Source of the DNA: Gemmatimonadota bacterium
GTDB taxonomy: Bacteria; Gemmatimonadota; Gemmatimonadetes; Palauibacterales; KS3-K002
Assembly (NCBI GenBank): GCA_039586795.1
Contig: JBDHJS010000015.1
Span: 32,001-96,000, forward strand
DNA length: 64,000 bases
Direction of reading: 5' to 3'
Of this stretch, positions 1 through 64,000 are shown piece after piece (within the stretch, counting starts at the first letter, position 1; the number at the start of each line of letters is the position of its first letter). The position numbers and the translations under genes were made by a program. The notes beneath the pieces are model-generated. The model was given only the letters and a program-made list of their open reading frames with translations. It searched no databases and had not been told where the DNA came from.

Positions 1-1836
1 GCCAAAGTAGCGCACGTTGTCGACCACGCCGACGATCTCGCGGTAGATGTTCTCGTCGCGCCATGACCGAATGCGTTTGCCCAACGCGCTTTCGGTTGAA
101 CCGAACATCACCCGCGCGAATTCGCGATTGACGATCATCACGGGTAGCGAGCCGTCCGTATCAGCCTCGGTGAACCCGCGCCCAGCGATCAGCGGTAGGC
201 GCATCGTCTCGAAGTAGCTGGGCTGCACCACATCCCAGTTGGCGCTCACCTCTTCGCCATCTGGCGGTTCGGGCCTCCCCTCCGGAAGGTGGGCCCGGAA
301 CAGTATGAAGCCGCCACCGCCCAGTGGCAGCGTCGACATCGCTACCGCCGACTCGACGCCGGGGACCGCTTCCAGCCGTCCGCGCAGTTGAGCGTAGGCA
401 TCGGCTAACGGTTGCCCCCATTCGTAACGGGCGGAGGGCAGGGTCAAACGGAAAGTGACCAGGTCCTCGACGTCGAAGCCGGGATCCACATCGCGCAGAC
501 TGGCTACGCTGCGCAGCATCAGCCCGGCGCCGGCGAGCAATACGACGGCGAGCGCCAGCTCGCAGGCAACCAGAGCGCCCAGGGTGCGCCGGCCTTGCGG
601 ACCCGTTGTCGAGCCGAATGCGGCGTCGGCCAGCGTCCGGGAGGGGCCTTGTCGCGTGGCGCGGAACGCGGGGAAGAGGCCGAAGATCAATGCCGACCCG
701 ATCGAAATGAGAAGCGCGAAGCCGAGGACAGAGGCGTTCATGCTCACATGATCAATACGCGGCACATCGCTGGGCGCTAGCCACGTCACCAGGCGAATTC
801 CCCAGAGCGCGAGGAGTACGCCGACAGCGCCTCCCGCCAGCGCTAGCGCCAGGCTTTCGGACACTAGTTGCCGGACCAGTCGGAAGCGGCCAGCGCCGAT
901 TGCTGCACGAACCGCCATCTCACGCTGGCGCTTTGTCGCGCCAGCCAGTTGCAGGTTAGCAAGGTTGACGCAGCCAATGAGCAACACGAAACCGACGGCA
1001 CCGAGCATCACCCAGAGTATCGTTCGCGTGTCATTCCCTACGATGCGATCGGAAAGCGGAACGATATCGGCCGAGGTACCGGCTCGCAGCTGCGGGTAGT
1101 CCGCCTCGATGCGCTGAGCGATGGAGACGAGTTGGGCCCGTGCCTGGTCGAGAGTCTGTCCGGGACGCAACCGGGCGTATGCATTAAACCCAAAACTGTC
1201 GCGGTCACGCCAGCCGACCAGCCGTCGCGGCGTCGGTCGCAACGGTACAAAGAGCGGCGCCGGCAACACATCTAACTCGGGTGACATCACTCCAACCACC
1301 GAAACTGGCTCGCCGTCCAGCCGGATGGTGCGACCTATGACGTCGCGATCTCCGCCAAAGCGACTTTGCCACAACCCGAACGAAAGAACGGCAACTGTTG
1401 GCGCCCCCACCCCGTACTCGGCTGCCTCTGGCACACGGCCCAGGGTAGCCGCGACGCCCAGGGTTTCGAAGAAGTCTGCGCTGTGGTGAAGAGTGCGGAT
1501 ACGCTCCGGTTCACCTGATCCGTCGGCGAGATCCCGGGCGCCGTGCCTGAACACGGTGACGTGCTCGAAGATCTCTGCCTCCCGCCAGTCTTCGTAGTCG
1601 GCGTAATTGACCGACCCCGAAGTCACGCCGCGCTCCGGCCAGGTGGCCAGAATCACCGCTAGCCGCTCCGAGCCGGGAAATGGCCAGGGTCGTAACAGAG
1701 TCCCCTCGACGACGCTGAAGACGGTGGTGGTCGCCGCAACGCCGACTCCGATAGTCAGCACGGCGACCGCTGTGAATCCGATGCGTTTATGGAATAGGCG
1801 CAAGCCGTGCCGCAGGTCGTGGAGTAGACCGGTCAT
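1..1836 (-). CDS. ADOP-type duplicated ABC permease (MacB/FtsX domains), 3' end truncated by window edge
   Basis: Manual translation of both ends: MTGLLHDLRHGLRLFHKRIGFTAVAVLTIGVGVAATTTVFSVV...GFDVEDL...VVQPSYFETMRLPLIAGRGF...EIVGVV, in the same frame. RBS AAGGAG upstream of ATG 1836. Absent from the ORF track because it has no stop in the window. Confidence 0.9.
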   Translation of the reverse strand, partial: MTGLLHDLRHGLRLFHKRIGFTAVAVLTIGVGVAATTTVFSVVEGTLLRPWPFPGSERLAVILATWPERGVTSGSVNYADYEDWREAEIFEHVTVFRHGARDLADGSGEPERIRTLHHSADFFETLGVAATLGRVPEAAEYGVGAPTVAVLSFGLWQSRFGGDRDVIGRTIRLDGEPVSVVGVMSPELDVLPAPLFVPLRPTPRRLVGWRDRDSFGFNAYARLRPGQTLDQARAQLVSIAQRIEADYPQLRAGTSADIVPLSDRIVGNDTRTILWVMLGAVGFVLLIGCVNLANLQLAGATKRQREMAVRAAIGAGRFRLVRQLVSESLALALAGGAVGVLLALWGIRLVTWLAPSDVPRIDHVSMNASVLGFALLISIGSALIFGLFPAFRATRQGPSRTLADAAFGSTTGPQGRRTLGALVACELALAVVLLAGAGLMLRSVASLRDVDPGFDVEDLVTFRLTLPSARYEWGQPLADAYAQLRGRLEAVPGVESAVAMSTLPLGGGGFILFRAHLPEGRPEPPDGEEVSANWDVVQPSYFETMRLPLIAGRGFTEADTDGSLPVMIVNREFARVMFGSTESALGKRIRSWRDENIYREIVGVVDNVRYFG

Positions 1837-1948
1837 GGAGGCTCTCCTTGGTCGGGCTGGCCGGGGCGCACGAGTCCCTAGGCTCCATGACGTTGGATAG
1901 TTTAGGCGAGCACTTGGTTGCGTTGTCGCCCGGGGGGGCGACGAGCTT

Positions 1949-3553
1949 CTACTCGGTGCTGGCTTTGTCCCGCGCTTCTCTCACACCGGGCAGCGACGCG
2001 TCGGCGTTGGCCCAGATCCTGGCCAGCGTCTGGTAGATCTCGGCGGCGAGTTGCGCTTCGCCCGCTGCCTCGGCGGCGCGGGCCAGGCCGAGCAGAGATT
2101 CCGCTCGCAGCGGTGCCCGGGAAAGGGCGCCGTCGAAAGCGGCGCGGGCTTCGACGAACTTGGAGCTTGCCAGTAGCATCTCGCCGAGCAATTCGTGTGA
2201 CGGCTTTACGATGCGCGGTGGCCCGTACTCGTACGGAATCTCCTCCTCGATCTTCGTTGCCGTGCGCAGGAGATCGAGGGCTCCTGTCTCATTTCCCGCA
2301 TCATCGAGCAGTAGAGCTTCCAGTTCGAGCGTCATGACGCGTGCCGCCTGAACGTTGGGTCCATAGGTCGACGGATCAACTTCGCCGGTTGGCTGCAGGC
2401 GCTGTTTCATACTGGCAAGCGCTTCTTCAGCGGCGGCGCGATCGCCGAGGGCCAGCGCCGCCGCACCGTTGGCGAAATGGTGCCGGGCCACGATGCCGGT
2501 ACTCAGTCCGTCCACAGCGACCTCGATGCGGAGGGCGTCGTCTTGCCACCGGCGCGTGTTGACCAGGTAGTCGGCGCGCATCATCGCCAGGTGTGTTCGC
2601 GCCCGACGGGACCCGCTCGCCTCTTCGTTCTCCATCATCTGTACGAGTAGTACGCGGGCATCGTCGTAGCGGCCCTGCTGGATGTATCCATAGGCCAGCC
2701 AGTGAAGCGCATGGTAGTTTCGCTGATCGACAGGAAGGTCTTTCCGCTGAACTCTTTCGTCTGCCACCTCAACGGCGCGGAGATTCGCCAGAACCACGTC
2801 GTTCCAGTATCCGAGGGCGACGAAGATGTGCGAGATCATGTGCTGCGCGTGACTGGCCGCCGGGGCGATGTCGGCGTAGGCACGAGCGGCCCGTAGTCCC
2901 AATGGCGCGTGCACGGGATCGTCGTATGAATGGATCAGATAATGAACGGCCCCCGGGTGACGCGGGTTATCGCGAAACACTTCTTCGGCCTGAGCGGCGG
3001 CGCGCATGTAGGTTTGGTGGTCGCGGCCGTCGTGAGCGGTACCAAGGATGGCCAGCGCGTAGAACGCCTGGGCCTCGTCATCATCGGGGTAGTTCTGGTG
3101 CAGGCGTCGCATGGCCTCGGCGTACGCGCGGTCGCGCTCCAGCTTCGGCCCATCGCCGTAGAGTATCTCGAGCGCCAGCAGGTAGGCTTTCTCGCGTTCG
3201 GTGGGCGCTTTGGCGAGCCGCGCCTGCGTTGTCGGGCCTAAGCGTTCCAAGACCTCCCATGCGGACTCGCGGTCCTGTTCGCTCCACAGCGAGTGGTTGT
3301 ACGTCATCGCTTCGCCCCAGTACGCCATCGCGAAGTCGGGATCTAGATGCTGGGCCTCGCGAAAGGCTTCGGCGGCATCGACGTACTCGAAGCTGTGTAG
3401 CAAGAGCGCGCCGCGGATGAAGTGAGCTTGCGCGTCAGGCGCGCCGGACGTGGGAAAGTCTATGTTACCGAGGCTTCCGGACTGGGCTGGAGCGCTTGGA
3501 GCCGCGATTAGATACAGCACGGCCGTCAAGGTGATGGCGATTGGCTTGCGCAT
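1949..3553 (-). CDS. Secreted TPR-repeat protein
   Basis: Signal peptide (MRKPIAITLTAVLYLIAAPSAPA), TPR-like helices (AAEAFREAQHLDPDFAMAYWG), HPGAVHYLIH and HAQHMISHIF motifs. Start chosen at MRKP within ORF 1949..3613. Confidence 0.8.
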   Translation of the reverse strand: MRKPIAITLTAVLYLIAAPSAPAQSGSLGNIDFPTSGAPDAQAHFIRGALLLHSFEYVDAAEAFREAQHLDPDFAMAYWGEAMTYNHSLWSEQDRESAWEVLERLGPTTQARLAKAPTEREKAYLLALEILYGDGPKLERDRAYAEAMRRLHQNYPDDDEAQAFYALAILGTAHDGRDHQTYMRAAAQAEEVFRDNPRHPGAVHYLIHSYDDPVHAPLGLRAARAYADIAPAASHAQHMISHIFVALGYWNDVVLANLRAVEVADERVQRKDLPVDQRNYHALHWLAYGYIQQGRYDDARVLLVQMMENEEASGSRRARTHLAMMRADYLVNTRRWQDDALRIEVAVDGLSTGIVARHHFANGAAALALGDRAAAEEALASMKQRLQPTGEVDPSTYGPNVQAARVMTLELEALLLDDAGNETGALDLLRTATKIEEEIPYEYGPPRIVKPSHELLGEMLLASSKFVEARAAFDGALSRAPLRAESLLGLARAAEAAGEAQLAAEIYQTLARIWANADASLPGVREARDKASTE

Positions 3554-3877
3554 CCTATCCACCTGGCGTCTGTGATTCATGTGATGGGCCATGCCGCGGG
3601 GATCGAGCGTCAACTCGATACAACTAGCGGTGGCCGGGGCTCGGTAGGCGCACGAGGAAGTCCGCCGTACGGGAACAAGATGGTTCGCTGTAGGGTCAAG
3701 TTCAACCGCTGTGTTGAAAAGAGCTCAGCGCGGTCGATGTCTACCGAAACAGCTCCTCACCAATGCCCGTAGTAACGGGTGGCAGGACTCCTCGTGCCAA
3801 GCCCGCGCCAACCCAATGGCCGGCTCTTGTGTCCAACAAGGTGGCACCGGTGTAAGAACGCGACAGGAGTCATTCGC

Positions 3878-6289
3878 ATGCTATCCGACCTGCGGTACGC
3901 GCTCAGATCAATCGCGCGACGTCCCGTTTTCTCGCTGATTCTCGTCCTGATTCTCGGCCTCGGCCTGGGCGCCAACGCGGCGATGTTCAGCATAGTGGAC
4001 TCGGTGCTGCTGGAGCCATTGCCGTTCCCGGAGTCGGAGCGCTTGGTCTGGCTGTGGAACCGAACGCCGGAAGGAAACAACAACTCGATAGCGGCGCTCG
4101 ACTACATGGACTACCGAGAGCGCAATACGACGCTAGAGAACGTAGCAGCCTACTCGATCTGGCCCGAGCGCTACGTCATAACGGGCGTTGATGAGCCCGA
4201 GGTTCTGTCTGGTGCCGCGGCCTCTTGGAATTTCTTCCGCACGCTGGGCGTCGAGCCGGCCATCGGACGTGGATTGTTGCCGGAGGATGAGGATCCGTCG
4301 TCCGGGAACCCGGTAATCTTGGGCCATGGCGTGTGGCAGAGACAGTTCGGGGGTGACCCGCAGATCCTCGGCCGGACGGTGAACCTGGAGGGGAGCACGT
4401 TCGAGGTTGTGGGAGTGATGCCTGCGGATTTCGCGTTCCCGACGTGGGCGGAGCTATGGCGGCCGATGCGGATGAGCGACAGGGTGTCCCAGAGTCGAGG
4501 CAACAACAACTTCCGAGTATTCGGTCGGTTGAACCCGGGCGTTAGCCTTGAGACCGCCGATGCGGATCTCTTGTCCATCTCGAGAGGCATCGTTGATGAG
4601 TTCCCGGAGGCGTATCAGGGATGGTCGGTCAGGCTGGTTGCGCTCCAGGAAGTGTTCGTTGGTGGCGTACGCGGTGTCCTGTGGATCCTGCTCGGCGCCG
4701 TGGCCCTGGTGCTATTGATCGCGTGCGCAAATGTGGCGGCGCTGCTGCTTGCTAGGGCCGTTGAGCGCGACGGTGAAATGGCCGTGCGGGTGGCGTTGGG
4801 CGCCTCGCGGGTTCGGGTTGCCCGTCAAGTGCTCACTGAAAGTGTGGTCACTGGACTTCTTGGCGGCGCCCTGGGTCTGCTTATCGCTTACAGCACGCTG
4901 GGCGCTCTGGCGGCGGCTGGCGGCGGGTCACTGCCGAACTTGGCCGGTGTCGAGCTAGATTCTACGGCTCTCGCCTTCACCCTGGTGGTATCCTTGGCGA
5001 CCGGTCTGCTCTTTGGCCTTGCGCCGGCGTTGCGGGCGCCGCGTCTACAGATCGTGGATACGCTCAAGGAGGGCCGCCGCGGGATGCGCGCGAGCGGTGG
5101 GCTGAGGTTGCAGAGCGGGTTGGTGATAGGGCAGGTGGCGCTGTCGCTTATCCTGCTCATCGGTTCCGGACTGTTGATCAGAAGCTTCCTGCAGCTCAAA
5201 CAGGAAGAGCTGGGATTTCGTCCGCAGGGCGTCCTTACCGCGCGGCTTCAACTATCGCAGGCCGAGTTTGGCGGCGAGCAGGGACAGCATCCGTACCTCT
5301 TCCATCAGGCAGCGCTGGAGCGGGTGCGGGCTGTCCCCGGTGTCGAAGAAGCGGGAATGATCACCCGGCTTCCGGTGATCTCCGGCCTCGGCCCTTGGAA
5401 CTACGTTCACGCGGATGGCAGGCCGCCGGCAACGCCGGCGGACCGGATGGGCGCGACGCGACGCGTGGTCTCGCCGGGCTATTTCGAAGCGATGGGGATA
5501 CCGCTGCTGCGCGGCCGCACGCTGACCGAGGCTGATGATGCGAACGCTCCGCTGGTGGCGGTCATCAGTCGTGGGCTGGCGGAGATGTTCTTCCCCGGGG
5601 AAGACCCGCTTGGCCGCTCAGTCGTCTATCCGTGGGATCCTGATGTCCACTTCGAGGTCGTCGGCATCGTCGGCGACATTCCGCTGAGCTCGATCCAGAT
5701 GGGGGATGAGCAGCCGACGATCTACTGGTCGCTGGCGCAGAACGGGCGAATGGACACGCGGCTGGTCGTTAGAACGGCCGGCGATCCGGCGGCAGTGATT
5801 CCGTCGGTCCGCGCAGCGATTCGGGAGGTCAATCCCAACGTACCCATCTCCGCGGTTCGCCCGATGTCCGAGGTCGTCTCTTCTTCGATGGCGCAGAGTC
5901 GATTTCGCACGCTGCTACTGAGCGCCTTCGCCGGCGTCGCGATGCTGCTGGCGGCGCTCGGTTTGTACGGCGTGCTGGCGCAACTGGTCGGTCGGCGTAC
6001 TCACGAGCTGGGTGTGCGAATTGCCATGGGCGCGGATCGTTCGAACATCTTGGGCTGGGTGCTGGGGCAGGGTGCCAAGCTCGCCGTAATCGGCCTGGTT
6101 CTCGGGTTGGGCGGTGCGGTCGCGACGACGCGGTTCACTCGGGGAATGCTGTTCGGTGTGGAGCCGTTGGATCCGCTCACGTTCGGCGGCACGGCGGTGA
6201 TCTTGTTGCTGGTAGCGCTGGCAGCGGCGCTCGTTCCGGCGTGGCGGGCGACGCGGGTCGACCCAGTCGAGTGCCTACGCTCAGAGTAG
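3878..6289 (+). CDS. ADOP-type duplicated ABC permease (MacB/FtsX domains)
   Basis: MLSDLRYALRS start after AGGAG; LVLLIACANVA, GQVALSLILLIGSGLL, ELGVRIAMGA and PAWRATRVDP..LRSE motifs. Confidence 0.92.
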   Translation: MLSDLRYALRSIARRPVFSLILVLILGLGLGANAAMFSIVDSVLLEPLPFPESERLVWLWNRTPEGNNNSIAALDYMDYRERNTTLENVAAYSIWPERYVITGVDEPEVLSGAAASWNFFRTLGVEPAIGRGLLPEDEDPSSGNPVILGHGVWQRQFGGDPQILGRTVNLEGSTFEVVGVMPADFAFPTWAELWRPMRMSDRVSQSRGNNNFRVFGRLNPGVSLETADADLLSISRGIVDEFPEAYQGWSVRLVALQEVFVGGVRGVLWILLGAVALVLLIACANVAALLLARAVERDGEMAVRVALGASRVRVARQVLTESVVTGLLGGALGLLIAYSTLGALAAAGGGSLPNLAGVELDSTALAFTLVVSLATGLLFGLAPALRAPRLQIVDTLKEGRRGMRASGGLRLQSGLVIGQVALSLILLIGSGLLIRSFLQLKQEELGFRPQGVLTARLQLSQAEFGGEQGQHPYLFHQAALERVRAVPGVEEAGMITRLPVISGLGPWNYVHADGRPPATPADRMGATRRVVSPGYFEAMGIPLLRGRTLTEADDANAPLVAVISRGLAEMFFPGEDPLGRSVVYPWDPDVHFEVVGIVGDIPLSSIQMGDEQPTIYWSLAQNGRMDTRLVVRTAGDPAAVIPSVRAAIREVNPNVPISAVRPMSEVVSSSMAQSRFRTLLLSAFAGVAMLLAALGLYGVLAQLVGRRTHELGVRIAMGADRSNILGWVLGQGAKLAVIGLVLGLGGAVATTRFTRGMLFGVEPLDPLTFGGTAVILLLVALAAALVPAWRATRVDPVECLRSE

Positions 6290-6301
6290 TCGGGCGTTCT
6301 G

Positions 6302-8098
6302 TTACTCGCCGAGTCCGACTCTCCTCAGCAGGTCGACGAACCTGGGATCGTCGCGGAGTTCGTCGACGCCGGGCGTCAGGATTCGCCAGCTGAATGTCGG
6401 GTCCCCGGTCTCGATGCTTCTCTCCAGCCATTCGAAGGCTTCGTCGATGTTACCGAGGCCGGCGTGGATGAATGCGAACTCCATTGGAGAGACATGACGC
6501 GTCTTGGCGGCCTCCTCCAGTTCGCTCAGCAATTCCAAAGCTTCGGCTCGGCGGCCCGCTGCGCCGTAAAGGTGACCGAGCTCCGCTTGCCCTAGGAATC
6601 TGTCGGATTCTTCCAGCGTGCGTAGGTACATCTCCCGTGCTTCTTCGTACTTCCCCTGTTCCTCGTAGACGGTGCCGAGCTCTTGAAAGGATCCTACGAA
6701 ATGGGGATCCAGCTCGATCGCCTTCCTCAGGCGCTCCGCAGCGCGATCATACTCGCCGGCCCAGCGCAGGATCATCCCCACGTTCGTGTTGATGATGAGA
6801 GATAGCGGATCCAGCTTGACGGCAAGTTCGATCTGCTCGATCGCTTCATCGAGCCGACCGATGGTTCCCAGATGGCCGGCGTACCATTGGTGACCGGTCG
6901 CATATCCTGGACTGAGGGCTACGCCTTTCTCATACGCGGCTGTCGCACCGTCCCAATCGTTGTTGCTTGACAGCGTCTGAGCGAGCGCAATGTGAGCTTC
7001 ACCGAGTGCCGGGTCGATCCGGAGTGCCGTCTCGGCCGCGATCATTGCTTCCCTTGAAGCATCAGCCGGAGCAACGAAGCCCCAGTCCGCCATTATCGAA
7101 TAGCTGTCCGCAACACCGACCCAGGCCGGCGCATAGTCGGGATCGATCTGGGTGGCCTGCAGAAAGAGATCCAGCGCTGTCTCGAGTCCATCGCGAGACC
7201 GCTTGTTCCAGAAGTACCGTCCCTGGAGGTAGAGGTTGTAGGCGTCCAGATTCTCAGTCGGTGTCCGCGCGACCTGGCCGCGTTCGTCGGGCGTGAGCTG
7301 CGCGTGTAGCGCGTCGGCGATCTTGAACGCGACGTCGCTCTGGATAGCAAAAACGTCGGTGAGCTGTCGGTTGTACTGTTCGGCCCAGAGATGTTCGTCG
7401 GTCTGCGCATCGATGAGCTGGGCGTTGATTCGCACTCGGTCGCCGGACCGCTGAACGCCGCCTTCGAGAATCGTCGCCACACCTAGCTCGTCGGCGATCT
7501 CTAGCAGGCCCTTATCGCTGTCCTTGTAGCGCATGACCGAAGTGCGGGAGATCACCTTGAGGTCGGAGAGTTTGGACAGGTGGGTTATGATGTCATCGGT
7601 GATGCCATCGCTGAAATACTCGTTCTCCGGGTCGCCGCTCATGTTGGCGAACGGAAGCACGGCAATGGAGCGACTGTCGGGCTGGAGCGCCCCAGCACCA
7701 TCACCGGGACTTGCAACGCCGTGGCTGGCGACCCACCAGACGCCGCCGATCAACAAGATCATGCCGGCGAAGGCCAGTAAGCCGGCCGGCCAGCGAGCGG
7801 AGCGGGGCTCGGCAACGATAGCTCGAAGCTCTCCGGAGGTCGCCGGGTCGGTGCGCCGTACGCCATCAGGTGTCGACTCGAACGCCCAGGCGAGGACCAG
7901 CGCGATCGGGAAACCGATGAGGCTGAGGGCAACGACGAAGGCAACGGTCCACTCGGGCAGGCCGATCGCCGGGAAAACGACATCGGCCAACTGCATAACG
8001 CCGAAAGCGACGGCGCCGTAGACGGCCGCGATTCTGAACACTTGCCGCCGTTTGAGTTCGGCGAATAACGTCTGGTAGGGTCCGGGTTGATTCGTCAT
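6302..8098 (-). CDS. Membrane-anchored TolB-like (SIAVLPF) / TPR protein
   Basis: N-terminal ELKRRQVFR plus 3 TM segments, SIAVLPFANMSGD..EYFSDGITDDII, multiple TPRs, C-terminal LRDDPRF. Start chosen at MTNQ. Confidence 0.85.
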   Translation of the reverse strand: MTNQPGPYQTLFAELKRRQVFRIAAVYGAVAFGVMQLADVVFPAIGLPEWTVAFVVALSLIGFPIALVLAWAFESTPDGVRRTDPATSGELRAIVAEPRSARWPAGLLAFAGMILLIGGVWWVASHGVASPGDGAGALQPDSRSIAVLPFANMSGDPENEYFSDGITDDIITHLSKLSDLKVISRTSVMRYKDSDKGLLEIADELGVATILEGGVQRSGDRVRINAQLIDAQTDEHLWAEQYNRQLTDVFAIQSDVAFKIADALHAQLTPDERGQVARTPTENLDAYNLYLQGRYFWNKRSRDGLETALDLFLQATQIDPDYAPAWVGVADSYSIMADWGFVAPADASREAMIAAETALRIDPALGEAHIALAQTLSSNNDWDGATAAYEKGVALSPGYATGHQWYAGHLGTIGRLDEAIEQIELAVKLDPLSLIINTNVGMILRWAGEYDRAAERLRKAIELDPHFVGSFQELGTVYEEQGKYEEAREMYLRTLEESDRFLGQAELGHLYGAAGRRAEALELLSELEEAAKTRHVSPMEFAFIHAGLGNIDEAFEWLERSIETGDPTFSWRILTPGVDELRDDPRFVDLLRRVGLGE

Positions 8099-8294
8099 GG
8101 GTGAAGAAGATGCGTATGCTTGGTCGGAATGCCAACCCACTGCCTCAGGCGCTTGAGACGCGCCGACGCCGGAGGTATTATCAGCCATTGGCAATGCCCC
8201 ATCAGCGCCCGAGACAGCGGCGGGTATCCTGCAACAAAAGCAGATTTCATACATGCCGTCGACCCGGCGGTGTTGCTCCATTCGCGAGGGTCAC

Positions 8295-9062
8295 ATGGAT
8301 AAGGATCGAAGAAGGACGTTGGCCTTCCTGGGCGGCGGCGTTGCGGCGGGAGTCATCGGCCCGGCGTTCCTCGGCTGCGCGCCTGCCGACGACGTCGCGG
8401 ATGCAGCCCGACCCAATCTGCCCTTTCCGTACGCGAAGCTCGATCCGGACCGGATAGGAGAGGCGGGGTACAAGAATTTCTACGTCGGCGACTGTATGTA
8501 CGGCGTGCTGGCGACGATCGTCGATGCTTTGGCGGAAGAGGTCGGCGAACCGTTCGCATCGTTTCCAACGGACGTTACACGCTACGGTGCAGGCGGCGTG
8601 GTGGGGTGGGGAACGCTGTGCGGCGCGGCCAACGGAGCGGCGATGGCGATATATATGGTGTCAAGAGATCCCGCCCGGGCCATCAATGAGGTGTACGGCT
8701 TTTACGAAAGCGAGGCGTTGCCCAACTTCATTCCCAGCGATGCCCGATTCCAGCTCCCGTCGTCCGTATCGCATTCGACGTTGTGCCATGTCTCGATCTC
8801 CAAGTGGTGCGACGCTTCCGGCCACAAGTCTTACTCGCCGGAGCGGGCCGACCGCTGCGCACAGTTAGTGGGGTCGGTGGCGAGGTACACGGTCGAGGTA
8901 CTAAACGCGCAGTTCGACAGTGTATTCCAGCCGGTGCATCCCATCTCCGCCGCCGCTGCCGCCTGCCGCGGTTGCCATGACCGGGGAGGCGTGTTAGAGA
9001 ATTCCCTGGGCATGATGGATTGCACAACCTGTCACACCAATCAAACCTCCGGTCACCCGTAG
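8295..9062 (+). CDS. C-GCAxxG-C-C family protein / split-Soret cytochrome c-like
   Basis: Tat-like RRRTLAFL signal, DCMYG, TLCGAANG, LCHVS, RC, and two C-terminal CxxCH motifs (CRGCH, CTTCH). Confidence 0.85.
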   Translation: MDKDRRRTLAFLGGGVAAGVIGPAFLGCAPADDVADAARPNLPFPYAKLDPDRIGEAGYKNFYVGDCMYGVLATIVDALAEEVGEPFASFPTDVTRYGAGGVVGWGTLCGAANGAAMAIYMVSRDPARAINEVYGFYESEALPNFIPSDARFQLPSSVSHSTLCHVSISKWCDASGHKSYSPERADRCAQLVGSVARYTVEVLNAQFDSVFQPVHPISAAAAACRGCHDRGGVLENSLGMMDCTTCHTNQTSGHP

Positions 9063-9073
9063 GCAATGACGAC

Positions 9074-9709
9074 ATGATGAAACGCGCAAATATGATATCA
9101 GTGGCCATCGGCGCCGTGGTAGGTCTTGGCGCCGGGGTGCTGATCGGCCGGGCGACGGCGCCCGATGTGGACGCGATGAGCCGAACCTTCGGCGTGGAGC
9201 TCGAGGGGCGGCCGTTGTTGGGTTCCAAGAACGCGCCGGTCACGATCATCGAATTCACCGACTACGAGTGCGCGTTCTGCCGGCGCTACAACCAGACGAC
9301 TTTCCCGGTTTTGCTCGAGCAGTACGGAGACCGCTTGAGCTACACGGTGCGTCACTTCCCGATTAGCTACCAGCATCGAAGGGCCCATAAGGCAGCGCAA
9401 GCGGCGGAGTGTGCCGGCGATCAGGGGAAATTCTTCGAGTTCCATGACGTCCTGTTCAAGCAGACGCCGGCGCTGGAAGAGAACAGCCTGATCCGCTACG
9501 CGGCGATGATGCGCCTGAATACAGACGTGTTTCGGGATTGCCTGCAATCGGGTGTGAAGTCGGACATCGTTGATGATGACATGCAGGCTGGGATCGCCCG
9601 TGGCCTACCGGGCACGCCGGCATTCTTGATCAACGGACGAGTACTCTACGGAGCGCAACCCACCGAGGTGTTTCAGAGAACCATCGAGCGGGAGCTATCG
9701 GAGAACTAG
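9074..9709 (+). CDS. DsbA-family thioredoxin-fold protein
   Basis: N-terminal TM, APVTIIEFTDYECAFC, GTPAFLING, GAQP. Confidence 0.9.
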   Translation: MMKRANMISVAIGAVVGLGAGVLIGRATAPDVDAMSRTFGVELEGRPLLGSKNAPVTIIEFTDYECAFCRRYNQTTFPVLLEQYGDRLSYTVRHFPISYQHRRAHKAAQAAECAGDQGKFFEFHDVLFKQTPALEENSLIRYAAMMRLNTDVFRDCLQSGVKSDIVDDDMQAGIARGLPGTPAFLINGRVLYGAQPTEVFQRTIERELSEN

Positions 9710-9716
9710 CTGCGGA

Positions 9717-10013
9717 TCAGCGACCCAGTTTCTCGGCAAGCAAGGACCAGTAGCTCTCGCAATAGTCACAAGAACAGTCAACGCTACCCGACTTGAGTCG
9801 CGGGCATCGTCCGTTTCCGTTGGTCGGGAGCTGCTGGGCGATGATCTCGGTGAGATTCTGGAGCGTGCTGCCTGAAATCCCGGCCACGAGCGCGATCCTG
9901 TGGGCGTGTCTCCCATTGGGGCGCTGTGGCCTGTCCGCCGCAGAAATATCGGGCTTTTTGACTGAATCTTCTTGAGGGTCGGGTTCGAGTTGTATTTGCC
10001 TGAGGCTGCTCAC
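9717..10013 (-). CDS. Small hypothetical protein with C-terminal 4-Cys cluster
   Basis: GTG start preceded by AGGAGAG; ends RCPRLKSGSVDCSCDYCESYW; fills an otherwise empty intergenic gap. Confidence 0.5.
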   Translation of the reverse strand: MSSLRQIQLEPDPQEDSVKKPDISAADRPQRPNGRHAHRIALVAGISGSTLQNLTEIIAQQLPTNGNGRCPRLKSGSVDCSCDYCESYWSLLAEKLGR

Positions 10014-10482
10014 GACTTCTCTCTCCTGGCCTAAATTCTGGCCTTTCGCGCCGGCGGCGCCCTCCAGAAAGCGCCTGACGGGGATCGGCGATTCTACAAC
10101 GCGGCGGGCTATAAGGGAAGAAGGGCAACTTGCATGCCCGTAGTTTGTGAACGGAGGCCTCCTATGTTCAGCGGGGTTAACAGCTTCTGCTTGTTGAAAG
10201 GGCGCCCGGCGAGTAGGAGTGGGACGATCTTTGCCCCTCGTGCGGAGGCGACATGACCCATCTCGTCGGCCCGAAGTACTGGACCGTCCAACTGTGGGCC
10301 CGCATCGCTGGTCGGCAACGGAATTCCCGACGATCCACGTCGATGCCGGGTTCGCCTTATTGGAGGAGGCACGTCGCGTCGCCAGTTTCGCCTATCTCCA
10401 ACCCATTGTCGAGCAGGCTAAGGAATCGTTCGCCCGCCTGTCTAGCGACTCTAATCGCTGAGTCTGTTAGCCCATCCGGAAG

Positions 10483-10998
10483 TCACCGCTCGTAGCGTAT
10501 CGTGATTTCCGTCTTGGCGTCGGGCATGAGCTTGAAGTGGCCGTCCATCAGCTCGCCGATCGCGACCGAAGGGTACGACGCTTCCGAGGCGGTGAAAGGC
10601 TCCCAATCACCCTCGCCCACGTAGAGAACCGGCATCATTCCCCAGGCCTTTGTGAGTTTCCAGTCGGGCAACTTCTCTTGGTAGAACGCCAGCACCTGGT
10701 CTGGAGTGTCTGTGGATAGGAGGCGGATTGTGGGGAGCATCTCCATCATTTCGCCGTTCACCTCCATCCGACTGGCGGGCAACGATTGGATCACGAGGGC
10801 GCCCGGGTAGGGCGGCTGCTCCACGGCGTCGCGTGGCGGTACCTGGCTCTGCTTGATCATCAGGATTTCGATCTGCAGTTCCGGATCATCCGCGCTCGCG
10901 CTAGGAATCTCGATCAGCGGGGCATACGCTTCTTGGGCTGATGCTGCCACAGGCAGGCCAAGGAGTAAGGCTGCAAGTAGCCAAGAGCGGTGCTTCAT
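10483..10998 (-). CDS. Secreted hypothetical protein
   Basis: RBS GAGGAGG, signal peptide (AASA|Q), PYPGA and VLAFYQEKL motifs. Confidence 0.8.
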   Translation of the reverse strand: MKHRSWLLAALLLGLPVAASAQEAYAPLIEIPSASADDPELQIEILMIKQSQVPPRDAVEQPPYPGALVIQSLPASRMEVNGEMMEMLPTIRLLSTDTPDQVLAFYQEKLPDWKLTKAWGMMPVLYVGEGDWEPFTASEASYPSVAIGELMDGHFKLMPDAKTEITIRYER

Positions 10999-11260
10999 GG
11001 TGTCCCTCCTCTGATCTGGGCCAAGTCGCAGGTCGTGCCGGTCAGGTGGGCGTCGGCGACATAGAAGACTAAATATAGAAATTATTGTTGTTGATAACGT
11101 GGTGTGACTGCCGGTGTCAAGAAGTGAATGCGCTGTCCCGCCTTGAGCTTGCCTTGCCGTTGTTGGAGCACGAGATTCAAGCGTCCAATCTCCAATGATC
11201 GCTGCGCCGGCGGCAATTCGCTGGACGGTACATTCATGCTAGAAAAGAACGAGGTCACCG

Positions 11261-14200
11261 ATGCATGCTCGTCGGTTAGCCGTTGCCGCGTTTGTGGTCA
11301 CCGCCCTCGCATCCCCGCATTCGATAGTTGCGCAGACCGGCATGCCACCGGAGAAGGGAGGGACGGTCTACTCGCTGGGCATGCCCCCGGTCTACAAGGG
11401 TGACGCCGCGGCGACGCTCGGCGTCGATCGCCCCGGTTCGGACTCCGAACTAGCGGCACTGTTCAGCATTGGCGTGCACAAGGACCTAATGAGCCCGGTG
11501 GTTGGGCTGGCAGCTTTGGGCCTCGAAGGCTACTTCGGTTACCGCAACCGTGACGTAGACGGCGGCGGCCGGGCGCTGTTCCTGATACCGGCTCTCCATT
11601 TCACCATCGGCGCGGATTACAACATCCCAGACGAGCGATTCGATCTGTTGTTGCGCCTCGAGCTGCCGTTTCGACGCGGGGGCATCCTAGGCCGCGGCAC
11701 ACAAGTTCGTTTCGATTACCTGCCTACACGAGGCAACACGTTCGGTATCGGCATCGACGTACCGCTCTGGGGCCGCAACATCGGGGCGACTCGTCCCAGA
11801 CGCTCGTCAGTGAAGATCCAGAAGCCGCCGCTGCGTGAGATCGAGCCTGAGGAGCGGACTGAAGGTCTCGACGAATCGATACAGCGCTTGTGGGAGGGAG
11901 CGGAGTGGATCGCCAAGCTGGCCGCGCCGTTCACGGACAGGGGCGGCGCGAACCCACAAGAGGCCTACGCCCAGACCGTGGCGCAGCTCCAGGGTCACAT
12001 TGCAGAGACCGGAACGCGATATCCCAACGGACGGTCGTTCAACGAAGAGACCCGCGTATTTCACGACGAGCTCGATCGTGCGTTCTCGATCGCCGCGGCG
12101 GGCCGCAGGCTGTCGGAAGGGGAGAGCAGCGCACTGGGCCGAGCATTGAGCGTTCGAGCTCGGCAGATACTGCTCGACGAAGTGATGTTCCCCTACAACC
12201 GGCTACTCGGCCAGCGCAAGTCACCTGATATCCTCGACCAGTTCGTTGCTGTCGGACACGCCGAGTTCGCCCGTTGGGCAGTATCCGAGTCGGGCGTGCC
12301 GGAGGATCGTCTGCGCGAGACGTTCTTCGTGTTCCAGAGCCTGGTCGACATCGTGGAGCAGGTGCGGGCGCTGCAGCGGGAGCGCTGGAAGGACTCGCGC
12401 TTCGTCTGGCTGCCGCTGCAACTGGGATTGCGGGCCGAGGACCACGACACGCGGGCCGAGCTCGACGATATCATAGAGCGCGCTGTGGATGACCGTTTCA
12501 CGTATGGCAACGGCGTTTGGTACGTGATGAACGAGGAGTTCCAGCTCGAGATGGCTCGCTCGGTTCACCGGGCGGAAGACTACCACGTCCTGTGGATCCA
12601 CGACTTCCGTGGCAATAACGCGGAGGGGGAACCGGACAAGCTCGCCTTCGAGCATGTGGTCGGGTCGTACCTCCGCTCGCTGACACAGCGGGTTAGGGAA
12701 TACGATGAGACAGGCAAGTTGCCGCTCTACTTCATCTTCATCGATCAGCATTACTTTGAGCTGAACAACGCGCGCCGGTGGTTCCGGGTGCTTCGCGAAC
12801 CCATGGACTACGAGTTGAGCCTGCCCAAGGGCTATGAGGCGTGGGAGGAGCGATTGGCCGCCGCCCAGGATAGCTTGCGGCAGGCGGTTGCCGAATCTAG
12901 GGCGCTACAGATCGAGGCCAGCCAGTACGGCGAGAAGTGGCTCAAGAAGCGGATCAAGGTCCACATCAACGTCACCAATCCGGCCGATTTCTCGTTCAAC
13001 AGCTTTCACGTGGCCGGCATCATTCCGGTTCCCGATAACTTAATGCGGGACCACCGTAAGATCGCCTTCTACGACATCACAGAGGAGGATCCCTACAGAG
13101 GGCTCGCCATGTATACCGGTATGGGGATCGGCGAGCACTACGCGGGGGCGAACTGGGAGGACCGGGCGGTCATGGTACAGGGACCCTCGGCACTGGCGGT
13201 AAAGAACGCCGCTCGTCACCTGCTCGAAGCTCAGGGATTCACTCCACAGGAGATCCCGATTCCGCTACGAGCCCTCCCGAAGCCGGCGGACTACGACGCG
13301 AGGGTCGACAGCGTGCGGCGGGAGATTCGAAGCGTATGGGGCGTCGAGACCACTCGCGCATTGGAGCTTCACAACGAGACCGGTTACCAGTCGAAACCGA
13401 TCAACGTGGCGAAAGCCGTTTTATACAGCCTGATGCCGCGGGGGAGCCTGGTGAAGGTCCCGGATTCGCTGTGGCAGAGCTATATCTACGCCTCGCTGCT
13501 GGCGGGCAGCGCGCTGCGGGGCTGCAAGGTATTGATCTACGCTCCATCGTTGGCTTCGGCCCCAAGCAACGCGGGTCCGACCATGGCGAGGGCGCACGGC
13601 CTTTTCAGCGCGCTGGTCTACTTCGCGAACGAGATGGAAGGTGATATTCGAGCGGAGGGTGGGCTGTTCAAGATCGGTCTCTATGCGCCGCGATCTGCCG
13701 TGGGTGACCTGCGCGGCCGTATCCTCCAGGCGCGCTCGCTGGAAACGCCGTGGCTGAGAGAGGTCTATCCCGCTAATCCGGCCATACAGGCGGTGTTAGA
13801 CAGCCTGGACTATATACTGGACGCCGCGGGATACGAGAGCGACTACCTGGTTGCCTCCGATACGACAGAGAGGCCGAAGCTCCATTTGAAGGCGAACTTC
13901 TTCATTACCGACGAGGCCTGGCAGGCGCTGATCCGCCCTCGGGAGTGGGGCCCGTTGATGCATGAGTACGTGGAGTATATGGCACGCATGACAGGCCCTG
14001 CCGACCAGCGTCCGGACGTCCGCGAGATGCCGCAATCGACCCAGGCCGCGGTGATCGACCTGGTCCGAGCGGTCGAGCGTAATCTTCCGGCGGATCAGCG
14101 CGAGCGTGTATTCGCATACCTTACGGTAGGCTCGGCAAACATGGACTACCGCAGCATGGTGATGGACGGCGAGGTGATGGTGACGGTGAGCGGCTGGGAT

Positions 14201-14341
14201 GCGTTGCCGGGACTGCTCGACTTCATCATGCTGGTCGGCTTGTGCGAGTGGATCGACACGCAGGAGGAACTCGACGCTTTGCTGCCGCCGCCGGGAGGGA
14301 TGACGCGGAAGATTGCTAATCTGATGAAGTTGGCTCTTTAG
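11261..14341 (+). CDS. Secreted phospholipase D (HKD) superfamily protein with barrel-like N-terminal region
   Basis: Signal peptide; HRKIAFYD followed by TGMGIGEHY..WED; LHLKANFF and later VGSANMDYRS..DGE. Confidence 0.75.
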   Translation: MHARRLAVAAFVVTALASPHSIVAQTGMPPEKGGTVYSLGMPPVYKGDAAATLGVDRPGSDSELAALFSIGVHKDLMSPVVGLAALGLEGYFGYRNRDVDGGGRALFLIPALHFTIGADYNIPDERFDLLLRLELPFRRGGILGRGTQVRFDYLPTRGNTFGIGIDVPLWGRNIGATRPRRSSVKIQKPPLREIEPEERTEGLDESIQRLWEGAEWIAKLAAPFTDRGGANPQEAYAQTVAQLQGHIAETGTRYPNGRSFNEETRVFHDELDRAFSIAAAGRRLSEGESSALGRALSVRARQILLDEVMFPYNRLLGQRKSPDILDQFVAVGHAEFARWAVSESGVPEDRLRETFFVFQSLVDIVEQVRALQRERWKDSRFVWLPLQLGLRAEDHDTRAELDDIIERAVDDRFTYGNGVWYVMNEEFQLEMARSVHRAEDYHVLWIHDFRGNNAEGEPDKLAFEHVVGSYLRSLTQRVREYDETGKLPLYFIFIDQHYFELNNARRWFRVLREPMDYELSLPKGYEAWEERLAAAQDSLRQAVAESRALQIEASQYGEKWLKKRIKVHINVTNPADFSFNSFHVAGIIPVPDNLMRDHRKIAFYDITEEDPYRGLAMYTGMGIGEHYAGANWEDRAVMVQGPSALAVKNAARHLLEAQGFTPQEIPIPLRALPKPADYDARVDSVRREIRSVWGVETTRALELHNETGYQSKPINVAKAVLYSLMPRGSLVKVPDSLWQSYIYASLLAGSALRGCKVLIYAPSLASAPSNAGPTMARAHGLFSALVYFANEMEGDIRAEGGLFKIGLYAPRSAVGDLRGRILQARSLETPWLREVYPANPAIQAVLDSLDYILDAAGYESDYLVASDTTERPKLHLKANFFITDEAWQALIRPREWGPLMHEYVEYMARMTGPADQRPDVREMPQSTQAAVIDLVRAVERNLPADQRERVFAYLTVGSANMDYRSMVMDGEVMVTVSGWDALPGLLDFIMLVGLCEWIDTQEELDALLPPPGGMTRKIANLMKLAL

Positions 14342-14351
14342 AGGTGGTTTT

Positions 14352-14536
14352 CTATTTCGACAGCCGACAGCCAGTAACCACCGCTCGACGCCCGAGTCCT
14401 ATTCGGCGACCGACGCCCGGCGCCCGACTCTCGACGCCCGGCTACGTCGAGTGATGAGCGTAGAAAGTCGGAAGTCGATCGCTGAATTGTCCTCGAACGT
14501 CGAGCGGCGGCTGTCCGCTGTCGGCTGTCGAAATAG
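14352..14536. repeat. Palindromic intergenic element with 20-bp perfect terminal inverted repeats, copy 1
   Basis: CTATTTCGACAGCCGACAGC (14352-14371) and its exact reverse complement (14517-14536); inner IR CCGCTCGACG/CGTCGAGCGG; 7-nt periodicity. Confidence 0.9.
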
Positions 14537-14657
14537 TCCTACCGACCTTCCCTAGGCATCGGAACCATCTCCTCGGTGTCAGGAGTTGGCCCCTCAGCGT
14601 AGGGCGGCGTGAAAGTACTGGCTTTGATTGTTCGGTGGCGGTCGCTAGGATATCTGC

Positions 14658-15326
14658 GTGGAATTCACACTCATCAGTCTGTTCGGCGCCGGCGTGCTCA
14701 CCAGCCTGACGCCGTGCATCTACCCCATGATCCCGATTACGGTGGGCGTGATCGGCGGCAGCGCGGCAGGCGAAGGAGCATCGCGTAGACGGACCGTTGC
14801 TCTGACGCTCACTTACGTCGCCGGGCTGGCGATGTTCTACGCGATCCTCGGTGTCATCGCCGGATTGACCGGTCACCTGTTCGGTACGATCAGCGCGAAT
14901 TTCTGGGCCCGCTTCGCCATCGGTAATCTGCTGCTCGTATTCGGGCTCGCTATGCTGGACGTGATTCCCGTGTCGGCGCCGGGTCGATTGGTTGCCTGGG
15001 CTTCACGGTTGCGCGGCGGGTCGCTCCCCGCAGTGTTTCTGCTGGGCGCGACATCCGGCATCGTGGCGGCACCGTGCGGGGCACCGGCGTTTGCGGCGGT
15101 GCTGACCTGGGTGGCCGGCACCGGTAGCGCGGTTCTGGGGTTCGTCTATTTGTTCGTGTTCTCGCTGGGCATGACCGCGCTTCTGGTTGTGGTGGGCATA
15201 TTCTCCGGAACGCTGGCGGCGCTGCCTCAGTCGGGTCGCTGGATGCTTTGGATCAAGAAGGCGGCCGGTATCATCATGCTGGGCGTGGCGGAGTACTATT
15301 TCATTCAGGCGGGAATGGTGATTTGA
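14658..15326 (+). CDS. ccdA: CcdA / DsbD transmembrane-domain protein
   Basis: SLTPCIYPMIP and AAPCGAP motifs, about 6 TM helices, GTG start. Confidence 0.88.
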   Translation: MEFTLISLFGAGVLTSLTPCIYPMIPITVGVIGGSAAGEGASRRRTVALTLTYVAGLAMFYAILGVIAGLTGHLFGTISANFWARFAIGNLLLVFGLAMLDVIPVSAPGRLVAWASRLRGGSLPAVFLLGATSGIVAAPCGAPAFAAVLTWVAGTGSAVLGFVYLFVFSLGMTALLVVVGIFSGTLAALPQSGRWMLWIKKAAGIIMLGVAEYYFIQAGMVI

Positions 15327-15844
15327 AGGATCGAAGGTTCTGGGCGTTGTTTCTGTTTGGCGCGTTGTGTTCGGTCCCGATGAGCGGGGCAAGGGCGCAA
15401 GATCAGATCGGCTTGCCCATCGGTGCCACGCCTGAGGCGGTGGAGCTCGAAGACCTTGAGGGCAACAGCGTTGACCTGGGTCGCTACATCGGCAGCGGAA
15501 GTCCGGCTGTACTGGAATTTTGGGCGACCTGGTGCAACAACTGCAAAGAGCTGGAGCATCAGATGCTCGCCGCCTTCAGGAACTACGGCGAGGGAATCGA
15601 GTTCGTCGTCGTCGCCGTTGCCGTGAACCAGAGTCTGCGACGCGTTCGCCGTTACGTAGATGAGAATGAGATGCCGGGGCGCGTGTTGTGGGACGCAAAA
15701 GGAAGAGCGGTCCGCGCCTTCATGGCTCCGGCTACGTCCTATATCGTTGTGATCGATGCAGCCGGCCGCGTCGTCTACACGGGCGTTGGCCCAGAGCAGG
15801 ACATCGACGCGGCCGTTCGAAAGGCGCTCGAGCGACAGGATTGA
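15323..15844 (+). CDS. TlpA-family exported redoxin
   Basis: TTG start overlapping the ccdA stop, signal peptide, EFWATWCNNC, VVIDAAGRVVY. Confidence 0.88.
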   Translation: MKDRRFWALFLFGALCSVPMSGARAQDQIGLPIGATPEAVELEDLEGNSVDLGRYIGSGSPAVLEFWATWCNNCKELEHQMLAAFRNYGEGIEFVVVAVAVNQSLRRVRRYVDENEMPGRVLWDAKGRAVRAFMAPATSYIVVIDAAGRVVYTGVGPEQDIDAAVRKALERQD

Positions 15845-15874
15845 GCGCGACCACCGCCTGCGACTCGGAAGTGA

Positions 15875-16447
15875 CTAGTTGCCCTCAGGCTCCTCCTCCG
15901 GCAACAAGGCGGCGATCGCCTCGCCCAGTTCGGTGTAGGCTGTAGGATCGATCTCCCTGAACGGCACCGCCCGGAACGCGATCTTCCCGTCGGGCCCCAC
16001 TACGAACAGGTTGCGGTTCGTCATGCCGGGGCGTGAGGCCAGGGCGCCGTACATTTCACCGACCTTCGCATCCGGATCGCTGGCCATCAAGAACTGGAAC
16101 TGGTCATCCCGGGCCCACTCGTAAAGAGCTTCTACCGGGTCGGCACTGATGGCAATGAGTATCACGTCTTGCCCGTCGTTGAACAGCTGTGCGTACTGAT
16201 CACGGTACGCATGCATCTGAATTGTTCAACCACGGGTCCGTGCCCTGAAGAAGAACGCCAAGACGATGGTCCTCCCACTGTAATCGCTGAGTCGGACTGG
16301 ATCCTTGAGCTCTCCGTAGCGTGTGGCGCCTCGCAGCTCGAAGTCCGGCGCATCCTGACCGATCTCCAGGGGTGGCGACGTCTGGGCGTGGAGCGGTGCG
16401 GCCCCAGCTATCACCACAGCTGCGAGCGCGGCGAAAAGTCCTTTCAA
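15875..16447 (-). CDS. Exported peroxiredoxin (AhpC/TSA, Bcp-like), probable selenoprotein with in-frame UGA
   Basis: ORFs 16226..16447 and 15875..16216 are in one frame: GQDAPDFEL...VLAFFFRARTRG-UGA-TIQMHAYRD...AISAD...RNLFVVGPDGKI. TTG start with AGGAGG RBS. Confidence 0.88.
16184..16219 (-). promoter_or_regulatory. Candidate bacterial SECIS hairpin
   Basis: On the minus strand just 3' of the UGA: UGCGUAC-CGUGAUCA-GUACGCA perfect 7-bp stem, extendable by UG/CA and CAG/CUG pairs. Confidence 0.65.
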
Positions 16448-16621
16448 GATTGGCCTCCTGTCGCCTCAGTCCGAACGCATGTTGGATAGATATTCAACAT
16501 TCTATTGCCAACCATGGTCCTCTAACAAGCGGCAGTTCTTGGTTGGCCGGCTGTGGCGTCCTTAGATACTTGAGCGAGTTAGAGCGACAAGCTAGGATCA
16601 GTCCTAATCAGGAGGACTTCA

Positions 16622-17770
16622 ATGCGCCACAAACTAGCTTCGTTCGCCATAATAACTGCTGCAGCTATCCTGCTCAGCTGCTCCGACAGCACGGATCCGG
16701 GGCCGCCGGTCTTGCTCGTCGTCACAGTTACCAGCGGTGAGCATGTCGACTTCAACGGATATCGCGTGCTGATCGATGGGGCGTTCCTGGCGTTCATCGG
16801 TGCCCACGACAGCGTCACGTTCGAGGAATTGTCCGGCGATCACGAGGTCGAGCTGGCCGAGCTGGCGGTCAACTGCGACGTGACCGGAGAGAACCCGCGG
16901 GATGCGACCCTGGAGGGTGGCACGACGCGTATCCAGTTCGATGTCAACTGCGAATCACTAATCACCGATCCGTTGGCGTTCGGGAGGATGGGGGCGTCGG
17001 CACCCGATGTGTGGACATGGGACCCGAGCGATGACCAGCCGACCCAGCTGACGACACACGCGGAGTCTGACAACAAGGCGGCGTGGTCGCCGGACGGTAC
17101 CAAGATCGCCTTCGCCTCGATGCGAGATGGTGATCTGGAGATCTACGTCATCAATGCTGACGGTACGGGTCTGACGAACCTGACGAATGCGCCCACGGCC
17201 AGCGACGACAGTCCGACCTGGTCTCCGGACGGCACGCAGATTGCCTTTGCCAGCGTGCGTGGCGGGGTGGCACGCGAGATCTACGTGATGGATTCTGACG
17301 GCGGCAATCAAGTGCGACTGACGAACAACCCGGGCTCGCTGGACGATCGACCCAGCTGGTCACCGGACGGCGCGACGATCGCGTTCGAGACGCTCCGTGA
17401 TGGTGACCTGGAGATCTACCTCATCGATGCCGACGGCACCGATCCACGGAATGTCTCGAACAACCCTGGCTGGCCCGATAGCGATCCCGATTGGTCGCCG
17501 GATGGCACGAAACTCGTCTTTGTGAGCGAGCGCGACGGGAACGCTGAGATCTACGTGATGGACGCTGACGGCTCCAGTCAGACCAACGTTACGAACAGCC
17601 CAACGACGTCCGACGTCGAGCCGTCGTTCTCACCGTCTGGAACGCGTGTGGCGTACGGGACGAATCTGGTCGGGGGCTTCGAGGTGTTCGTCATCGCTAT
17701 CGATGGTTCAGGGATCAACAACCTGACGCGGAGCGCCGCTGCGGACGGCAACCCCGCCTGGCGCCGCTGA
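16622..17770 (+). CDS. Lipoprotein with PD40 (TolB-like beta-propeller) repeats
   Basis: Lipobox LLSC; repeated WSPDG..IAF...RDGD.EIY motifs. Confidence 0.9.
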   Translation: MRHKLASFAIITAAAILLSCSDSTDPGPPVLLVVTVTSGEHVDFNGYRVLIDGAFLAFIGAHDSVTFEELSGDHEVELAELAVNCDVTGENPRDATLEGGTTRIQFDVNCESLITDPLAFGRMGASAPDVWTWDPSDDQPTQLTTHAESDNKAAWSPDGTKIAFASMRDGDLEIYVINADGTGLTNLTNAPTASDDSPTWSPDGTQIAFASVRGGVAREIYVMDSDGGNQVRLTNNPGSLDDRPSWSPDGATIAFETLRDGDLEIYLIDADGTDPRNVSNNPGWPDSDPDWSPDGTKLVFVSERDGNAEIYVMDADGSSQTNVTNSPTTSDVEPSFSPSGTRVAYGTNLVGGFEVFVIAIDGSGINNLTRSAAADGNPAWRR

Positions 17771-17780
17771 CGTTACGGGT

Positions 17781-19280
17781 TCACTTCTCGCAGGTCAGAG
17801 CGGAATCCACGCCCTCAGAGAAGCCGGCTCTCGATCGCAGATCTTCCGGGCCGGCAAAGGGGGCATGGGCTCTGGCCTCGAGCCATGCTCCGACCGCCGC
17901 CTCCTCGATTCCAGGAATGAGACGTATCACTCCCTCCTGAACCGTGTTTGGATCGAACGACAGCGTCCTCGGTTCACCCAAAGCAACCAGCTGGACGTCC
18001 ACGCCGTTTACCTGACAGCGGAACTGGGGTCCGAGGCGCGAGTAGAGGATCATCGGGTCGCTTTCCACTTCCTCACGCCACCGCCGCCGGGCGGCGGCTA
18101 TCTCTTCTCTAAGCAGGTCGCTGAAATCCAGTCGCAACGCAGCCAGGTAATGATCCCGCCACAAGTCTGATGCAGCGGCGTCCACGAAGACGCCGTGCGT
18201 CAGGTCGAGAAAAACGTCGAGTACTTCAGTCGCCTCCTCCGGATACAGGCGGCGGTAGGTCTGGATGTAGTCGACAAGGAAAGGTGAGTCGGCCGATAAC
18301 TGCTGGACCGTAAGCAATTCCGAAAGCACGGAAAGCCCGCGCTTCATACGAGCTCGAACGGTATCCGGTGTTGGAAAGGACCGGCCGTGCGCGAGAAGGC
18401 TGAAGAAGACGCTGGCGTAGAAACCCTCTGACTGGAGAAGCTGATTCGCATCGCGCAGGCTGGAGAAGTCGCGCGCCTTCTCCATCTGTATTCTCAAGTA
18501 GTCCGGCTCCTTATACGCGCTTTGGAAGGCGAAGTTGTTGTCTCGGATCTCGTTGTACCGTGCCACGGTTTGAGAAAAAGTGAGCAGGTCTGCCGAGTGT
18601 TTGAAGTACTCGGCGAGGAAGCCAGGTTGATCACCAAATAGGAACTGACCGTGCCGGTATCTGTTCACCAGCCAAGGTTCCGGCGTGAAATGCGCGACAA
18701 CCGTCTCGAGGTGGATGGCGTAACCCTCGTCAAGTGCGGTCCCGCGGTCAGTCAGTGCAGCCGTAGTATGTGGAATCGCAGCGATGTTGCGGTCGGGAAT
18801 CTCCTGGCCGCCGGCCAGCAACGCCAGCACCATATGGCCGGTCTCGTGAAGCAGCGTCGTGGTAAAGCGCCAGTCCTGAGCATCGAGTATCATGAAGGGC
18901 GTGCGCGGGTGAACTGTGCTCTCGTCGCCTTCAACCAGACGGAAGCCTACTGCGGCGTAGTTGCCCTGGGGCTCCAGCGCGATGTAGTAACGACCGATGT
19001 CATCGGCGGAAATGCCGCGATCGAGTACTTCGGCTACGGCATCCGCGTATAGCGTCAAGGCCCATCGAGCGGAAGCATTGTCGAGCCACGCATGGTACGT
19101 GGCCAACTGAGCAGAATCCTCCACGAGCACATAGGTGGGAAGGTCGTCGCGTGTTGATTCTGCCGGCTCCATGAAGACGATATCGAGGTCCGCTGTTTGC
19201 GCCGGCGCGCCGATAGCGGACAGGCCCAGCGCTACGCAAGTCAGCGGGAGGGTCATCACGCTACGTAGGGTTTTCTCCAC
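17781..19280 (-). CDS. Secreted HExxH metallopeptidase-like protein with C-terminal helix-hairpin-helix-like domain
   Basis: LLHETGH and downstream DEGYA; C-terminus FDPNT..LIPGI..EARAHAPFAGPEDL. GTG start with GAGG RBS. Confidence 0.65.
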   Translation of the reverse strand: MEKTLRSVMTLPLTCVALGLSAIGAPAQTADLDIVFMEPAESTRDDLPTYVLVEDSAQLATYHAWLDNASARWALTLYADAVAEVLDRGISADDIGRYYIALEPQGNYAAVGFRLVEGDESTVHPRTPFMILDAQDWRFTTTLLHETGHMVLALLAGGQEIPDRNIAAIPHTTAALTDRGTALDEGYAIHLETVVAHFTPEPWLVNRYRHGQFLFGDQPGFLAEYFKHSADLLTFSQTVARYNEIRDNNFAFQSAYKEPDYLRIQMEKARDFSSLRDANQLLQSEGFYASVFFSLLAHGRSFPTPDTVRARMKRGLSVLSELLTVQQLSADSPFLVDYIQTYRRLYPEEATEVLDVFLDLTHGVFVDAAASDLWRDHYLAALRLDFSDLLREEIAAARRRWREEVESDPMILYSRLGPQFRCQVNGVDVQLVALGEPRTLSFDPNTVQEGVIRLIPGIEEAAVGAWLEARAHAPFAGPEDLRSRAGFSEGVDSALTCEK

Positions 19281-19335
19281 CGATAGATCCTCGCTGTGGT
19301 TGTTAGCACGGCGTGTAATCGAGGTAAGCTCGAGT

Positions 19336-20241
19336 CTAATCAGAAACAAAAAGGAGAATATGAAACTGGTCGGCGACTTGGTAGCTGAGTGCCAGCTGGC
19401 CTTCTAGAAAGCCAAACCCGTGCACGTTTTGCAGCGCCTCCAAGAAGCGTGCTTCCAGGTTCATGTCTCCGTCTGGGCAGGCCATTCGAGTCGAGCCGAT
19501 GGGGCCGAACTTCAATACGCCGGGTGCGGATTCCGTCACCGGACCAAAGTAGCGGTTACAGCCAGCTGAGCCGGAAACCTGTCCGTCGGTGACCGCGAGC
19601 GAAACCCGGAGTTCGGGCGACACCGGCTCGCCGATCGCCAGATGGGTCAGGACCCACTCCTCCGCTTCCAGGTCAGAGACGGACAGCTCTCCTGTGAGCC
19701 GCGGCGGCAACTCTGCGAGCGCCGCGTTCTCAATGACCCATGTGCGCGTGGCCTTCTGCGTAGGGCAACATGCGGCGTCTTGCGGTCCGTGCTGTATCAC
19801 GTCGAGTTCGACTCCTGCGGCGGTCAGGCGCATCATTCGGACCTGAACGCGATCGCCTACCAGCGCCGTACCCAGATTCGCGACTTCGTCGCCTTCGTGA
19901 CCCACGACAGCGATATACAGATAGGAACCGGAGCCGCCCGAGCTCTCCGAGAGGAGGACGACTGCTTCTGGGGCGCCATCGCCGTCGAGGTCACCACTCA
20001 CCCACAGTCGCTCAAGGAGGACCACCGACGCGCGAGTGGCACCATCGGGCGCAAACGGCTCGCCTTCCCACCGGCCATGCTCGAGGGCGATCGGCTCTTC
20101 GTATATGCCCTCGTACGTCGTGTTCGCTGCATCTTCGAAGGCGATCGTGGTGGCGCTTCTGTCGCCGTCATGACCTCGCCCGCATGCCGCGAAAACCAGC
20201 GCGGGAGCAAGGGAAGCGATGCGCCAAGGGATGTCGGTCAT
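19336..20241 (-). CDS. META-domain lipoprotein
   Basis: FAAC lipobox, GDLDGDG..GGSG, ACCP, and META signature GSAGCNRYFG...STRMAC; start overlaps the upstream stop. Confidence 0.85.
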   Translation of the reverse strand: MTDIPWRIASLAPALVFAACGRGHDGDRSATTIAFEDAANTTYEGIYEEPIALEHGRWEGEPFAPDGATRASVVLLERLWVSGDLDGDGAPEAVVLLSESSGGSGSYLYIAVVGHEGDEVANLGTALVGDRVQVRMMRLTAAGVELDVIQHGPQDAACCPTQKATRTWVIENAALAELPPRLTGELSVSDLEAEEWVLTHLAIGEPVSPELRVSLAVTDGQVSGSAGCNRYFGPVTESAPGVLKFGPIGSTRMACPDGDMNLEARFLEALQNVHGFGFLEGQLALSYQVADQFHILLFVSD

Positions 20242-21428
20242 CAGTTTTGATTCACATGGCCTGGGGAAGCGATCTTGGCGAGGAAGAGGTCCGGCTCCTG
20301 GTGATCCTCGTTCCAGATTCCTCCTGTGAAGATGTAGGCGCCGTCTGAAGTCTCCTGGAGCATGACTCCTCGATCGGTGCCCGGGCTGCCAAAACTTTCG
20401 CTCCACAACTGGTCGCCGGATCCGCTGATCGCGGTCAACCTAACGCTCCAGTACTCGGCCGTTCCGCTCGCGTACCCGGCTATGGCAAAACCGCCCTCAG
20501 ATGTTGGAACGGCCATCATGGCCCGGTCATCCCCGGCATCGCCGATGAACTCCGTCCAAATAACTTCGCCATCACCATCGGTTCGCACGAGGTAGATGTC
20601 GTTGTTACCGGCGCCAAAGCTGTCGGTATACCCGACCAGCAAGAAACCACCGTTGGGCGCCGTGGCTACTCCGTGTCCGATGTCGTTGCCTTCGCCGCCG
20701 TACGTGCGAGCCCAAACGACATCGCCGACAGAATCGATGCGGACCAATGAGGCATCGAGGCCGCCGACCGTCTCGTTACTGGTGATCCCGGCGAACACCG
20801 AGCCACCATCAGCGGTTGGAACTGTGGCGAAGACGCGATCGACCCCGGGTCCGCCGAGCACCGTCGTCCATAGCGTGTCCCCAGCCGCATCGATGCGAAG
20901 GATGTAGATATCCCGTTCGCCAGCACCGTAACTGGTCGTCTGAGCCGTAACCACGAAGCCGCCATCGGCCGTGGAATGGAGGGCCCAGGCGAGCTCGTCA
21001 CCCAGGCCGCCATAAGTGCGTGTCCAGATCGGAGTGCCTTCGCTATCCGTCCGTGCCAGGTACACGTCGTCACCGCCGGCGCCGAAGCTGTTAGTGAAGC
21101 CGACGGTCATGAAACCGCCGTCGTCGGTGGGCAAGACATCCCATGCGAAGTCGTTTCCGGGTCCGCCGAGGGTTCGGGTCCACAGCGTGTCACCAGCCTT
21201 GTCCGTACGGATCAGCCACGCGTCTTCCTGGCCGGCGCCAAAACTGCTGGTGTAGCCGGCGATGATGTAGCCCCCGTCGGCCAGTTCGCGAACCGAGTTG
21301 CCGACTTCGATTCCCGGCCCTCCTAGTTTATGATGAAACGAGGACGGTGGGGCGTCACAACCGGCATAGGCGATCGCTACGACAAAGAGTGTGTAGCGTG
21401 GCAGAGATCTAGAAATCGTCATTATCAT
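20241..21428 (-). CDS. Beta-propeller repeat lipoprotein
   Basis: YAGC lipobox; about 7 repeats of W.RT.GG...D.....T.DGG....G.T.SFGAG..D..L.R.D..G. Confidence 0.82.
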   Translation of the reverse strand: MIMTISRSLPRYTLFVVAIAYAGCDAPPSSFHHKLGGPGIEVGNSVRELADGGYIIAGYTSSFGAGQEDAWLIRTDKAGDTLWTRTLGGPGNDFAWDVLPTDDGGFMTVGFTNSFGAGGDDVYLARTDSEGTPIWTRTYGGLGDELAWALHSTADGGFVVTAQTTSYGAGERDIYILRIDAAGDTLWTTVLGGPGVDRVFATVPTADGGSVFAGITSNETVGGLDASLVRIDSVGDVVWARTYGGEGNDIGHGVATAPNGGFLLVGYTDSFGAGNNDIYLVRTDGDGEVIWTEFIGDAGDDRAMMAVPTSEGGFAIAGYASGTAEYWSVRLTAISGSGDQLWSESFGSPGTDRGVMLQETSDGAYIFTGGIWNEDHQEPDLFLAKIASPGHVNQN

Positions 21429-21577
21429 CCTTCGTCGTCGGAGACTGATGGTAGGTGCAGGAAAGTTGGGCCGGCCGCAATGGGCGGGCAACCATCGCGG
21501 GCGTCGCGGCTGCCAACCCTATAGACGATGTAGCGGTCTAAGAATGCGAACTGACGCTTGAGGATCAAGGTGAACCG

Positions 21578-23212
21578 ATGAGAACTATAAGAGGCGTGTT
21601 GTGCGTGATTGCCATCACTGGTTTTGCGGGGCGATCGGAGGCGCAGGACACGCTGACTCACCAGCAGGCAGTCGATGATATCCGCTACATGCTGGGCTTG
21701 CTCGAGGAGACCCATCCCGATCCGTATTCGGCGTTCGGAGGGCGGGTGGGATTCAAGCGCGAGGCGCAGTCACTTCCCGAGCAGGTACCGCGGGAGGGTA
21801 TGACGCGGGCGCAGCTCTACTCCCTTCTTCGCACATTCTTCGGCAAGCTACGGGATGGTCACACCTATGTATCATCTCCGCCGAGCAGTGGGTCGCGGGT
21901 ACCGCTTCGGTACCTGCCTGTTCGCTTCGGCATCGCGACAGACGCTGTGTTCGTTCAGGGCACGACGGAAGGCTTCGAAGACTTGATCGGCTATCGTCTG
22001 GTGGCGGTGGAGAGCATTCCGATCGAACAGGCGGCTGCTCGAGCCGCAATGGTCAGACCGTCCGAGAACGAATTCGCGGCCCAGCGCTGGCTACTTGTGT
22101 ATCTCCGATCCAACAGGGGCGCTCGACGAGTGTTCCCGGACATTGAAGATGGCCTGGCGGTTCGGCTCGCCGCCCCAGACGGCCGAATCGTCGAGCGCCG
22201 GCTGCCGTACCAGCTGGAGCGGTCCGCCTACTACGATGGGCCATGGGTTGCCGAGCGCTGGGAGGATATCGAGGCGGCGCCGGGCCCGTTCTACTGGCAA
22301 CTGGTTGGCGAAACGAACGTCGGCTACCTGCGGATAAGCAGTATCGTAGGGCGCGAGGCGTACGAGGAGTTGCAGGCGGTTGGCCGACAGGATCTCCGTG
22401 ATCAAGTCGAGAATTACTACGCCAGATATCTCGGTGACTCAGTGCCAACCGCCATCGACGATGCGCTCGAGCGCATTCCATGCTTTACGCAAGGCATATT
22501 TGAGTTGTTGACGACGATGGAGGGTCGTGGCAGCGAGCACCTCATCGTCGACTTGCGCGGCAACGGCGGCGGATGGTCATCGCTCGTCGCGCCGTTCTTG
22601 CTGCTGGTGTACGGTGAAGAGTATTTCGAATACGACTACCCCAGCGAGTTCGTGACCCGGATTTCCCCGAGTTTCCTGTCGTTGAATGGCAAGTCGCTTG
22701 CCGAGTACAACGCAGAGCGCGGCACGAGCTACGAGCTCGGCGACCTCGTGTTCTCGGAAGAGAACAGCCTTGCTAGCCGGATGGACCGGACAGCCTATGC
22801 GAAGGAGCTCGAAGCACTGGGCTGTGGCTTGGCGGATCACTACAAGGAACTGGGCGGCGCGGCGTTGTATAACCCGCAGGTTGTAGTCCTGGTCGACCCC
22901 GCGACGTTCAGTGCGGCCTATCAGTTCATGTATCGAATGTGGCATCTGGGCGCCAAGCTGGTGGGCGTGCCGTCATCGCAAGCCGGCAACGCGTTCACAG
23001 ATGTCACGCCGTACAAGCTGCCCAACTCCGAGCTAGAGGGGTCGATCGCTCGCAGCGCGCAGATCTTCTTCCCGGGAGATGAGGAGCGGGGCAGGGTACT
23101 GTCGCCAGACTTCCCAATGGCTTGGAGTGACTTCGCTCGCTACGGCTTCGGCGAGCAGAGCGAGGTTCGCTACGCCCTGGCGTTGATCGCAGCGGGGTTG
23201 CTGCCGCACTGA
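21578..23212 (+). CDS. S41 family peptidase
   Basis: Signal peptide, HPDPY, DGHT, IVDLRGNGGG, TFSAA motifs. Confidence 0.88.
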   Translation: MRTIRGVLCVIAITGFAGRSEAQDTLTHQQAVDDIRYMLGLLEETHPDPYSAFGGRVGFKREAQSLPEQVPREGMTRAQLYSLLRTFFGKLRDGHTYVSSPPSSGSRVPLRYLPVRFGIATDAVFVQGTTEGFEDLIGYRLVAVESIPIEQAAARAAMVRPSENEFAAQRWLLVYLRSNRGARRVFPDIEDGLAVRLAAPDGRIVERRLPYQLERSAYYDGPWVAERWEDIEAAPGPFYWQLVGETNVGYLRISSIVGREAYEELQAVGRQDLRDQVENYYARYLGDSVPTAIDDALERIPCFTQGIFELLTTMEGRGSEHLIVDLRGNGGGWSSLVAPFLLLVYGEEYFEYDYPSEFVTRISPSFLSLNGKSLAEYNAERGTSYELGDLVFSEENSLASRMDRTAYAKELEALGCGLADHYKELGGAALYNPQVVVLVDPATFSAAYQFMYRMWHLGAKLVGVPSSQAGNAFTDVTPYKLPNSELEGSIARSAQIFFPGDEERGRVLSPDFPMAWSDFARYGFGEQSEVRYALALIAAGLLPH

Positions 23213-23368
23213 GAAGCCGCGCTTGTGGGTCCGGCAGGGGACTGGGTGCGGAACAAAAACTTGTCTAATCCGATAGTAAGAATAGCTTTTGATAAGGCTG
23301 GCGAATTGGTGTCGACCCACCTCGGCGCCCTAAGTGCCTAAAATAGAGTCACATACAAGGCTATTCGA

Positions 23369-24049
23369 GTGATCGAACGCAGAGAACACTGTCTCAAGCG
23401 CTTGCTTTCATGCCGTAGCTTGTCTTGTCTGGCGGCTGTGCTCATGTGTGCGGGCAGTTCGCTTGCGGAGGCTCAGGACGTCAGTCCGGGGAGCCTCGAC
23501 CTCTTTCGGGCGAGCGCTGCGTCAGGAGGAACCGCTAGCGGCGTGATGCGGTCGGGCCTGTTTGCGGTGCAGGGAAGCGGGCAGGCAAGTCGGAGTAGCA
23601 GCTGGCTCGAGACGACGGCGACGGATTTCGTAACCTCGCTGCTCGCCGTCAGCGATGTAGAGAGCTACGATGAGAATCCGGCTGGTGGCCTCAAGTTCGA
23701 GCACTACAACGCGGCTACGCAGCTGGAGTTGCCGATGTTGCGCGAGTCTCCGTTCCGCTTCTTCGCTGACTTCGGAGTTGGTGCTACCCGCATGCGCTCC
23801 AACGAGCCCGGTCAGCTGACGGGTCGAGACAGCTTTGTGTACGGCACGTATTTCTCTGGTGTGGGCGGCGTCACGGTGCGTTACCAACTTACAAGCGCGG
23901 TGGGTGCGTACGTTGGCGCCAGGTACTTCACATATGTGACAAACGCGGAAGACGCTGCGATCGGCCAGACCCCCAGCCCTGGCCGGCTGATGGAATCAAG
24001 CTCCTGGACCTTCCCCTTCACGTTGGGTTTCCGAATCCGCTTCAAATAG
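23369..24049 (+). CDS. Probable small outer-membrane beta-barrel protein
   Basis: Signal peptide, alternating amphipathic strands, C-terminal FTLGFRIRFK. Start uncertain. Confidence 0.65.
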   Translation: MIERREHCLKRLLSCRSLSCLAAVLMCAGSSLAEAQDVSPGSLDLFRASAASGGTASGVMRSGLFAVQGSGQASRSSSWLETTATDFVTSLLAVSDVESYDENPAGGLKFEHYNAATQLELPMLRESPFRFFADFGVGATRMRSNEPGQLTGRDSFVYGTYFSGVGGVTVRYQLTSAVGAYVGARYFTYVTNAEDAAIGQTPSPGRLMESSSWTFPFTLGFRIRFK

Positions 24050-24178
24050 ACCGACAGTAGCATTCTTGAATCCGTAGGCGGGCTCGATCATTCGAGAGAC
24101 TGCCCGCTTCTGGCACAGGTGCAATCCGAGTAGGCAGGGGAGTCAAGCCGCACTCTCACTTGATCCGAGCGAATCTTG

Positions 24179-24219
24179 TTGACAGGATGGCGGTCCCTAT
24201 TTATCTTAGAACTGAGATA
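24179..24219 (+). promoter_or_regulatory. Sigma70-type promoter with overlapping palindromic operator
   Basis: TTGACA (24179-84), 17 bp spacer, TATCTT (24202-07); IR TATCTTAG-AA-CTGAGATA (24202-24219). Confidence 0.7.
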
Positions 24220-24239
24220 TTTATCATTCAGGAGGGATC

Positions 24240-24689
24240 ATGGCCGCGCCTTCGGCTCTCAAGCTCTGGGTCGTGCTCGCCCGCGCCTACTCGTCGATTG
24301 AGGAGCGGGCGGCCGCCGATGTTCGGCGCCGCGGATTGACTCTGGCCGAGTTCGGTGTGCTGGAGGCGCTGCTGCACAAAGGGCCGCTGTTGCTGGGCGA
24401 TCTGCAACGCAAGATCCTGATCTCGAGCGGCGGTATCACCTACGTGGTCGATCGACTTCAGGAACGAGGGCTGGTAGAGCGTCAGCCACATGCCGAGGAC
24501 CGTCGGGCTTGCTTCGCTGCCCTGACCAAAGAGGGCGAGAAGCTGACGAAGAGGATCTTCAACGAACACGAGGCGTGTCTGGAGGAGGTTTTGTCGGGTC
24601 TCAACGTGGAACAACAGCAGCAGGCGACGGAGTTGTTGAAAGTACTCGGTCGAGCCGCGGCCGGGCTGGAGGTCGAAGCGACCTCATGA
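24240..24689 (+). CDS. MarR-family regulator, MhqR-like
   Basis: LKLWVVLARAY, EFGVLEALLHKG, KILISSGGITYVVDRL, EDRR. Confidence 0.9.
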   Translation: MAAPSALKLWVVLARAYSSIEERAAADVRRRGLTLAEFGVLEALLHKGPLLLGDLQRKILISSGGITYVVDRLQERGLVERQPHAEDRRACFAALTKEGEKLTKRIFNEHEACLEEVLSGLNVEQQQQATELLKVLGRAAAGLEVEATS

Positions 24690-24720
24690 TCGTGAACTCT
24701 GAGAAGCACGGAGGAATACA

Positions 24721-25575
24721 ATGAGCGGTTTGATTCTCGTGACGGGCGCGACGGGCCAGCAAGGCGGCGCGGTAGCGCGCGAGTTACTGGCTGCCGGCCA
24801 CAAGATTAGGGCGATGACTCGCAATCCAGACGGCGACAAGGCGAAGGAGCTTGCAGATCTTGGCGCTGAGATCGTAACTGGCGACTTGAACGATACCGAT
24901 TCGCTGGTTCGCTCGGTCGAAGGTGCATGGGGCGCATTTGCCCTGCAGAACACCTGGGAAGCGGGTGTGGAGGGCGAAGAAGAGCAGGGTAAGCGATTTG
25001 CAGGGGTCGCTCGGGAGCACGGCGTGGAGCATTTCGTCTACGCGTCAGTAGGTTCGGCCCATCGCGAGACGGGCATTCCGCACTTCGATAATAAGTGGCG
25101 GATCGAGGAGAAGGTGAGTAGCGTTGGCTTCCCATCCTACACTATCCTGCGGCCGGTATTCTTCATGGAGAACTGGTTGTCGCCGTGGTTCAAGCCGTAC
25201 ATCGATGAGGGGAATCTGGCCATCGGGATCAAGCCGGACACGAAGCTGCAGATGATCGCTGTGGATGACATAGGGAAGTACGGGCTGCTAGCGTTCGAAA
25301 AGAGTGTTGAGTTGAACGGCCAGGCGATTGACATCGCTGGCGACGAATTGACACCTGTGGAAGCGGCACAGATCGTCAGTGAGGTTGCTGGAAGGGACGT
25401 GAACCATTACCAGGTGCCGATCGAGCAGGTACGCGAATTCAGCGAGGACTTCGCGTTGATGCTCGAGTGGTTCGACGCCGTTGGGTACGATGCGGACATC
25501 GCGGGCAATGTAAAGAAGTACGGCATCGAGCCCACTTCGTTTCGGGATTGGGCAAATAGAGCCAGCTGGGGCTAG
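24721..25575 (+). CDS. NmrA/HSCARG-family NAD(P)-binding protein
   Basis: ILVTGATGQQGGAV, IPHFDNK, ILRPVFFMEN. Confidence 0.92.
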   Translation: MSGLILVTGATGQQGGAVARELLAAGHKIRAMTRNPDGDKAKELADLGAEIVTGDLNDTDSLVRSVEGAWGAFALQNTWEAGVEGEEEQGKRFAGVAREHGVEHFVYASVGSAHRETGIPHFDNKWRIEEKVSSVGFPSYTILRPVFFMENWLSPWFKPYIDEGNLAIGIKPDTKLQMIAVDDIGKYGLLAFEKSVELNGQAIDIAGDELTPVEAAQIVSEVAGRDVNHYQVPIEQVREFSEDFALMLEWFDAVGYDADIAGNVKKYGIEPTSFRDWANRASWG

Positions 25576-25596
25576 AGCGAGTCGTTCAACAAGGAG

Positions 25597-25666
25597 TACG
25601 AGATTCGGTGATTGCGGGCTGGGCTCCCCTTCGCTTCCAAAGCCTCAGCAACCCCCGAATCTCGTA
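25597..25666. terminator. Long hairpin between convergent genes
   Basis: TACGAGATTCGG (25597-608) / CCGAATCTCGTA (25655-666) perfect 12-bp IR. Confidence 0.5.
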
Positions 25667-25684
25667 GCTCCAGAATCTCGTCTA

Positions 25685-25897
25685 TCACTTCTCCAGATTT
25701 CGGAACGCCACGCAGCCGAAGATCGACCAGGCCCAAACACTGGTCATTGCCGCGGCGTCCATGATCAAGCTTCCGGTTCCAAGTAGCACATCATCCGTCA
25801 TGTTGACGACGGACCCTGCGCTGTTCGCGGCCCAGAGAGTTACTGACAAGAAGGCCCGCATCGCTTCCTGAACGAAATGCCCGATGATGTCCGCCAT
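25685..25897 (-). CDS. Small hydrophobic hypothetical protein (70 aa)
   Basis: AAGGAGAGG RBS before MADIIGHF; hydrophobic composition. Confidence 0.5.
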   Translation of the reverse strand: MADIIGHFVQEAMRAFLSVTLWAANSAGSVVNMTDDVLLGTGSLIMDAAAMTSVWAWSIFGCVAFRNLEK

Positions 25898-26152
25898 CGC
25901 GTTCCTCTCCTTCCTTCCGTGTCGGGCGCACTGGTTCTTCCCTGGCTCGCGCTCGCACGAGGACCAGGCCGGTCCACTGAAGCTGTCGGGGAACCGGCTA
26001 CTGAGACTTACGTCGACCAAGCGAGCAAGGTTGGTGCCGAATTTCGTGAACCGAGAGTCGAGATTCGGTCACGCTGTCAGTGATAGAGAAACCGATCGTG
26101 CGTGTCAGTTGGAGACAGATATGTGTTGAGGCGTGTCGCTCACTCGCTTACG

Positions 26153-27238
26153 TCATCGTCCGATCTGTATCGGTAATCGCCGAGCACCCCAGCGGCCGGG
26201 CGGTCCGTCGAAGACACCGGCGCACGTGGCACCGCATTTCGAACAGCGGCCGTCGTCGGTGAGACTGTAGTCCGTGAGTATGTACCAGTCGCGAGCTATC
26301 AGAGTAGCGCCACACTCATGGCAGAGCGTCGAGCCGCCAACGATGTCATGGACGTTGCCTGTGTAGACGTAGCGGAGACCATTGCGCACGGCGATATCGC
26401 GGGCGCGACTTAGCGTCTTCGGCGGCGTAGCCGGCACATCCATCATCTTCCAGTCGGGATGGAAGGCCGTGAAATGGAGCGGTATATCCGGGCCGAGCTG
26501 TTCGATGATCCACGAGCTGAGCTCATCGAGTTCGGCATCGGAGTCATTCCTCCCGGGGATGAGCAGTGTGGTGATCTCGAACCAGACGTCTGTCTCGTGC
26601 TTCAGGTAGACGAGGGTGTCGAGAACCGGCTGCATATGTCCTTTCGTGAGCTCCCAATAGAATTCTTCGGTGAACGCTTTGAGGTCCACGTTGGCGGCGT
26701 CCATATGTTCGTAGAACTCGTGCCGGGGCTCTTCACACACGTAGCCAGCCGTGACCGCCACTGTCTTGATCCCTCTTTCGCGGCAGGCCTGGGCCACGTC
26801 GATGGCGTACTCATGGAAGATGACCGGGTCGTTGTAAGTGAAGGCGACGCTACGACAGTCAAGGCGATGGGCCGCTTCCGCCAGTCCCTCCGGTGAAGCG
26901 GTATCGGCCAGCCGATCCATCTCGCGCGACTTGCTGATATCCCAATTCTGACAGAACTTGCACGCCAGGTTGCAGCCGGCGGTGCCAAAGGAAAGAACGG
27001 GTGTCCCCGGCAAGAAGTGGTTGAGCGGTTTCTTCTCGATGGGGTCGACGCAGAAGCCGCTGGACCGACCGTACGTCGTGAGCACGATGCCATCGTTCTG
27101 ACGCATGCGTACAAAGCATAGGCCCCGCTGGTCTTCGCGCAGCTTGCAGTAGCGGGGACACATGTCGCACTGAACGCGCCCGTCATCGAGCGCATGCCAG
27201 TACCTGGTCGGTACTATAGTTCCTGCTGCACCGGTCAT
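26153..27238 (-). CDS. amrS: AmmeMemoRadiSam system radical SAM enzyme
   Basis: N-terminal CDMCPRYC, DPIEKKPLNHF, radical SAM CNLACKFCQNW, C-terminal CxxC pairs. Confidence 0.92.
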   Translation of the reverse strand: MTGAAGTIVPTRYWHALDDGRVQCDMCPRYCKLREDQRGLCFVRMRQNDGIVLTTYGRSSGFCVDPIEKKPLNHFLPGTPVLSFGTAGCNLACKFCQNWDISKSREMDRLADTASPEGLAEAAHRLDCRSVAFTYNDPVIFHEYAIDVAQACRERGIKTVAVTAGYVCEEPRHEFYEHMDAANVDLKAFTEEFYWELTKGHMQPVLDTLVYLKHETDVWFEITTLLIPGRNDSDAELDELSSWIIEQLGPDIPLHFTAFHPDWKMMDVPATPPKTLSRARDIAVRNGLRYVYTGNVHDIVGGSTLCHECGATLIARDWYILTDYSLTDDGRCSKCGATCAGVFDGPPGRWGARRLPIQIGR

Positions 27239-27318
27239 GACTTCGTAGACCTCCGTCGTCTACGATAAGCCGAGGTCGAGAGTCGCGACAGCTCTTGTGT
27301 AGTCCCGTCGTGCTTGCC

Positions 27319-28401
27319 CTAAGCGGTCAGCGCTTCCTCGAGGCGTGCCAAATGATCGTCCGTAAGGCCGTGCATCTCGAACAGGGACACTCCTGCGGCT
27401 CCGGCATCGATCGCCACTTCTACGGCAGTGAACAGTTGGTCGGGGGTAAGGCTGGGGAGGTAAAGCCCGGCGTAGAGTGGAACTTCAGCCTCGAGGGAGG
27501 TGACGCCTTCGCGGACGGATGCTCCGATCCAGGCGATATCCTCTTCGTAGAACTCGTGGTAGAGCATCGGAAAGAGAGCGTCGATGGGCCACCAGTCCCA
27601 AGCCTGGCGAACCAGCCGGCGCGCCAGGTTCGGTGTGGGAAACACGGCCGCCGTGATCGGTTTGCCATGGGCATGGGCCGATTCGGTCAGACGGCGGACG
27701 AGTCCTGTCACACTTTCCCAGCGGAACCTGCGCCATTCCTCATCGGAGGGAGGGTCGGTGAGCTCCAAAGGGTCTGTTCCCGTCTGCTGGGCGAAGGCCT
27801 CACGGCAGACATCGCAATAACAGAAATCGAACTCGGCGTACTCTCGATCTTGCACGAGATCGTACTTGTCCCAGAGCCCCACCGGCAGGATGACATCGGA
27901 ATGGCGTATGTAGTCGAGGTGTACACCGTCCACGTTGGTGTCGGCCGCGATTTCTCCGACTGCGCGGCTAAGGTACTCGCGGACCGGCTCGCGTGTGGGA
28001 CAAAGCCAGCGGTAGTAGTCGACGTAAGGAGGGTGATCTAGCGTCGAGTCTCCGTTGCGGCTGACGGTGAACCACTCGGGATGGTTTTGCCTGGCCCACT
28101 CATCGCCACTTCGGTTGAGTATCCACGCCCAGCGATGGAACTCGAGCCCCTCGGCGTGAGCCGCCTGCGACAGCCGCTCCGTGTCGCCACCACCCGTCAG
28201 GACGGCATCGAGCCCTGCTGTACGGAGTTTGGAGAAGTAGGCGCGCCATTCGTCATCGCTATGCTTGCGTCCACCGTGAACCCACGTCCAATTCTTGGTC
28301 CGCGGTTGATCCGAGCGGCAAGCCTCAGTACCAAGCACGGAGAGCGTGCCCAAACCGATGGCCGCCTTGCCAGTCCGCTCAACGAACGTTCTGCGCTTCA
28401 A
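27319..28401 (-). CDS. Tat-exported glycoside hydrolase-like protein (GHL10/DUF187 type)
   Basis: KRRTFV Tat motif, WLCP, DGVHLDYIR, FCYC, PMLY. Confidence 0.82.
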   Translation of the reverse strand: MKRRTFVERTGKAAIGLGTLSVLGTEACRSDQPRTKNWTWVHGGRKHSDDEWRAYFSKLRTAGLDAVLTGGGDTERLSQAAHAEGLEFHRWAWILNRSGDEWARQNHPEWFTVSRNGDSTLDHPPYVDYYRWLCPTREPVREYLSRAVGEIAADTNVDGVHLDYIRHSDVILPVGLWDKYDLVQDREYAEFDFCYCDVCREAFAQQTGTDPLELTDPPSDEEWRRFRWESVTGLVRRLTESAHAHGKPITAAVFPTPNLARRLVRQAWDWWPIDALFPMLYHEFYEEDIAWIGASVREGVTSLEAEVPLYAGLYLPSLTPDQLFTAVEVAIDAGAAGVSLFEMHGLTDDHLARLEEALTA

Positions 28402-28404
28402 CCT

Positions 28405-29517
28405 TCATCCTCCGGATTGGTCTTTCCAGATTCTGCCATCGTGCCGGATATTCCACACGGTTCCCCCCGACCCTGGTGCCGTCGCTTGATAGCCTTCGTC
28501 GGTGATCACCAACGCGGGCCGGAGTTCTGTTCCGTCGTCCAATATGACTCGATAGTTCAATGCGGCCAGATCGGTGGCGTAGCCTCCGGATGTGCGGCGG
28601 AACTCGCGTTGAGCGTAGTAGAGATACCTGAGGGCCCAGCGGATGTCTTCGTCGATCAGAGGCGCGGCCGGAACCGGGCCATCGCCAACCGTCGTTTCAC
28701 TGAACTGCACGACTCCCCAACGTTCTGGCATGTGCATATTGATCGCACCCTGAGGTGACCACACCCAGTTGTGCTCCGGGTAAGGCTTGCCGGTTGCGGG
28801 GTCTGTCTCTTTCCGATAATGACCGTCGACGACTTCCAGTCTCCACTGGACGCGAGAGAAGTTGAGTCGCCAGAGATCGGCGTCGCCGGGGGCGCTGCGC
28901 TCCGGCGCGAACTCGATGAGCTCGCTCCATGGAATGGCGAGCTCGATAGTCCATCCGCGATCAGTATCCGAAGGATGGTTGAGCGTGCCATCGACGGATA
29001 CAGATGCGAGAAGTCCGTCAATATCCCAGGCGGACACGGCGGGCCCGCCGTCCCGGTACGGCTTCAGAAGTATCAGATCCCAGACGGTCCCGAGCGCATT
29101 GATCTCGACCTCGACGTAGTTGTGCGTATCGCCATCTGGGTCGATGAAGACCTCGAAGTCGTTATCTCTGTAGATGACAGCATCGCGCTCCGTTAGCGTC
29201 GCCCACGTTTCCGGCTCCTCAAGCTCCGCCGCGACGTACAGGTAGTCATCATCCCAAAGCAGCTTGAATCGTGTCCGTAGGCTGGGCGGGGGGCGGGATT
29301 CGCCCTCGATGTCAACAAATGGTTCGCTCCAATCCGCGGCGTGCCAGTAGGGCTCGTCCAGCCTGCCGTCTATCCTAAGAGCGTTCGGGGTCCTGTAGCT
29401 GATGTAGCGCCGCAGCGTAGGCCGCTGCTCTTGCGCGAACGCTAGCCGCGGTAAGCATAGCAGCATCATCGCCGTCAGGGTGACGAGGTGCCGGGTATTT
29501 CGGACGACCCGCAACAT
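28405..29517 (-). CDS. Carbohydrate-binding family 9-like secreted protein
   Basis: IDGRLDE..W, LWDDDYLY, DNDFEVFIDPDGD, WTIELAIPW, WVWSPQG..NMH.PE.WG. Confidence 0.88.
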   Translation of the reverse strand: MLRVVRNTRHLVTLTAMMLLCLPRLAFAQEQRPTLRRYISYRTPNALRIDGRLDEPYWHAADWSEPFVDIEGESRPPPSLRTRFKLLWDDDYLYVAAELEEPETWATLTERDAVIYRDNDFEVFIDPDGDTHNYVEVEINALGTVWDLILLKPYRDGGPAVSAWDIDGLLASVSVDGTLNHPSDTDRGWTIELAIPWSELIEFAPERSAPGDADLWRLNFSRVQWRLEVVDGHYRKETDPATGKPYPEHNWVWSPQGAINMHMPERWGVVQFSETTVGDGPVPAAPLIDEDIRWALRYLYYAQREFRRTSGGYATDLAALNYRVILDDGTELRPALVITDEGYQATAPGSGGTVWNIRHDGRIWKDQSGG

Positions 29518-29619
29518 GGAGCGCTATTATATGTGCGCCCCGGCGGTAGGGCGAGCGCGAGGCTTGGGCCGTGCTGGCTGTCAGGGGGTGGAAGAAGCTG
29601 ATTTGCGGACTAAGTTTAC

Positions 29620-29648
29620 TGGACACGCGTAGACGGAAGTGTTATGCT
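29620..29648 (+). promoter_or_regulatory. Sigma70-type promoter upstream of rpsU
   Basis: TGGACA, 17 bp spacer, TATGCT with extended TG. Confidence 0.55.
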
Positions 29649-29710
29649 GCATTCAGTTAGTCCTCTGGACGACGGTGAGGTCGTCGGGCCCCGCTAACAG
29701 GCTACTGTTG

Positions 29711-29753
29711 ACATCGGGCTTCGTGATTGAGCCGAGTCCGATGTGTTTTTTTT
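29711..29753 (+). terminator. Intrinsic terminator-like hairpin in the rpsU leader
   Basis: ACATCGGGCT...AGTCCGATGT stem followed by G and a long T run. Confidence 0.65.
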
Positions 29754-29779
29754 GCTCATAGGCCTGATAGGGGGCATGC

Positions 29780-29983
29780 ATGGTAGAGGTGGTAGTGCGG
29801 GACGGTGACAACCTGGAGGTCGTTCTCAAGCGTTTTAGGCGTAAGTTGGTGCGGTCCGGGCTGTTCAAAGACATGAAGAAGAGGCGCTTCTACGAGAAGC
29901 CAAGCACCGCGCGCAAGCGTAAGAAAGCGGCAGCGCGCAGACGTAATGTGCGACGAAGTGGTTCGCCGAGAGGTCAGCGGTAG
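29780..29983 (+). CDS. rpsU: 30S ribosomal protein bS21
   Basis: LKRFRRK..SG...[21 protein letters not shown]. Confidence 0.95.
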
Positions 29984-30021
29984 GGGCGGTTGTCGTCACG
30001 CAAGATACGGAAGAGAGCACC

Positions 30022-30237
30022 ATGACACGCATTACAGGCACCGTAAAGTGGTTCTCCAAGGACAAGGGCTTCGGGTTCATCAAGCAGGATGATGGCCCTG
30101 ATGTCTTCGTTCATCACACCGCCATTCAGTCCAGTGGCTACCGCACGCTGGAGGAAGGCGAACGAGTCGAATTCGAGATCGTCGAAGAGCCGAAAGGCTT
30201 GAAGGCGGCGAACGTTACGCGAGTCGACGAATCTTGA
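30022..30237 (+). CDS. Cold-shock domain protein (CspA family)
   Basis: [25 protein letters not shown]. Confidence 0.95.
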
Positions 30238-30313
30238 CGCGGAAGCGTCGTTGGCCGTCGTACTTGCGGTGAATCCGCAGCCAGATGCTGCGCAAAGACA
30301 GAAAGCAGATGGG

Positions 30314-30748
30314 ATGAGTGCTGCCAAGGGTGGTGACACTGTCAAGGTGCATTATACGGGTCGGCTTGACGACGGTACGGTTTTCGACTCTTCGGCGGGC
30401 GAAGACCCGCTAGAATTCACAATCGGTGATCGGGACGTGATACCCGGTTTTGAGGACGGCGTGCTGGGCATGACCGTCGGCGATACCAAGACGATCACGA
30501 TCGAATCAAAAGATGCTTACGGTCCGCATCGCCCCGACCTGGTGATGGAGATCGCGCGCGACCAACTGCCGGACGATGTAGAGCCCGAAGTGGGGCAGTT
30601 GCTCGAATTTCGGCAGCCAGACGGAGTTGTCATTCCGCTGGTTTTGACCGAGCTAGCAGATGATGTCGTGACCCTCGATGCCAACCATCCGTTGGCGGGG
30701 AAGGAACTGACTTTCGATCTCGAGCTTATGGAGATCACCACGGCGTAG
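30314..30748 (+). CDS. FKBP-type peptidyl-prolyl isomerase (SlyD/FkpB-like, no His tail)
   Basis: VKVHYTGRLDDGTVFDSS, AYG, DANHPLAGKELTF. Confidence 0.93.
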   Translation: MSAAKGGDTVKVHYTGRLDDGTVFDSSAGEDPLEFTIGDRDVIPGFEDGVLGMTVGDTKTITIESKDAYGPHRPDLVMEIARDQLPDDVEPEVGQLLEFRQPDGVVIPLVLTELADDVVTLDANHPLAGKELTFDLELMEITTA

Positions 30749-30755
30749 GACTCCC

Positions 30756-32003
30756 CTAAACGGTCTTCAGGTAGTCCCTTATCATCAACGCCGCCGCCGC
30801 GCCTTCGCCGGCGGCGGAGGCGACCTGCTTCACGCTATCGGCTCGCACGTCACCAGCCGCAAACACCCCCGGTACGCTCGTCTCCAGATGCGCTGGATCA
30901 CGCGACTCGAAGCCCGGCGGCCGCTGGCCGTTGTGCACGATTTGGTGACCGGTAATCACGAACCCAAATTCATCGAGCCGGACGGCGCTATCCGAGAGCG
31001 GTGCCGTGTTGGGATCCAGGCCGATGAAGATGAAGGTCCCGGGCACATCCAGCTGCCAGTTCTCTTCGGTCCTCGTGTTGCGCACGTTGACCGTCTGTAG
31101 CTTGGATTCGGCGCCCGCAAATCCCTCCACGACGGTGTGAAAGCGGACATCGATCTGGGGATGCTCGAGCACCTTCTCCTGGATGACCTGACTGGCTGAA
31201 AACTCCGCGCCGCGCACCAGCAGCGTGACTCGAGAAGCGAACCGGGTAAGGAACAGACTCTCTTCTGCGGCGCTGTTGCCACCACCGACAACGGCAACCG
31301 GTCGATCTTTGTAGAAGGGGCCATCGCATGTTGCGCAGAAATGAACGCCGGCACCCAAGTACTCTTCTTCACCAGGCACGTCGAGGCGCCGGTAACGGCT
31401 GCCAGGAGCTAGTAAGACAGCGCAGGCGCTGTACTCGGTTCCGTCCGCCGTCGTGACGCAGCGGTAGTTGTTGTGGCTATGCAGGCTGGTGACATCTTGA
31501 GCCTGGAGCATCTCAACGCCAAAGCGCTCCGCTTGTAGTCGGAATCGACTGGCCAGCTCGGTGCCTGTGATACCCTCGTGAAAACCGGGCACGTTGTCGA
31601 GGTGCATGGTCGCCGCAGCTTGGCCGCCGAGCGCGGCTCGCTCGATTACAAGCGTGTCGATACCTTCGCGGGCGGTGTATAGGGCGGCGGTAAGGCCTGC
31701 CGGCCCTCCGCCCACCACGATGAGGTCGTAGTGGTGACGTTCCGCCGTGGTCTTTAATCCAAGCCTTTGGGCGAGCTCAGCGTTGCTGGGATTGGTCAAG
31801 GTCGAGCCGTCTCCCAGGACAATGGTCGGGATCCGCCGCTTTCCCTGATTCGCTTCGATCACGAACTGCTCACCCGCTTCGTCCTTCTCGATGTCCACCC
31901 AGCTATATGGGATCTGGTGTTCGCCGAGGAACGCTTTGCTGCGGCGACAGTCGGGGCACCAATAGGCGCCATACACGGTTACATCCGGGCTGTCAGTCAT
32001 CAT
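30756..32003 (-). CDS. Thioredoxin-reductase-like flavoprotein with N-terminal glutaredoxin-like domain
   Basis: WCPDC...IPT domain, then GGGPAG, CATCDG, GGGNSA, GVFAAGD. Confidence 0.9.
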   Translation of the reverse strand: MMTDSPDVTVYGAYWCPDCRRSKAFLGEHQIPYSWVDIEKDEAGEQFVIEANQGKRRIPTIVLGDGSTLTNPSNAELAQRLGLKTTAERHHYDLIVVGGGPAGLTAALYTAREGIDTLVIERAALGGQAAATMHLDNVPGFHEGITGTELASRFRLQAERFGVEMLQAQDVTSLHSHNNYRCVTTADGTEYSACAVLLAPGSRYRRLDVPGEEEYLGAGVHFCATCDGPFYKDRPVAVVGGGNSAAEESLFLTRFASRVTLLVRGAEFSASQVIQEKVLEHPQIDVRFHTVVEGFAGAESKLQTVNVRNTRTEENWQLDVPGTFIFIGLDPNTAPLSDSAVRLDEFGFVITGHQIVHNGQRPPGFESRDPAHLETSVPGVFAAGDVRADSVKQVASAAGEGAAAALMIRDYLKTV

Positions 32004-32022
32004 TCCGTGCTCAGGAGCGGAG

Positions 32023-32382
32023 CTAGGCCTCTTCGAGGAGCCGAATCTCGTCAGGCAGATTCGGGACTACGCATAGGAACTCGAACGGCTCGTCTCCCTG
32101 GGTTATGTAGTAGTGGGGTGTGCCCGCCGGGATGTACACCACGTCGCCCTTTCGCACCCGGTGGACTTCTTCCCCGATCCCGACCTCCGCTTCGCCGCGC
32201 AGCACGTACTGTTCGTGCTCAACGCTGTTCGAATGCAGCGGCATGGAGCCTCCCGGCTCGATGATGAAGCGACGCATGGCGAAGTGCGGGGCTTCGTCGG
32301 CCCCGATCAACACCTGTCGCCGCGTCGCGGTTCCCGCTTTGACCTCTTCCGTAGGCACGTTCGCGGCGGCTCTAATGGGCAT
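32023..32382 (-). CDS. Cupin-domain protein
   Basis: PLHSNSVEHEQYVLRG and GDVVYIPAGTPH. Confidence 0.9.
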   Translation of the reverse strand: MPIRAAANVPTEEVKAGTATRRQVLIGADEAPHFAMRRFIIEPGGSMPLHSNSVEHEQYVLRGEAEVGIGEEVHRVRKGDVVYIPAGTPHYYITQGDEPFEFLCVVPNLPDEIRLLEEA

Positions 32383-32559
32383 GGCAATCGCTCCGGGTAA
32401 ATGGTCACGCAACAGAGATCTTACTATGAAGTAGGGAGGGCAAGATGGAGCGGGTCCGTGTCAGTGGCAAATCGGCCACACGAAACCAGGGTCGGTCATG
32501 GCTCGTACTCTTGAGCGAGGAATGGCTGTCTTATCGTCAGTATCAGGAGGGAGTGGCGA

Positions 32560-33519
32560 GTGGTAAATGAACCGGTCATCCGCGTGCGAGATCTCAGCAA
32601 GACATACAAAGGAGTCGAGGCGCTGAAGTCTCTTGATCTCGACGTTCTTCGAAACTCGATCTTTGGTTTCTTGGGCCCGAACGGGGCCGGCAAGACAACG
32701 ACGATCAAACTCTTGCTCGGGTTGGTACGACCGACGGCGGGCTCAGCGAAGGTCTTCGGACACGATATTGTCGGCGACACGATCGACGTGCGGCGACGAA
32801 TCGGGTATTTGCCACAGGAACCCCGCTATTACGAGCACATGAGCGCCCGGGAGACTCTGCGTTTTACGGCGCGATTCTTTTACCAGGGTCCGGCTCCGGC
32901 GATCGAGAAACGAGTCGACGAAACGTTGGAGCTGGTAGGCCTTTCCGACAAAGCGGATCGTCCCATCAAAGGCTTCTCTTCCGGCGAACGGCAGCGACTG
33001 GGAATCGGTCAGGCACAGGTCAGTGACCCCGATCTATTGATCCTTGACGAGCCCGCGGCTTCTCTCGATCCGATGGGTCGGCGCGACGTGCTCGAGATCA
33101 TGGAGCGCCTGCGCGAGAAAGCCACCGTGTTCTACTCGACGCACATCCTCGACGACGTTGAGCGGGTCAGCGACACCGTAGCGATACTCGACAGCGGGGA
33201 GCTGGTTGCGTGTGCGCCGATCGAGGAACTGCTGGTGGGTAGCGACGGGATCGTCTATACGATCGATGTGGTCGGCGATGGAAAAAGCGCTGCCAACCGA
33301 GTGGCGGCTGAGCCGTGGGTCTCGGATGTTCAAATCTCACGTGACGGCGACCGCTCGCACTGGACGGTGAGCGTCACGGATGCCGAGGCCGCCGAGGCGC
33401 GACTTCTGCGCCTGTTGCTCGCCGACGAGCATCTCGCCGTCAGCGCCTTCGGCCGCAAGACCTACGAACTGGAAGAAGTGTTCATGAACCTGGTAGAGGA
33501 GAACGGAAATGGCCGCTAG
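32560..33519 (+). CDS. ABC-2 type transporter ATP-binding protein
   Basis: GPNGAGKTT, FSSGE, ILDEP, STH. Confidence 0.93.
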   Translation: MVNEPVIRVRDLSKTYKGVEALKSLDLDVLRNSIFGFLGPNGAGKTTTIKLLLGLVRPTAGSAKVFGHDIVGDTIDVRRRIGYLPQEPRYYEHMSARETLRFTARFFYQGPAPAIEKRVDETLELVGLSDKADRPIKGFSSGERQRLGIGQAQVSDPDLLILDEPAASLDPMGRRDVLEIMERLREKATVFYSTHILDDVERVSDTVAILDSGELVACAPIEELLVGSDGIVYTIDVVGDGKSAANRVAAEPWVSDVQISRDGDRSHWTVSVTDAEAAEARLLRLLLADEHLAVSAFGRKTYELEEVFMNLVEENGNGR

Positions 33520-34294
33520 CATTCCGCTGCAGCCGGTCGAGAAGAGCGGGTGGCTGGTCGGTTTTGGCAACATGCTGGACAAGGAGTACGGGTCCTGGTG
33601 GCGAACGAGGCGCGCCCTGGTTCATCACATCCTCTGGTTCTGCGTGATCAACGGGTTCCTGTTCTTGGTCGGCGTCGATGAGGGGCGTCGCAATCCCTTC
33701 TATGCTATCGACGAGCTGATCCAGGTGTTCTTCCAGGTCGGAGGTCTCTTCGCGACAATCGGGATTATCGTGGTCACTCAGAGCGCCGTCTTCGGCGAAC
33801 GCCAACTGGGCACGGCCGAGTGGGTCTTGTCAAAACCGGTGACCCGTGAGGCCTTCTTGCTGTCGAAGTTCATCGTTAACGGCCTCTCCTTTCTCTTCCT
33901 CGCCATCGCCATACCGTCGGTTGTCTTCTTCCTGCAATCGCTTCTTCACACAAACCTGCAGCCCGACCTCGGGCCATTTCTGGTCGGCCTGGCTATCCTG
34001 ACTCAGCATTTGATCTTCTACCTCGCGCTCACCATTGCCCTGGGCACCTTCATGCGATCCCGTGGGCCGGTCTCGGGCGCCGGTATCGGCCTGCTGTTCG
34101 CGGGGCTCATCCTGCCCAACTTCTTCCCGTGGCTGATCGAGTTCACTCCGTTCGGGCTGCTCAGTTTCGCCGGTCAGGTGGCACGTGAGCGACCGCTCCC
34201 GCCTTGGGTCTGGCAGCCGATCCTGCACACCGCCCTGTGGACACTACTGGCCGTGCTGGTCGCGCTATGGCGGTTCGATCGGGAGGAGTTCTGA
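33509..34294 (+). CDS. ABC-2 type transporter permease
   Basis: About 6 TM helices, GERQLGTAEWVLSKPVTR, ends RFDREEF; overlaps the ATPase stop. Confidence 0.9.
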   Translation: MAASIPLQPVEKSGWLVGFGNMLDKEYGSWWRTRRALVHHILWFCVINGFLFLVGVDEGRRNPFYAIDELIQVFFQVGGLFATIGIIVVTQSAVFGERQLGTAEWVLSKPVTREAFLLSKFIVNGLSFLFLAIAIPSVVFFLQSLLHTNLQPDLGPFLVGLAILTQHLIFYLALTIALGTFMRSRGPVSGAGIGLLFAGLILPNFFPWLIEFTPFGLLSFAGQVARERPLPPWVWQPILHTALWTLLAVLVALWRFDREEF

Positions 34295-34520
34295 GAGTCG
34301 AGCCAACGCCTCTGGGCAGCTAACCGGGCAAGGCGCGCGTCTGATACATCTGGTAGCCGTATTGGGGGCGGGCCACGAGGTCAGCGATGGCTGAAACCTC
34401 AGGCCCCTATCTCTCCGTATTGCTTCAATGTGAAGCCCGCCGGGTCGGTGGGAACTGCCGGTCGGGCTCCTTAGTTGTAGGACAGTCAAGACCCGAGTTG
34501 CAAGACCCAATTTGTATTAC

Positions 34521-34548
34521 TATTGTCCTAGAGATGTCATGGACAATA
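34521..34548. promoter_or_regulatory. Palindromic operator-like site upstream of RND operon
   Basis: TATTGTCC-N12-GGACAATA perfect 8-bp IR in an AT-rich patch. Confidence 0.55.
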
Positions 34549-34594
34549 ATTGAACGGTGAACGAGGCTGATCCCCGTACTGAAGGGCTACGGAT

Positions 34595-35833
34595 ATGAAA
34601 AAGAGCACGGTTCTTAGGGCAGCGGCCGTACCGGCGATACTGGCGGTGGGGTTTGTGGCGATGAGCGCGTTGGGCTCGACGGAGCGCCAGAGCAATCGCC
34701 GGGAGGTGAAGCCGGAGGCGCGGGCGGTGGAGACGGAGTTGCTGGCGTTCGGCGACATAACCCTGCAGGTGGAGGGCGACGGCGTGGTGGAATCAGAGCG
34801 GACGCTGGAGATCGTCGCGGAGGCTAGCGGCCGGGTCTTGTTCGCAAAGAACGACCTGAAGGACGGCACGTTTGTAAGTGTTGGCGAGCTCGTGCTGCAG
34901 ATCGATTCGCGGGATGTGGAGAACGACCTGTACGCGTTGCGGTCGGACTTCCTGAACGCGGTCGCGTCTGTGCTTCCGGAATTGCAGCTGGACGATGCGC
35001 GAATCTACAAGCGTTGGTTCGACTATTTCCGCAGCCTGGACATCAACTCGTCGGTCCCGGAGCTACCGGAGATCACGAATCCGCAAGAGAAGATCAAGGT
35101 CAGCTCGAAGGACATCATCGGGAAGTACTACGCGGTGAGGAACCAGGAGATCTTGCTTTCGAAGCACTCGATTCGGGCGCCGTTCGACGGTTTCATCAGT
35201 TCGAACGGTGTGATCGAGAACAGCTTCGTTTCTACGGGTCAGCACTTGTTCACGTTGGCGGACCCGAAGAACCTCGTGGTAACGGTGCCGTTGCTGGTAG
35301 GAGAGAGCCAGTCGATCGACTTCTCGGCGGTGCCCCGGGTAGCTGTATTTGCGGATGAGGGCAGCGACGAGGTGACTTACGGTCGAGTCACGCGAAAGCA
35401 GACGATGGTCGACCGCAACTCTCAGACACTAAACGTCTACGTTACGTTCAAGAACAACAACCTGAATCCACATTTCCTGCCGGGCAGCTACGTGCATGTG
35501 AGCATCGACGGACGGGTGTTACACGACGTAGCGCCGGTACGTCGGCATTTGTTGGATGCGGGCGACCAAGTGTACACGATGAAGGACGGTACTCTGGGTC
35601 GTCAGCAGCTGGAGGTTGTGGCCTATCAAGGCGACCTCGCGATCGTTCGGAACAGCTTTGCGGATGAGACCGCGATCGTAACGACGATCTTGCAGAAGCC
35701 GCTGGTGGGGATGGATATCCGCTCCATCAACATGCCCGAGTTAAATCCCGAAAGCGAGCTAGCGGAAGACGAGGCAGAGTCGGGGTTAGCTGAGAAGGGT
35801 GCCGCGAGTGAGACGGTAGCCGCGGGTGGCTGA
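34595..35833 (+). CDS. RND efflux periplasmic adaptor subunit
   Basis: N-terminal TM, lipoyl halves (AEASGRV..G.FV..GELV; IRAPFDG), upstream of an RND permease. Confidence 0.88.
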   Translation: MKKSTVLRAAAVPAILAVGFVAMSALGSTERQSNRREVKPEARAVETELLAFGDITLQVEGDGVVESERTLEIVAEASGRVLFAKNDLKDGTFVSVGELVLQIDSRDVENDLYALRSDFLNAVASVLPELQLDDARIYKRWFDYFRSLDINSSVPELPEITNPQEKIKVSSKDIIGKYYAVRNQEILLSKHSIRAPFDGFISSNGVIENSFVSTGQHLFTLADPKNLVVTVPLLVGESQSIDFSAVPRVAVFADEGSDEVTYGRVTRKQTMVDRNSQTLNVYVTFKNNNLNPHFLPGSYVHVSIDGRVLHDVAPVRRHLLDAGDQVYTMKDGTLGRQQLEVVAYQGDLAIVRNSFADETAIVTTILQKPLVGMDIRSINMPELNPESELAEDEAESGLAEKGAASETVAAGG

Positions 35834-35881
35834 TAGCTCTGAGCGCGAGACGCAATCTCTAGATAGATAGGTGCCGGCAAG

Positions 35882-38800
35882 ATGCGAAACGTCATCAATT
35901 ATTTCATAAAGCACTCGGTTGTTACGAACTGGGTGATGCTAGCGGTAATGCTGGCGGGTGTATTCGCCCTCTTCAATCTCGAACGTCGTCTATCGCCGAA
36001 GCTCGAGATCGAAGAAGTAAACGTCAACGTGGCCTATCCCGGGGCGTCGGCGGTCGAGGTCGAGGAAGGTATAACGATCAAGATCGAAGAGGCACTGCGG
36101 GGCATCGAGGGGATCCAGCGGGTCTACTCCTGGTCGTCGGAGAGCTTCGCCTCGCTGAACGTCGAGATCAGGCCCGGCTACGACATGAACAAGGCGCTCC
36201 AGAACATCAGGAACGCCGTCAACTCGATCAATTCATATCCGACCGGGGCTGAGATACCCGTCGTCTTCCAGCAGCCGATGTGGAATCGAGCCGTGATGCT
36301 GAGCATATACGGCCCAGAGGACCTGTACGCGCTGAAACGGATCGTTGAGGAGTTCCGGGATGAGCTGCTGGCGACGGGCGAGATCTCTGAAGTACGGTGG
36401 TGGGGACTACCGGTGCGCGAGATTACGATCGAGGTTTCTCCGAAGAACCTGCGGCGCTACAAACTGACGGTTGGCGATATCGCCCAAGCGGTGCGCAACT
36501 CGAACCTGAACATCTCATCGGGCTCGGTTCTGACCGATCAGGAAGAGATCCTGATTCGCTCGTACAATCGGAAGTACGAGGCGGTAGACTTCCAGAACAT
36601 CGAGGTCGTGTCGTCGATTGATGGCACGCGCATTCGGCTGGTCGACATCGCGGATGTCCAGGAGCAGTGGCCCGAGAACCTGTTCTACGCGGAGTACAAC
36701 GGGCGCCCATCGGTCGGCTTCAACGTGATGTACAACAACACCGAGGACGTGATCGAGATCACGAAGATCACGGAGAACCTCGCGGCCGAATACGAAGCAC
36801 GGTACGCTGGGCTGGTCCAATTCAACACGTTCATCAAAGACACGGATGAGCTGGAGGAGCGGTTGTCCCTGATGACGATGAACGGGATGATCGGCCTGAT
36901 TCTCGTGCTCACGTTGTTGGGTGTCTTCCTGAACGTGCGGCTCTCTTTCTGGGTGGCGCTTGGTATTCCATTCTCGCTACTCGGGATGTTCTTCGTCCTA
37001 TGGCTTCTCGACATCACGATCAACGAAATGAGCCTTTTCGGGATCATTATGGTGATCGGGATCCTGGTGGACGACGGGATTATCATCGGGGAGAGCATCT
37101 ACTCGCAGTACGAGAAGTACGGGAAGAAACCGGTACAGGCGGCTATCGATGGGACGATGGACGTCATCAAACCGGTGACGATCTCGATTGTGACCACGAT
37201 GGTCGCGTTCATACCGTATTTCTACTTCTATGGCATGCTGGGCAAATACGTCTGGCAGATCGCTGCGGTGATGATCATCGCCCTCGCTTTCTCGCTGATC
37301 GAGGCGTTCATCATCCTGCCGGCGCACCTCTCACATTCGCGGGCGCTGGAGGATCGGCCGGACGCCAAGAAATTCCTCTCCGGAATCAGGGACAAGACCG
37401 ACGCCGCGTTGCAGGGCCTGATCACCAAGGTGTACAGCCCGGTCCTGAGGTTCTGCCTGGCAAACCGGTGGTCGGTCACCGCAGTGATGATCGCCGTGAT
37501 CATGGTGATCGCCGGGATGTTTCAGGGGCAGTACGTGAAGGCTCAGTTCTTTCCGCAGATCGAGCCACCGTACGCCCGAATGCAGATCGAGGTGCCAGCG
37601 GGTACTTCATCCGAGGTTGCGGACGCTATCCGGACCGATTTGATCGCAAAGGCTCTGAAGTTTGCCGACGAGTGGGATCATCCTGGGGTCGGTGAGGCCA
37701 AGCCGATCAAGGACTACACGTCGTGGATGAATGGCGGAACGATCAACGTATTCTTCGTCTTGCCTTCGGCCGCCGTGCGGGAGTTCGAGGTGGGAGAGTT
37801 CTCCGACGCGCTGGCCGAGTACATCGGCGAGGTGCCGGAGGCTGAAAACGTGATCGTTGGCGGCTTCTCATTCGGTGGCACGCCGATCTCGGTTCGTTTT
37901 CAGAGCAGCGACTACCAGCAGCTCATACAGGCCAAGGAACTGCTCAAGGATGAGCTGAGGCTGATCGCCGGAGTCAAAGACATCCGCGACGACACACCGG
38001 CCGGGAACAACGAATTCGTGGTGACCCTGAAGCCGAAGGGTCAGGCGCTAGGCCTCACGGTGCGCGACCTGACGACTCAGCTCCGCCAGGGGTTCTACGG
38101 CGACGAGGTGATGAGGCTGCAGAAGGGTCGTGACGAGGTGAAGGTTTGGGTTCGCTTCCCGAAAGAGGACAGAGTATCGATCGCTCAGATCGAGAACCTG
38201 AAAGTGCGGACGCCATCCGGTGATTACGTGTCGTTCAAGGAAGTTGCCGAGTATCGGATCGAACGCGGCATGCGGAGGATCCGTCACGACAACGGGATGC
38301 GGGCCGTCACCGTCTACGCCGATCTTGACTACTCGCAGAACGACCTCAACGTCGTGCTCTCCGAAGTCAACGGCGAAGTCGTGCCGCGAGTCCTGGCGCA
38401 GGTCGACGGCGTCCAGCGGGCGGTGGGCAGCGGTCAGCAGGAAGAGGTCACCAAGATGGTGAACTCGATGACGTACACCATGACTCTGGCGTTGGTCGTG
38501 ATGTTCACGATTCTGCTGTTCCTGCTGAAGTCGCCGATCCAAACCCTTCTGATCATGGGTCTGATACCGGCGGGTGTGATTGGCGCTGTCTTCGGTCACT
38601 TCGTGATTGGAATTCCGGTGTCGATCCTGTCGTTCTTGGGTATAGTGGCGCTGGCGGGGATCATCGTTAACGACTCGGTGGTGCTGGTCGACCGATATAA
38701 CAAGATGATCGCCCGCGGTGTGGAAGTAGGAGAGGCGCTCTACGAGGCGGCGATGTCCCGCTTCCGACCCATCGTGCTGACCACCATCACCACCGCCGGT

Positions 38801-39010
38801 GGGCTGGCGCCGATCATCTTGATGCGCAGCGAACAGGGACAGTTCCTTGTCCCGATGGCGATATCGGTGGCGGCGGGCCTGGTCTTCGGTACTTTCCTGA
38901 CCCTGCTGCTGCTACCGTCCGCGCTTTATGTGGTGAGTGACTTGCGGGTGTTGCTGCGTCGGAAGAAATCCCGGCAAGAGCTGGAGCCGGCGTACACGTC
39001 GGGAGACTGA
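35882..39010 (+). CDS. RND efflux permease (AcrB/AcrD/AcrF family)
   Basis: YPGASA.EVE, GILVDDGIIIGE, VNDSVVL, RFRPIVLT; 1042 aa. Confidence 0.95.
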   Translation: MRNVINYFIKHSVVTNWVMLAVMLAGVFALFNLERRLSPKLEIEEVNVNVAYPGASAVEVEEGITIKIEEALRGIEGIQRVYSWSSESFASLNVEIRPGYDMNKALQNIRNAVNSINSYPTGAEIPVVFQQPMWNRAVMLSIYGPEDLYALKRIVEEFRDELLATGEISEVRWWGLPVREITIEVSPKNLRRYKLTVGDIAQAVRNSNLNISSGSVLTDQEEILIRSYNRKYEAVDFQNIEVVSSIDGTRIRLVDIADVQEQWPENLFYAEYNGRPSVGFNVMYNNTEDVIEITKITENLAAEYEARYAGLVQFNTFIKDTDELEERLSLMTMNGMIGLILVLTLLGVFLNVRLSFWVALGIPFSLLGMFFVLWLLDITINEMSLFGIIMVIGILVDDGIIIGESIYSQYEKYGKKPVQAAIDGTMDVIKPVTISIVTTMVAFIPYFYFYGMLGKYVWQIAAVMIIALAFSLIEAFIILPAHLSHSRALEDRPDAKKFLSGIRDKTDAALQGLITKVYSPVLRFCLANRWSVTAVMIAVIMVIAGMFQGQYVKAQFFPQIEPPYARMQIEVPAGTSSEVADAIRTDLIAKALKFADEWDHPGVGEAKPIKDYTSWMNGGTINVFFVLPSAAVREFEVGEFSDALAEYIGEVPEAENVIVGGFSFGGTPISVRFQSSDYQQLIQAKELLKDELRLIAGVKDIRDDTPAGNNEFVVTLKPKGQALGLTVRDLTTQLRQGFYGDEVMRLQKGRDEVKVWVRFPKEDRVSIAQIENLKVRTPSGDYVSFKEVAEYRIERGMRRIRHDNGMRAVTVYADLDYSQNDLNVVLSEVNGEVVPRVLAQVDGVQRAVGSGQQEEVTKMVNSMTYTMTLALVVMFTILLFLLKSPIQTLLIMGLIPAGVIGAVFGHFVIGIPVSILSFLGIVALAGIIVNDSVVLVDRYNKMIARGVEVGEALYEAAMSRFRPIVLTTITTAGGLAPIILMRSEQGQFLVPMAISVAAGLVFGTFLTLLLLPSALYVVSDLRVLLRRKKSRQELEPAYTSGD

Positions 39011-39022
39011 CGTTGATGGAAA

Positions 39023-39184
39023 GTGGACAGTGGACAGTGGACGGTGGATGGTAGACGGTAGACGGTAGACAAGTAGACGGTGGAAAAGTAGAAGAGGCCA
39101 GTGACTGGAAAGGTCTATGCCCGTCCGTCAGTTGGCCTCTTCTTCTACGGTCAACCTGTCTACTATCTACCGTCCACCGTCTAC
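39023..39184. repeat. Inverted heptamer arrays (GTRGACR) around a hairpin
   Basis: About 9 GTGGACA/GTAGACG-like units, stem AGAAGAGGCCA/TGGCCTCTTCT, then about 4 reverse-complement units. Confidence 0.9.
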
Positions 39185-39624
39185 CTAATCTGATCCAGCG
39201 CTCGCTCGCCTCCCCATTTCTCAACGATGATGTCGTCGTAGTCGTCGGCGGTACGGGCCACGTGGATGACGGAGGACTCGAGTTCTTTCTGGTCGCAAGT
39301 CGATCCCACGATGGTGTGCTCGAAGATGACATCGCCCTCGTCATCGATTCCAAACGCCCCGAAGCGCATGCCCACATTCTCATGCAAGAGGTAATGCATC
39401 AGCTCTGGCGTGAGCTGGACGTCTGTGACTACGTAGGAGCGCGTGGTGATCACTGCGTCGTGTTCGCCCCAGGGGAAGATTCCAATCTGGGCAAAAGCTG
39501 AACCGTACATCACGCCGATGACCGGAGAATCCGGCTTTCGGAGAACCGATCCTCCGAAAAGCTCTGTGACCCAGGGCAGCACCCTTTCGTAGATCTCTTG
39601 CTGAGGCTTCGTGTCGAACTGCAT
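39181..39624 (-). CDS. YbjN / T3SS-chaperone-like fold protein
   Basis: LLHENVGMRFGAFGID..GDV.F, ADDYDD pattern; start MQFD after GAGGA. Confidence 0.75.
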   Translation of the reverse strand: MQFDTKPQQEIYERVLPWVTELFGGSVLRKPDSPVIGVMYGSAFAQIGIFPWGEHDAVITTRSYVVTDVQLTPELMHYLLHENVGMRFGAFGIDDEGDVIFEHTIVGSTCDQKELESSVIHVARTADDYDDIIVEKWGGERALDQIR

Positions 39625-39940
39625 TTGAAACGTCCTCTCGTGCAGCGACGAAACTGCGATGGAGCTGGGCAGCGGCGCCACGGTGGTTCGCAACCGACAG
39701 GCTCTGTTTCGGATTGATGAACCACAACGATGGGCAGTGAACAGAGGCCGGGCAAGGCGTGTGGGAGCGATCCCGGAGCCGGGTCCGGCGTCGGCGAGGC
39801 GGCGGTGGTGTAACCAGCGACGTAAATATCTGAGCGACAGTAACTTACGATGATCTGGCGTGCGTCAGACTTGGCGCCTAGTTTGTGGGCCACCCAACCG
39901 TCAGCCGAATTGAGCAACTCGAACGGACAGGGAGTTGGCT

Positions 39941-42413
39941 ATGCGACGTGGATTGTCAGCAGCGATCGTATTGCTGGCCGTTGTGGCGATGAGTGCTTGC
40001 GCGAAGGGCCAGGCGCAAACTCAGCCTTCGCCACAAGCTCGGCCGGGGCAGAACAACAACCAGAAGCCGAAGGTCAAACCGTACAGCGAGGTGATCACGT
40101 CCGCCGCGGTGACCGACGAGGGGTTATTCGCGGTCCACAAGGTGGAGGACAAGTGGTATTACGAGATCCCGCTGGAGTTGCTCGATCGAGAGATGCTGCT
40201 CGTGTCGCGGCGAGCGCGTACGGCGCAGAACATCGGCTATGGCGGTGAGAAGAACAACACGCAGACGGTCAGGTGGCAGAGGCATGACAACAAGGTGTTG
40301 CTGCGTCTGGTGGGCTACACGAACGTGGCAGCCGACTCGCTGCCGATCTATGAGGCGGTAGTCAACTCCAACTTTGAACCGATCGTGAAGTCCTTTGACA
40401 TAGCGACGTTCAAGGTGGATTCGGCGGGGACGGATACGGCGACTACGGTGATCGATGTGACCGAGCTGTTCACGACCGATGTACCTGTGTTGGGACTGAG
40501 CAGCTTCAACCGCGAGCGATTCAGGGTGCGTAACCTGGACCGTAGCCGCACGTTCATTAATTGGGTGAAGAGCTTTCCTGAAAACATCGAAGCTCGGGTG
40601 ATTCTGACCTACAACGCGTCGCAGCCGCCATCCAACTCATCGTCAGGATCCATCTCGCTGGAGATGAACCACTCGATGGTCTTGCTGCCGGAGAACCCGA
40701 TGGAGCCGCGCATCTGGGATGAGCGTGTCGGATTCTTCAGTCTACAGCAGGTGGACTATGGACTTAGCGACCACAAGGTAGTGACGAGACGGTACATAAC
40801 GCGCTGGCGTCTGGAACCTAGCGACACGGCGGCATTCCGGCGCGGTGAGTTGGTGGACCCGGTCAAGCCGATCGTCTACTACATCGATGCGGCTACCCCG
40901 GAGAAATGGCGACCCTATCTAAAACAGGGTGTCGAAGACTGGAATGTTGCGTTTGCTGAAGCTGGCTTCAGCAACGCGATTATCGCCAGAGACGCGCCGA
41001 CGCCGGAGGAGGACCCGGAGTTCAGTCCTGAGGACGTTCGCTACTCGGTGATTCGCTGGTTCTCATCGCAGGTGCAGAACGCCTATGGCCCGCACGTCCG
41101 GAGAGATCCTGGAGAGCGATATCGGCTGGTTCCACAACGTGATCAACCTGCTTCGCAACTGGTACTTCATCCAGACAGCGGCGGCGAACCCAGAAGCGCG
41201 TCGCGTGATGTTCGACGACGAAGTGATGGGTGAACTCATCCGTTTCGTGGCGGCTCACGAAGTGGGTCATACACTGGGCTTGCCGCACAACATGAAGGCG
41301 AGCTCGGCCTACCCGGTGGATTCACTGCGCTCGGCCAGCTTCACTTGCAGCATGGGTACGGCGCCGTCGATCATGGACTATGCTCGTTTCAACTACGTGG
41401 CACAGCCGGAGGATGAGGGCGTTTGCTTCATGCCGGGGATCGGCCCGTACGACAAGTACTCGGTCATGTGGGGCTACAAACCGATCATCGGCGAGTCGCC
41501 GGACGAGGAGCGTGTCACGCTCGATAGCTGGGTGCTGGAGCACTACGGTGACCCAGTATACTACTACGGCGGGTCCAGCGCCGTCGATCCGACCTCGCTG
41601 ACCGAAGCGATCGGCGATGACGCGATGCGAGCCAGCGAGTACGGTATAGAGAACCTGAAGCGAATCGTTCCCAACCTGGTCGAGTGGACCTACCAGGAAC
41701 GAGAGGACTATGGCGAGCTTCAGGAGCTCTATGGCCAGGTGCTCGGCCAGTGGAACCGCTACATGGGTCACGTGGCGGCGGTGGTAGGCGGAGTCGAACA
41801 GGTTCGCAAGACGTACGACCAGGATGGCGCGGTATATACGTTCGTCGACAAGGAAACTCAGCAGCGCGCCATGCAATTCTTCAACGAACAGGCGTTCACG
41901 CCGCCGACTTGGATGATCAACGAGGACATTCTGGGTCGTATCGAGAACGTCGGCACAGTCGAGCGGATGCGTTCTGTGCAGGTGCGCGTGGTCAACATGG
42001 TGCTCGACCCTGGCCGTATGCAGCGCCTGATCGAGAACGAGGCGCGGAATGGGAGCAGCGCTTATACGCTGGGCGAGATGCTTACCGACACGCGGGAGTA
42101 CGTGTGGGGCGAGGTAACGCGCAGTCGAAACATAAACGTGTATCGCCGCAACCTGCAGCGCGGATACCTGGAGCGGATGGAATGGCTGATGACGGAGGAG
42201 CCGCCGCCGATCACGAACCCGTTCTTCCTTGCGTTCATCACTAGCGTTAACGTGTCCCAGTCGGACATTCGGCCCTACGTTCGTGGCGAGCTGGAGATAC
42301 TCAAGCGGGACATCAACAGGGCGCTCAATCGTGGTGGATTGAATCGGGCGACGGCCCTCCATCTACGTGATGCCGTCGTGTCGATTGACAGGATCCTGGA
42401 TCCCGAAGACTAG
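39941..42413 (+). pseudogene. Zinc-dependent metalloprotease lipoprotein (DUF5117/DUF5118/EcxA-like), frameshifted near 41099
   Basis: Frame A ends AYGPHV; frame B continues GEILESDI...HEVGHTLGLPHNM...SIMDY. May be a sequencing or assembly error. Confidence 0.85.
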
Positions 42414-42436
42414 GATGGAGTCCACGATCTGTTGCG

Positions 42437-42462
42437 CGAGGCCCGGCGATGACCGGGCCTCG
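42437..42462 (+). terminator. Hairpin after metalloprotease gene
   Basis: CGAGGCCCGG/CCGGGCCTCG 10-bp stem, weak U tract. Confidence 0.55.
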
Positions 42463-42535
42463 TTGCTTATCAGAGGCATAGTGAGCGACGAGTGGAACGA
42501 TCCGGATGGTAATGATCTGATGCAAAGGGGGCCGC

Positions 42536-42772
42536 GTGCGAGACTGGTTGAAGATACTACTGCTGGTAGAAGCGATTGCCCTGGTCATAGCGCTCGTCGT
42601 GCCGCTGACACCAAGTAAGACGGGCGGAGACGTACGCCTCGGGAAGTACTTTTTTGCAGAGCCCACCTACCTTCACGAAGTGCTGGTGGGCTTTGTGCTG
42701 GTTAACGGGATTATCATGGTATTCGCGATCGCGTTCTGGATCTACAATGCTCGCAATCCGGGCGACGAATGA
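42536..42772 (+). CDS. Small two-TM membrane protein
   Basis: Two hydrophobic segments around PLTPSKTG; GTG start. Confidence 0.7.
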   Translation: MRDWLKILLLVEAIALVIALVVPLTPSKTGGDVRLGKYFFAEPTYLHEVLVGFVLVNGIIMVFAIAFWIYNARNPGDE

Positions 42773-42847
42773 CCCATTGTCGGGCAAAAGTGGACGCTCT
42801 AGTATGCGGAACATCCTGTTAAGAGATTGTGGAACAAGGAGATAGAG

Positions 42848-43510
42848 ATGGGCGATCAGTTGGAGCATCATCAGAACGTGGTGGGCATCCCGCGGCTTGG
42901 TATGCCTGCACCACAGTTCGAAGTGGCGACGACGCATGGGGATTTGCGGCTGGAGGACTTCAAGGGAAGCTGGCTCATCCTGTTCTCCCATCCCGCCGAC
43001 TTCACGCCCGTGTGCACGACCGAGTTCATTGCCTTCGCCGAAATACATAGTCAGCTGCGGGAGATGAACTGCGAGTTGATGGGCCTGAGCATTGACAGCA
43101 CGTACTCGCATATCGCTTGGGTCAGGAACATAGAAGAGAAGATGGGAGTCAAGATCGAGTTTCCCGTCATCGCCGATCTCAACAAAGAGACCGCGATGCG
43201 TTACGGGATGATCATGCCTAGCGAGAGCAAGACGGAGACATCGCGCTGTGTCTTCGTGATCGATCCGGAGCAGGTTCTTCGAGCCATGGTCTACTACCCG
43301 CTGACTACGGGCAGGAACATGGACGAGTTGTTACGCCTTATCCAGGCGCTGCAGACAACCGACGAGCATCAGGTGGCTACACCAGCGAACTGGCGGCCGG
43401 GTGACAAGGTGATCTTGCCGCCGCCGGCAACACAGGAGGCTGCAGAAGAGCGCCTGAGGGACTCGAGCCTGGAGTGTACGGACTGGTACTTCTGCAAGAA
43501 GACATTATGA
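42848..43510 (+). CDS. Peroxiredoxin (Prx6 group)
   Basis: FSHPADFTPVCTTEF, GRNMDE, PANW, C-terminal CTDWYFCKK. Confidence 0.95.
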   Translation: MGDQLEHHQNVVGIPRLGMPAPQFEVATTHGDLRLEDFKGSWLILFSHPADFTPVCTTEFIAFAEIHSQLREMNCELMGLSIDSTYSHIAWVRNIEEKMGVKIEFPVIADLNKETAMRYGMIMPSESKTETSRCVFVIDPEQVLRAMVYYPLTTGRNMDELLRLIQALQTTDEHQVATPANWRPGDKVILPPPATQEAAEERLRDSSLECTDWYFCKKTL

Positions 43511-43531
43511 ACGGCGCAGGGATCCGCATGT

Positions 43532-43753
43532 ATGGGCTGTATCGATCCGAATGATCCGCTGTCTGAGGCGGGTAAGAGGCTATTGGGAGCGCTGGAAGTT
43601 CCGCGGACGGCGGAGGAAGTACGCGAGCTGACGGGGGAGCCGCTGTTCCGAGTGCGTTACAACTTGAGGGAGATGGTGAAAGCGGGGCTTGCCACGAAAG
43701 ATGGCGAGCGCTACAGCGTGAGCGAGGCGGGCGAGAAGATGTTGGAGCGCTAG
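43532..43753 (+). CDS. Small winged-helix protein with N-terminal Cys, copy 1
   Basis: MGCIDP...PLFRVRYNLREM..AGL....RY.VSEAG HTH plus wing pattern. Confidence 0.78.
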   Translation: MGCIDPNDPLSEAGKRLLGALEVPRTAEEVRELTGEPLFRVRYNLREMVKAGLATKDGERYSVSEAGEKMLER

Positions 43754-43793
43754 CGCCCGGGAAACCCTACAAATCGAAGATCCCAAGACACTC

Positions 43794-44018
43794 ATGCCCT
43801 GTCTACGTCCAGATGGTAGTCTGACTCTCGCGGCTCGTGACGTCCTCGGCGCGATGGACGAGCCACGTCCGGTCGAGGAGATTCGTGAGCTGAGTCGGCA
43901 GCCGATATACCGAGTTCGAGGGAGTCTCAGAGAACTGCAAGAGGTGGGGTACGTAAGGCCGGAGGACGACCGCTGGATGATCACCGAGGAAGGTCGTGAT
44001 GCCCTTGCCCGCGCATGA
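43794..44018 (+). CDS. Small winged-helix protein with N-terminal Cys, copy 2
   Basis: MPCLRPDG...PIYRVRGSLREL..VGYV....W.ITEEG; ungapped paralog of copy 1. Confidence 0.78.
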   Translation: MPCLRPDGSLTLAARDVLGAMDEPRPVEEIRELSRQPIYRVRGSLRELQEVGYVRPEDDRWMITEEGRDALARA

Positions 44019-44051
44019 TGAGCGTGAAGACCTGCGAGTCGACCGTTCGAA

Positions 44052-44606
44052 ATGGGAGGAAACTTGCGATACTACACACTGTCGACGATCGCCTCAGCGG
44101 CGTTTGCCGTAGCGGCCGCAGCACAGGGCGCCGCAGCCCAGGACCCCGCTCACCCGGATCCGAATAGCGAACCGATCGCACAGTTCTGTTCAGCGACCGC
44201 TAATCGGCAGGTCGATTTCTGGATTGGCGACTGGGAGGTAACCGATAGCACGGGAGCGGTGGTAGGCACGAACGTCATAACCCGGGTGGCGGCGGGCTGC
44301 GGCCTGTATGAGTACTGGCGCGGCGCGGGTGGCGGTACTGGCACGAGCATCAACTGGCACGACCCACAAACTGGCGAATGGCGTCAGGTATGGGTCGGCC
44401 TGGGTCTGTACCTGGACCTGAAGGGTGGTATAGTAGACGGTAGTATGGTGCTGTCGGGAGAACGCGAGACCCAGCAAGGTGTCGTGGTCGACCGGATAAC
44501 ATGGACGCCTCTGGGAGACGGTCGGGTCAGGCAAGTGTGGGAACAATCCTCTGAAGATGGAACGACCTGGCAAGTACTCTTCAACGGACTCTACGCGAAG
44601 CGGTGA
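44052..44606 (+). CDS. Secreted hypothetical beta-rich protein (DUF1579-like)
   Basis: Signal peptide, DFWIGDW, WRQVWV, VRQVWEQS.DG.TW. Confidence 0.75.
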   Translation: MGGNLRYYTLSTIASAAFAVAAAAQGAAAQDPAHPDPNSEPIAQFCSATANRQVDFWIGDWEVTDSTGAVVGTNVITRVAAGCGLYEYWRGAGGGTGTSINWHDPQTGEWRQVWVGLGLYLDLKGGIVDGSMVLSGERETQQGVVVDRITWTPLGDGRVRQVWEQSSEDGTTWQVLFNGLYAKR

Positions 44607-45044
44607 ATGATGTCGGATAAGAAGGCAACGGTCACTTGTCAGTTCTGTTTGACGCCGAATAGGGTGAAGCTGGGCAAGGTCGATGCAGGACCGAAGTGCG
44701 GCGAGTGTGGTAAGCCTATTCTGTTGGACCGTCCGATCAAGGCCACAGACGATGATTTCCAGCGCGTGATAAGCGACTGCGACGTGCCTGTTGTGGTCGA
44801 CTTCTATGCCGACTGGTGCCCGCCCTGCAAGGTGATGGCGCCGGTCCTCGATGATTTCGCGCACACTCACAAAGGTGAAGTGCTGGTTGTGAAACTCGAC
44901 ACGGAGTACAACCAGCGCACCGCTCAGCAGTACGAGATCCGAGCGATTCCTACGCTGATCGTATTCAGGGATGGCGTGGAAGTCTCGCGCCAGACCGGAG
45001 CGGTACCTCGCGAAGTACTCGAGAGTCTCCTGACGTCGGCCTGA
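44607..45044 (+). CDS. trxC: Thioredoxin 2 with N-terminal zinc-binding CxxC pairs
   Basis: CQFC..NR...PKCGEC, then VDFYADWCPPC, IRAIPT. Confidence 0.92.
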   Translation: MMSDKKATVTCQFCLTPNRVKLGKVDAGPKCGECGKPILLDRPIKATDDDFQRVISDCDVPVVVDFYADWCPPCKVMAPVLDDFAHTHKGEVLVVKLDTEYNQRTAQQYEIRAIPTLIVFRDGVEVSRQTGAVPREVLESLLTSA

Positions 45045-45068
45045 GAACTCGCCCAGGATGAATACTCG

Positions 45069-45563
45069 GTGACCCGAGCAGACACGCGCGCAGCCCAGCT
45101 GATCGAGGCGCTCTCAATGCAGCCTCACCCCGAAGGCGGCCATTTCCGGGAGATGTTCCGTTCAGCGGCGCAGGTTGTCCCGGGCGATGAGCGTGACCGA
45201 CGCTCGGCGCTGACGAGTATCTATTTTCTCTTGACGGCGGGCGAAAAGAGCCGCTGGCATCAGCTCCGCTCAGACGAGGTCTGGCACTTCTGTGAGGGCG
45301 ATCCGCTGGAGCTGTGTTGGCTGGACGAGGAGCAACGTTGCAGCGAGCGCATCGTTCTGGGGCCGATCGAGGAGGGGTACCAGGGCGTAGCCACTGTCCC
45401 GGCCGGATCATGGCAGGCGGCGTGCAGCAAGGGCGACTTCACTCTGGTTGGCTGCACGGTCGCGCCCGGGTTCGAGTTCGCCGATTTCCGGTTGCTGTCC
45501 GATTGCGGGGATAGAGCGCAGGCGATATCGGAATGGTACGCCGAGTTGAGTCAGTTCCTTTAG
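45069..45563 (+). CDS. Cupin_5 (DUF985) family protein
   Basis: PHPEGGHF.E, TSIYFLL, SDEVWHF, GCTVAPGFEF.DF. Confidence 0.92.
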   Translation: MTRADTRAAQLIEALSMQPHPEGGHFREMFRSAAQVVPGDERDRRSALTSIYFLLTAGEKSRWHQLRSDEVWHFCEGDPLELCWLDEEQRCSERIVLGPIEEGYQGVATVPAGSWQAACSKGDFTLVGCTVAPGFEFADFRLLSDCGDRAQAISEWYAELSQFL

Positions 45564-45570
45564 TCGGCAT

Positions 45571-46344
45571 CTACTCGCCGGGCAGTCGTCCGGCGCTCTC
45601 CGTAGTGTCCAGAGGCGGTTCAACTGTCGCCGCCAGCACCTCTTCGGTTAGCCTGTCGAGCAGATCTCGCAGAACACGCTGTCGTTTCCGGACAGAATAT
45701 GTGAAGCTCGTGCGGGCCACGATGTAGCTGCCGGTGAAAGCAGCGAGGGGAAACGCGATGGTGAACAGGACGGAGCCCAGCGCCCCGATACCGACCCCCA
45801 GACCGACCCCTAGACCTACGCCGCCACCCACGCCGCCGATCGCGCCACCGAAAAGGCTCCAGGCGAGATTCTCGCAACGCTCCTCGATTCGGATGCGAGT
45901 TCGCCCGGTTCGCGAAACGACGGTAACCTGTAGCGAACGTACATTGTCTCCGGTTGAGGACTGCCACGTGAGCGTCCGCCCAACGAGGCTCAGCTGGCCC
46001 TGACTTCCGGCGGCTCGCTGAATCTCGGGGATCAAGTGCTCGAACGCATCCTCCGGAAGTTCGCCGGCGATGCTCCGCTCGAACTCCACGGACAGAGGGG
46101 CCCCGGTGAATCGAGAGATCCCGTCCCTTTGGGTGGTAACAGCGTCCAGATCGGCGGCGGCGCGGGCGATGTAAATGGGGTTGATACCAGCCTCGGCGGC
46201 GACTTCTTCCAGATCGGCGAGGCTAAGGCCGCCGCCCTCCACTTCGGACCGGGGTTCTTGCTGATGCAGTTCGGCAGCCCGTTTCAGGATCAAGCCGACT
46301 TCCTTGTCACCGTAGCGCCGCCGTCGGTCTCGATCGTCAGTCAT
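45571..46344 (-). CDS. Hypothetical membrane protein
   Basis: N-terminal RRY...EV.LILKRAAEL / LADLEEVAAEAGI, Gly-rich TM hairpin near the C-terminus. Start chosen at MTDD. Confidence 0.75.
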   Translation of the reverse strand: MTDDRDRRRRYGDKEVGLILKRAAELHQQEPRSEVEGGGLSLADLEEVAAEAGINPIYIARAAADLDAVTTQRDGISRFTGAPLSVEFERSIAGELPEDAFEHLIPEIQRAAGSQGQLSLVGRTLTWQSSTGDNVRSLQVTVVSRTGRTRIRIEERCENLAWSLFGGAIGGVGGGVGLGVGLGVGIGALGSVLFTIAFPLAAFTGSYIVARTSFTYSVRKRQRVLRDLLDRLTEEVLAATVEPPLDTTESAGRLPGE

Positions 46345-46364
46345 GGAAGTGGGGTGGCTTGAAG

Positions 46365-47282
46365 CTAGTTCGGCGCCACGGGCTCGAACGGTGTCAGCAC
46401 GTCCACGATCACTCGCCAGCTTTCGTCGGAGACTCGTCGCCAGGCCTTCACGTAGATACCGCGCTGCGTGGTAGCCTCCGAGTCCGGTGCCGAGTAGGCC
46501 CATTCACCGTAGGTGTAGCCCAGATCGCCTGAGAGGGACACATCGCCGCCTTGTGGCTCCCACAAGAAGGTGCCGGTCAGGTCGGCGGCCAGGGCTCGCA
46601 GCTTCTCCGCGCCGGTTTCAGGCTGCATTCCGTTACGCAGTACGCGGACATCGGAACTGACGTAGCTGGTGAGAGACGCGACCAGTCCGTCCGCTACAGA
46701 CGCGGCGCTGAAGGCGCGATCAATCTCGAGCAGCCTGTCGAGCGCGTTCTGGCGCTGACGCGGCCAGAGGGCCCAGCGGTCATCGTAGCGCGGTCGTTCG
46801 GGCGTCACGACTTCCTCAGGGGGCTGAGCGGGCGGCGAGTTCGAGATACCGTGATCCAGGGCGACTTTCCAAGAACCGTCGTCCTGTAGCTTCCAGAACG
46901 AGAAATAGTTGCCGAACGCAATGGCCTCGGCCGCCGGATCCTGCCTAAACTCCCATGGACCGGTGGTGAAACCGAGATCGCCCGCCTCGGAAATGTCGGC
47001 AAAAGCCGGTCCCCATGAGAGAAGCCCGGGCGTCGATTCCCGACTGGCCAGGTCCTCCTGCGCATTCACGGCGCGAGGTCGAAAGAGGATGCCATCAGCA
47101 GCCAGGTAGGCGATGAACGCATCGCGCGTCCCCAGTTCTGCAGCGGATCTCGAGAAGTCCCGTTCAGATTCGATCAGGGCATTCAAGTTGGATTCCCGAG
47201 TGTCGGTCGAACAGGCTGTGCTGAGCGAGCAGCAAATCAGGATCAGGGCGGCGCCAGTCGATATTCGGTCAATGATTTTCAT
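46365..47282 (-). CDS. Lipoprotein with duplicated NTF2-like (DUF4440) domains
   Basis: STAC lipobox; two copies of L.W.P...D.S..GDLG.T.G.W and W....D.SW.V..D. Confidence 0.85.
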   Translation of the reverse strand: MKIIDRISTGAALILICCSLSTACSTDTRESNLNALIESERDFSRSAAELGTRDAFIAYLAADGILFRPRAVNAQEDLASRESTPGLLSWGPAFADISEAGDLGFTTGPWEFRQDPAAEAIAFGNYFSFWKLQDDGSWKVALDHGISNSPPAQPPEEVVTPERPRYDDRWALWPRQRQNALDRLLEIDRAFSAASVADGLVASLTSYVSSDVRVLRNGMQPETGAEKLRALAADLTGTFLWEPQGGDVSLSGDLGYTYGEWAYSAPDSEATTQRGIYVKAWRRVSDESWRVIVDVLTPFEPVAPN

Positions 47283-47371
47283 ATCTAAAGCTATCCCCCG
47301 AAATCGTGGCCCACAATCGTTCTGCCTACTACCTTGCTGAACATGCGGACAGTTGACGAACAGGTGACGAG

Positions 47372-48436
47372 ATGACTCTGGGGCCTGGAAGAACCTTCAG
47401 GTTCGTCGCAGTGCGGGTTCTCGTGGCCGGGTTCTTGGGATCATCGTCAGCGACGGCGCTTGTGGCACAGCAAGCGCGGGATTCCACCTCTCACCTTCAG
47501 GTCGTCTATCCTGCTGACGAGCGCGCCGCGGCCCGAGCGTTCTTGGGTTATGCAGAGGGCGTGTACGAATACATTGACACTCTGTTTGGTGGCGCGCTCC
47601 CAGAAAAGCTCCACGTCACGTTGCTGAAAGACGCAAGGAGCGGCTCTTCGGGTCCCGAGCTTCACCTCAGTCTGCACCATGGTGCGGCGCTGCAGGCGGT
47701 GTACGCAGCTGAGCTCAGCCGCGTGGCTGAGCGCGAGATCCTAAAAGAGTCGTACGAGCTGCAGGGCTATCGGTTCGTGACGGAAGGGCTGGCAAACTGG
47801 GTGGAGGCGCGGTACGAGCGCCAGCTAGGTATTGAGAAGTCGAGAGACATCTGGGCGGCATACGCCTACGTGCTCGAGGCGACGTACCCGGAATACCTGG
47901 CATCGTACGAGCTGGCGGAGGAAGAACTGGGCAAGAACGTGGTCGATGCGGTAGGGTACAGCTTCGTGTCACACGTCTTCCAATTGCATGGTATGGAAGG
48001 TGTGCGATCGTTGCTGGACGCTATGGCGGTGAACGTCGACGTATGCTCGTCCCTTTCCGATTCCGGCGCGGACTGCGAGGAATTCGTGGACGGCTGGCAG
48101 TCCGCCTTGGCTGAACAAGCAAGGCGATACGATTTTGCGAGCTTGCCAGAGATATGGTCGTTGATCGAGGTGAGCGGACAAGGAGACCTCCGTGAGGTGG
48201 GGCTCCGCGTCTACATACAGAACCCGGAAAGCAGCGAGTTCACATTTTTCGTCTCATACATGATCGACGGTGAGCACTTCGAGGAGGCGTTTCCGGCTGA
48301 CAGGAGCGAGTTCAGGGCGATCGTACCGCTGGGGACGATGAGGGAGGGGACCAAGCTGTTGTGGGAGGTCTCGGTCTGGTCGAGTACCGTGTTGGCGTGG
48401 AGAAAGAGCGGGTGGCAGGACCAGGTGATCCGCTAG
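47372..48436 (+). CDS. Secreted hypothetical protein, peptidase-MA-like but lacking HExxH
   Basis: Signal peptide; HLQVVY, AAELSR, RFVTEGLANW, GYSFV....HG.EG..LL pattern. Confidence 0.6.
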   Translation: MTLGPGRTFRFVAVRVLVAGFLGSSSATALVAQQARDSTSHLQVVYPADERAAARAFLGYAEGVYEYIDTLFGGALPEKLHVTLLKDARSGSSGPELHLSLHHGAALQAVYAAELSRVAEREILKESYELQGYRFVTEGLANWVEARYERQLGIEKSRDIWAAYAYVLEATYPEYLASYELAEEELGKNVVDAVGYSFVSHVFQLHGMEGVRSLLDAMAVNVDVCSSLSDSGADCEEFVDGWQSALAEQARRYDFASLPEIWSLIEVSGQGDLREVGLRVYIQNPESSEFTFFVSYMIDGEHFEEAFPADRSEFRAIVPLGTMREGTKLLWEVSVWSSTVLAWRKSGWQDQVIR

Positions 48437-48505
48437 GGTGTTCGTATTGGGAATCGGGGAATTATTGAAGGTGAGTCTGGAATCGAGATACGGGAGTTTA
48501 GAAGT

Positions 48506-49408
48506 TCACTTAGTAAGGGATTCGTCCTCAGTGAAGACGGTGTCCATCACCAGTTTGGGGTGGATGTCGGCGAGCTCGTTGGCGATCTTGCGGCGAATAT
48601 CGTCTAGCGTCTTGACGCGGTCGAGGCGGAAGCTCTGGGGTACGACGATCTGGATGAGCACGTAAAAGTAGCGACCCACCTTTGACATCCGCACGTACGT
48701 CTTCTCAACAGCCAGTCCTTGCATCGCTCGGTTGAATCGACCCCTCACCTCATGTTGCAGGGGAGGGGGCGGAGCGATCACCAGCAGCTCGGCCACATTG
48801 TCTTTCACGGTCTTGACCGGCACCCAGATGAGCACGATCACGAGGACGGCCAACAGTACCGGATCGACGTAAGGCACGAGATTCGACCAGCGGGTGCCTG
48901 CCAACAAGAAAGCGAGTAGGAATGCGGCTCCGACGCCGGCGTTCACGAAGAAGTCGAGCGTCCAGTTCTTCACGTCGACTTCGAGCAGTGGGGAATGTGT
49001 CTTCTTCGCCCAGGACCGCTCGAGAAAAGCGATCAGTAAGCAACCGCTTGCGGCGACAACAGCGTAGACGACCGCCCAACCCGCGTCGAGTGAGCGCCCG
49101 CCTTGGAACAGGGACCTGACGGCGGAGGCGAGGGCGAGGGCGCAGACGACGAGTATGAGCAGTCCTTTGATCGTGTTTAGAAACGGCTCGAAGTAGGCGT
49201 ACCCGAAGTGGAAATGTTCGTCGTCTGGCCCCTCCACAAGCTCGGCCACTTTGAGCGTTAGGAGTCCGATGACGAACGAAATAAGAGAGAAGATACCGCT
49301 CAACATGATGGCGTCTGAGCTCGTCAGGATAGCGAAGCTGATGCCGAGGATGGCCATGCCAAGGTAGGCGAACGCCGAAAGCCGTAGAGCAAGTATCTCT
49401 TTGTTCAC
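48506..49408 (-). CDS. Cation diffusion facilitator family transporter
   Basis: 6 TM helices, PDDEHFHFGY..FEP, PYVDP, C-terminal SKVGR domain; GTG start. Confidence 0.88.
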   Translation of the reverse strand: MNKEILALRLSAFAYLGMAILGISFAILTSSDAIMLSGIFSLISFVIGLLTLKVAELVEGPDDEHFHFGYAYFEPFLNTIKGLLILVVCALALASAVRSLFQGGRSLDAGWAVVYAVVAASGCLLIAFLERSWAKKTHSPLLEVDVKNWTLDFFVNAGVGAAFLLAFLLAGTRWSNLVPYVDPVLLAVLVIVLIWVPVKTVKDNVAELLVIAPPPPLQHEVRGRFNRAMQGLAVEKTYVRMSKVGRYFYVLIQIVVPQSFRLDRVKTLDDIRRKIANELADIHPKLVMDTVFTEDESLTK

Positions 49409-49444
49409 TTAGGGACCGCGTTGCTGGTGTTCATCTGCGGTGGC

Positions 49445-50443
49445 TCAGAAGAAGTAGCGCAGGTTAATGGTCGTGCCAGTGGTCTTCGAGCTTTCCTGGT
49501 TCCGCAGAGGTGTAAGCGCCCCAAAGATGTCGATGCTGAAACTGAATTGGGGACGTCCAGTGTAGGCGATGCTCAGACCGAGCGACTGCACGTCGCCAGT
49601 GATGTCTTCGCCGCCTTCCGGGAACGAATCCAGATCGTAGCTGAGCACGAAGCCGATCGGCACAGCTGTCAGAACGCCAAGATCGGCGTCGACGGCGATT
49701 CCGAAATCATAGAACCATTCGCTGTCGCTCGTTCGGGTTACCGATTCGCCATAACCCGTTCCCCCGTTTGCGACCAGACCGAAAGCCGGGCTGATCGCCC
49801 AGGCGAAGCGGAGGCCACCACCGCCGCGCGTTGCCGGAACGTTCCTGACTAGGCTGGCGGGGTTACCGTTGATGATATCGTCGACAAAACGCTCAATACT
49901 GATCGCAGTATATCTTCGATTCGCTAGCTTCAGCTCGCCGGAAAGCATCGTCCGGTTGCTTGTGAATAGCTTGAACAGCCACCCGAACTCGAACCCCGTA
50001 GCCGCGGTTATGCCCTGGGTCAAGAGCGCCTGAACACCACTGCCCAGGCGGCCGACGATGCGGAATTGCGCACGCACGGCGAGCCAGGAAGCGATGGCTT
50101 GCTGGTACTCGAAGTCCAGGTTGGCGAATATGAGATCGCCCTGAAGGCCGAGAACCTCGACTGTATCGATTTCGATCACCGGGATATTGACGTCGAGGGC
50201 CTTCCCGATCCCGACGGAGTTGCGCAGAAACGTCTTAATGAACGGGTTGGGCACATGTTCCGTAGGAATGAACGTATGGCCGCCAAGCCGTGGCAGTCTG
50301 ATGTCAGCTTCGGCGTATCCGCCGCCCGTCGTTTGCGCACTCACCGGGTGCGGGAGTGCCAAGTAAGGCAGAGCAATGAAGACGAAGGACCAAGGGGCCG
50401 ACATCCGCGATGACAGTCGTCCGGCCTGTGGAACGTTCTTCAT
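49445..50443 (-). CDS. Probable outer-membrane beta-barrel protein, paralog A
   Basis: Signal peptide, amphipathic strands, C-terminal INLRYFF. Confidence 0.75.
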   Translation of the reverse strand: MKNVPQAGRLSSRMSAPWSFVFIALPYLALPHPVSAQTTGGGYAEADIRLPRLGGHTFIPTEHVPNPFIKTFLRNSVGIGKALDVNIPVIEIDTVEVLGLQGDLIFANLDFEYQQAIASWLAVRAQFRIVGRLGSGVQALLTQGITAATGFEFGWLFKLFTSNRTMLSGELKLANRRYTAISIERFVDDIINGNPASLVRNVPATRGGGGLRFAWAISPAFGLVANGGTGYGESVTRTSDSEWFYDFGIAVDADLGVLTAVPIGFVLSYDLDSFPEGGEDITGDVQSLGLSIAYTGRPQFSFSIDIFGALTPLRNQESSKTTGTTINLRYFF

Positions 50444-50447
50444 GAGA

Positions 50448-51098
50448 TCACTCCCGCCCCAGTGGAAGTAAGACACCGGCGTAGAACTGGAAGCCGCTGG
50501 TTCGGAATCTGACCGGCAACGACTCCTCGTCGGGGTTCTCTTCCGAGTTGGCAATGTTGAGGATCGCCTGCTCGTATCGCAGCTCCAGCGTCAGGAGCGG
50601 CGAGCCGATGGGCAATTGCACGCCGAAGGCGAAGTCGGCGGACAGATCGATCTCATGAAAGAGACGGCTGACGTCGGATGACCCGGTGCTCGTGGTTGCC
50701 GTGGCATCGACCAAGTACCCCAGGTTGACCCCGCCGGAGACGTAGGTCTTACCACTACCGGTGACGACCTTGAGCAGAATCGGCATCGTGACGTAGTCGA
50801 GCCTGAAGTCGACGCTGTCGCGCTCCTCTTCCTCCTCCGGGAGCTTCACGGCAAGCGTGAATGGGCGCTGCAGGTACATCGGCTGCAGGCTCAGCTTCAC
50901 GTTCTCGGCCAGCGGAATCTCGCCGACAATTCCAGCCGCGAAGCCCGTTCCGCTCTTATACGAGGTGTTGGAAGGTGCATCACCACTGAGGCTCGTAAGG
51001 TTCACGCCAACTTGCGCTCCGACGGCGAATTGGGCGTTAGCCGATGTCGCTTCGACCAGGCTCAGAACACACGCGGCTAGCAGGAGGTATCTTGTCAT
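50448..51098 (-). CDS. Porin-like / PorT-type 8-stranded OMP beta-barrel
   Basis: Signal peptide, GAQVGVN, LQPMYLQR, LDYVTMPILLK, ELRY. Confidence 0.85.
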   Translation of the reverse strand: MTRYLLLAACVLSLVEATSANAQFAVGAQVGVNLTSLSGDAPSNTSYKSGTGFAAGIVGEIPLAENVKLSLQPMYLQRPFTLAVKLPEEEEERDSVDFRLDYVTMPILLKVVTGSGKTYVSGGVNLGYLVDATATTSTGSSDVSRLFHEIDLSADFAFGVQLPIGSPLLTLELRYEQAILNIANSEENPDEESLPVRFRTSGFQFYAGVLLPLGRE

Positions 51099-51168
51099 GG
51101 TCGATCTCGTTGCTTTTGCGGTGCAGGAGTTGGGGAAGAATAGTGCGTTTCGTCAGGTCGGGCTACGG

Positions 51169-52170
51169 TCAGAAGTAGTAGCGAAGGTTGATGGTCGTGC
51201 TGCCGTTCTTGGAGGGATCCTCCTGGCCGCGCAGCGGTGTGATCGCCAGGTCCATGTCAATGCTCAGGCTGAACTGGGGCCGTCCGGTGTAGGCGATCTT
51301 CAGAAAGAAGGTGTGAACATCGCCCGTGACATTGGCACCTCCCTCCGGGAAAGAATCGACTTCGTATCCGAAGACGAAACCGATCGGCAAGGTGGTAGGG
51401 ACCCCGACGTCGACATCGACGGCGATACCAGCCTCATAGAACGCCTCGTCGTCGTCCTCGCGATCGACGGATTCGCCGTAGCCGGCGCTGGCATCGGCTG
51501 TGAAGCCGACAGTTGGGCTGATCGCCCACGCAAAGCTGCCCCCAGCGCCGCCCCTCATCGAGGGGGTCGTCTTCACCAGGCCGGCCGGCCGACCGGCCAC
51601 GATGTCTTTGAGGAACTGTTCAAGGTTGATCGTCGTGAAGTGTCTGTTGGTGAGACTGAGAGTGCCGGACAGCATCGTCCGCTCGCTGGCGAACAGCTTG
51701 AAGAGCCAGCCTAACTCGAAGCCTGTGGCGGCTGTTATTCCCTGGGCGAGGAGCGCTTCCACGCCGTTGCCGAGGCGGCCCACAACACGAAACTCGCCGC
51801 GCACTGCTAGCCACGGTGTGACTTCTTGCTGGTACTCGAAGTCCAGGTTGGCGAAGACGATATCGCCGGTCAGACCGAGAAGTACAAGCGTATCGGTATC
51901 GATGAGTGGGAACGTGACGTCGTAAGCTCTACCCAATCCCACCGAACTACGAACAAACGTGTTGATTAGTGGGTCCGGCACACGGCGCGTTGGGATGAAC
52001 GTATGCCCGCCGAGGCGCGGCAGTCGTATCTCCTCGCTCTTCACGCCGCCACCTGTCTGTAATGTTGCGGGAACAGCGCTCAAATGCAGTGCCAACAAAG
52101 CCAGCACGGTGCCGCGCTGAACTAGTCGGCACCTTGAAGCCCCGTCGCTGACGGTGATCGTGCTCTTCAA
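51169..52170 (-). CDS. Probable outer-membrane beta-barrel protein, paralog B
   Basis: Shares long blocks with 49445..50443; C-terminal INLRYYF. Start (TTG after GGAG) uncertain. Confidence 0.75.
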   Translation of the reverse strand: MKSTITVSDGASRCRLVQRGTVLALLALHLSAVPATLQTGGGVKSEEIRLPRLGGHTFIPTRRVPDPLINTFVRSSVGLGRAYDVTFPLIDTDTLVLLGLTGDIVFANLDFEYQQEVTPWLAVRGEFRVVGRLGNGVEALLAQGITAATGFELGWLFKLFASERTMLSGTLSLTNRHFTTINLEQFLKDIVAGRPAGLVKTTPSMRGGAGGSFAWAISPTVGFTADASAGYGESVDREDDDEAFYEAGIAVDVDVGVPTTLPIGFVFGYEVDSFPEGGANVTGDVHTFFLKIAYTGRPQFSLSIDMDLAITPLRGQEDPSKNGSTTINLRYYF

Positions 52171-52321
52171 ATCACTTCTCCACTCTACTCCATAGCGCAA
52201 CGCAGTTGGACTGCAAAGCGCACTGGCGTCTAAGCGGGTTGGGGAAGAGTAGAATACTCGGCCAGGCGGGTGCTGCTACCAGAGTACGGCGTGGGGAGCG
52301 AAGAGAGTAGTAAATACGGAA

Positions 52322-52452
52322 GGCGACGCCGGGTGGGGCAGCAGCTTTAGAGCGGAGAGTCCCTGGCGCTGCCGCGGGAACTTGAGCGTCCCACCACCCA
52401 CCGACCTGGCACCGCCTGACGGCGGCCGGCCCCGTATACCGGCGGCGTCACC
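52322..52452 (-). ncRNA. Candidate structured RNA, class unknown
   Basis: Closing stem GGUGACGCCG/CGGCGUCGCC with three internal hairpins; G-U pairs favour the minus strand. Confidence 0.35.
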
Positions 52453-52622
52453 CGTGTTGGGGCCGTCGTCGCGAACATCTTAGTCGACGATCAGCCTGCA
52501 GCTGCTGTACAAAAGCACCCTGGCGTCAAATCAGCGTCAAAAGCCAGGCGGGCTGCCGTCTCAGAACCCGTGGACGTGGCTAAAGTGTCAGCGAAGGCCA
52601 GGGCAAGTGTGACTTGATCCAC

Positions 52623-52676
52623 AAAAAGCGCCCGACACCACAAGGAGAATGCGCTCTTCTCCCGGGCATCGGGCGC
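52623..52676 (-). terminator. Intrinsic terminator after the cyclodeaminase gene
   Basis: Minus strand GCGCCCGAUGCC...GGUGUCGGGCGC followed by UUUUU. Confidence 0.7.
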
Positions 52677-52748
52677 AACACGGGGCACCCGGAATAGCAA
52701 GGGTACCATCTCATAGAACCCTCGGCCTCCGGGCCAGTTCCCCAGGTC

Positions 52749-53696
52749 TCAACCGAGTTTTTGCCAGGCCGCCTCGGCAATGGCCGCATCTTGGGCGCCG
52801 ACGCCGGTGAGGTCACAGATGATAAGCTCGTCAGCCTCGCGACCCGGCTTGGCACCGATCACGATTTGGCCGAGCTCGGCGTGGACGGAGTCGGAGCTCA
52901 AGGCCCCCTCTTCGATGGCGTGGTGGAGCTCGCCGAGGCTGGCGCATTGAGCGAGACGGTCGACGACGATCTTGTCCGCCCTGGTCAAGGCGGCCGTGGG
53001 TAGCTCCCGCTTGTCGGGGCCGTCGGAGCCGACGGCGACCACAGTGGCGTGTGACTGAAGGCTGTCGGCGGCGATCAGCGGCTCGCGACTGGGGGTCACG
53101 GTGATGATCAGGTCTGCCTCTCGGACAGCATCATCGGGCGTTTCGGCAGCGGTGAACGGGATGTCCAACTCGGCTTGCATCTCGCTGCAATAGCGGGAGA
53201 GGCGCTCCGGGTTTGGACTCCAGGCCGCGGTCGCGGACCACTCGCGGACGCCTGCCAACGCTCGGAGCTGGAAACGAGCTTGAACTCCGGAGCCGAGGAC
53301 GGCGACCGACTCGAGCCGTTCGTGGCTGAGGAGCTTGGCCGTGAGCGCTCCAGCTGCGGCCGTACGGAGGTCGGTCAAATAGGCGTTGTCCTGAAGCAGG
53401 ACGGTGGGGAAGCCAGTCTCAGCGTCGAAGACGAGGATCAGTCCTGCACCGCTTGGCAGGCCGCGCTCGACGTTCCGGTAGAAGCCGCTGGCGATCTTGA
53501 TCGCGAAAACCGGGGCTCCGTCCAGATGAGCCGATTTAACGTGGACCTCTCCGTGGGCGTCTGAGAGGTGAAGCCCCATAGGGGGAGGCAGATTGACGGC
53601 ATCGGCACCCAAGGCACGGAACGCCGCTTCGGCCGCAGCGAGTGCCTCCGGCTCTTTAATGGCGCCGCGGATCGTGGCCTCGTCTATCGTTTTCAC
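52749..53696 (-). CDS. Ornithine cyclodeaminase / mu-crystallin family protein
   Basis: LTDLRTAAAG, GSGVQA, VGSD...KREL, DLTGVGAQD. Confidence 0.93.
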   Translation of the reverse strand: MKTIDEATIRGAIKEPEALAAAEAAFRALGADAVNLPPPMGLHLSDAHGEVHVKSAHLDGAPVFAIKIASGFYRNVERGLPSGAGLILVFDAETGFPTVLLQDNAYLTDLRTAAAGALTAKLLSHERLESVAVLGSGVQARFQLRALAGVREWSATAAWSPNPERLSRYCSEMQAELDIPFTAAETPDDAVREADLIITVTPSREPLIAADSLQSHATVVAVGSDGPDKRELPTAALTRADKIVVDRLAQCASLGELHHAIEEGALSSDSVHAELGQIVIGAKPGREADELIICDLTGVGAQDAAIAEAAWQKLG

Positions 53697-53887
53697 AGGC
53701 GTTCTCCAACGTTTCGTGGGGCTTGGCTGTCTTTAGTTTGAAGCGTAGATCGGGATATGTCCATGCGGGTTGCCCGAAGGGCTGCAGCCCGCCGTGGACT
53801 ATCCTCATGGATTGACCGGAGTTGGAGTCTGGAAGAGATTCCAGCAGTATCTCATGAGCTGCCACATTCTATGAGGGGAGAGACGCA

Positions 53888-54784
53888 ATGTTGAGGAATC
53901 TCGGCCGGGGCGCGTTTGCCGGCCTCGTAGTGCTAGCCGGCGGAGCCTGCGGAGATGACGAGCAGCAGCAGATCAACAACCCGCCGCCTCAGGTCGCGCT
54001 GATGACGGCGTACGTCGAGTCGATCAAGACATTGGACGGGTCTGTAGCGGGCACGTTCGTCTCCGATAGCGCACCCACACCCGACGGTGGCCCGACCGCT
54101 ACGGTTGGAGCCAACGGAACCGTGGTGTGGGGTGGCGCGCAGCAGACGTCGTTGAGCGGTTCGGGCGACTTCAGGAAAGTGATCGTCTCGGTTGACGGCG
54201 CCGCCGGACACTACAGCATCGATCTTGGAGCGGACACGGCAGACGTGGAACTTGTGCTAACTTATGCGACGCGTATCCCGGCCACGAACTTTGACCTCAG
54301 GTTCCAGCTGGAGACGCAAGATGGCACGGTGGGTGATGTAGTCGCGCAGAACATGGATCGTGTTGCCGTCGGAACGGGCGTCGTGCAGGTCACCGTGACC
54401 TGGAACACGGGCGCCGACCTCGACCTTCACCTGGTTGAACCGAGTGGGGAAGAGATCTTCTTTGATCATACGGCGGGGGACAAGGACATATTCCCGTCGG
54501 GTGCCCCTTCATCGGCATCGGGCGGCGAGCTCGATCTCACTTCGAACCTGGACTGCGCGGATGGGTCTCGTAACGAGAACATCTACTGGTCGAACAACGC
54601 GCTTTCGGGTATGTACACCGTTCGGTTGGCGCTCATAAGCCCGTGCGGAGCTGCGGCGAGCGACTACGTGGTGACGGTCCGCATGCAGGGACGCGCCCCG
54701 CTGCAGTTCAAGGGCACGATTGACGGACCGCCGACCGGCGGAAACCAAGGAGCGGGCTACCAGGTTGGCACGTTCCTATTCTAG
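53888..54784 (+). CDS. Lipoprotein with YfaP/DUF2135-like domain
   Basis: GGAC lipobox; VTWNTGADLDLHLVEPSGE, GGELD, ENIYW. Confidence 0.8.
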   Translation: MLRNLGRGAFAGLVVLAGGACGDDEQQQINNPPPQVALMTAYVESIKTLDGSVAGTFVSDSAPTPDGGPTATVGANGTVVWGGAQQTSLSGSGDFRKVIVSVDGAAGHYSIDLGADTADVELVLTYATRIPATNFDLRFQLETQDGTVGDVVAQNMDRVAVGTGVVQVTVTWNTGADLDLHLVEPSGEEIFFDHTAGDKDIFPSGAPSSASGGELDLTSNLDCADGSRNENIYWSNNALSGMYTVRLALISPCGAAASDYVVTVRMQGRAPLQFKGTIDGPPTGGNQGAGYQVGTFLF

Positions 54785-54964
54785 ATGACTTCGAAGCAGG
54801 CTTGGCGGTCTCAAGTCGAGCTGAGTGAACGGGGCCGCTGGCATCGAGTCAGCGGCCCTTACTTTTGTGGCTCGGCTGACTGGACGGCACCGCCCTGACG
54901 TCCCATCTTGCGTGCGGCTGATCTGCCGCGCCCAACCAGCCCACCGCAAAAGTACACAGGAATC

Positions 54965-56641
54965 ATGACGACGAAGACGAGCCCATTGAAGAGCGTGACT
55001 CCGGCGGAGTACCAACCGGATCTACCCTTGGAGCGATTGGTGTTGGAGTCCGAACCCGGCGAAGAGGCGGTTCCGGTGGATGTGTTGTTCGTCGGTGGCG
55101 GACCCTCCGGTCTGGCGGGGGCGATAGAGCTTGCCCGGCTAGTGAAGGCGGATAATGAGAATGGCGACGGGATCGGGGAGGTCGAGATCGGGGTCCTGGA
55201 GAAAGCAGGATCGCTGGGCGAGCATTGTCTCTCCGGGGCCATCGTAAATCCGGGCCCATTCCGTGAGCTGTTTCCTGAAGTGAGCGAGACAGACCTTCCT
55301 TTTTGCCGCCCGGCGCCGAAGGATCATGTCTACATGCTCAAGGCAAAGGGCGGCCGTCGGATTCCGACACCGCCAACGATGCACAACAAGGGCAACTACG
55401 TTGCCTCGATTTGCGAGATCGTACGCTGGATGGGCGATCGGGCGGAAGCTGAGGGCATAAACATTTTCACGGGTTTCCCCGCGGAAGCGCTGCTGGCGGA
55501 CGGCGGGCGCGTGCTTGGTGTTAGAACGGTTCCGATGGGCCTGGACCGCGACGGCAACGCCGGCGGGGGCTACGAGCCGCCAGCGGACGTCACGGCGCGT
55601 GTCACGGTGCTCTGCGAGGGTACGCGGGGACCGCTGACACAGGCGTGGCTGGAGCGGGAGCAGGTACGCGCGCAGAACCCGCAGATCTTCGCGCTGGGGG
55701 TGAAGGAGCTCTGGCAGGTGAAGCGGCCGCTGGAGAACGTGATCCACACGATGGGTTGGCCGCTGCCCAAGGATGCGTTCGGCGGTAGCTGGCTGTACCC
55801 GATGGCGGACGATCTCATTTCGATCGGGCTCGTCGTCGGCCTCGACTACCGCCAGACGACGCTTGATGTCCACGTTCTGCTTCAGCAGTTGAAGGAGCAT
55901 CCGCTTGTCGCGCCTTATCTGGAAGGCGGCGAGCTTCTGGAGTGGGGCGCGAAGACGATCCCGGAGGGCGGGTACTACGCATTACCGCAGCGGATGCACG
56001 GCGATGGCCTGCTGATCGCCGGCGACGCGGCGGGATTCGTGGATGTGCCGTCACTAAAGGGGATACACTATGCGGTGCAATCCGGGATGTTCGCGGCCCG
56101 GGCGATCTTCAAAGCCCTGAAAGCAGATGACACTTCAGCCTCCGGGCTGGCGGATTACGACGCGATGGTACGTGACAGCTTCGTCGGCAAAGACCTCTAT
56201 CAGACTCGCAATATGCGGCTGGCCTTCAAGTCAGGGTTCTATGGCGGCGGGTTGAAGGCGGCGCTGATGTCGATGTCGCGCGGCGCGATCTTCGGCGGTC
56301 GAATCGAAGTGCCGGCCGATGCGGATGAGCCGCGGGACGTGACGCCCGCGCCTGAGTTCTCTGCCGATGGCCAGCGCACGATCAGCAAGGTCGACGCGGT
56401 GTTCCGTTCCGGCAACGCAACGCGTGACGACATTCCGTCCCATCTCATCGTAGGGAAGGATGTGCCACCTGAGGTCGCCGATCTTTACGTGCACATGTGT
56501 CCAGCAGGCGTCTACGAGCGCGATGGCGACAAGCTGGTGGTGAACGCGCCGAATTGCGTCGATTGCAAGGCGACCGACGTGATCGGGCCCCGGTGGACGC
56601 CTCGCGAAGGCGGCAGCGGTCCAGCCTATAAGCGGATGTAG
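54965..56641 (+). CDS. Electron transfer flavoprotein-quinone oxidoreductase
   Basis: VGGGPSG, EK..LG.H.LSGA, LGVKELW, GAKTIPEGG, KGIH, C-terminal CPAGVYE..NCVDC. Confidence 0.93.
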   Translation: MTTKTSPLKSVTPAEYQPDLPLERLVLESEPGEEAVPVDVLFVGGGPSGLAGAIELARLVKADNENGDGIGEVEIGVLEKAGSLGEHCLSGAIVNPGPFRELFPEVSETDLPFCRPAPKDHVYMLKAKGGRRIPTPPTMHNKGNYVASICEIVRWMGDRAEAEGINIFTGFPAEALLADGGRVLGVRTVPMGLDRDGNAGGGYEPPADVTARVTVLCEGTRGPLTQAWLEREQVRAQNPQIFALGVKELWQVKRPLENVIHTMGWPLPKDAFGGSWLYPMADDLISIGLVVGLDYRQTTLDVHVLLQQLKEHPLVAPYLEGGELLEWGAKTIPEGGYYALPQRMHGDGLLIAGDAAGFVDVPSLKGIHYAVQSGMFAARAIFKALKADDTSASGLADYDAMVRDSFVGKDLYQTRNMRLAFKSGFYGGGLKAALMSMSRGAIFGGRIEVPADADEPRDVTPAPEFSADGQRTISKVDAVFRSGNATRDDIPSHLIVGKDVPPEVADLYVHMCPAGVYERDGDKLVVNAPNCVDCKATDVIGPRWTPREGGSGPAYKRM

Positions 56642-56699
56642 TCCGGTCCGGAGCGAGCTTGGGGCGTAACGACGACTTGGGCTGTCATTTGGGGGAGCG

Positions 56700-58717
56700 T
56701 TGAACTGGTTCAAGCGGCTGGTCGTCGACATACATCGCCGCTCAATGTGGCAGGTTCTGGGCATCTACCTGCTGGGCGGCCTCGCGGCCTACCAGGTTGT
56801 TCAGAGCCTGACCGAGGGGCTCGGTCTGCCCGCCTACTTTCCGGGGCTGGCCGTCGTCCTGCTCATCATCTTCTTCCCAGTCGTCCTGGCTGTCGCGATG
56901 GTGCGCGAAGAGAAACCTCCCGCACAACCGGCAGACGACGGTCTGGAACGGTCGGCGGAGGGCGGTTCGGAGCTGCCCCCATCCTCTGCGGCCGTCGGGC
57001 GGCGCAGTAGGTTCAGCCTGCGAGGCGCGGCGTTCGGCGTCGTAGCCGTGCTGGCGCTATGGGGAATACTGGCCGGTGTGTGGTTCGTCATCGGGCGTTC
57101 TCCGGCCATGCCGCCGACCCCGGCGACGGGATCACCGAAGAGATCACATCGCGTTTGGCGGAGATCCCCGAGCTTGGGGTGATATCGCGGAGCAGTGCGA
57201 TCACCTACAAGAGGACAGACAAGGACCTGCCGACCATTGCCGCCGAACTTGATGTTGACTTTGTGCTCGAGGGAACGGTCCGCTGGGAGCGCCGGGGCGA
57301 GGGCCAGAACCGGGTGAGAGTCACACCGCAGCTGATTCGCGTCAGCGATGACACGAACGTCTGGACCGAGCGCTATGACGCCGTGCTATCCGAGATCTTC
57401 GCGGTGCAGACCGACATAGCGGAGCAGGTAGCACAGGCTCTCGATGTCACGTTGCTCGAGAGTCAGCGACAAGCGTTCGAGCAGGCGCCGACCGCCAACG
57501 TGGATGCCTGGGATTATTACCTGCAGTGCCGGGACTACTTCTCGAGGGGAACTACATTCGAGCACACGACGATCACGATCGAGATGTGTGAGCGCGCGGT
57601 CGACCTCGACCCGACGCTGGCGCAGGCCTGGGCGCAGCTCGGCATAGCCCATGCGGATATGTACTGGTTCTACTTCGACCGCAGTCAGGCTCGGTTAGAG
57701 ATGGCGGAGGCGGCGGTTAATCGGGCGCTTGACATAGCCCCCGCGTTACCGGAGGCGCACCTAGCTCGCGGTTGGTACTACTACCACGGCAGGCTCGACT
57801 ACGATCGCGCGTTGGAGGCATTCGACGTCGCTCGTCGCAGCCGACCCAACGATTCCGACTTGCTAGCGGCAATCGCATACATGCAGCGAGCGCGGGGTGC
57901 CGAGACGTTCGGCCAGTCTCTCGATAATCTGCGACGGGCCATAGAGTACGATCCTCGAAACCAGACGAAGATCGTGCAGCTGGGGATCAGCTACTTCTAT
58001 ATGCGTCAATTCGCAGAGGCGCTCCGTTACTTTGATCGAGCGATGTCGCTGGCGCCGGATGTGATTCGCCCATATGCATGGAAGGCTCGCCTGTATGTGA
58101 GTTGGCAAGGCGATACTGCGATGGCGCGGCTGGTGTTGGACGAAGCCTCTCGGCGCATCGACCCACGTGTGCTCGACACTCGTGTGTGGGAACACTGGAC
58201 GCTGTTGAGACTGCTCGAAAGGAGCGAGGAAGCGGCGCTGGCTAGGCTGCGAACGTTCGAGCTCGACAGCGCCTACCGGCATCTTGCGGCCGCCGAACTG
58301 TACGGGTTGATGGGGCGGCAAACGGATGCGCGCGCCGAGTATGATTCAGCGCGGCTGATCCTGGAGACGCGGGTCGCCGACATGCCGGGCGAGCCTCGGT
58401 TTCGTGCCAACCTGGGATTGGCCTATGCGGGACTGGGGCGGGCCGATGACGCTGTGCGCGAGGCCCGACGGGCCGTGGAGATCATGCCCTATACGGAGAA
58501 CGCCTTCCACTCCTCGGAGTGGGTCCTGAAGCTGGCCCAGGTCCATGTCATGCTCGGCAACTATGACGAGGCAATAGAGCAGCTGGAATTCGCGCTCTCG
58601 GTGCCTGGCCCGATTTCCGGGCACTGGCTGCGTCTCGATCCCGTCTGGAACCCGCTTCGAAACCACCCACGCTTTCCGGCGCTGCTCGACCGTCCGCACA
58701 GGAGCTTTAGCGACTAG
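56700..58717 (+). pseudogene. Membrane-anchored TolB-like / TPR protein, frameshifted near 57120
   Basis: Frame A has DIHRRSMWQV plus 3 TM segments; frame B has DGITEEITSRL...TPRs...LRNHPRF. The IAVLPF segment is absent. Paralog of 6302..8098. Confidence 0.8.
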
Positions 58718-58795
58718 GTTTGCGGACCGGTGTGTGCCGGATATCTTGTCGGCTGTCCCAACATTCCTCGACCCAACCCTCTCAGGAGGTGGAGT

Positions 58796-59410
58796 ATGCG
58801 ATTGGCCCATGCAGTACTGGCAGCTTTGATCATCGCCGCGCCGGCGCAGGCGCAGGATGAGAAGCGCCCGGCAGATTGGCAGGTGCGATTCGATCGCCCG
58901 AATCCGGACGCGGAGATCTATTTCGTCGACATGCCACCGGGTTGGCACGTGACGACGGGACCTGCGGCGATCCTCTACAATCCATCCCACACCGCCAACG
59001 GTGCGTACCGCGTCGAATCGAAGATCTATTTGTTCCCCGGCCAGACGCGCGAGGGCTTTGGTGTCTTCGTCGGTGGAAAGGATCTGGAAGGATCTGGCCA
59101 GTCCTATGTGTATTTCTTGATTCGTGGTGACGGACGCTACCTGGTGAAGCTTCGAACCGGCAGTCAAACCGAGAACGTTATCCCGTGGACGGCGCACGAG
59201 GCCATCGTCCCACACGAAGGCCAGGATGGGACCGCGGAGAACGTGCTTGCTATCGAGTGCGGTTCGGAGAACGTCGACTTCTTCGTGAACGGCGCGAAGG
59301 TGAATACCCTGGAACGGGGGAATTTGGGAGTCGATGGAATTGTGGGGTTGCGGGTGAATCACTCGTTGAACCTTCATGTTGCTGAGTTGAAGGTCGAATC
59401 GGGGAGCTGA
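58796..59410 (+). CDS. Secreted hypothetical protein, ConA-like beta-sandwich
   Basis: RBS GGAG, signal peptide (AQA|Q), W.VRFD, GWHVTTGPA, FFVNG.KV, GIVGLRVNH. Confidence 0.75.
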   Translation: MRLAHAVLAALIIAAPAQAQDEKRPADWQVRFDRPNPDAEIYFVDMPPGWHVTTGPAAILYNPSHTANGAYRVESKIYLFPGQTREGFGVFVGGKDLEGSGQSYVYFLIRGDGRYLVKLRTGSQTENVIPWTAHEAIVPHEGQDGTAENVLAIECGSENVDFFVNGAKVNTLERGNLGVDGIVGLRVNHSLNLHVAELKVESGS

Positions 59411-59412
59411 TC

Positions 59413-59585
59413 TCGACAGCCGACAGCCGACAGCCGCGTGCCAACGACCGAGGACAATTCGGCGACGAACTCCCGATCCCCGATGTTCGTCGTGCGACTG
59501 TCGCTCGATTTAGGTCGTGCGTCGGACGTCGGTCGCCGAAGAGGACTCGGTCGCCGATGCGCGGCTGTTGGCTGTCGGCTGTCGA
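59413..59585. repeat. Palindromic intergenic element, copy 2 (inverted relative to 14352..14536)
   Basis: TCGACAGCCGACAGCCGACAGCCGCG ... CGCGGCTGTTGGCTGTCGGCTGTCGA; internal blocks match the reverse complement of copy 1. Confidence 0.9.
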
Positions 59586-59615
59586 AACAGTCTCCCACAG
59601 GGAGTCCACTAACTC

Positions 59616-60311
59616 ATGCGCATTATAGGCCTGCTCGGAGGCATGAGCTGGGAGTCGACGGCAGAGTACTACCGGATGATCAACCAGGAAGTGCGCCGTC
59701 GTTTGGGGCGGCAGCACTCGGCGAAGATCGTCCTGTACAGCGTCGACTTTGAAGAGATCGAGCAACTACAGAGCGAAGGTAACTGGGAGGCTGCAGGTCG
59801 CATGCTGGCCGATGCCGCTCGAGGCGTGGAGCGAGGCGGTGCGGATTTCCTGGTTCTCTGTACGAACACGATGCACAAGGTGGCGCCGGCCATCGAGGAT
59901 GCGATCGATATCCCTCTCATCCATATCGCGGATGCCACGGGCGAAACCGTGGTGGAGGCTGGCTTGCGGTGTGTCGGGCTGTTGGGGACCCGGTTCACCA
60001 TGCAGGAGGACTTCTACAGGGGCCGCCTTGAAGAACGGCACGGGCTCGAGGTGCTCGTGCCGCCGGTTGCGGATCAAGCGCTCGTCGACCGGGTGATCTA
60101 CGACGAGCTTTGCCGCGGCGAGATCCTCGACGAATCGAGGCGCGAGTACGTGAGGATCATCGGCGAGCTAGGTGAACGCGGCGCCGAGGGCATCGTTCTT
60201 GGCTGTACAGAGATCGGTCTGCTGGTGCGACCTGAAGACTCGCCGCTGACGGTCTTCGACACGACGCGAATACACTCGGCGAAGACCGTCGAGGCGGCGC
60301 TATCGGGCTAG
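59616..60311 (+). CDS. Aspartate/glutamate racemase family protein
   Basis: IGLLGGMSWEST, CTNTMH, LLGTRFTM, LGCTEI. Confidence 0.95.
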   Translation: MRIIGLLGGMSWESTAEYYRMINQEVRRRLGRQHSAKIVLYSVDFEEIEQLQSEGNWEAAGRMLADAARGVERGGADFLVLCTNTMHKVAPAIEDAIDIPLIHIADATGETVVEAGLRCVGLLGTRFTMQEDFYRGRLEERHGLEVLVPPVADQALVDRVIYDELCRGEILDESRREYVRIIGELGERGAEGIVLGCTEIGLLVRPEDSPLTVFDTTRIHSAKTVEAALSG

Positions 60312-60314
60312 GTT

Positions 60315-60866
60315 CTACTCGCTTCCGCTGCCAGCGTCGTAGACCCGGGTGTACTGCATCGGACCCCCACGACCCTCGGTCAGCATCTTCACATAGAGCT
60401 TCCGACCCTCGTCCTCCAGCCAATAGGTCGTGATGACTTCCGTAGCGCCTCGGCTGCCGCGGCTGACGGTCGCCCCGGCCGTTCGGCGCTCCACCTTGAG
60501 TTTCCCGCCGTCCCAGCTGCACTTCGTCGTGACGGTCGCTCCGTTCCGTAGCTCGCGAGAAACCGCACGCCCGTCGGTGAAGAGTTCCATCGACTGGCCG
60601 GCACCAACGGGTCTGATGGTCAACGTCGAGTCGGTCTGTTCGATGCGCAGGGCCATCCCCATGTTAGCGCCACCGCCGCCAAACCCTCCCGGGCGGCCCG
60701 GCATGCCGCTGAGCCGCGTCGGGTCGTCGCTCTCGTCTTCGTTGAGCGTGTAAAAGCCGGTGAGATCTGGCTGTTCCGGGGCCACGGCCGACCCCCCGCT
60801 TGAGCACGCAGTAGACACTGCGACTAGAGGAACAAGAAACAAGATCAGGAGGGCGCGTGTGCTCAT
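60315..60866 (-). CDS. Hypothetical lipoprotein, paralog of 61827..62390
   Basis: STAC lipobox; PDLTG..LN...SDDP, W.GGKL.VER, TRVYD. Confidence 0.78.
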   Translation of the reverse strand: MSTRALLILFLVPLVAVSTACSSGGSAVAPEQPDLTGFYTLNEDESDDPTRLSGMPGRPGGFGGGGANMGMALRIEQTDSTLTIRPVGAGQSMELFTDGRAVSRELRNGATVTTKCSWDGGKLKVERRTAGATVSRGSRGATEVITTYWLEDEGRKLYVKMLTEGRGGPMQYTRVYDAGSGSE

Positions 60867-61201
60867 CGGCATTCTCCGTATCTGTGGGTTGGTGGTTTGG
60901 GCCCGAGTAATATACAAACAGCGATGCCGGTCGGCAGCCTTGCGGGGCGGCGCTGGCCGATCACAATATGGGCGACCCTGCTGTCCACTGTTCAACGCCC
61001 TATTCGCCTGGCGCCATGCGTGCTTGCCGTGGTGACGGTGGCGTCTTCCAGCGTGCTGGTGCAGCAGTACACGGCGGCCTGATCGGCGTCGAGGACAAGG
61101 CGGTCAGGGTGGCAACGCGAGCCGACTGTCCTGGATCTTCTACTTCGACTTCTGACCTAATCACGCCTCAAGGAACACAATTCTGGTGCGCCCTTCGAAG
61201 A

Positions 61202-61238
61202 TTGACATATTAATTGTCATAGTGGTATTATAATTGTC
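61202..61238 (+). promoter_or_regulatory. Sigma70-type promoter with palindromic operator
   Basis: TTGACA (61202-07), 18 bp spacer, extended TGnTATTAT; IR TGACA-TATTAAT-TGTCA; TAATTGTC repeated 20 bp apart. Confidence 0.7.
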
Positions 61239-61264
61239 GACTCGCGCTTGAAGGAGGGGTGGTT

Positions 61265-61801
61265 GTGCCAAGTTTTGGGCTCAGGACGCTCGGTGAGTTA
61301 GGGAGATCACAGGAAACGGAACCTCCTCGCCCATCGCGTTACCGGGCGGTAGGGCGGCGCCGCGGTCCAGCGCTCGGGGCGCTGGTCGATGAGACGGTGG
61401 GTCTGTTCAGGGAATTGCGACGCGCGGTAATGGAGATCCATGCAGAGGGGCTACTGTCAGGCGGTCAACGCAAAGTGCTGGCCGAATTGGAGCGAATGGG
61501 ACCGAGGACGGTACCGCAGATGGCGCGAGCCCAATCGGTCAGTCGACAGAACGTACAGTCGCATGTGAACGAGCTCGTCGCCGGGGGGTTGGTCGAGACG
61601 ATCGAGAACCCGGAGCACCGGCGGTCGCGTCTGGTGAGGATCACTGCGGAAGGTGGGCGGCGGCTGCACGAGATGAATCGAGTCGAAACGCAGTTCTTTG
61701 ACGCGCTCGAGATTGAGGCCGATGCGGGTCACATCGAAATGGCAACAGAGGTGTTGCAGGGAGTGCGCAACGCGCTTCGCATTCCCCGGGTAGGAAAGTG
61801 A
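61265..61801 (+). CDS. MarR-family regulator
   Basis: GPRTVPQMAR..VSRQ.VQ..VNEL...GLVE..NPEHRRS.LV.IT.EG; AAGGAGG RBS. Confidence 0.88.
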   Translation: MPSFGLRTLGELGRSQETEPPRPSRYRAVGRRRGPALGALVDETVGLFRELRRAVMEIHAEGLLSGGQRKVLAELERMGPRTVPQMARAQSVSRQNVQSHVNELVAGGLVETIENPEHRRSRLVRITAEGGRRLHEMNRVETQFFDALEIEADAGHIEMATEVLQGVRNALRIPRVGK

Positions 61802-61826
61802 GAGATGACTGCCATGAATGAAATGG

Positions 61827-62390
61827 TCAGTACGCGTCCGCCAAGTCGTAGACCCTAGTGAACTTGATGGTCCGATAGGCGGTGATCCGTATCTCGACGT
61901 GCAGCTGACGGCCGTTCTCTTTCAGCTCGTAGGTCTCGGTGATCTTGGCGCCGCTCTCCAGCTGGCGTTCGACAACCAGCTTTTCACCCTTCCACCCGGC
62001 CTTCGTCCTCAAATTGCCCATGCCTCCGACGGCCTCGATGTACTCGCGTCCGTCCTGGTACACACGGCGCTCGCGGCCCTGGGCATCGCTGAAGATCAGC
62101 GTGGAATCGTCCTCTTCGAGTCTGAAGGCGACGGACGGCATGATGCCATCCGCCGTGAGCGGGGTGCGAGTGCGGCTGGCGCCGGGCTCCGGCCGACCGC
62201 CGGACGGTTCGCCGCCGCCCGGGCGCCCCTGCGGCTCGGGATCCTGGCTGGCGTCGGCATTGAGCAGCCAGGTGCCCGTGAAGTCGGGGTGCGCGGGTAC
62301 GATGCCCTGGCTGCCGCCAGAACACCCTGCTACGAGTGATAGCAGGACGAGGGCTGTGGCCACGACGGTTGGGAAATTCCGGGTTCTCAC
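61827..62390 (-). CDS. Hypothetical lipoprotein, paralog of 60315..60866
   Basis: VAGC lipobox; PDFTG..LN...SQDP, W.GEKL.VER, TRVYD; GTG start after AGGAG. Confidence 0.78.
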   Translation of the reverse strand: MRTRNFPTVVATALVLLSLVAGCSGGSQGIVPAHPDFTGTWLLNADASQDPEPQGRPGGGEPSGGRPEPGASRTRTPLTADGIMPSVAFRLEEDDSTLIFSDAQGRERRVYQDGREYIEAVGGMGNLRTKAGWKGEKLVVERQLESGAKITETYELKENGRQLHVEIRITAYRTIKFTRVYDLADAY

Positions 62391-62469
62391 GATCCATCTC
62401 CTGAGGGACGACGAAGAGCAGTCATATGACATCAAACAACGGCAGCAGCGGCCAACGTCAAGCCCGGCG

Positions 62470-62928
62470 TCAGAAGTTGGGCGGTGGTCCGCGTCGCGAG
62501 CCGCGGGGCATCGGACCCATGCGTCCCCGCCCGCGTCCCTTGTTCATCTCAGAGGTGAGGCTGTCCAGGACAGCCGCCTGCTCCGGCGTGAGGACCGCGC
62601 GGATCTCTTCACGCACCGAATCGGTGACGGCGCGCAGCCTGGGGAGCATCGCGTTAAGGAGAGAGTCGGTATTGGGCCGGCTATCTCGCAGGATTGTCAT
62701 GACTCGCCGATGCTGTTCGGCGGTCAAGTTGAGCTCGCGGAACATGCCGGGCATAAAGTCTTCGAATGGGGGACGCATCCCCATCGGCGCCTCGAACGGT
62801 GGGGCCTGGCGTGAGGCGCGAACGCGCTCGAACGCAACGCCGGCCAGACCGCCGACGACAAACGTTACGAGCAGCAGGGCGATACCCTGTGCGCGTATTC
62901 TGCCCAGTGACTCGAAGCCGTCCTTCAT
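62470..62928 (-). CDS. Spy/CpxP-like (LTxxQ) membrane-anchored protein
   Basis: One TM, LNLTAEQ and VLTPEQ motifs; start overlaps the upstream stop. Confidence 0.8.
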   Translation of the reverse strand: MKDGFESLGRIRAQGIALLLVTFVVGGLAGVAFERVRASRQAPPFEAPMGMRPPFEDFMPGMFRELNLTAEQHRRVMTILRDSRPNTDSLLNAMLPRLRAVTDSVREEIRAVLTPEQAAVLDSLTSEMNKGRGRGRMGPMPRGSRRGPPPNF

Positions 62929-63290
62929 CGATCGTCCTCCAGAGTCAGCCACAGCTCCGCCGGGTCCGGCGCCTCGTCACTGCGGACCCACTGAGCGATC
63001 TGTGCAGGCATCCCTATGGCCTCGGCGATGCCGGTCTGCGACTCGGTCGTCTCGGCTCTCGAGTCGACGCTGGCCAGCGCGGCAACAGAGACGATCCCGG
63101 TAAGTGCGGCCGCGGCGAGCAGCGGTCGCCACCAACTGACGACCTGGCCCAGGGCGTTGCTGCGGCGTCTTCGCGCCTGAAGCTCCGGAGAGGCAGCGGC
63201 CATAATAGAAGCCACGATCTTCTCGAAGTGCTCCGGGTCAGTCGTCGGGTCGAGTTCCCGGAAGTCGGTTCGATCGTTGCGCTCAATCAT
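62925..63290 (-). CDS. Probable single-pass anti-sigma factor
   Basis: Directly downstream of and overlapping the ECF sigma gene; one TM (WRPLLAAAAL). Confidence 0.7.
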   Translation of the reverse strand: MIERNDRTDFRELDPTTDPEHFEKIVASIMAAASPELQARRRRSNALGQVVSWWRPLLAAAALTGIVSVAALASVDSRAETTESQTGIAEAIGMPAQIAQWVRSDEAPDPAELWLTLEDDR

Positions 63291-63855
63291 CTGAGTACTC
63301 CATGAAGACCTGCTCGCCCAATCGCTCTCGCAGAGTCCGCCGAGCGCCCATCAAGTGTTGGCGCGACATACCCTCGGAAATATCGAGGGTCTCGGCGATC
63401 TCGCGATGCTTCCAACCCTGAAGATCGTGGAGAAGGACAACGTCGCGCTGAATCTCGCTCAGTTCCTCCAAAGCCGTTTCCAGTTCGGTCCGTAGCTGCG
63501 CGCGCTCCGCATCTCGGTCGGGGTTGTCGGAGCTAGCGGCCGAGACCGTCTCGAGCGGCTGCGTTTCTCGCACCTTCTTATAGGCGCGATAGTTGTGCGC
63601 TCGGTTGCGGACGATCTGAAGCAACCAGGCGACGAATCGGGTCGGGTCGGGGTCGTCGATCCGTTCGAGAGCCCGGATGAACGCTTCCTGGCAGACGTCC
63701 TCCGCATCCATCGCATTTCCCAGCTTGGCCAGAGCCACGGCGTAGGCGGCACGATAGTGCCGCCGCACCAGCGTCTCGAACGCCGCCGCGTCACCGCGCC
63801 GGGCTCGCTTGACCAGGGATTCATCCGGCACATCCGATCTCCCGCCCGAGGCCAT
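63283..63855 (-). CDS. ECF-type RNA polymerase sigma factor
   Basis: GDAAAFETLV, DAEDVCQEAF, WLLQIVRN, HREIAETLDISEG. Confidence 0.95.
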   Translation of the reverse strand: MASGGRSDVPDESLVKRARRGDAAAFETLVRRHYRAAYAVALAKLGNAMDAEDVCQEAFIRALERIDDPDPTRFVAWLLQIVRNRAHNYRAYKKVRETQPLETVSAASSDNPDRDAERAQLRTELETALEELSEIQRDVVLLHDLQGWKHREIAETLDISEGMSRQHLMGARRTLRERLGEQVFMEYSDD

Positions 63856-64000
63856 GGCTCAGTCCGTCTGCACTAGTAAGACAGCGGGTTTGGCCAAACC
63901 GTTAGCCAGCACGGGGTAGCCTGGCGCGGCGGCGAGCCGGGAGGCTTGGGTGGGGCCGGAGTCCACGGCTCGGAACCTACAGACCGTATTGCTTCATCTT

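Follow-up and report, generated by a model that had tools for sequence, protein, structure and literature searches.

We show here that the minus-strand interval 16447-15875 very probably holds one intact gene for a peroxiredoxin-fold protein, whose catalytic UGA codon is predicted to be decoded as selenocysteine (Sec) with the aid of a conserved hairpin 3' of it. In the 64-kb window (the whole stretch of DNA that was analysed, 64,000 nucleotides), the minus-strand open reading frames 16447-16229 and 16225-15875 form a single frame that is interrupted once, by a TGA at 16226-16228. The upstream frame (16447 to 16226, minus strand) runs for 73 codons before it meets this TGA, and the second continues in the same frame to its end at 15875. 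The whole gene (15875 to 16447, minus strand) has 190 codons with a TTG start at 16447, one in-frame UGA and a TAG stop at 15877-15875, and the motif AGGAGG, read as its ribosome-binding site, lies at 16454 to 16459 on the minus strand, 6 nt 5' of the TTG. Read through, it yields a predicted selenoprotein of 190 residues with an AhpC/TSA (BCP/PrxQ-like) peroxiredoxin fold and the sequence ...VLAFFFRARTRG-U-TIQMHAYRDQY... around the UGA. Frame analysis bears out the original prediction that the two frames join across this single UGA into a 190-residue product, and the other features it had listed, namely the signal-like N-terminus, the retained NRNLFVV motif, the Arg-rich active-site loop, the replacement of Pro by Phe and the complete lack of Cys (zero residues in the read-through protein), were all found in the sequence or alignment. 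Its interpretation of the gene as encoding an exported selenocysteine peroxiredoxin is supported, with export and peroxidase activity predicted from sequence.

The UGA column is conserved in a way that separates two forms of the gene. An orthologue was found in 32 of 41 related genomes, at 49-99% identity and with one TGA each, and the column is identical in all 32. The same TGA is present in 80 of 80 public Gemmatimonadota loci, these being the best 80 of an estimated 1200 or so. Over 196 copies, all 153 that contain a TGA have it at this column, and all 43 stop-free copies have TGC or TGT there; homologues thus carry either the same TGA or a Cys codon. Close Cys homologues do exist, with the pattern FFP[KR]ART.GCT[IV]QM.AYRDQY. 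As to the codon itself, the only independent public record covering it reads TGA rather than TGC or TGT. This record is a 151-nt contig from an RNA-Seq library that covers 16134-16284 with identical sequence and spans the TGA; it does not prove transcription because such libraries can contain DNA. The DNA contigs of sequencing runs X1 and X3 end before the TGA, so that the spanning contig is this one RNA-library contig only.

Immediately downstream, the RNA has the form of a bacterial selenocysteine insertion (SECIS) element. The available text of the Sargasso Sea study (PMC1088965) describes such an element as a stem-loop immediately 3' of the UGA with a guanosine within a small apical loop, and this is what we found: a conserved core at 16191 to 16210 on the minus strand, consisting of a 6-bp stem (GCGUAC/GUACGC) and an 8-nt loop, CGUGAUCA. 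In this genome a seventh pair, U-A, lengthens the stem to 16190-16211, giving a perfect 7 bp (16211-16205 with 16196-16190) at the position and with the pairing originally claimed. The 7-bp stem begins 14 nt after the UGA, the 6-bp core after 15 nt and the loop after 21 nt. An extended helix with the UGA inside its lower stem is predicted for this copy (16172 to 16236, minus strand); the 81-nt fold has a minimum free energy of -30.8 kcal/mol and z = -2.98, with equally good folds in 3 of 200 shuffles. Taken alone, the fold z-score is modest evidence, and the weight of the hairpin evidence is in its conservation.

Of 153 Sec-form copies, 145 share an identical 20-nt core, the others having GAC in the loop (seven) or an altered first base (one), and the base directly 3' of the core stem varies freely among the same Sec forms (A in 72, G in 52, C in 26 and T in 3). 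Only 3 of 43 Cys forms can make all six core pairs, and five Cys forms that encode the identical AYRDQY peptide do so with four other nucleotide versions. Codon entropy is 0-0.34 bit at codons +6 to +12 (GCG TAC CGT GAT CAG TAC GCA); elsewhere in the gene, well-conserved columns of fourfold or sixfold degeneracy mostly have about 0.8-2 bits. The hairpin core is, then, frozen at synonymous sites in the TGA forms only. Covariation adds nothing to this. RNAalifold, which retains only the 6-bp apical stem, finds a compensatory change in none of its six pairs, since the stem never varies. The lower stem is 75.7% paired over 26 distinct sequences, and the pairs best preserved in it (alignment columns 10-13 with 55-58) scarcely vary and so likewise give no covariation support. 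In the whole 22-pair structure of this copy, 82% of cells are paired and covariation is 0.094, against 0.078 in shuffled alignments and 0.106 in one slid control. With no compensatory pairs in the apical stem and a control above the observed value, we dropped covariation as proof of the hairpin.

The machinery for selenocysteine is encoded in the source genome, a point on which the original prediction had hinged. A tRNA-Sec scores 75.8 bits and is called by ARAGORN as tRNA-SeC with anticodon TCA, and selA (560.6 bits), selB (364.3 bits) and selD (375.1 bits) all score over their curated cut-offs; no tRNA gene was found in the 64-kb window itself. The selD gene has an in-frame TGA of its own, across which the frame reads GAGUACK. 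Among 301 sampled Gemmatimonadota genomes, the TGA form of the peroxiredoxin gene occurs in 199, of which 197 have selA at E <= 1e-60 and the other two have selB above cut-off, so that selA or selB accompanies it in 199 of 199. Thirty-eight genomes bear a homologue and have no selA, and selB is above cut-off in none of them. All 44 homologue matches in these 38 genomes are stop-free, and in 28 loci fetched from genomes without selA and selB the UGA column is Cys in 29 of 29 copies. These co-occurrence counts overstate the number of independent events, because related genomes are not independent.

Sequence profiles and a predicted structure agree on the kind of protein. Residues 29-158 match PF00578, whose cut-off is 26, with a score of 94.6 bits. 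Alignments to solved structures start at residue 29, the best being 2ywn/4g2e at 81 bits. The predicted model (pLDDT 79.8) gives Foldseek top matches that are all peroxiredoxins at probability 1.00, with the BCP/AhpE matches at TM 0.8-0.86 on the target. The predicted selenocysteine at UGA codon 74 (16226 to 16228, minus strand) lines up with the peroxidatic Cys in solved structures of BCP peroxiredoxins (FTQVCT in 2ywn), which agrees with the peroxidatic position proposed for the UGA; T71-R-G-U74 aligns with T-Q-V-C of 2ywn, giving TxxU. Arg145 (16013 to 16015, minus strand; NRNLFVV) matches the conserved Arg of AKRAVFVID in 2ywn and the Arg of solved Bcp, and both Arg145 and Arg70 are invariant in the orthologue alignment. 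By these alignments and the model, the protein has the AhpC/TSA, BCP/PrxQ-like fold of peroxiredoxins, and its catalytic positions are taken by Thr71, Sec74 and Arg145.

Its N-terminus suggests where it would work. Residues 1-22 (16382 to 16447, minus strand) look signal-like on inspection (MKGLFAALAAVVIAGAAPLHA-Q, ending in APLHA/Q), and all 32 orthologues, also by inspection, have a basic n-region, a hydrophobic stretch and an A-x-A/Q-like end. This N-terminal sequence is likely to direct export, and as this copy has no twin-arginine motif, the Sec translocon is the likely route. Given that the mature protein has no other Cys, an outside dithiol would have to recycle its Sec residue. Convergent to the gene, on the plus strand, lie a TlpA/ResA-like thioredoxin with the motif WCNNC, predicted to be exported (15248 to 15844; AhpC-TSA, Redoxin and Thioredoxin profiles, and ResA at 50 bits, below its cut-off), and a CcdA-type (DsbD_TM) membrane electron transporter (14658 to 15326; PF02683, 149.7 bits). 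The interval given for tlpA is its longest open reading frame, and the true start is probably near the end of ccdA. In all 20 related loci with 1.5-kb flanks, both genes are convergent to the peroxiredoxin gene, and the opposite flank is not conserved. Among public Sec loci with sufficient flank, tlpA was found in 56 of 73 and ccdA in 51 of 68.

Judging from this neighbourhood, the convergent ccdA-tlpA pair probably recharges the enzyme. We propose that SelB and Sec-tRNA(Sec) would bind the apical stem-loop whose loop lies 21 nt past the UGA and insert Sec, after which the signal-like N-terminus would send the protein across the membrane, the Sec translocon being the likely passage. In the envelope, the Sec74 selenolate would reduce H2O2 or organic peroxides, becoming selenenic acid, and would be recycled by an outside dithiol, most likely that of the neighbouring TlpA-like thioredoxin. 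The latter would be kept reduced by CcdA with electrons from cytoplasmic thioredoxin, following the same logic as ScsB-TlpA-PprX in Caulobacter. The components of such a relay (a predicted-exported peroxiredoxin, a CxxC TlpA-like thioredoxin and a DsbD-family protein) are all present at the locus.

It is unlikely, albeit a serious contender, that the enzyme is as described and is recycled by something other than the TlpA-like protein and CcdA, its adjacency to them being inherited synteny with an unrelated envelope redox operon. The genes are convergent and not co-transcribed, and the link could for this reason be synteny of that kind. The neighbourhood is missing in 17 of 73 Sec loci and in all 27 Cys-form loci, on which grounds we rejected ccdA-tlpA as a universal partner, and CcdA with a ResA/TlpA-like protein is the classic pair of cytochrome c maturation. 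However, no ResB/ResC-type gene was found beside ccdA in the window, where the upstream 1026-residue open reading frame has no Pfam match, and we set aside a cytochrome c maturation operon around it. The adjacency also persists across two families and down to 49% identity while the other flank changes. Moreover, an exported enzyme with a single Sec needs an exported dithiol, and a relay of this type is demonstrated for PprX in the available portion of PMC3322552.

The active site itself departs from the usual motif. Phe67 (16247 to 16249, minus strand) replaces the Pro of PxxxTxxC, as the alignment of FYPAAFTQVC in 2ywn with fffrartrgC in this protein indicates, and this Pro is among four residues that the accessible text of PMC3322552 terms 'absolutely conserved' in peroxiredoxins. 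The Thr71 column is Thr or Ser in 16 of 17 aligned orthologues and Gly in one, and one orthologue (L027) lacks the Thr, reading RARGRNU. Since the Pro is missing and the Thr is absent in one orthologue, chemistry other than peroxide reduction is possible, and the protein might be a peroxiredoxin-fold selenoprotein with another job, such as an envelope thiol-disulfide or sulfenic-acid reductase or a redox sensor. Such a role would also suit the unusually Arg-rich loop with its invariant Arg70, the adjoining genes for thiol-disulfide proteins, and the scores, which lie under every curated peroxiredoxin equivalog cut-off (BCP NF006960, 59.3 against 140; PrxU NF040737, 57.3 against 270); no NCBIfam model reaches its own cut-off for this protein. 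In addition, a peroxiredoxin-like protein, PrxL, stands alongside PprX as a substrate of ScsB in the part of Cho et al. (PMC3322552) available. We nevertheless consider a non-peroxidase role improbable, as Thr71, Sec74 and Arg145 occupy the catalytic columns, true peroxiredoxins make up all of the best matches in sequence and fold, and the full PxxxTxxC...R set is kept in the Cys homologues.

It is very improbable that read-through or recoding places Trp, Cys or Gly at the UGA, or that the organism has another genetic code, with no selenium involved. The sequence itself offers no more than an open frame across the TGA, and that much would suit this explanation. However, TGA is an ordinary stop here, terminating 16 of the 33 stop-to-stop frames that reach 300 codons or more in the 64-kb window; the TGA forms occur only where selA or selB is present, with Cys where both are missing; and the hairpin is kept in the TGA forms only. 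A pseudogene, a sequencing error or two separate small genes can be dismissed even more firmly, for although the halves stand as separate proteins in public collections, the TGA is kept in 153 copies and recurs identically in the independent public record, the protein is conserved on both sides of it with the catalytic Arg downstream, and neither half holds a complete active site.

With the gene read as a selenocysteine peroxiredoxin, the absence of Pro appears to go together with the presence of Sec. Among the 196 copies, the residue at the Pro site is not Pro in 146 of 153 Sec forms (104 with Phe, 37 with Tyr, 4 with Ile and 1 with Val; 7 with Pro) and is Pro in 43 of 43 Cys forms. At least nine changes between Sec and Cys fall on the tree, and the grouping of all Cys forms in one clade is rejected (p-AU 0.0067). 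There are four well-supported independent Sec/Cys contrasts, of which three fit the coupling and one is neutral (p 0.25), so that the association is suggestive and not statistically established. We rejected a strict rule linking Sec to a non-Pro residue, since 7 Sec forms keep Pro and, in the wider library, a few Cys homologues (P0051, P0039) are without it. As a tentative idea, one that we regard as somewhat more doubtful than probable, Sec and the active-site Pro may be epistatic: with Sec the Pro would become dispensable and be repeatedly replaced by Phe, Tyr, Ile or Val, and a lineage that reverts to Cys, for example after loss of the Sec machinery, would have Pro again; jointly with this, the enzyme would form with CcdA and the TlpA-like thioredoxin a phylum-wide, selenium-dependent pathway of peroxide reduction in the envelope.

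The gene is present in 199 of the 301 sampled Gemmatimonadota genomes, and yet it is stored as halves in public protein collections: of the best 150 public protein representatives, 38 start at Met78 and 12 stop at the UGA. As no NCBIfam model reaches its cut-off, pipelines will go on splitting it. If our reading is true, a selenoenzyme would operate in the cell envelope of a phylum that is widespread in soils and sediments, and extracytoplasmic peroxide defence there would be tied to selenium supply. The natural series of Sec-Phe/Tyr, Sec-Pro and Cys-Pro forms bears on the role of the conserved peroxiredoxin Pro and on the benefit of selenium, and tandem Sec and Cys copies occur in one genus.

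Selenocysteine peroxiredoxins are already known as a kind of enzyme. A 'Prx' selenoprotein family (PF00578 / COG1225, TxxU) is catalogued in the consulted text of both the Sargasso Sea selenoproteome (PMC1088965) and a 2026 review (PMC13188914), the latter citing as the founding member PrxU of Eubacterium acidaminophilum (Sohling 2001). The present protein shares with that family the AhpC/TSA fold, a peroxidatic Sec in TxxU, widespread Cys homologues and a SECIS element right after the UGA. The known motif is given as PxxxTxxU in the available text of the review, whereas this gene has FxxxTxxU. Compared with PrxU, whose model it matches with 57.3 bits, far under the cut-off, the protein differs in its signal-like N-terminus and in lacking a second redox residue. 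The term 'Gemmatimonad' was not found in the main text of the review, and among the papers listed by searches of a literature library, no title or opening of an abstract describes a Gemmatimonadota or an exported Sec peroxiredoxin.

The closest sequence and fold matches are Sulfolobus tokodaii Bcp (2ywn/4g2e), S. solfataricus Bcp4 (3hjp) and Bcp1 (3drn), and AhpE (1xxu/1xvw), with 81, 73 and 58 bits and TM 0.8-0.86. The archaeal Bcp proteins and AhpE have Cys, keep the Pro and show no signal sequence in the matched chains, whereas this protein has Sec, Phe67 and a signal-like N-terminus. In 2ywn a second Cys, which we take to be the resolving Cys, lies five residues past the first, and the same position here is His79; in having no resolving Cys, the protein resembles the 1-Cys peroxiredoxin AhpE of Mycobacterium tuberculosis. 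A close functional parallel may be PprX, described in the accessible part of Cho et al. 2012 (PMC3322552) as a periplasmic BCP/PrxQ peroxiredoxin of Caulobacter crescentus that works with TlpA and ScsB. Both are of the BCP/PrxQ type and exported (as predicted for the present protein), with a TlpA-like thioredoxin and a DsbD-family transporter, here encoded next door. PprX, as far as that text goes, has Cys, a resolving Cys, the Pro and the ScsB transporter, in contrast to Sec, no resolving Cys, Phe67 and CcdA in this case, and its relay was shown by experiment, whereas the one proposed here is suggested by the gene neighbourhood.

The two open reading frames at this locus form one gene on the minus strand (16447-15875), as the original prediction proposed. 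The frame 16447-16226 continues into the frame ending at 15875 with a TGA at 16228-16226 as the sole interruption, and read-through of this codon yields ...VLAFFFRARTRG-U-TIQMHAYRDQYAQLF... within a protein of 190 residues that does lack any Cys. The start codon is TTG (16447), with AGGAGG ahead of it at 16459-16454. TGA is an ordinary stop in this DNA, where it terminates 16 of 33 long frames. An independent contig of 151 nt, from a sediment metagenome's RNA-Seq library, spans the TGA (16134-16284) with zero differences, which excludes an assembly error there. A DNA contig of another study is identical over 15779-16216. The RNA-Seq contig is a record of the codon and no proof of transcription.

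The source genome (4.68 Mb, 97.8% complete) encodes the whole selenocysteine (Sec) machinery. The tRNA-Sec scored 75.8 bits and was called by ARAGORN as tRNA-SeC with anticodon TCA, and selA, selB and selD (560.6, 364.3 and 375.1 bits) all exceed their curated cut-offs. The selD gene (L018; contig C23:43563-44492) is itself a selenoprotein gene, reading GAGUACK across its own in-frame TGA at the known Sec/Cys position, followed by a 9-bp hairpin. A phyletic test sampled 301 Gemmatimonadota genomes; since relatives among them lack independence, its counts are descriptive. A homologue was found in 262 of them (E <= 1e-25) and the TGA form in 199 (145 among the top matches listed, 54 from a further search). 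Of these 199, 197 also carry selA (E <= 1e-60). The other two, G212 and G215 (95% and 94% complete, in 250 and 130 contigs), each have selB scoring over its cut-off, with a selA fragment in G215. Among 38 homologue-bearing genomes without selA, none has selB above cut-off; they carry stop-free forms only (44/44 matches), and the 28 loci fetched from them have TGC or TGT in 29 of 29 copies. Another 25 genomes are selA-positive with stop-free forms only. Three genomes that are flagged as unpublished (G212, G189 and G096) enter the phyletic and copy counts, and no conclusion rests on these alone.

The TGA itself is conserved. In a set of 41 genomes, the window's own and 40 relatives, 32 have an orthologue with one TGA (49-99% identity), in the same alignment column in all 32, and the remaining nine have only matches of 37% identity or less. 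Public species-representative genomes gave at least 598 pattern matches, and 572 of the 598 listed encode relatives. Two peptides, back-translated with degeneracy, served as the search pattern and left the Sec column outside it, so the codon at that column is unbiased by the scan; it is TGA in all of the 80 best loci, which are titled Gemmatimonadota, Gemmatimonadales, Gemmatimonadaceae, Longimicrobiales or Candidatus Kutchimonas. One locus (L027, with a matching public chromosome locus, L053) reads YFRARGRNU, with Gly for the Thr of TxxU and Asn for the Gly before Sec, and keeps TGA and hairpin intact. Many relatives also contain a second, distant AhpC/TSA-like frame with one in-frame TGA (genome G027, contig C1:3295527-3296057, and 13 similar places; G009, C117:16514-16990; G017, C16:6183-6608), which is 26-35% identical to the window protein and may be another selenoprotein family.

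Homologues with Cys at this column exist alongside those with the conserved UGA. When 1.84 billion representative proteins were searched with a profile, close full-length relatives reading FFP[KR]ART.GCT[IV]QM.AYRDQY were among the matches; the best 150 also include mis-annotated halves, 38 starting at Met78 and 12 ending at the stop. One 157-residue representative, P0013, reads FFYKARTKGLTVQM, with Leu in place of Sec and a divergent C-terminus; it may have decayed, or its frame may have been called wrongly.

The 7-bp stem-loop proposed downstream of the UGA is present, with arms at 16211-16205 and 16196-16190, the loop CGUGAUCA and a 14-nt gap between UGA and stem. The minimum-energy fold of an 81-nt stretch is a longer helix containing the UGA (-30.8 kcal/mol, z -2.98), and 3 of 200 shuffles fold as well. 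In the first 32 sequences, GCGTACCGTGATCAGTACGC is invariant save for GAT/GAC in the loop; codons +6 to +12 are nearly always GCG, TAC, CGT, GAT, CAG, TAC and GCA, with a codon entropy of 0-0.34 bit, compared with mostly about 0.8-2 bits at well-conserved columns of four- or sixfold degenerate residues elsewhere in the gene. The 20-nt core is identical in 145 of 153 Sec-form copies (seven have GAC in the loop and one an altered first base), and the base directly after the stem varies freely (A72, G52, C26, T3). As a codon control, all six stem pairs are possible in only 3 of 43 Cys forms, and the five Cys forms that share the AYRDQY peptide encode it in four other nucleotide versions, all distinct from the Sec core. 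The stem alignment of Sec forms contains no covariation because the stem never varies; the argument for the hairpin rests on frozen synonymous sites, not on compensatory change. The loop contains G then U, which fits the small apical loop with a guanosine described for bacterial SECIS elements (PMC1088965). In one sediment run (X1), four separate 31-32-nt contigs cover the hairpin region alone (16190-16221) with 2-3 differences each and word depths of 5.5 to 36; they probably come from other members of the community that share the conserved hairpin. The gene is real and intact, and is a predicted selenoprotein gene.

The product matches Pfam AhpC-TSA (94.6 bits, residues 29-158) and stays below the cut-off of every NCBIfam model (59.3 against 140 for BCP, 57.3 against 270 for PrxU). 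Among proteins of solved structure it matches Bcp proteins from Sulfolobus best (2ywn/4g2e, 81 bits; 3hjp, 73 bits), and alignment with them bears out the active site as first described: Sec74 faces the peroxidatic Cys, Phe67 the Pro, and Arg145 the downstream Arg, while Thr71 aligns with the Thr. His79 faces the second Cys of 2ywn, five residues past the first, in line with the proposed absence of a resolving Cys. The mature part is free of any other Cys in 151 of 153 Sec forms and in all 43 Cys forms, and the enzyme would therefore be of a one-Sec (or one-Cys) type. An AlphaFold2 model built on 17 orthologues (mean pLDDT 79.8, pTM 0.75) has Sec74 within the opening turn of helix 72-90, and its Foldseek matches are BCP, Bcp1/4 and the 1-Cys peroxiredoxin AhpE (TM 0.8-0.86 on target). 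The claimed signal peptide agrees with inspection of all 32 orthologues, whose N-termini are basic, then hydrophobic, then A-x-A/Q-like; judging from these sequences, the protein is presumably exported.

Pro, Thr and Cys, together with Arg, are called absolutely conserved in peroxiredoxins in PMC3322552, and a 2026 review gives the Sec motif as PxxxTxxU (PMC13188914). Over 196 copies, position -7 of the Sec form is F in 104, Y in 37, I in four, V in one and P in seven, and that of the Cys form is P in 43 and another residue in none. A strict rule that Sec goes with non-Pro is rejected by the seven Sec copies that keep Pro, which are confined to three genera of one family. On a quick maximum-likelihood tree (152 rows, the two trait columns masked), Sec/Cys changed at least 9 times and Pro/non-Pro at least 10 times, with Cys-with-Pro forms as sisters of Sec-with-Phe/Tyr forms at several places. 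A single Cys-form group was rejected (lnL 165.8 lower, p-AU 0.0067), under a constraint set after the free tree had been seen. With only four independent well-supported contrasts, of which three switch together and one does not (p 0.25), the coupling of Sec with non-Pro is suggestive, not established. Four genomes of one genus (G256, G309, G232 and G121; loci L193-L196) carry both forms in tandem on the same strand, 17-38 nt apart: the Sec form, FFPKARTKGU, has the frozen hairpin, which the Cys form, FFPKARTxGC, lacks, and Pro is kept in both.

Two convergent neighbours of the gene encode a CcdA-type transporter (14658-15326; PF02683, 149.7 bits) and, at 15248-15844, a TlpA/ResA-like thioredoxin with a WCNNC motif. 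All 20 of the related loci that have 1.5-kb flanks show this arrangement; the opposite flank, a PD40 repeat protein in the window, is not kept across them. Where the flank is long enough, 56 of 73 public Sec loci have tlpA and 51 of 68 have ccdA, and the arrangement is found in none of 27 Cys-form loci. From this neighbourhood, CcdA and the TlpA-like thioredoxin are fairly likely to be the reductant of the Sec peroxiredoxin. Other nearby genes encode a C_GCAxxG_C_C redox protein (8253-9062) and a DsbA-like thioredoxin (9020-9709); two large frames, one of 1026 aa just upstream of ccdA (11261-14341) and one of 522 aa on the minus strand (17781-19349), have no Pfam match.

The main value of the gene lies in annotation and in the natural experiment that it offers on the active site of peroxiredoxins. 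We found no literature on this Gemmatimonadota clade among the titles and abstract openings of the non-subscription articles searched. In Caulobacter, according to PMC3322552, ScsB reduces TlpA, which in turn reduces the exported PrxQ-type PprX; this is a precedent for such a relay, the link at the window being drawn from gene neighbourhood. TxxU selenocysteine peroxiredoxins are a known selenoprotein family (PMC1088965, PMC13188914). Compared with these, the Gemmatimonadota clade is apparently exported, has a single redox residue, mostly lacks the Pro and adjoins ccdA-tlpA.
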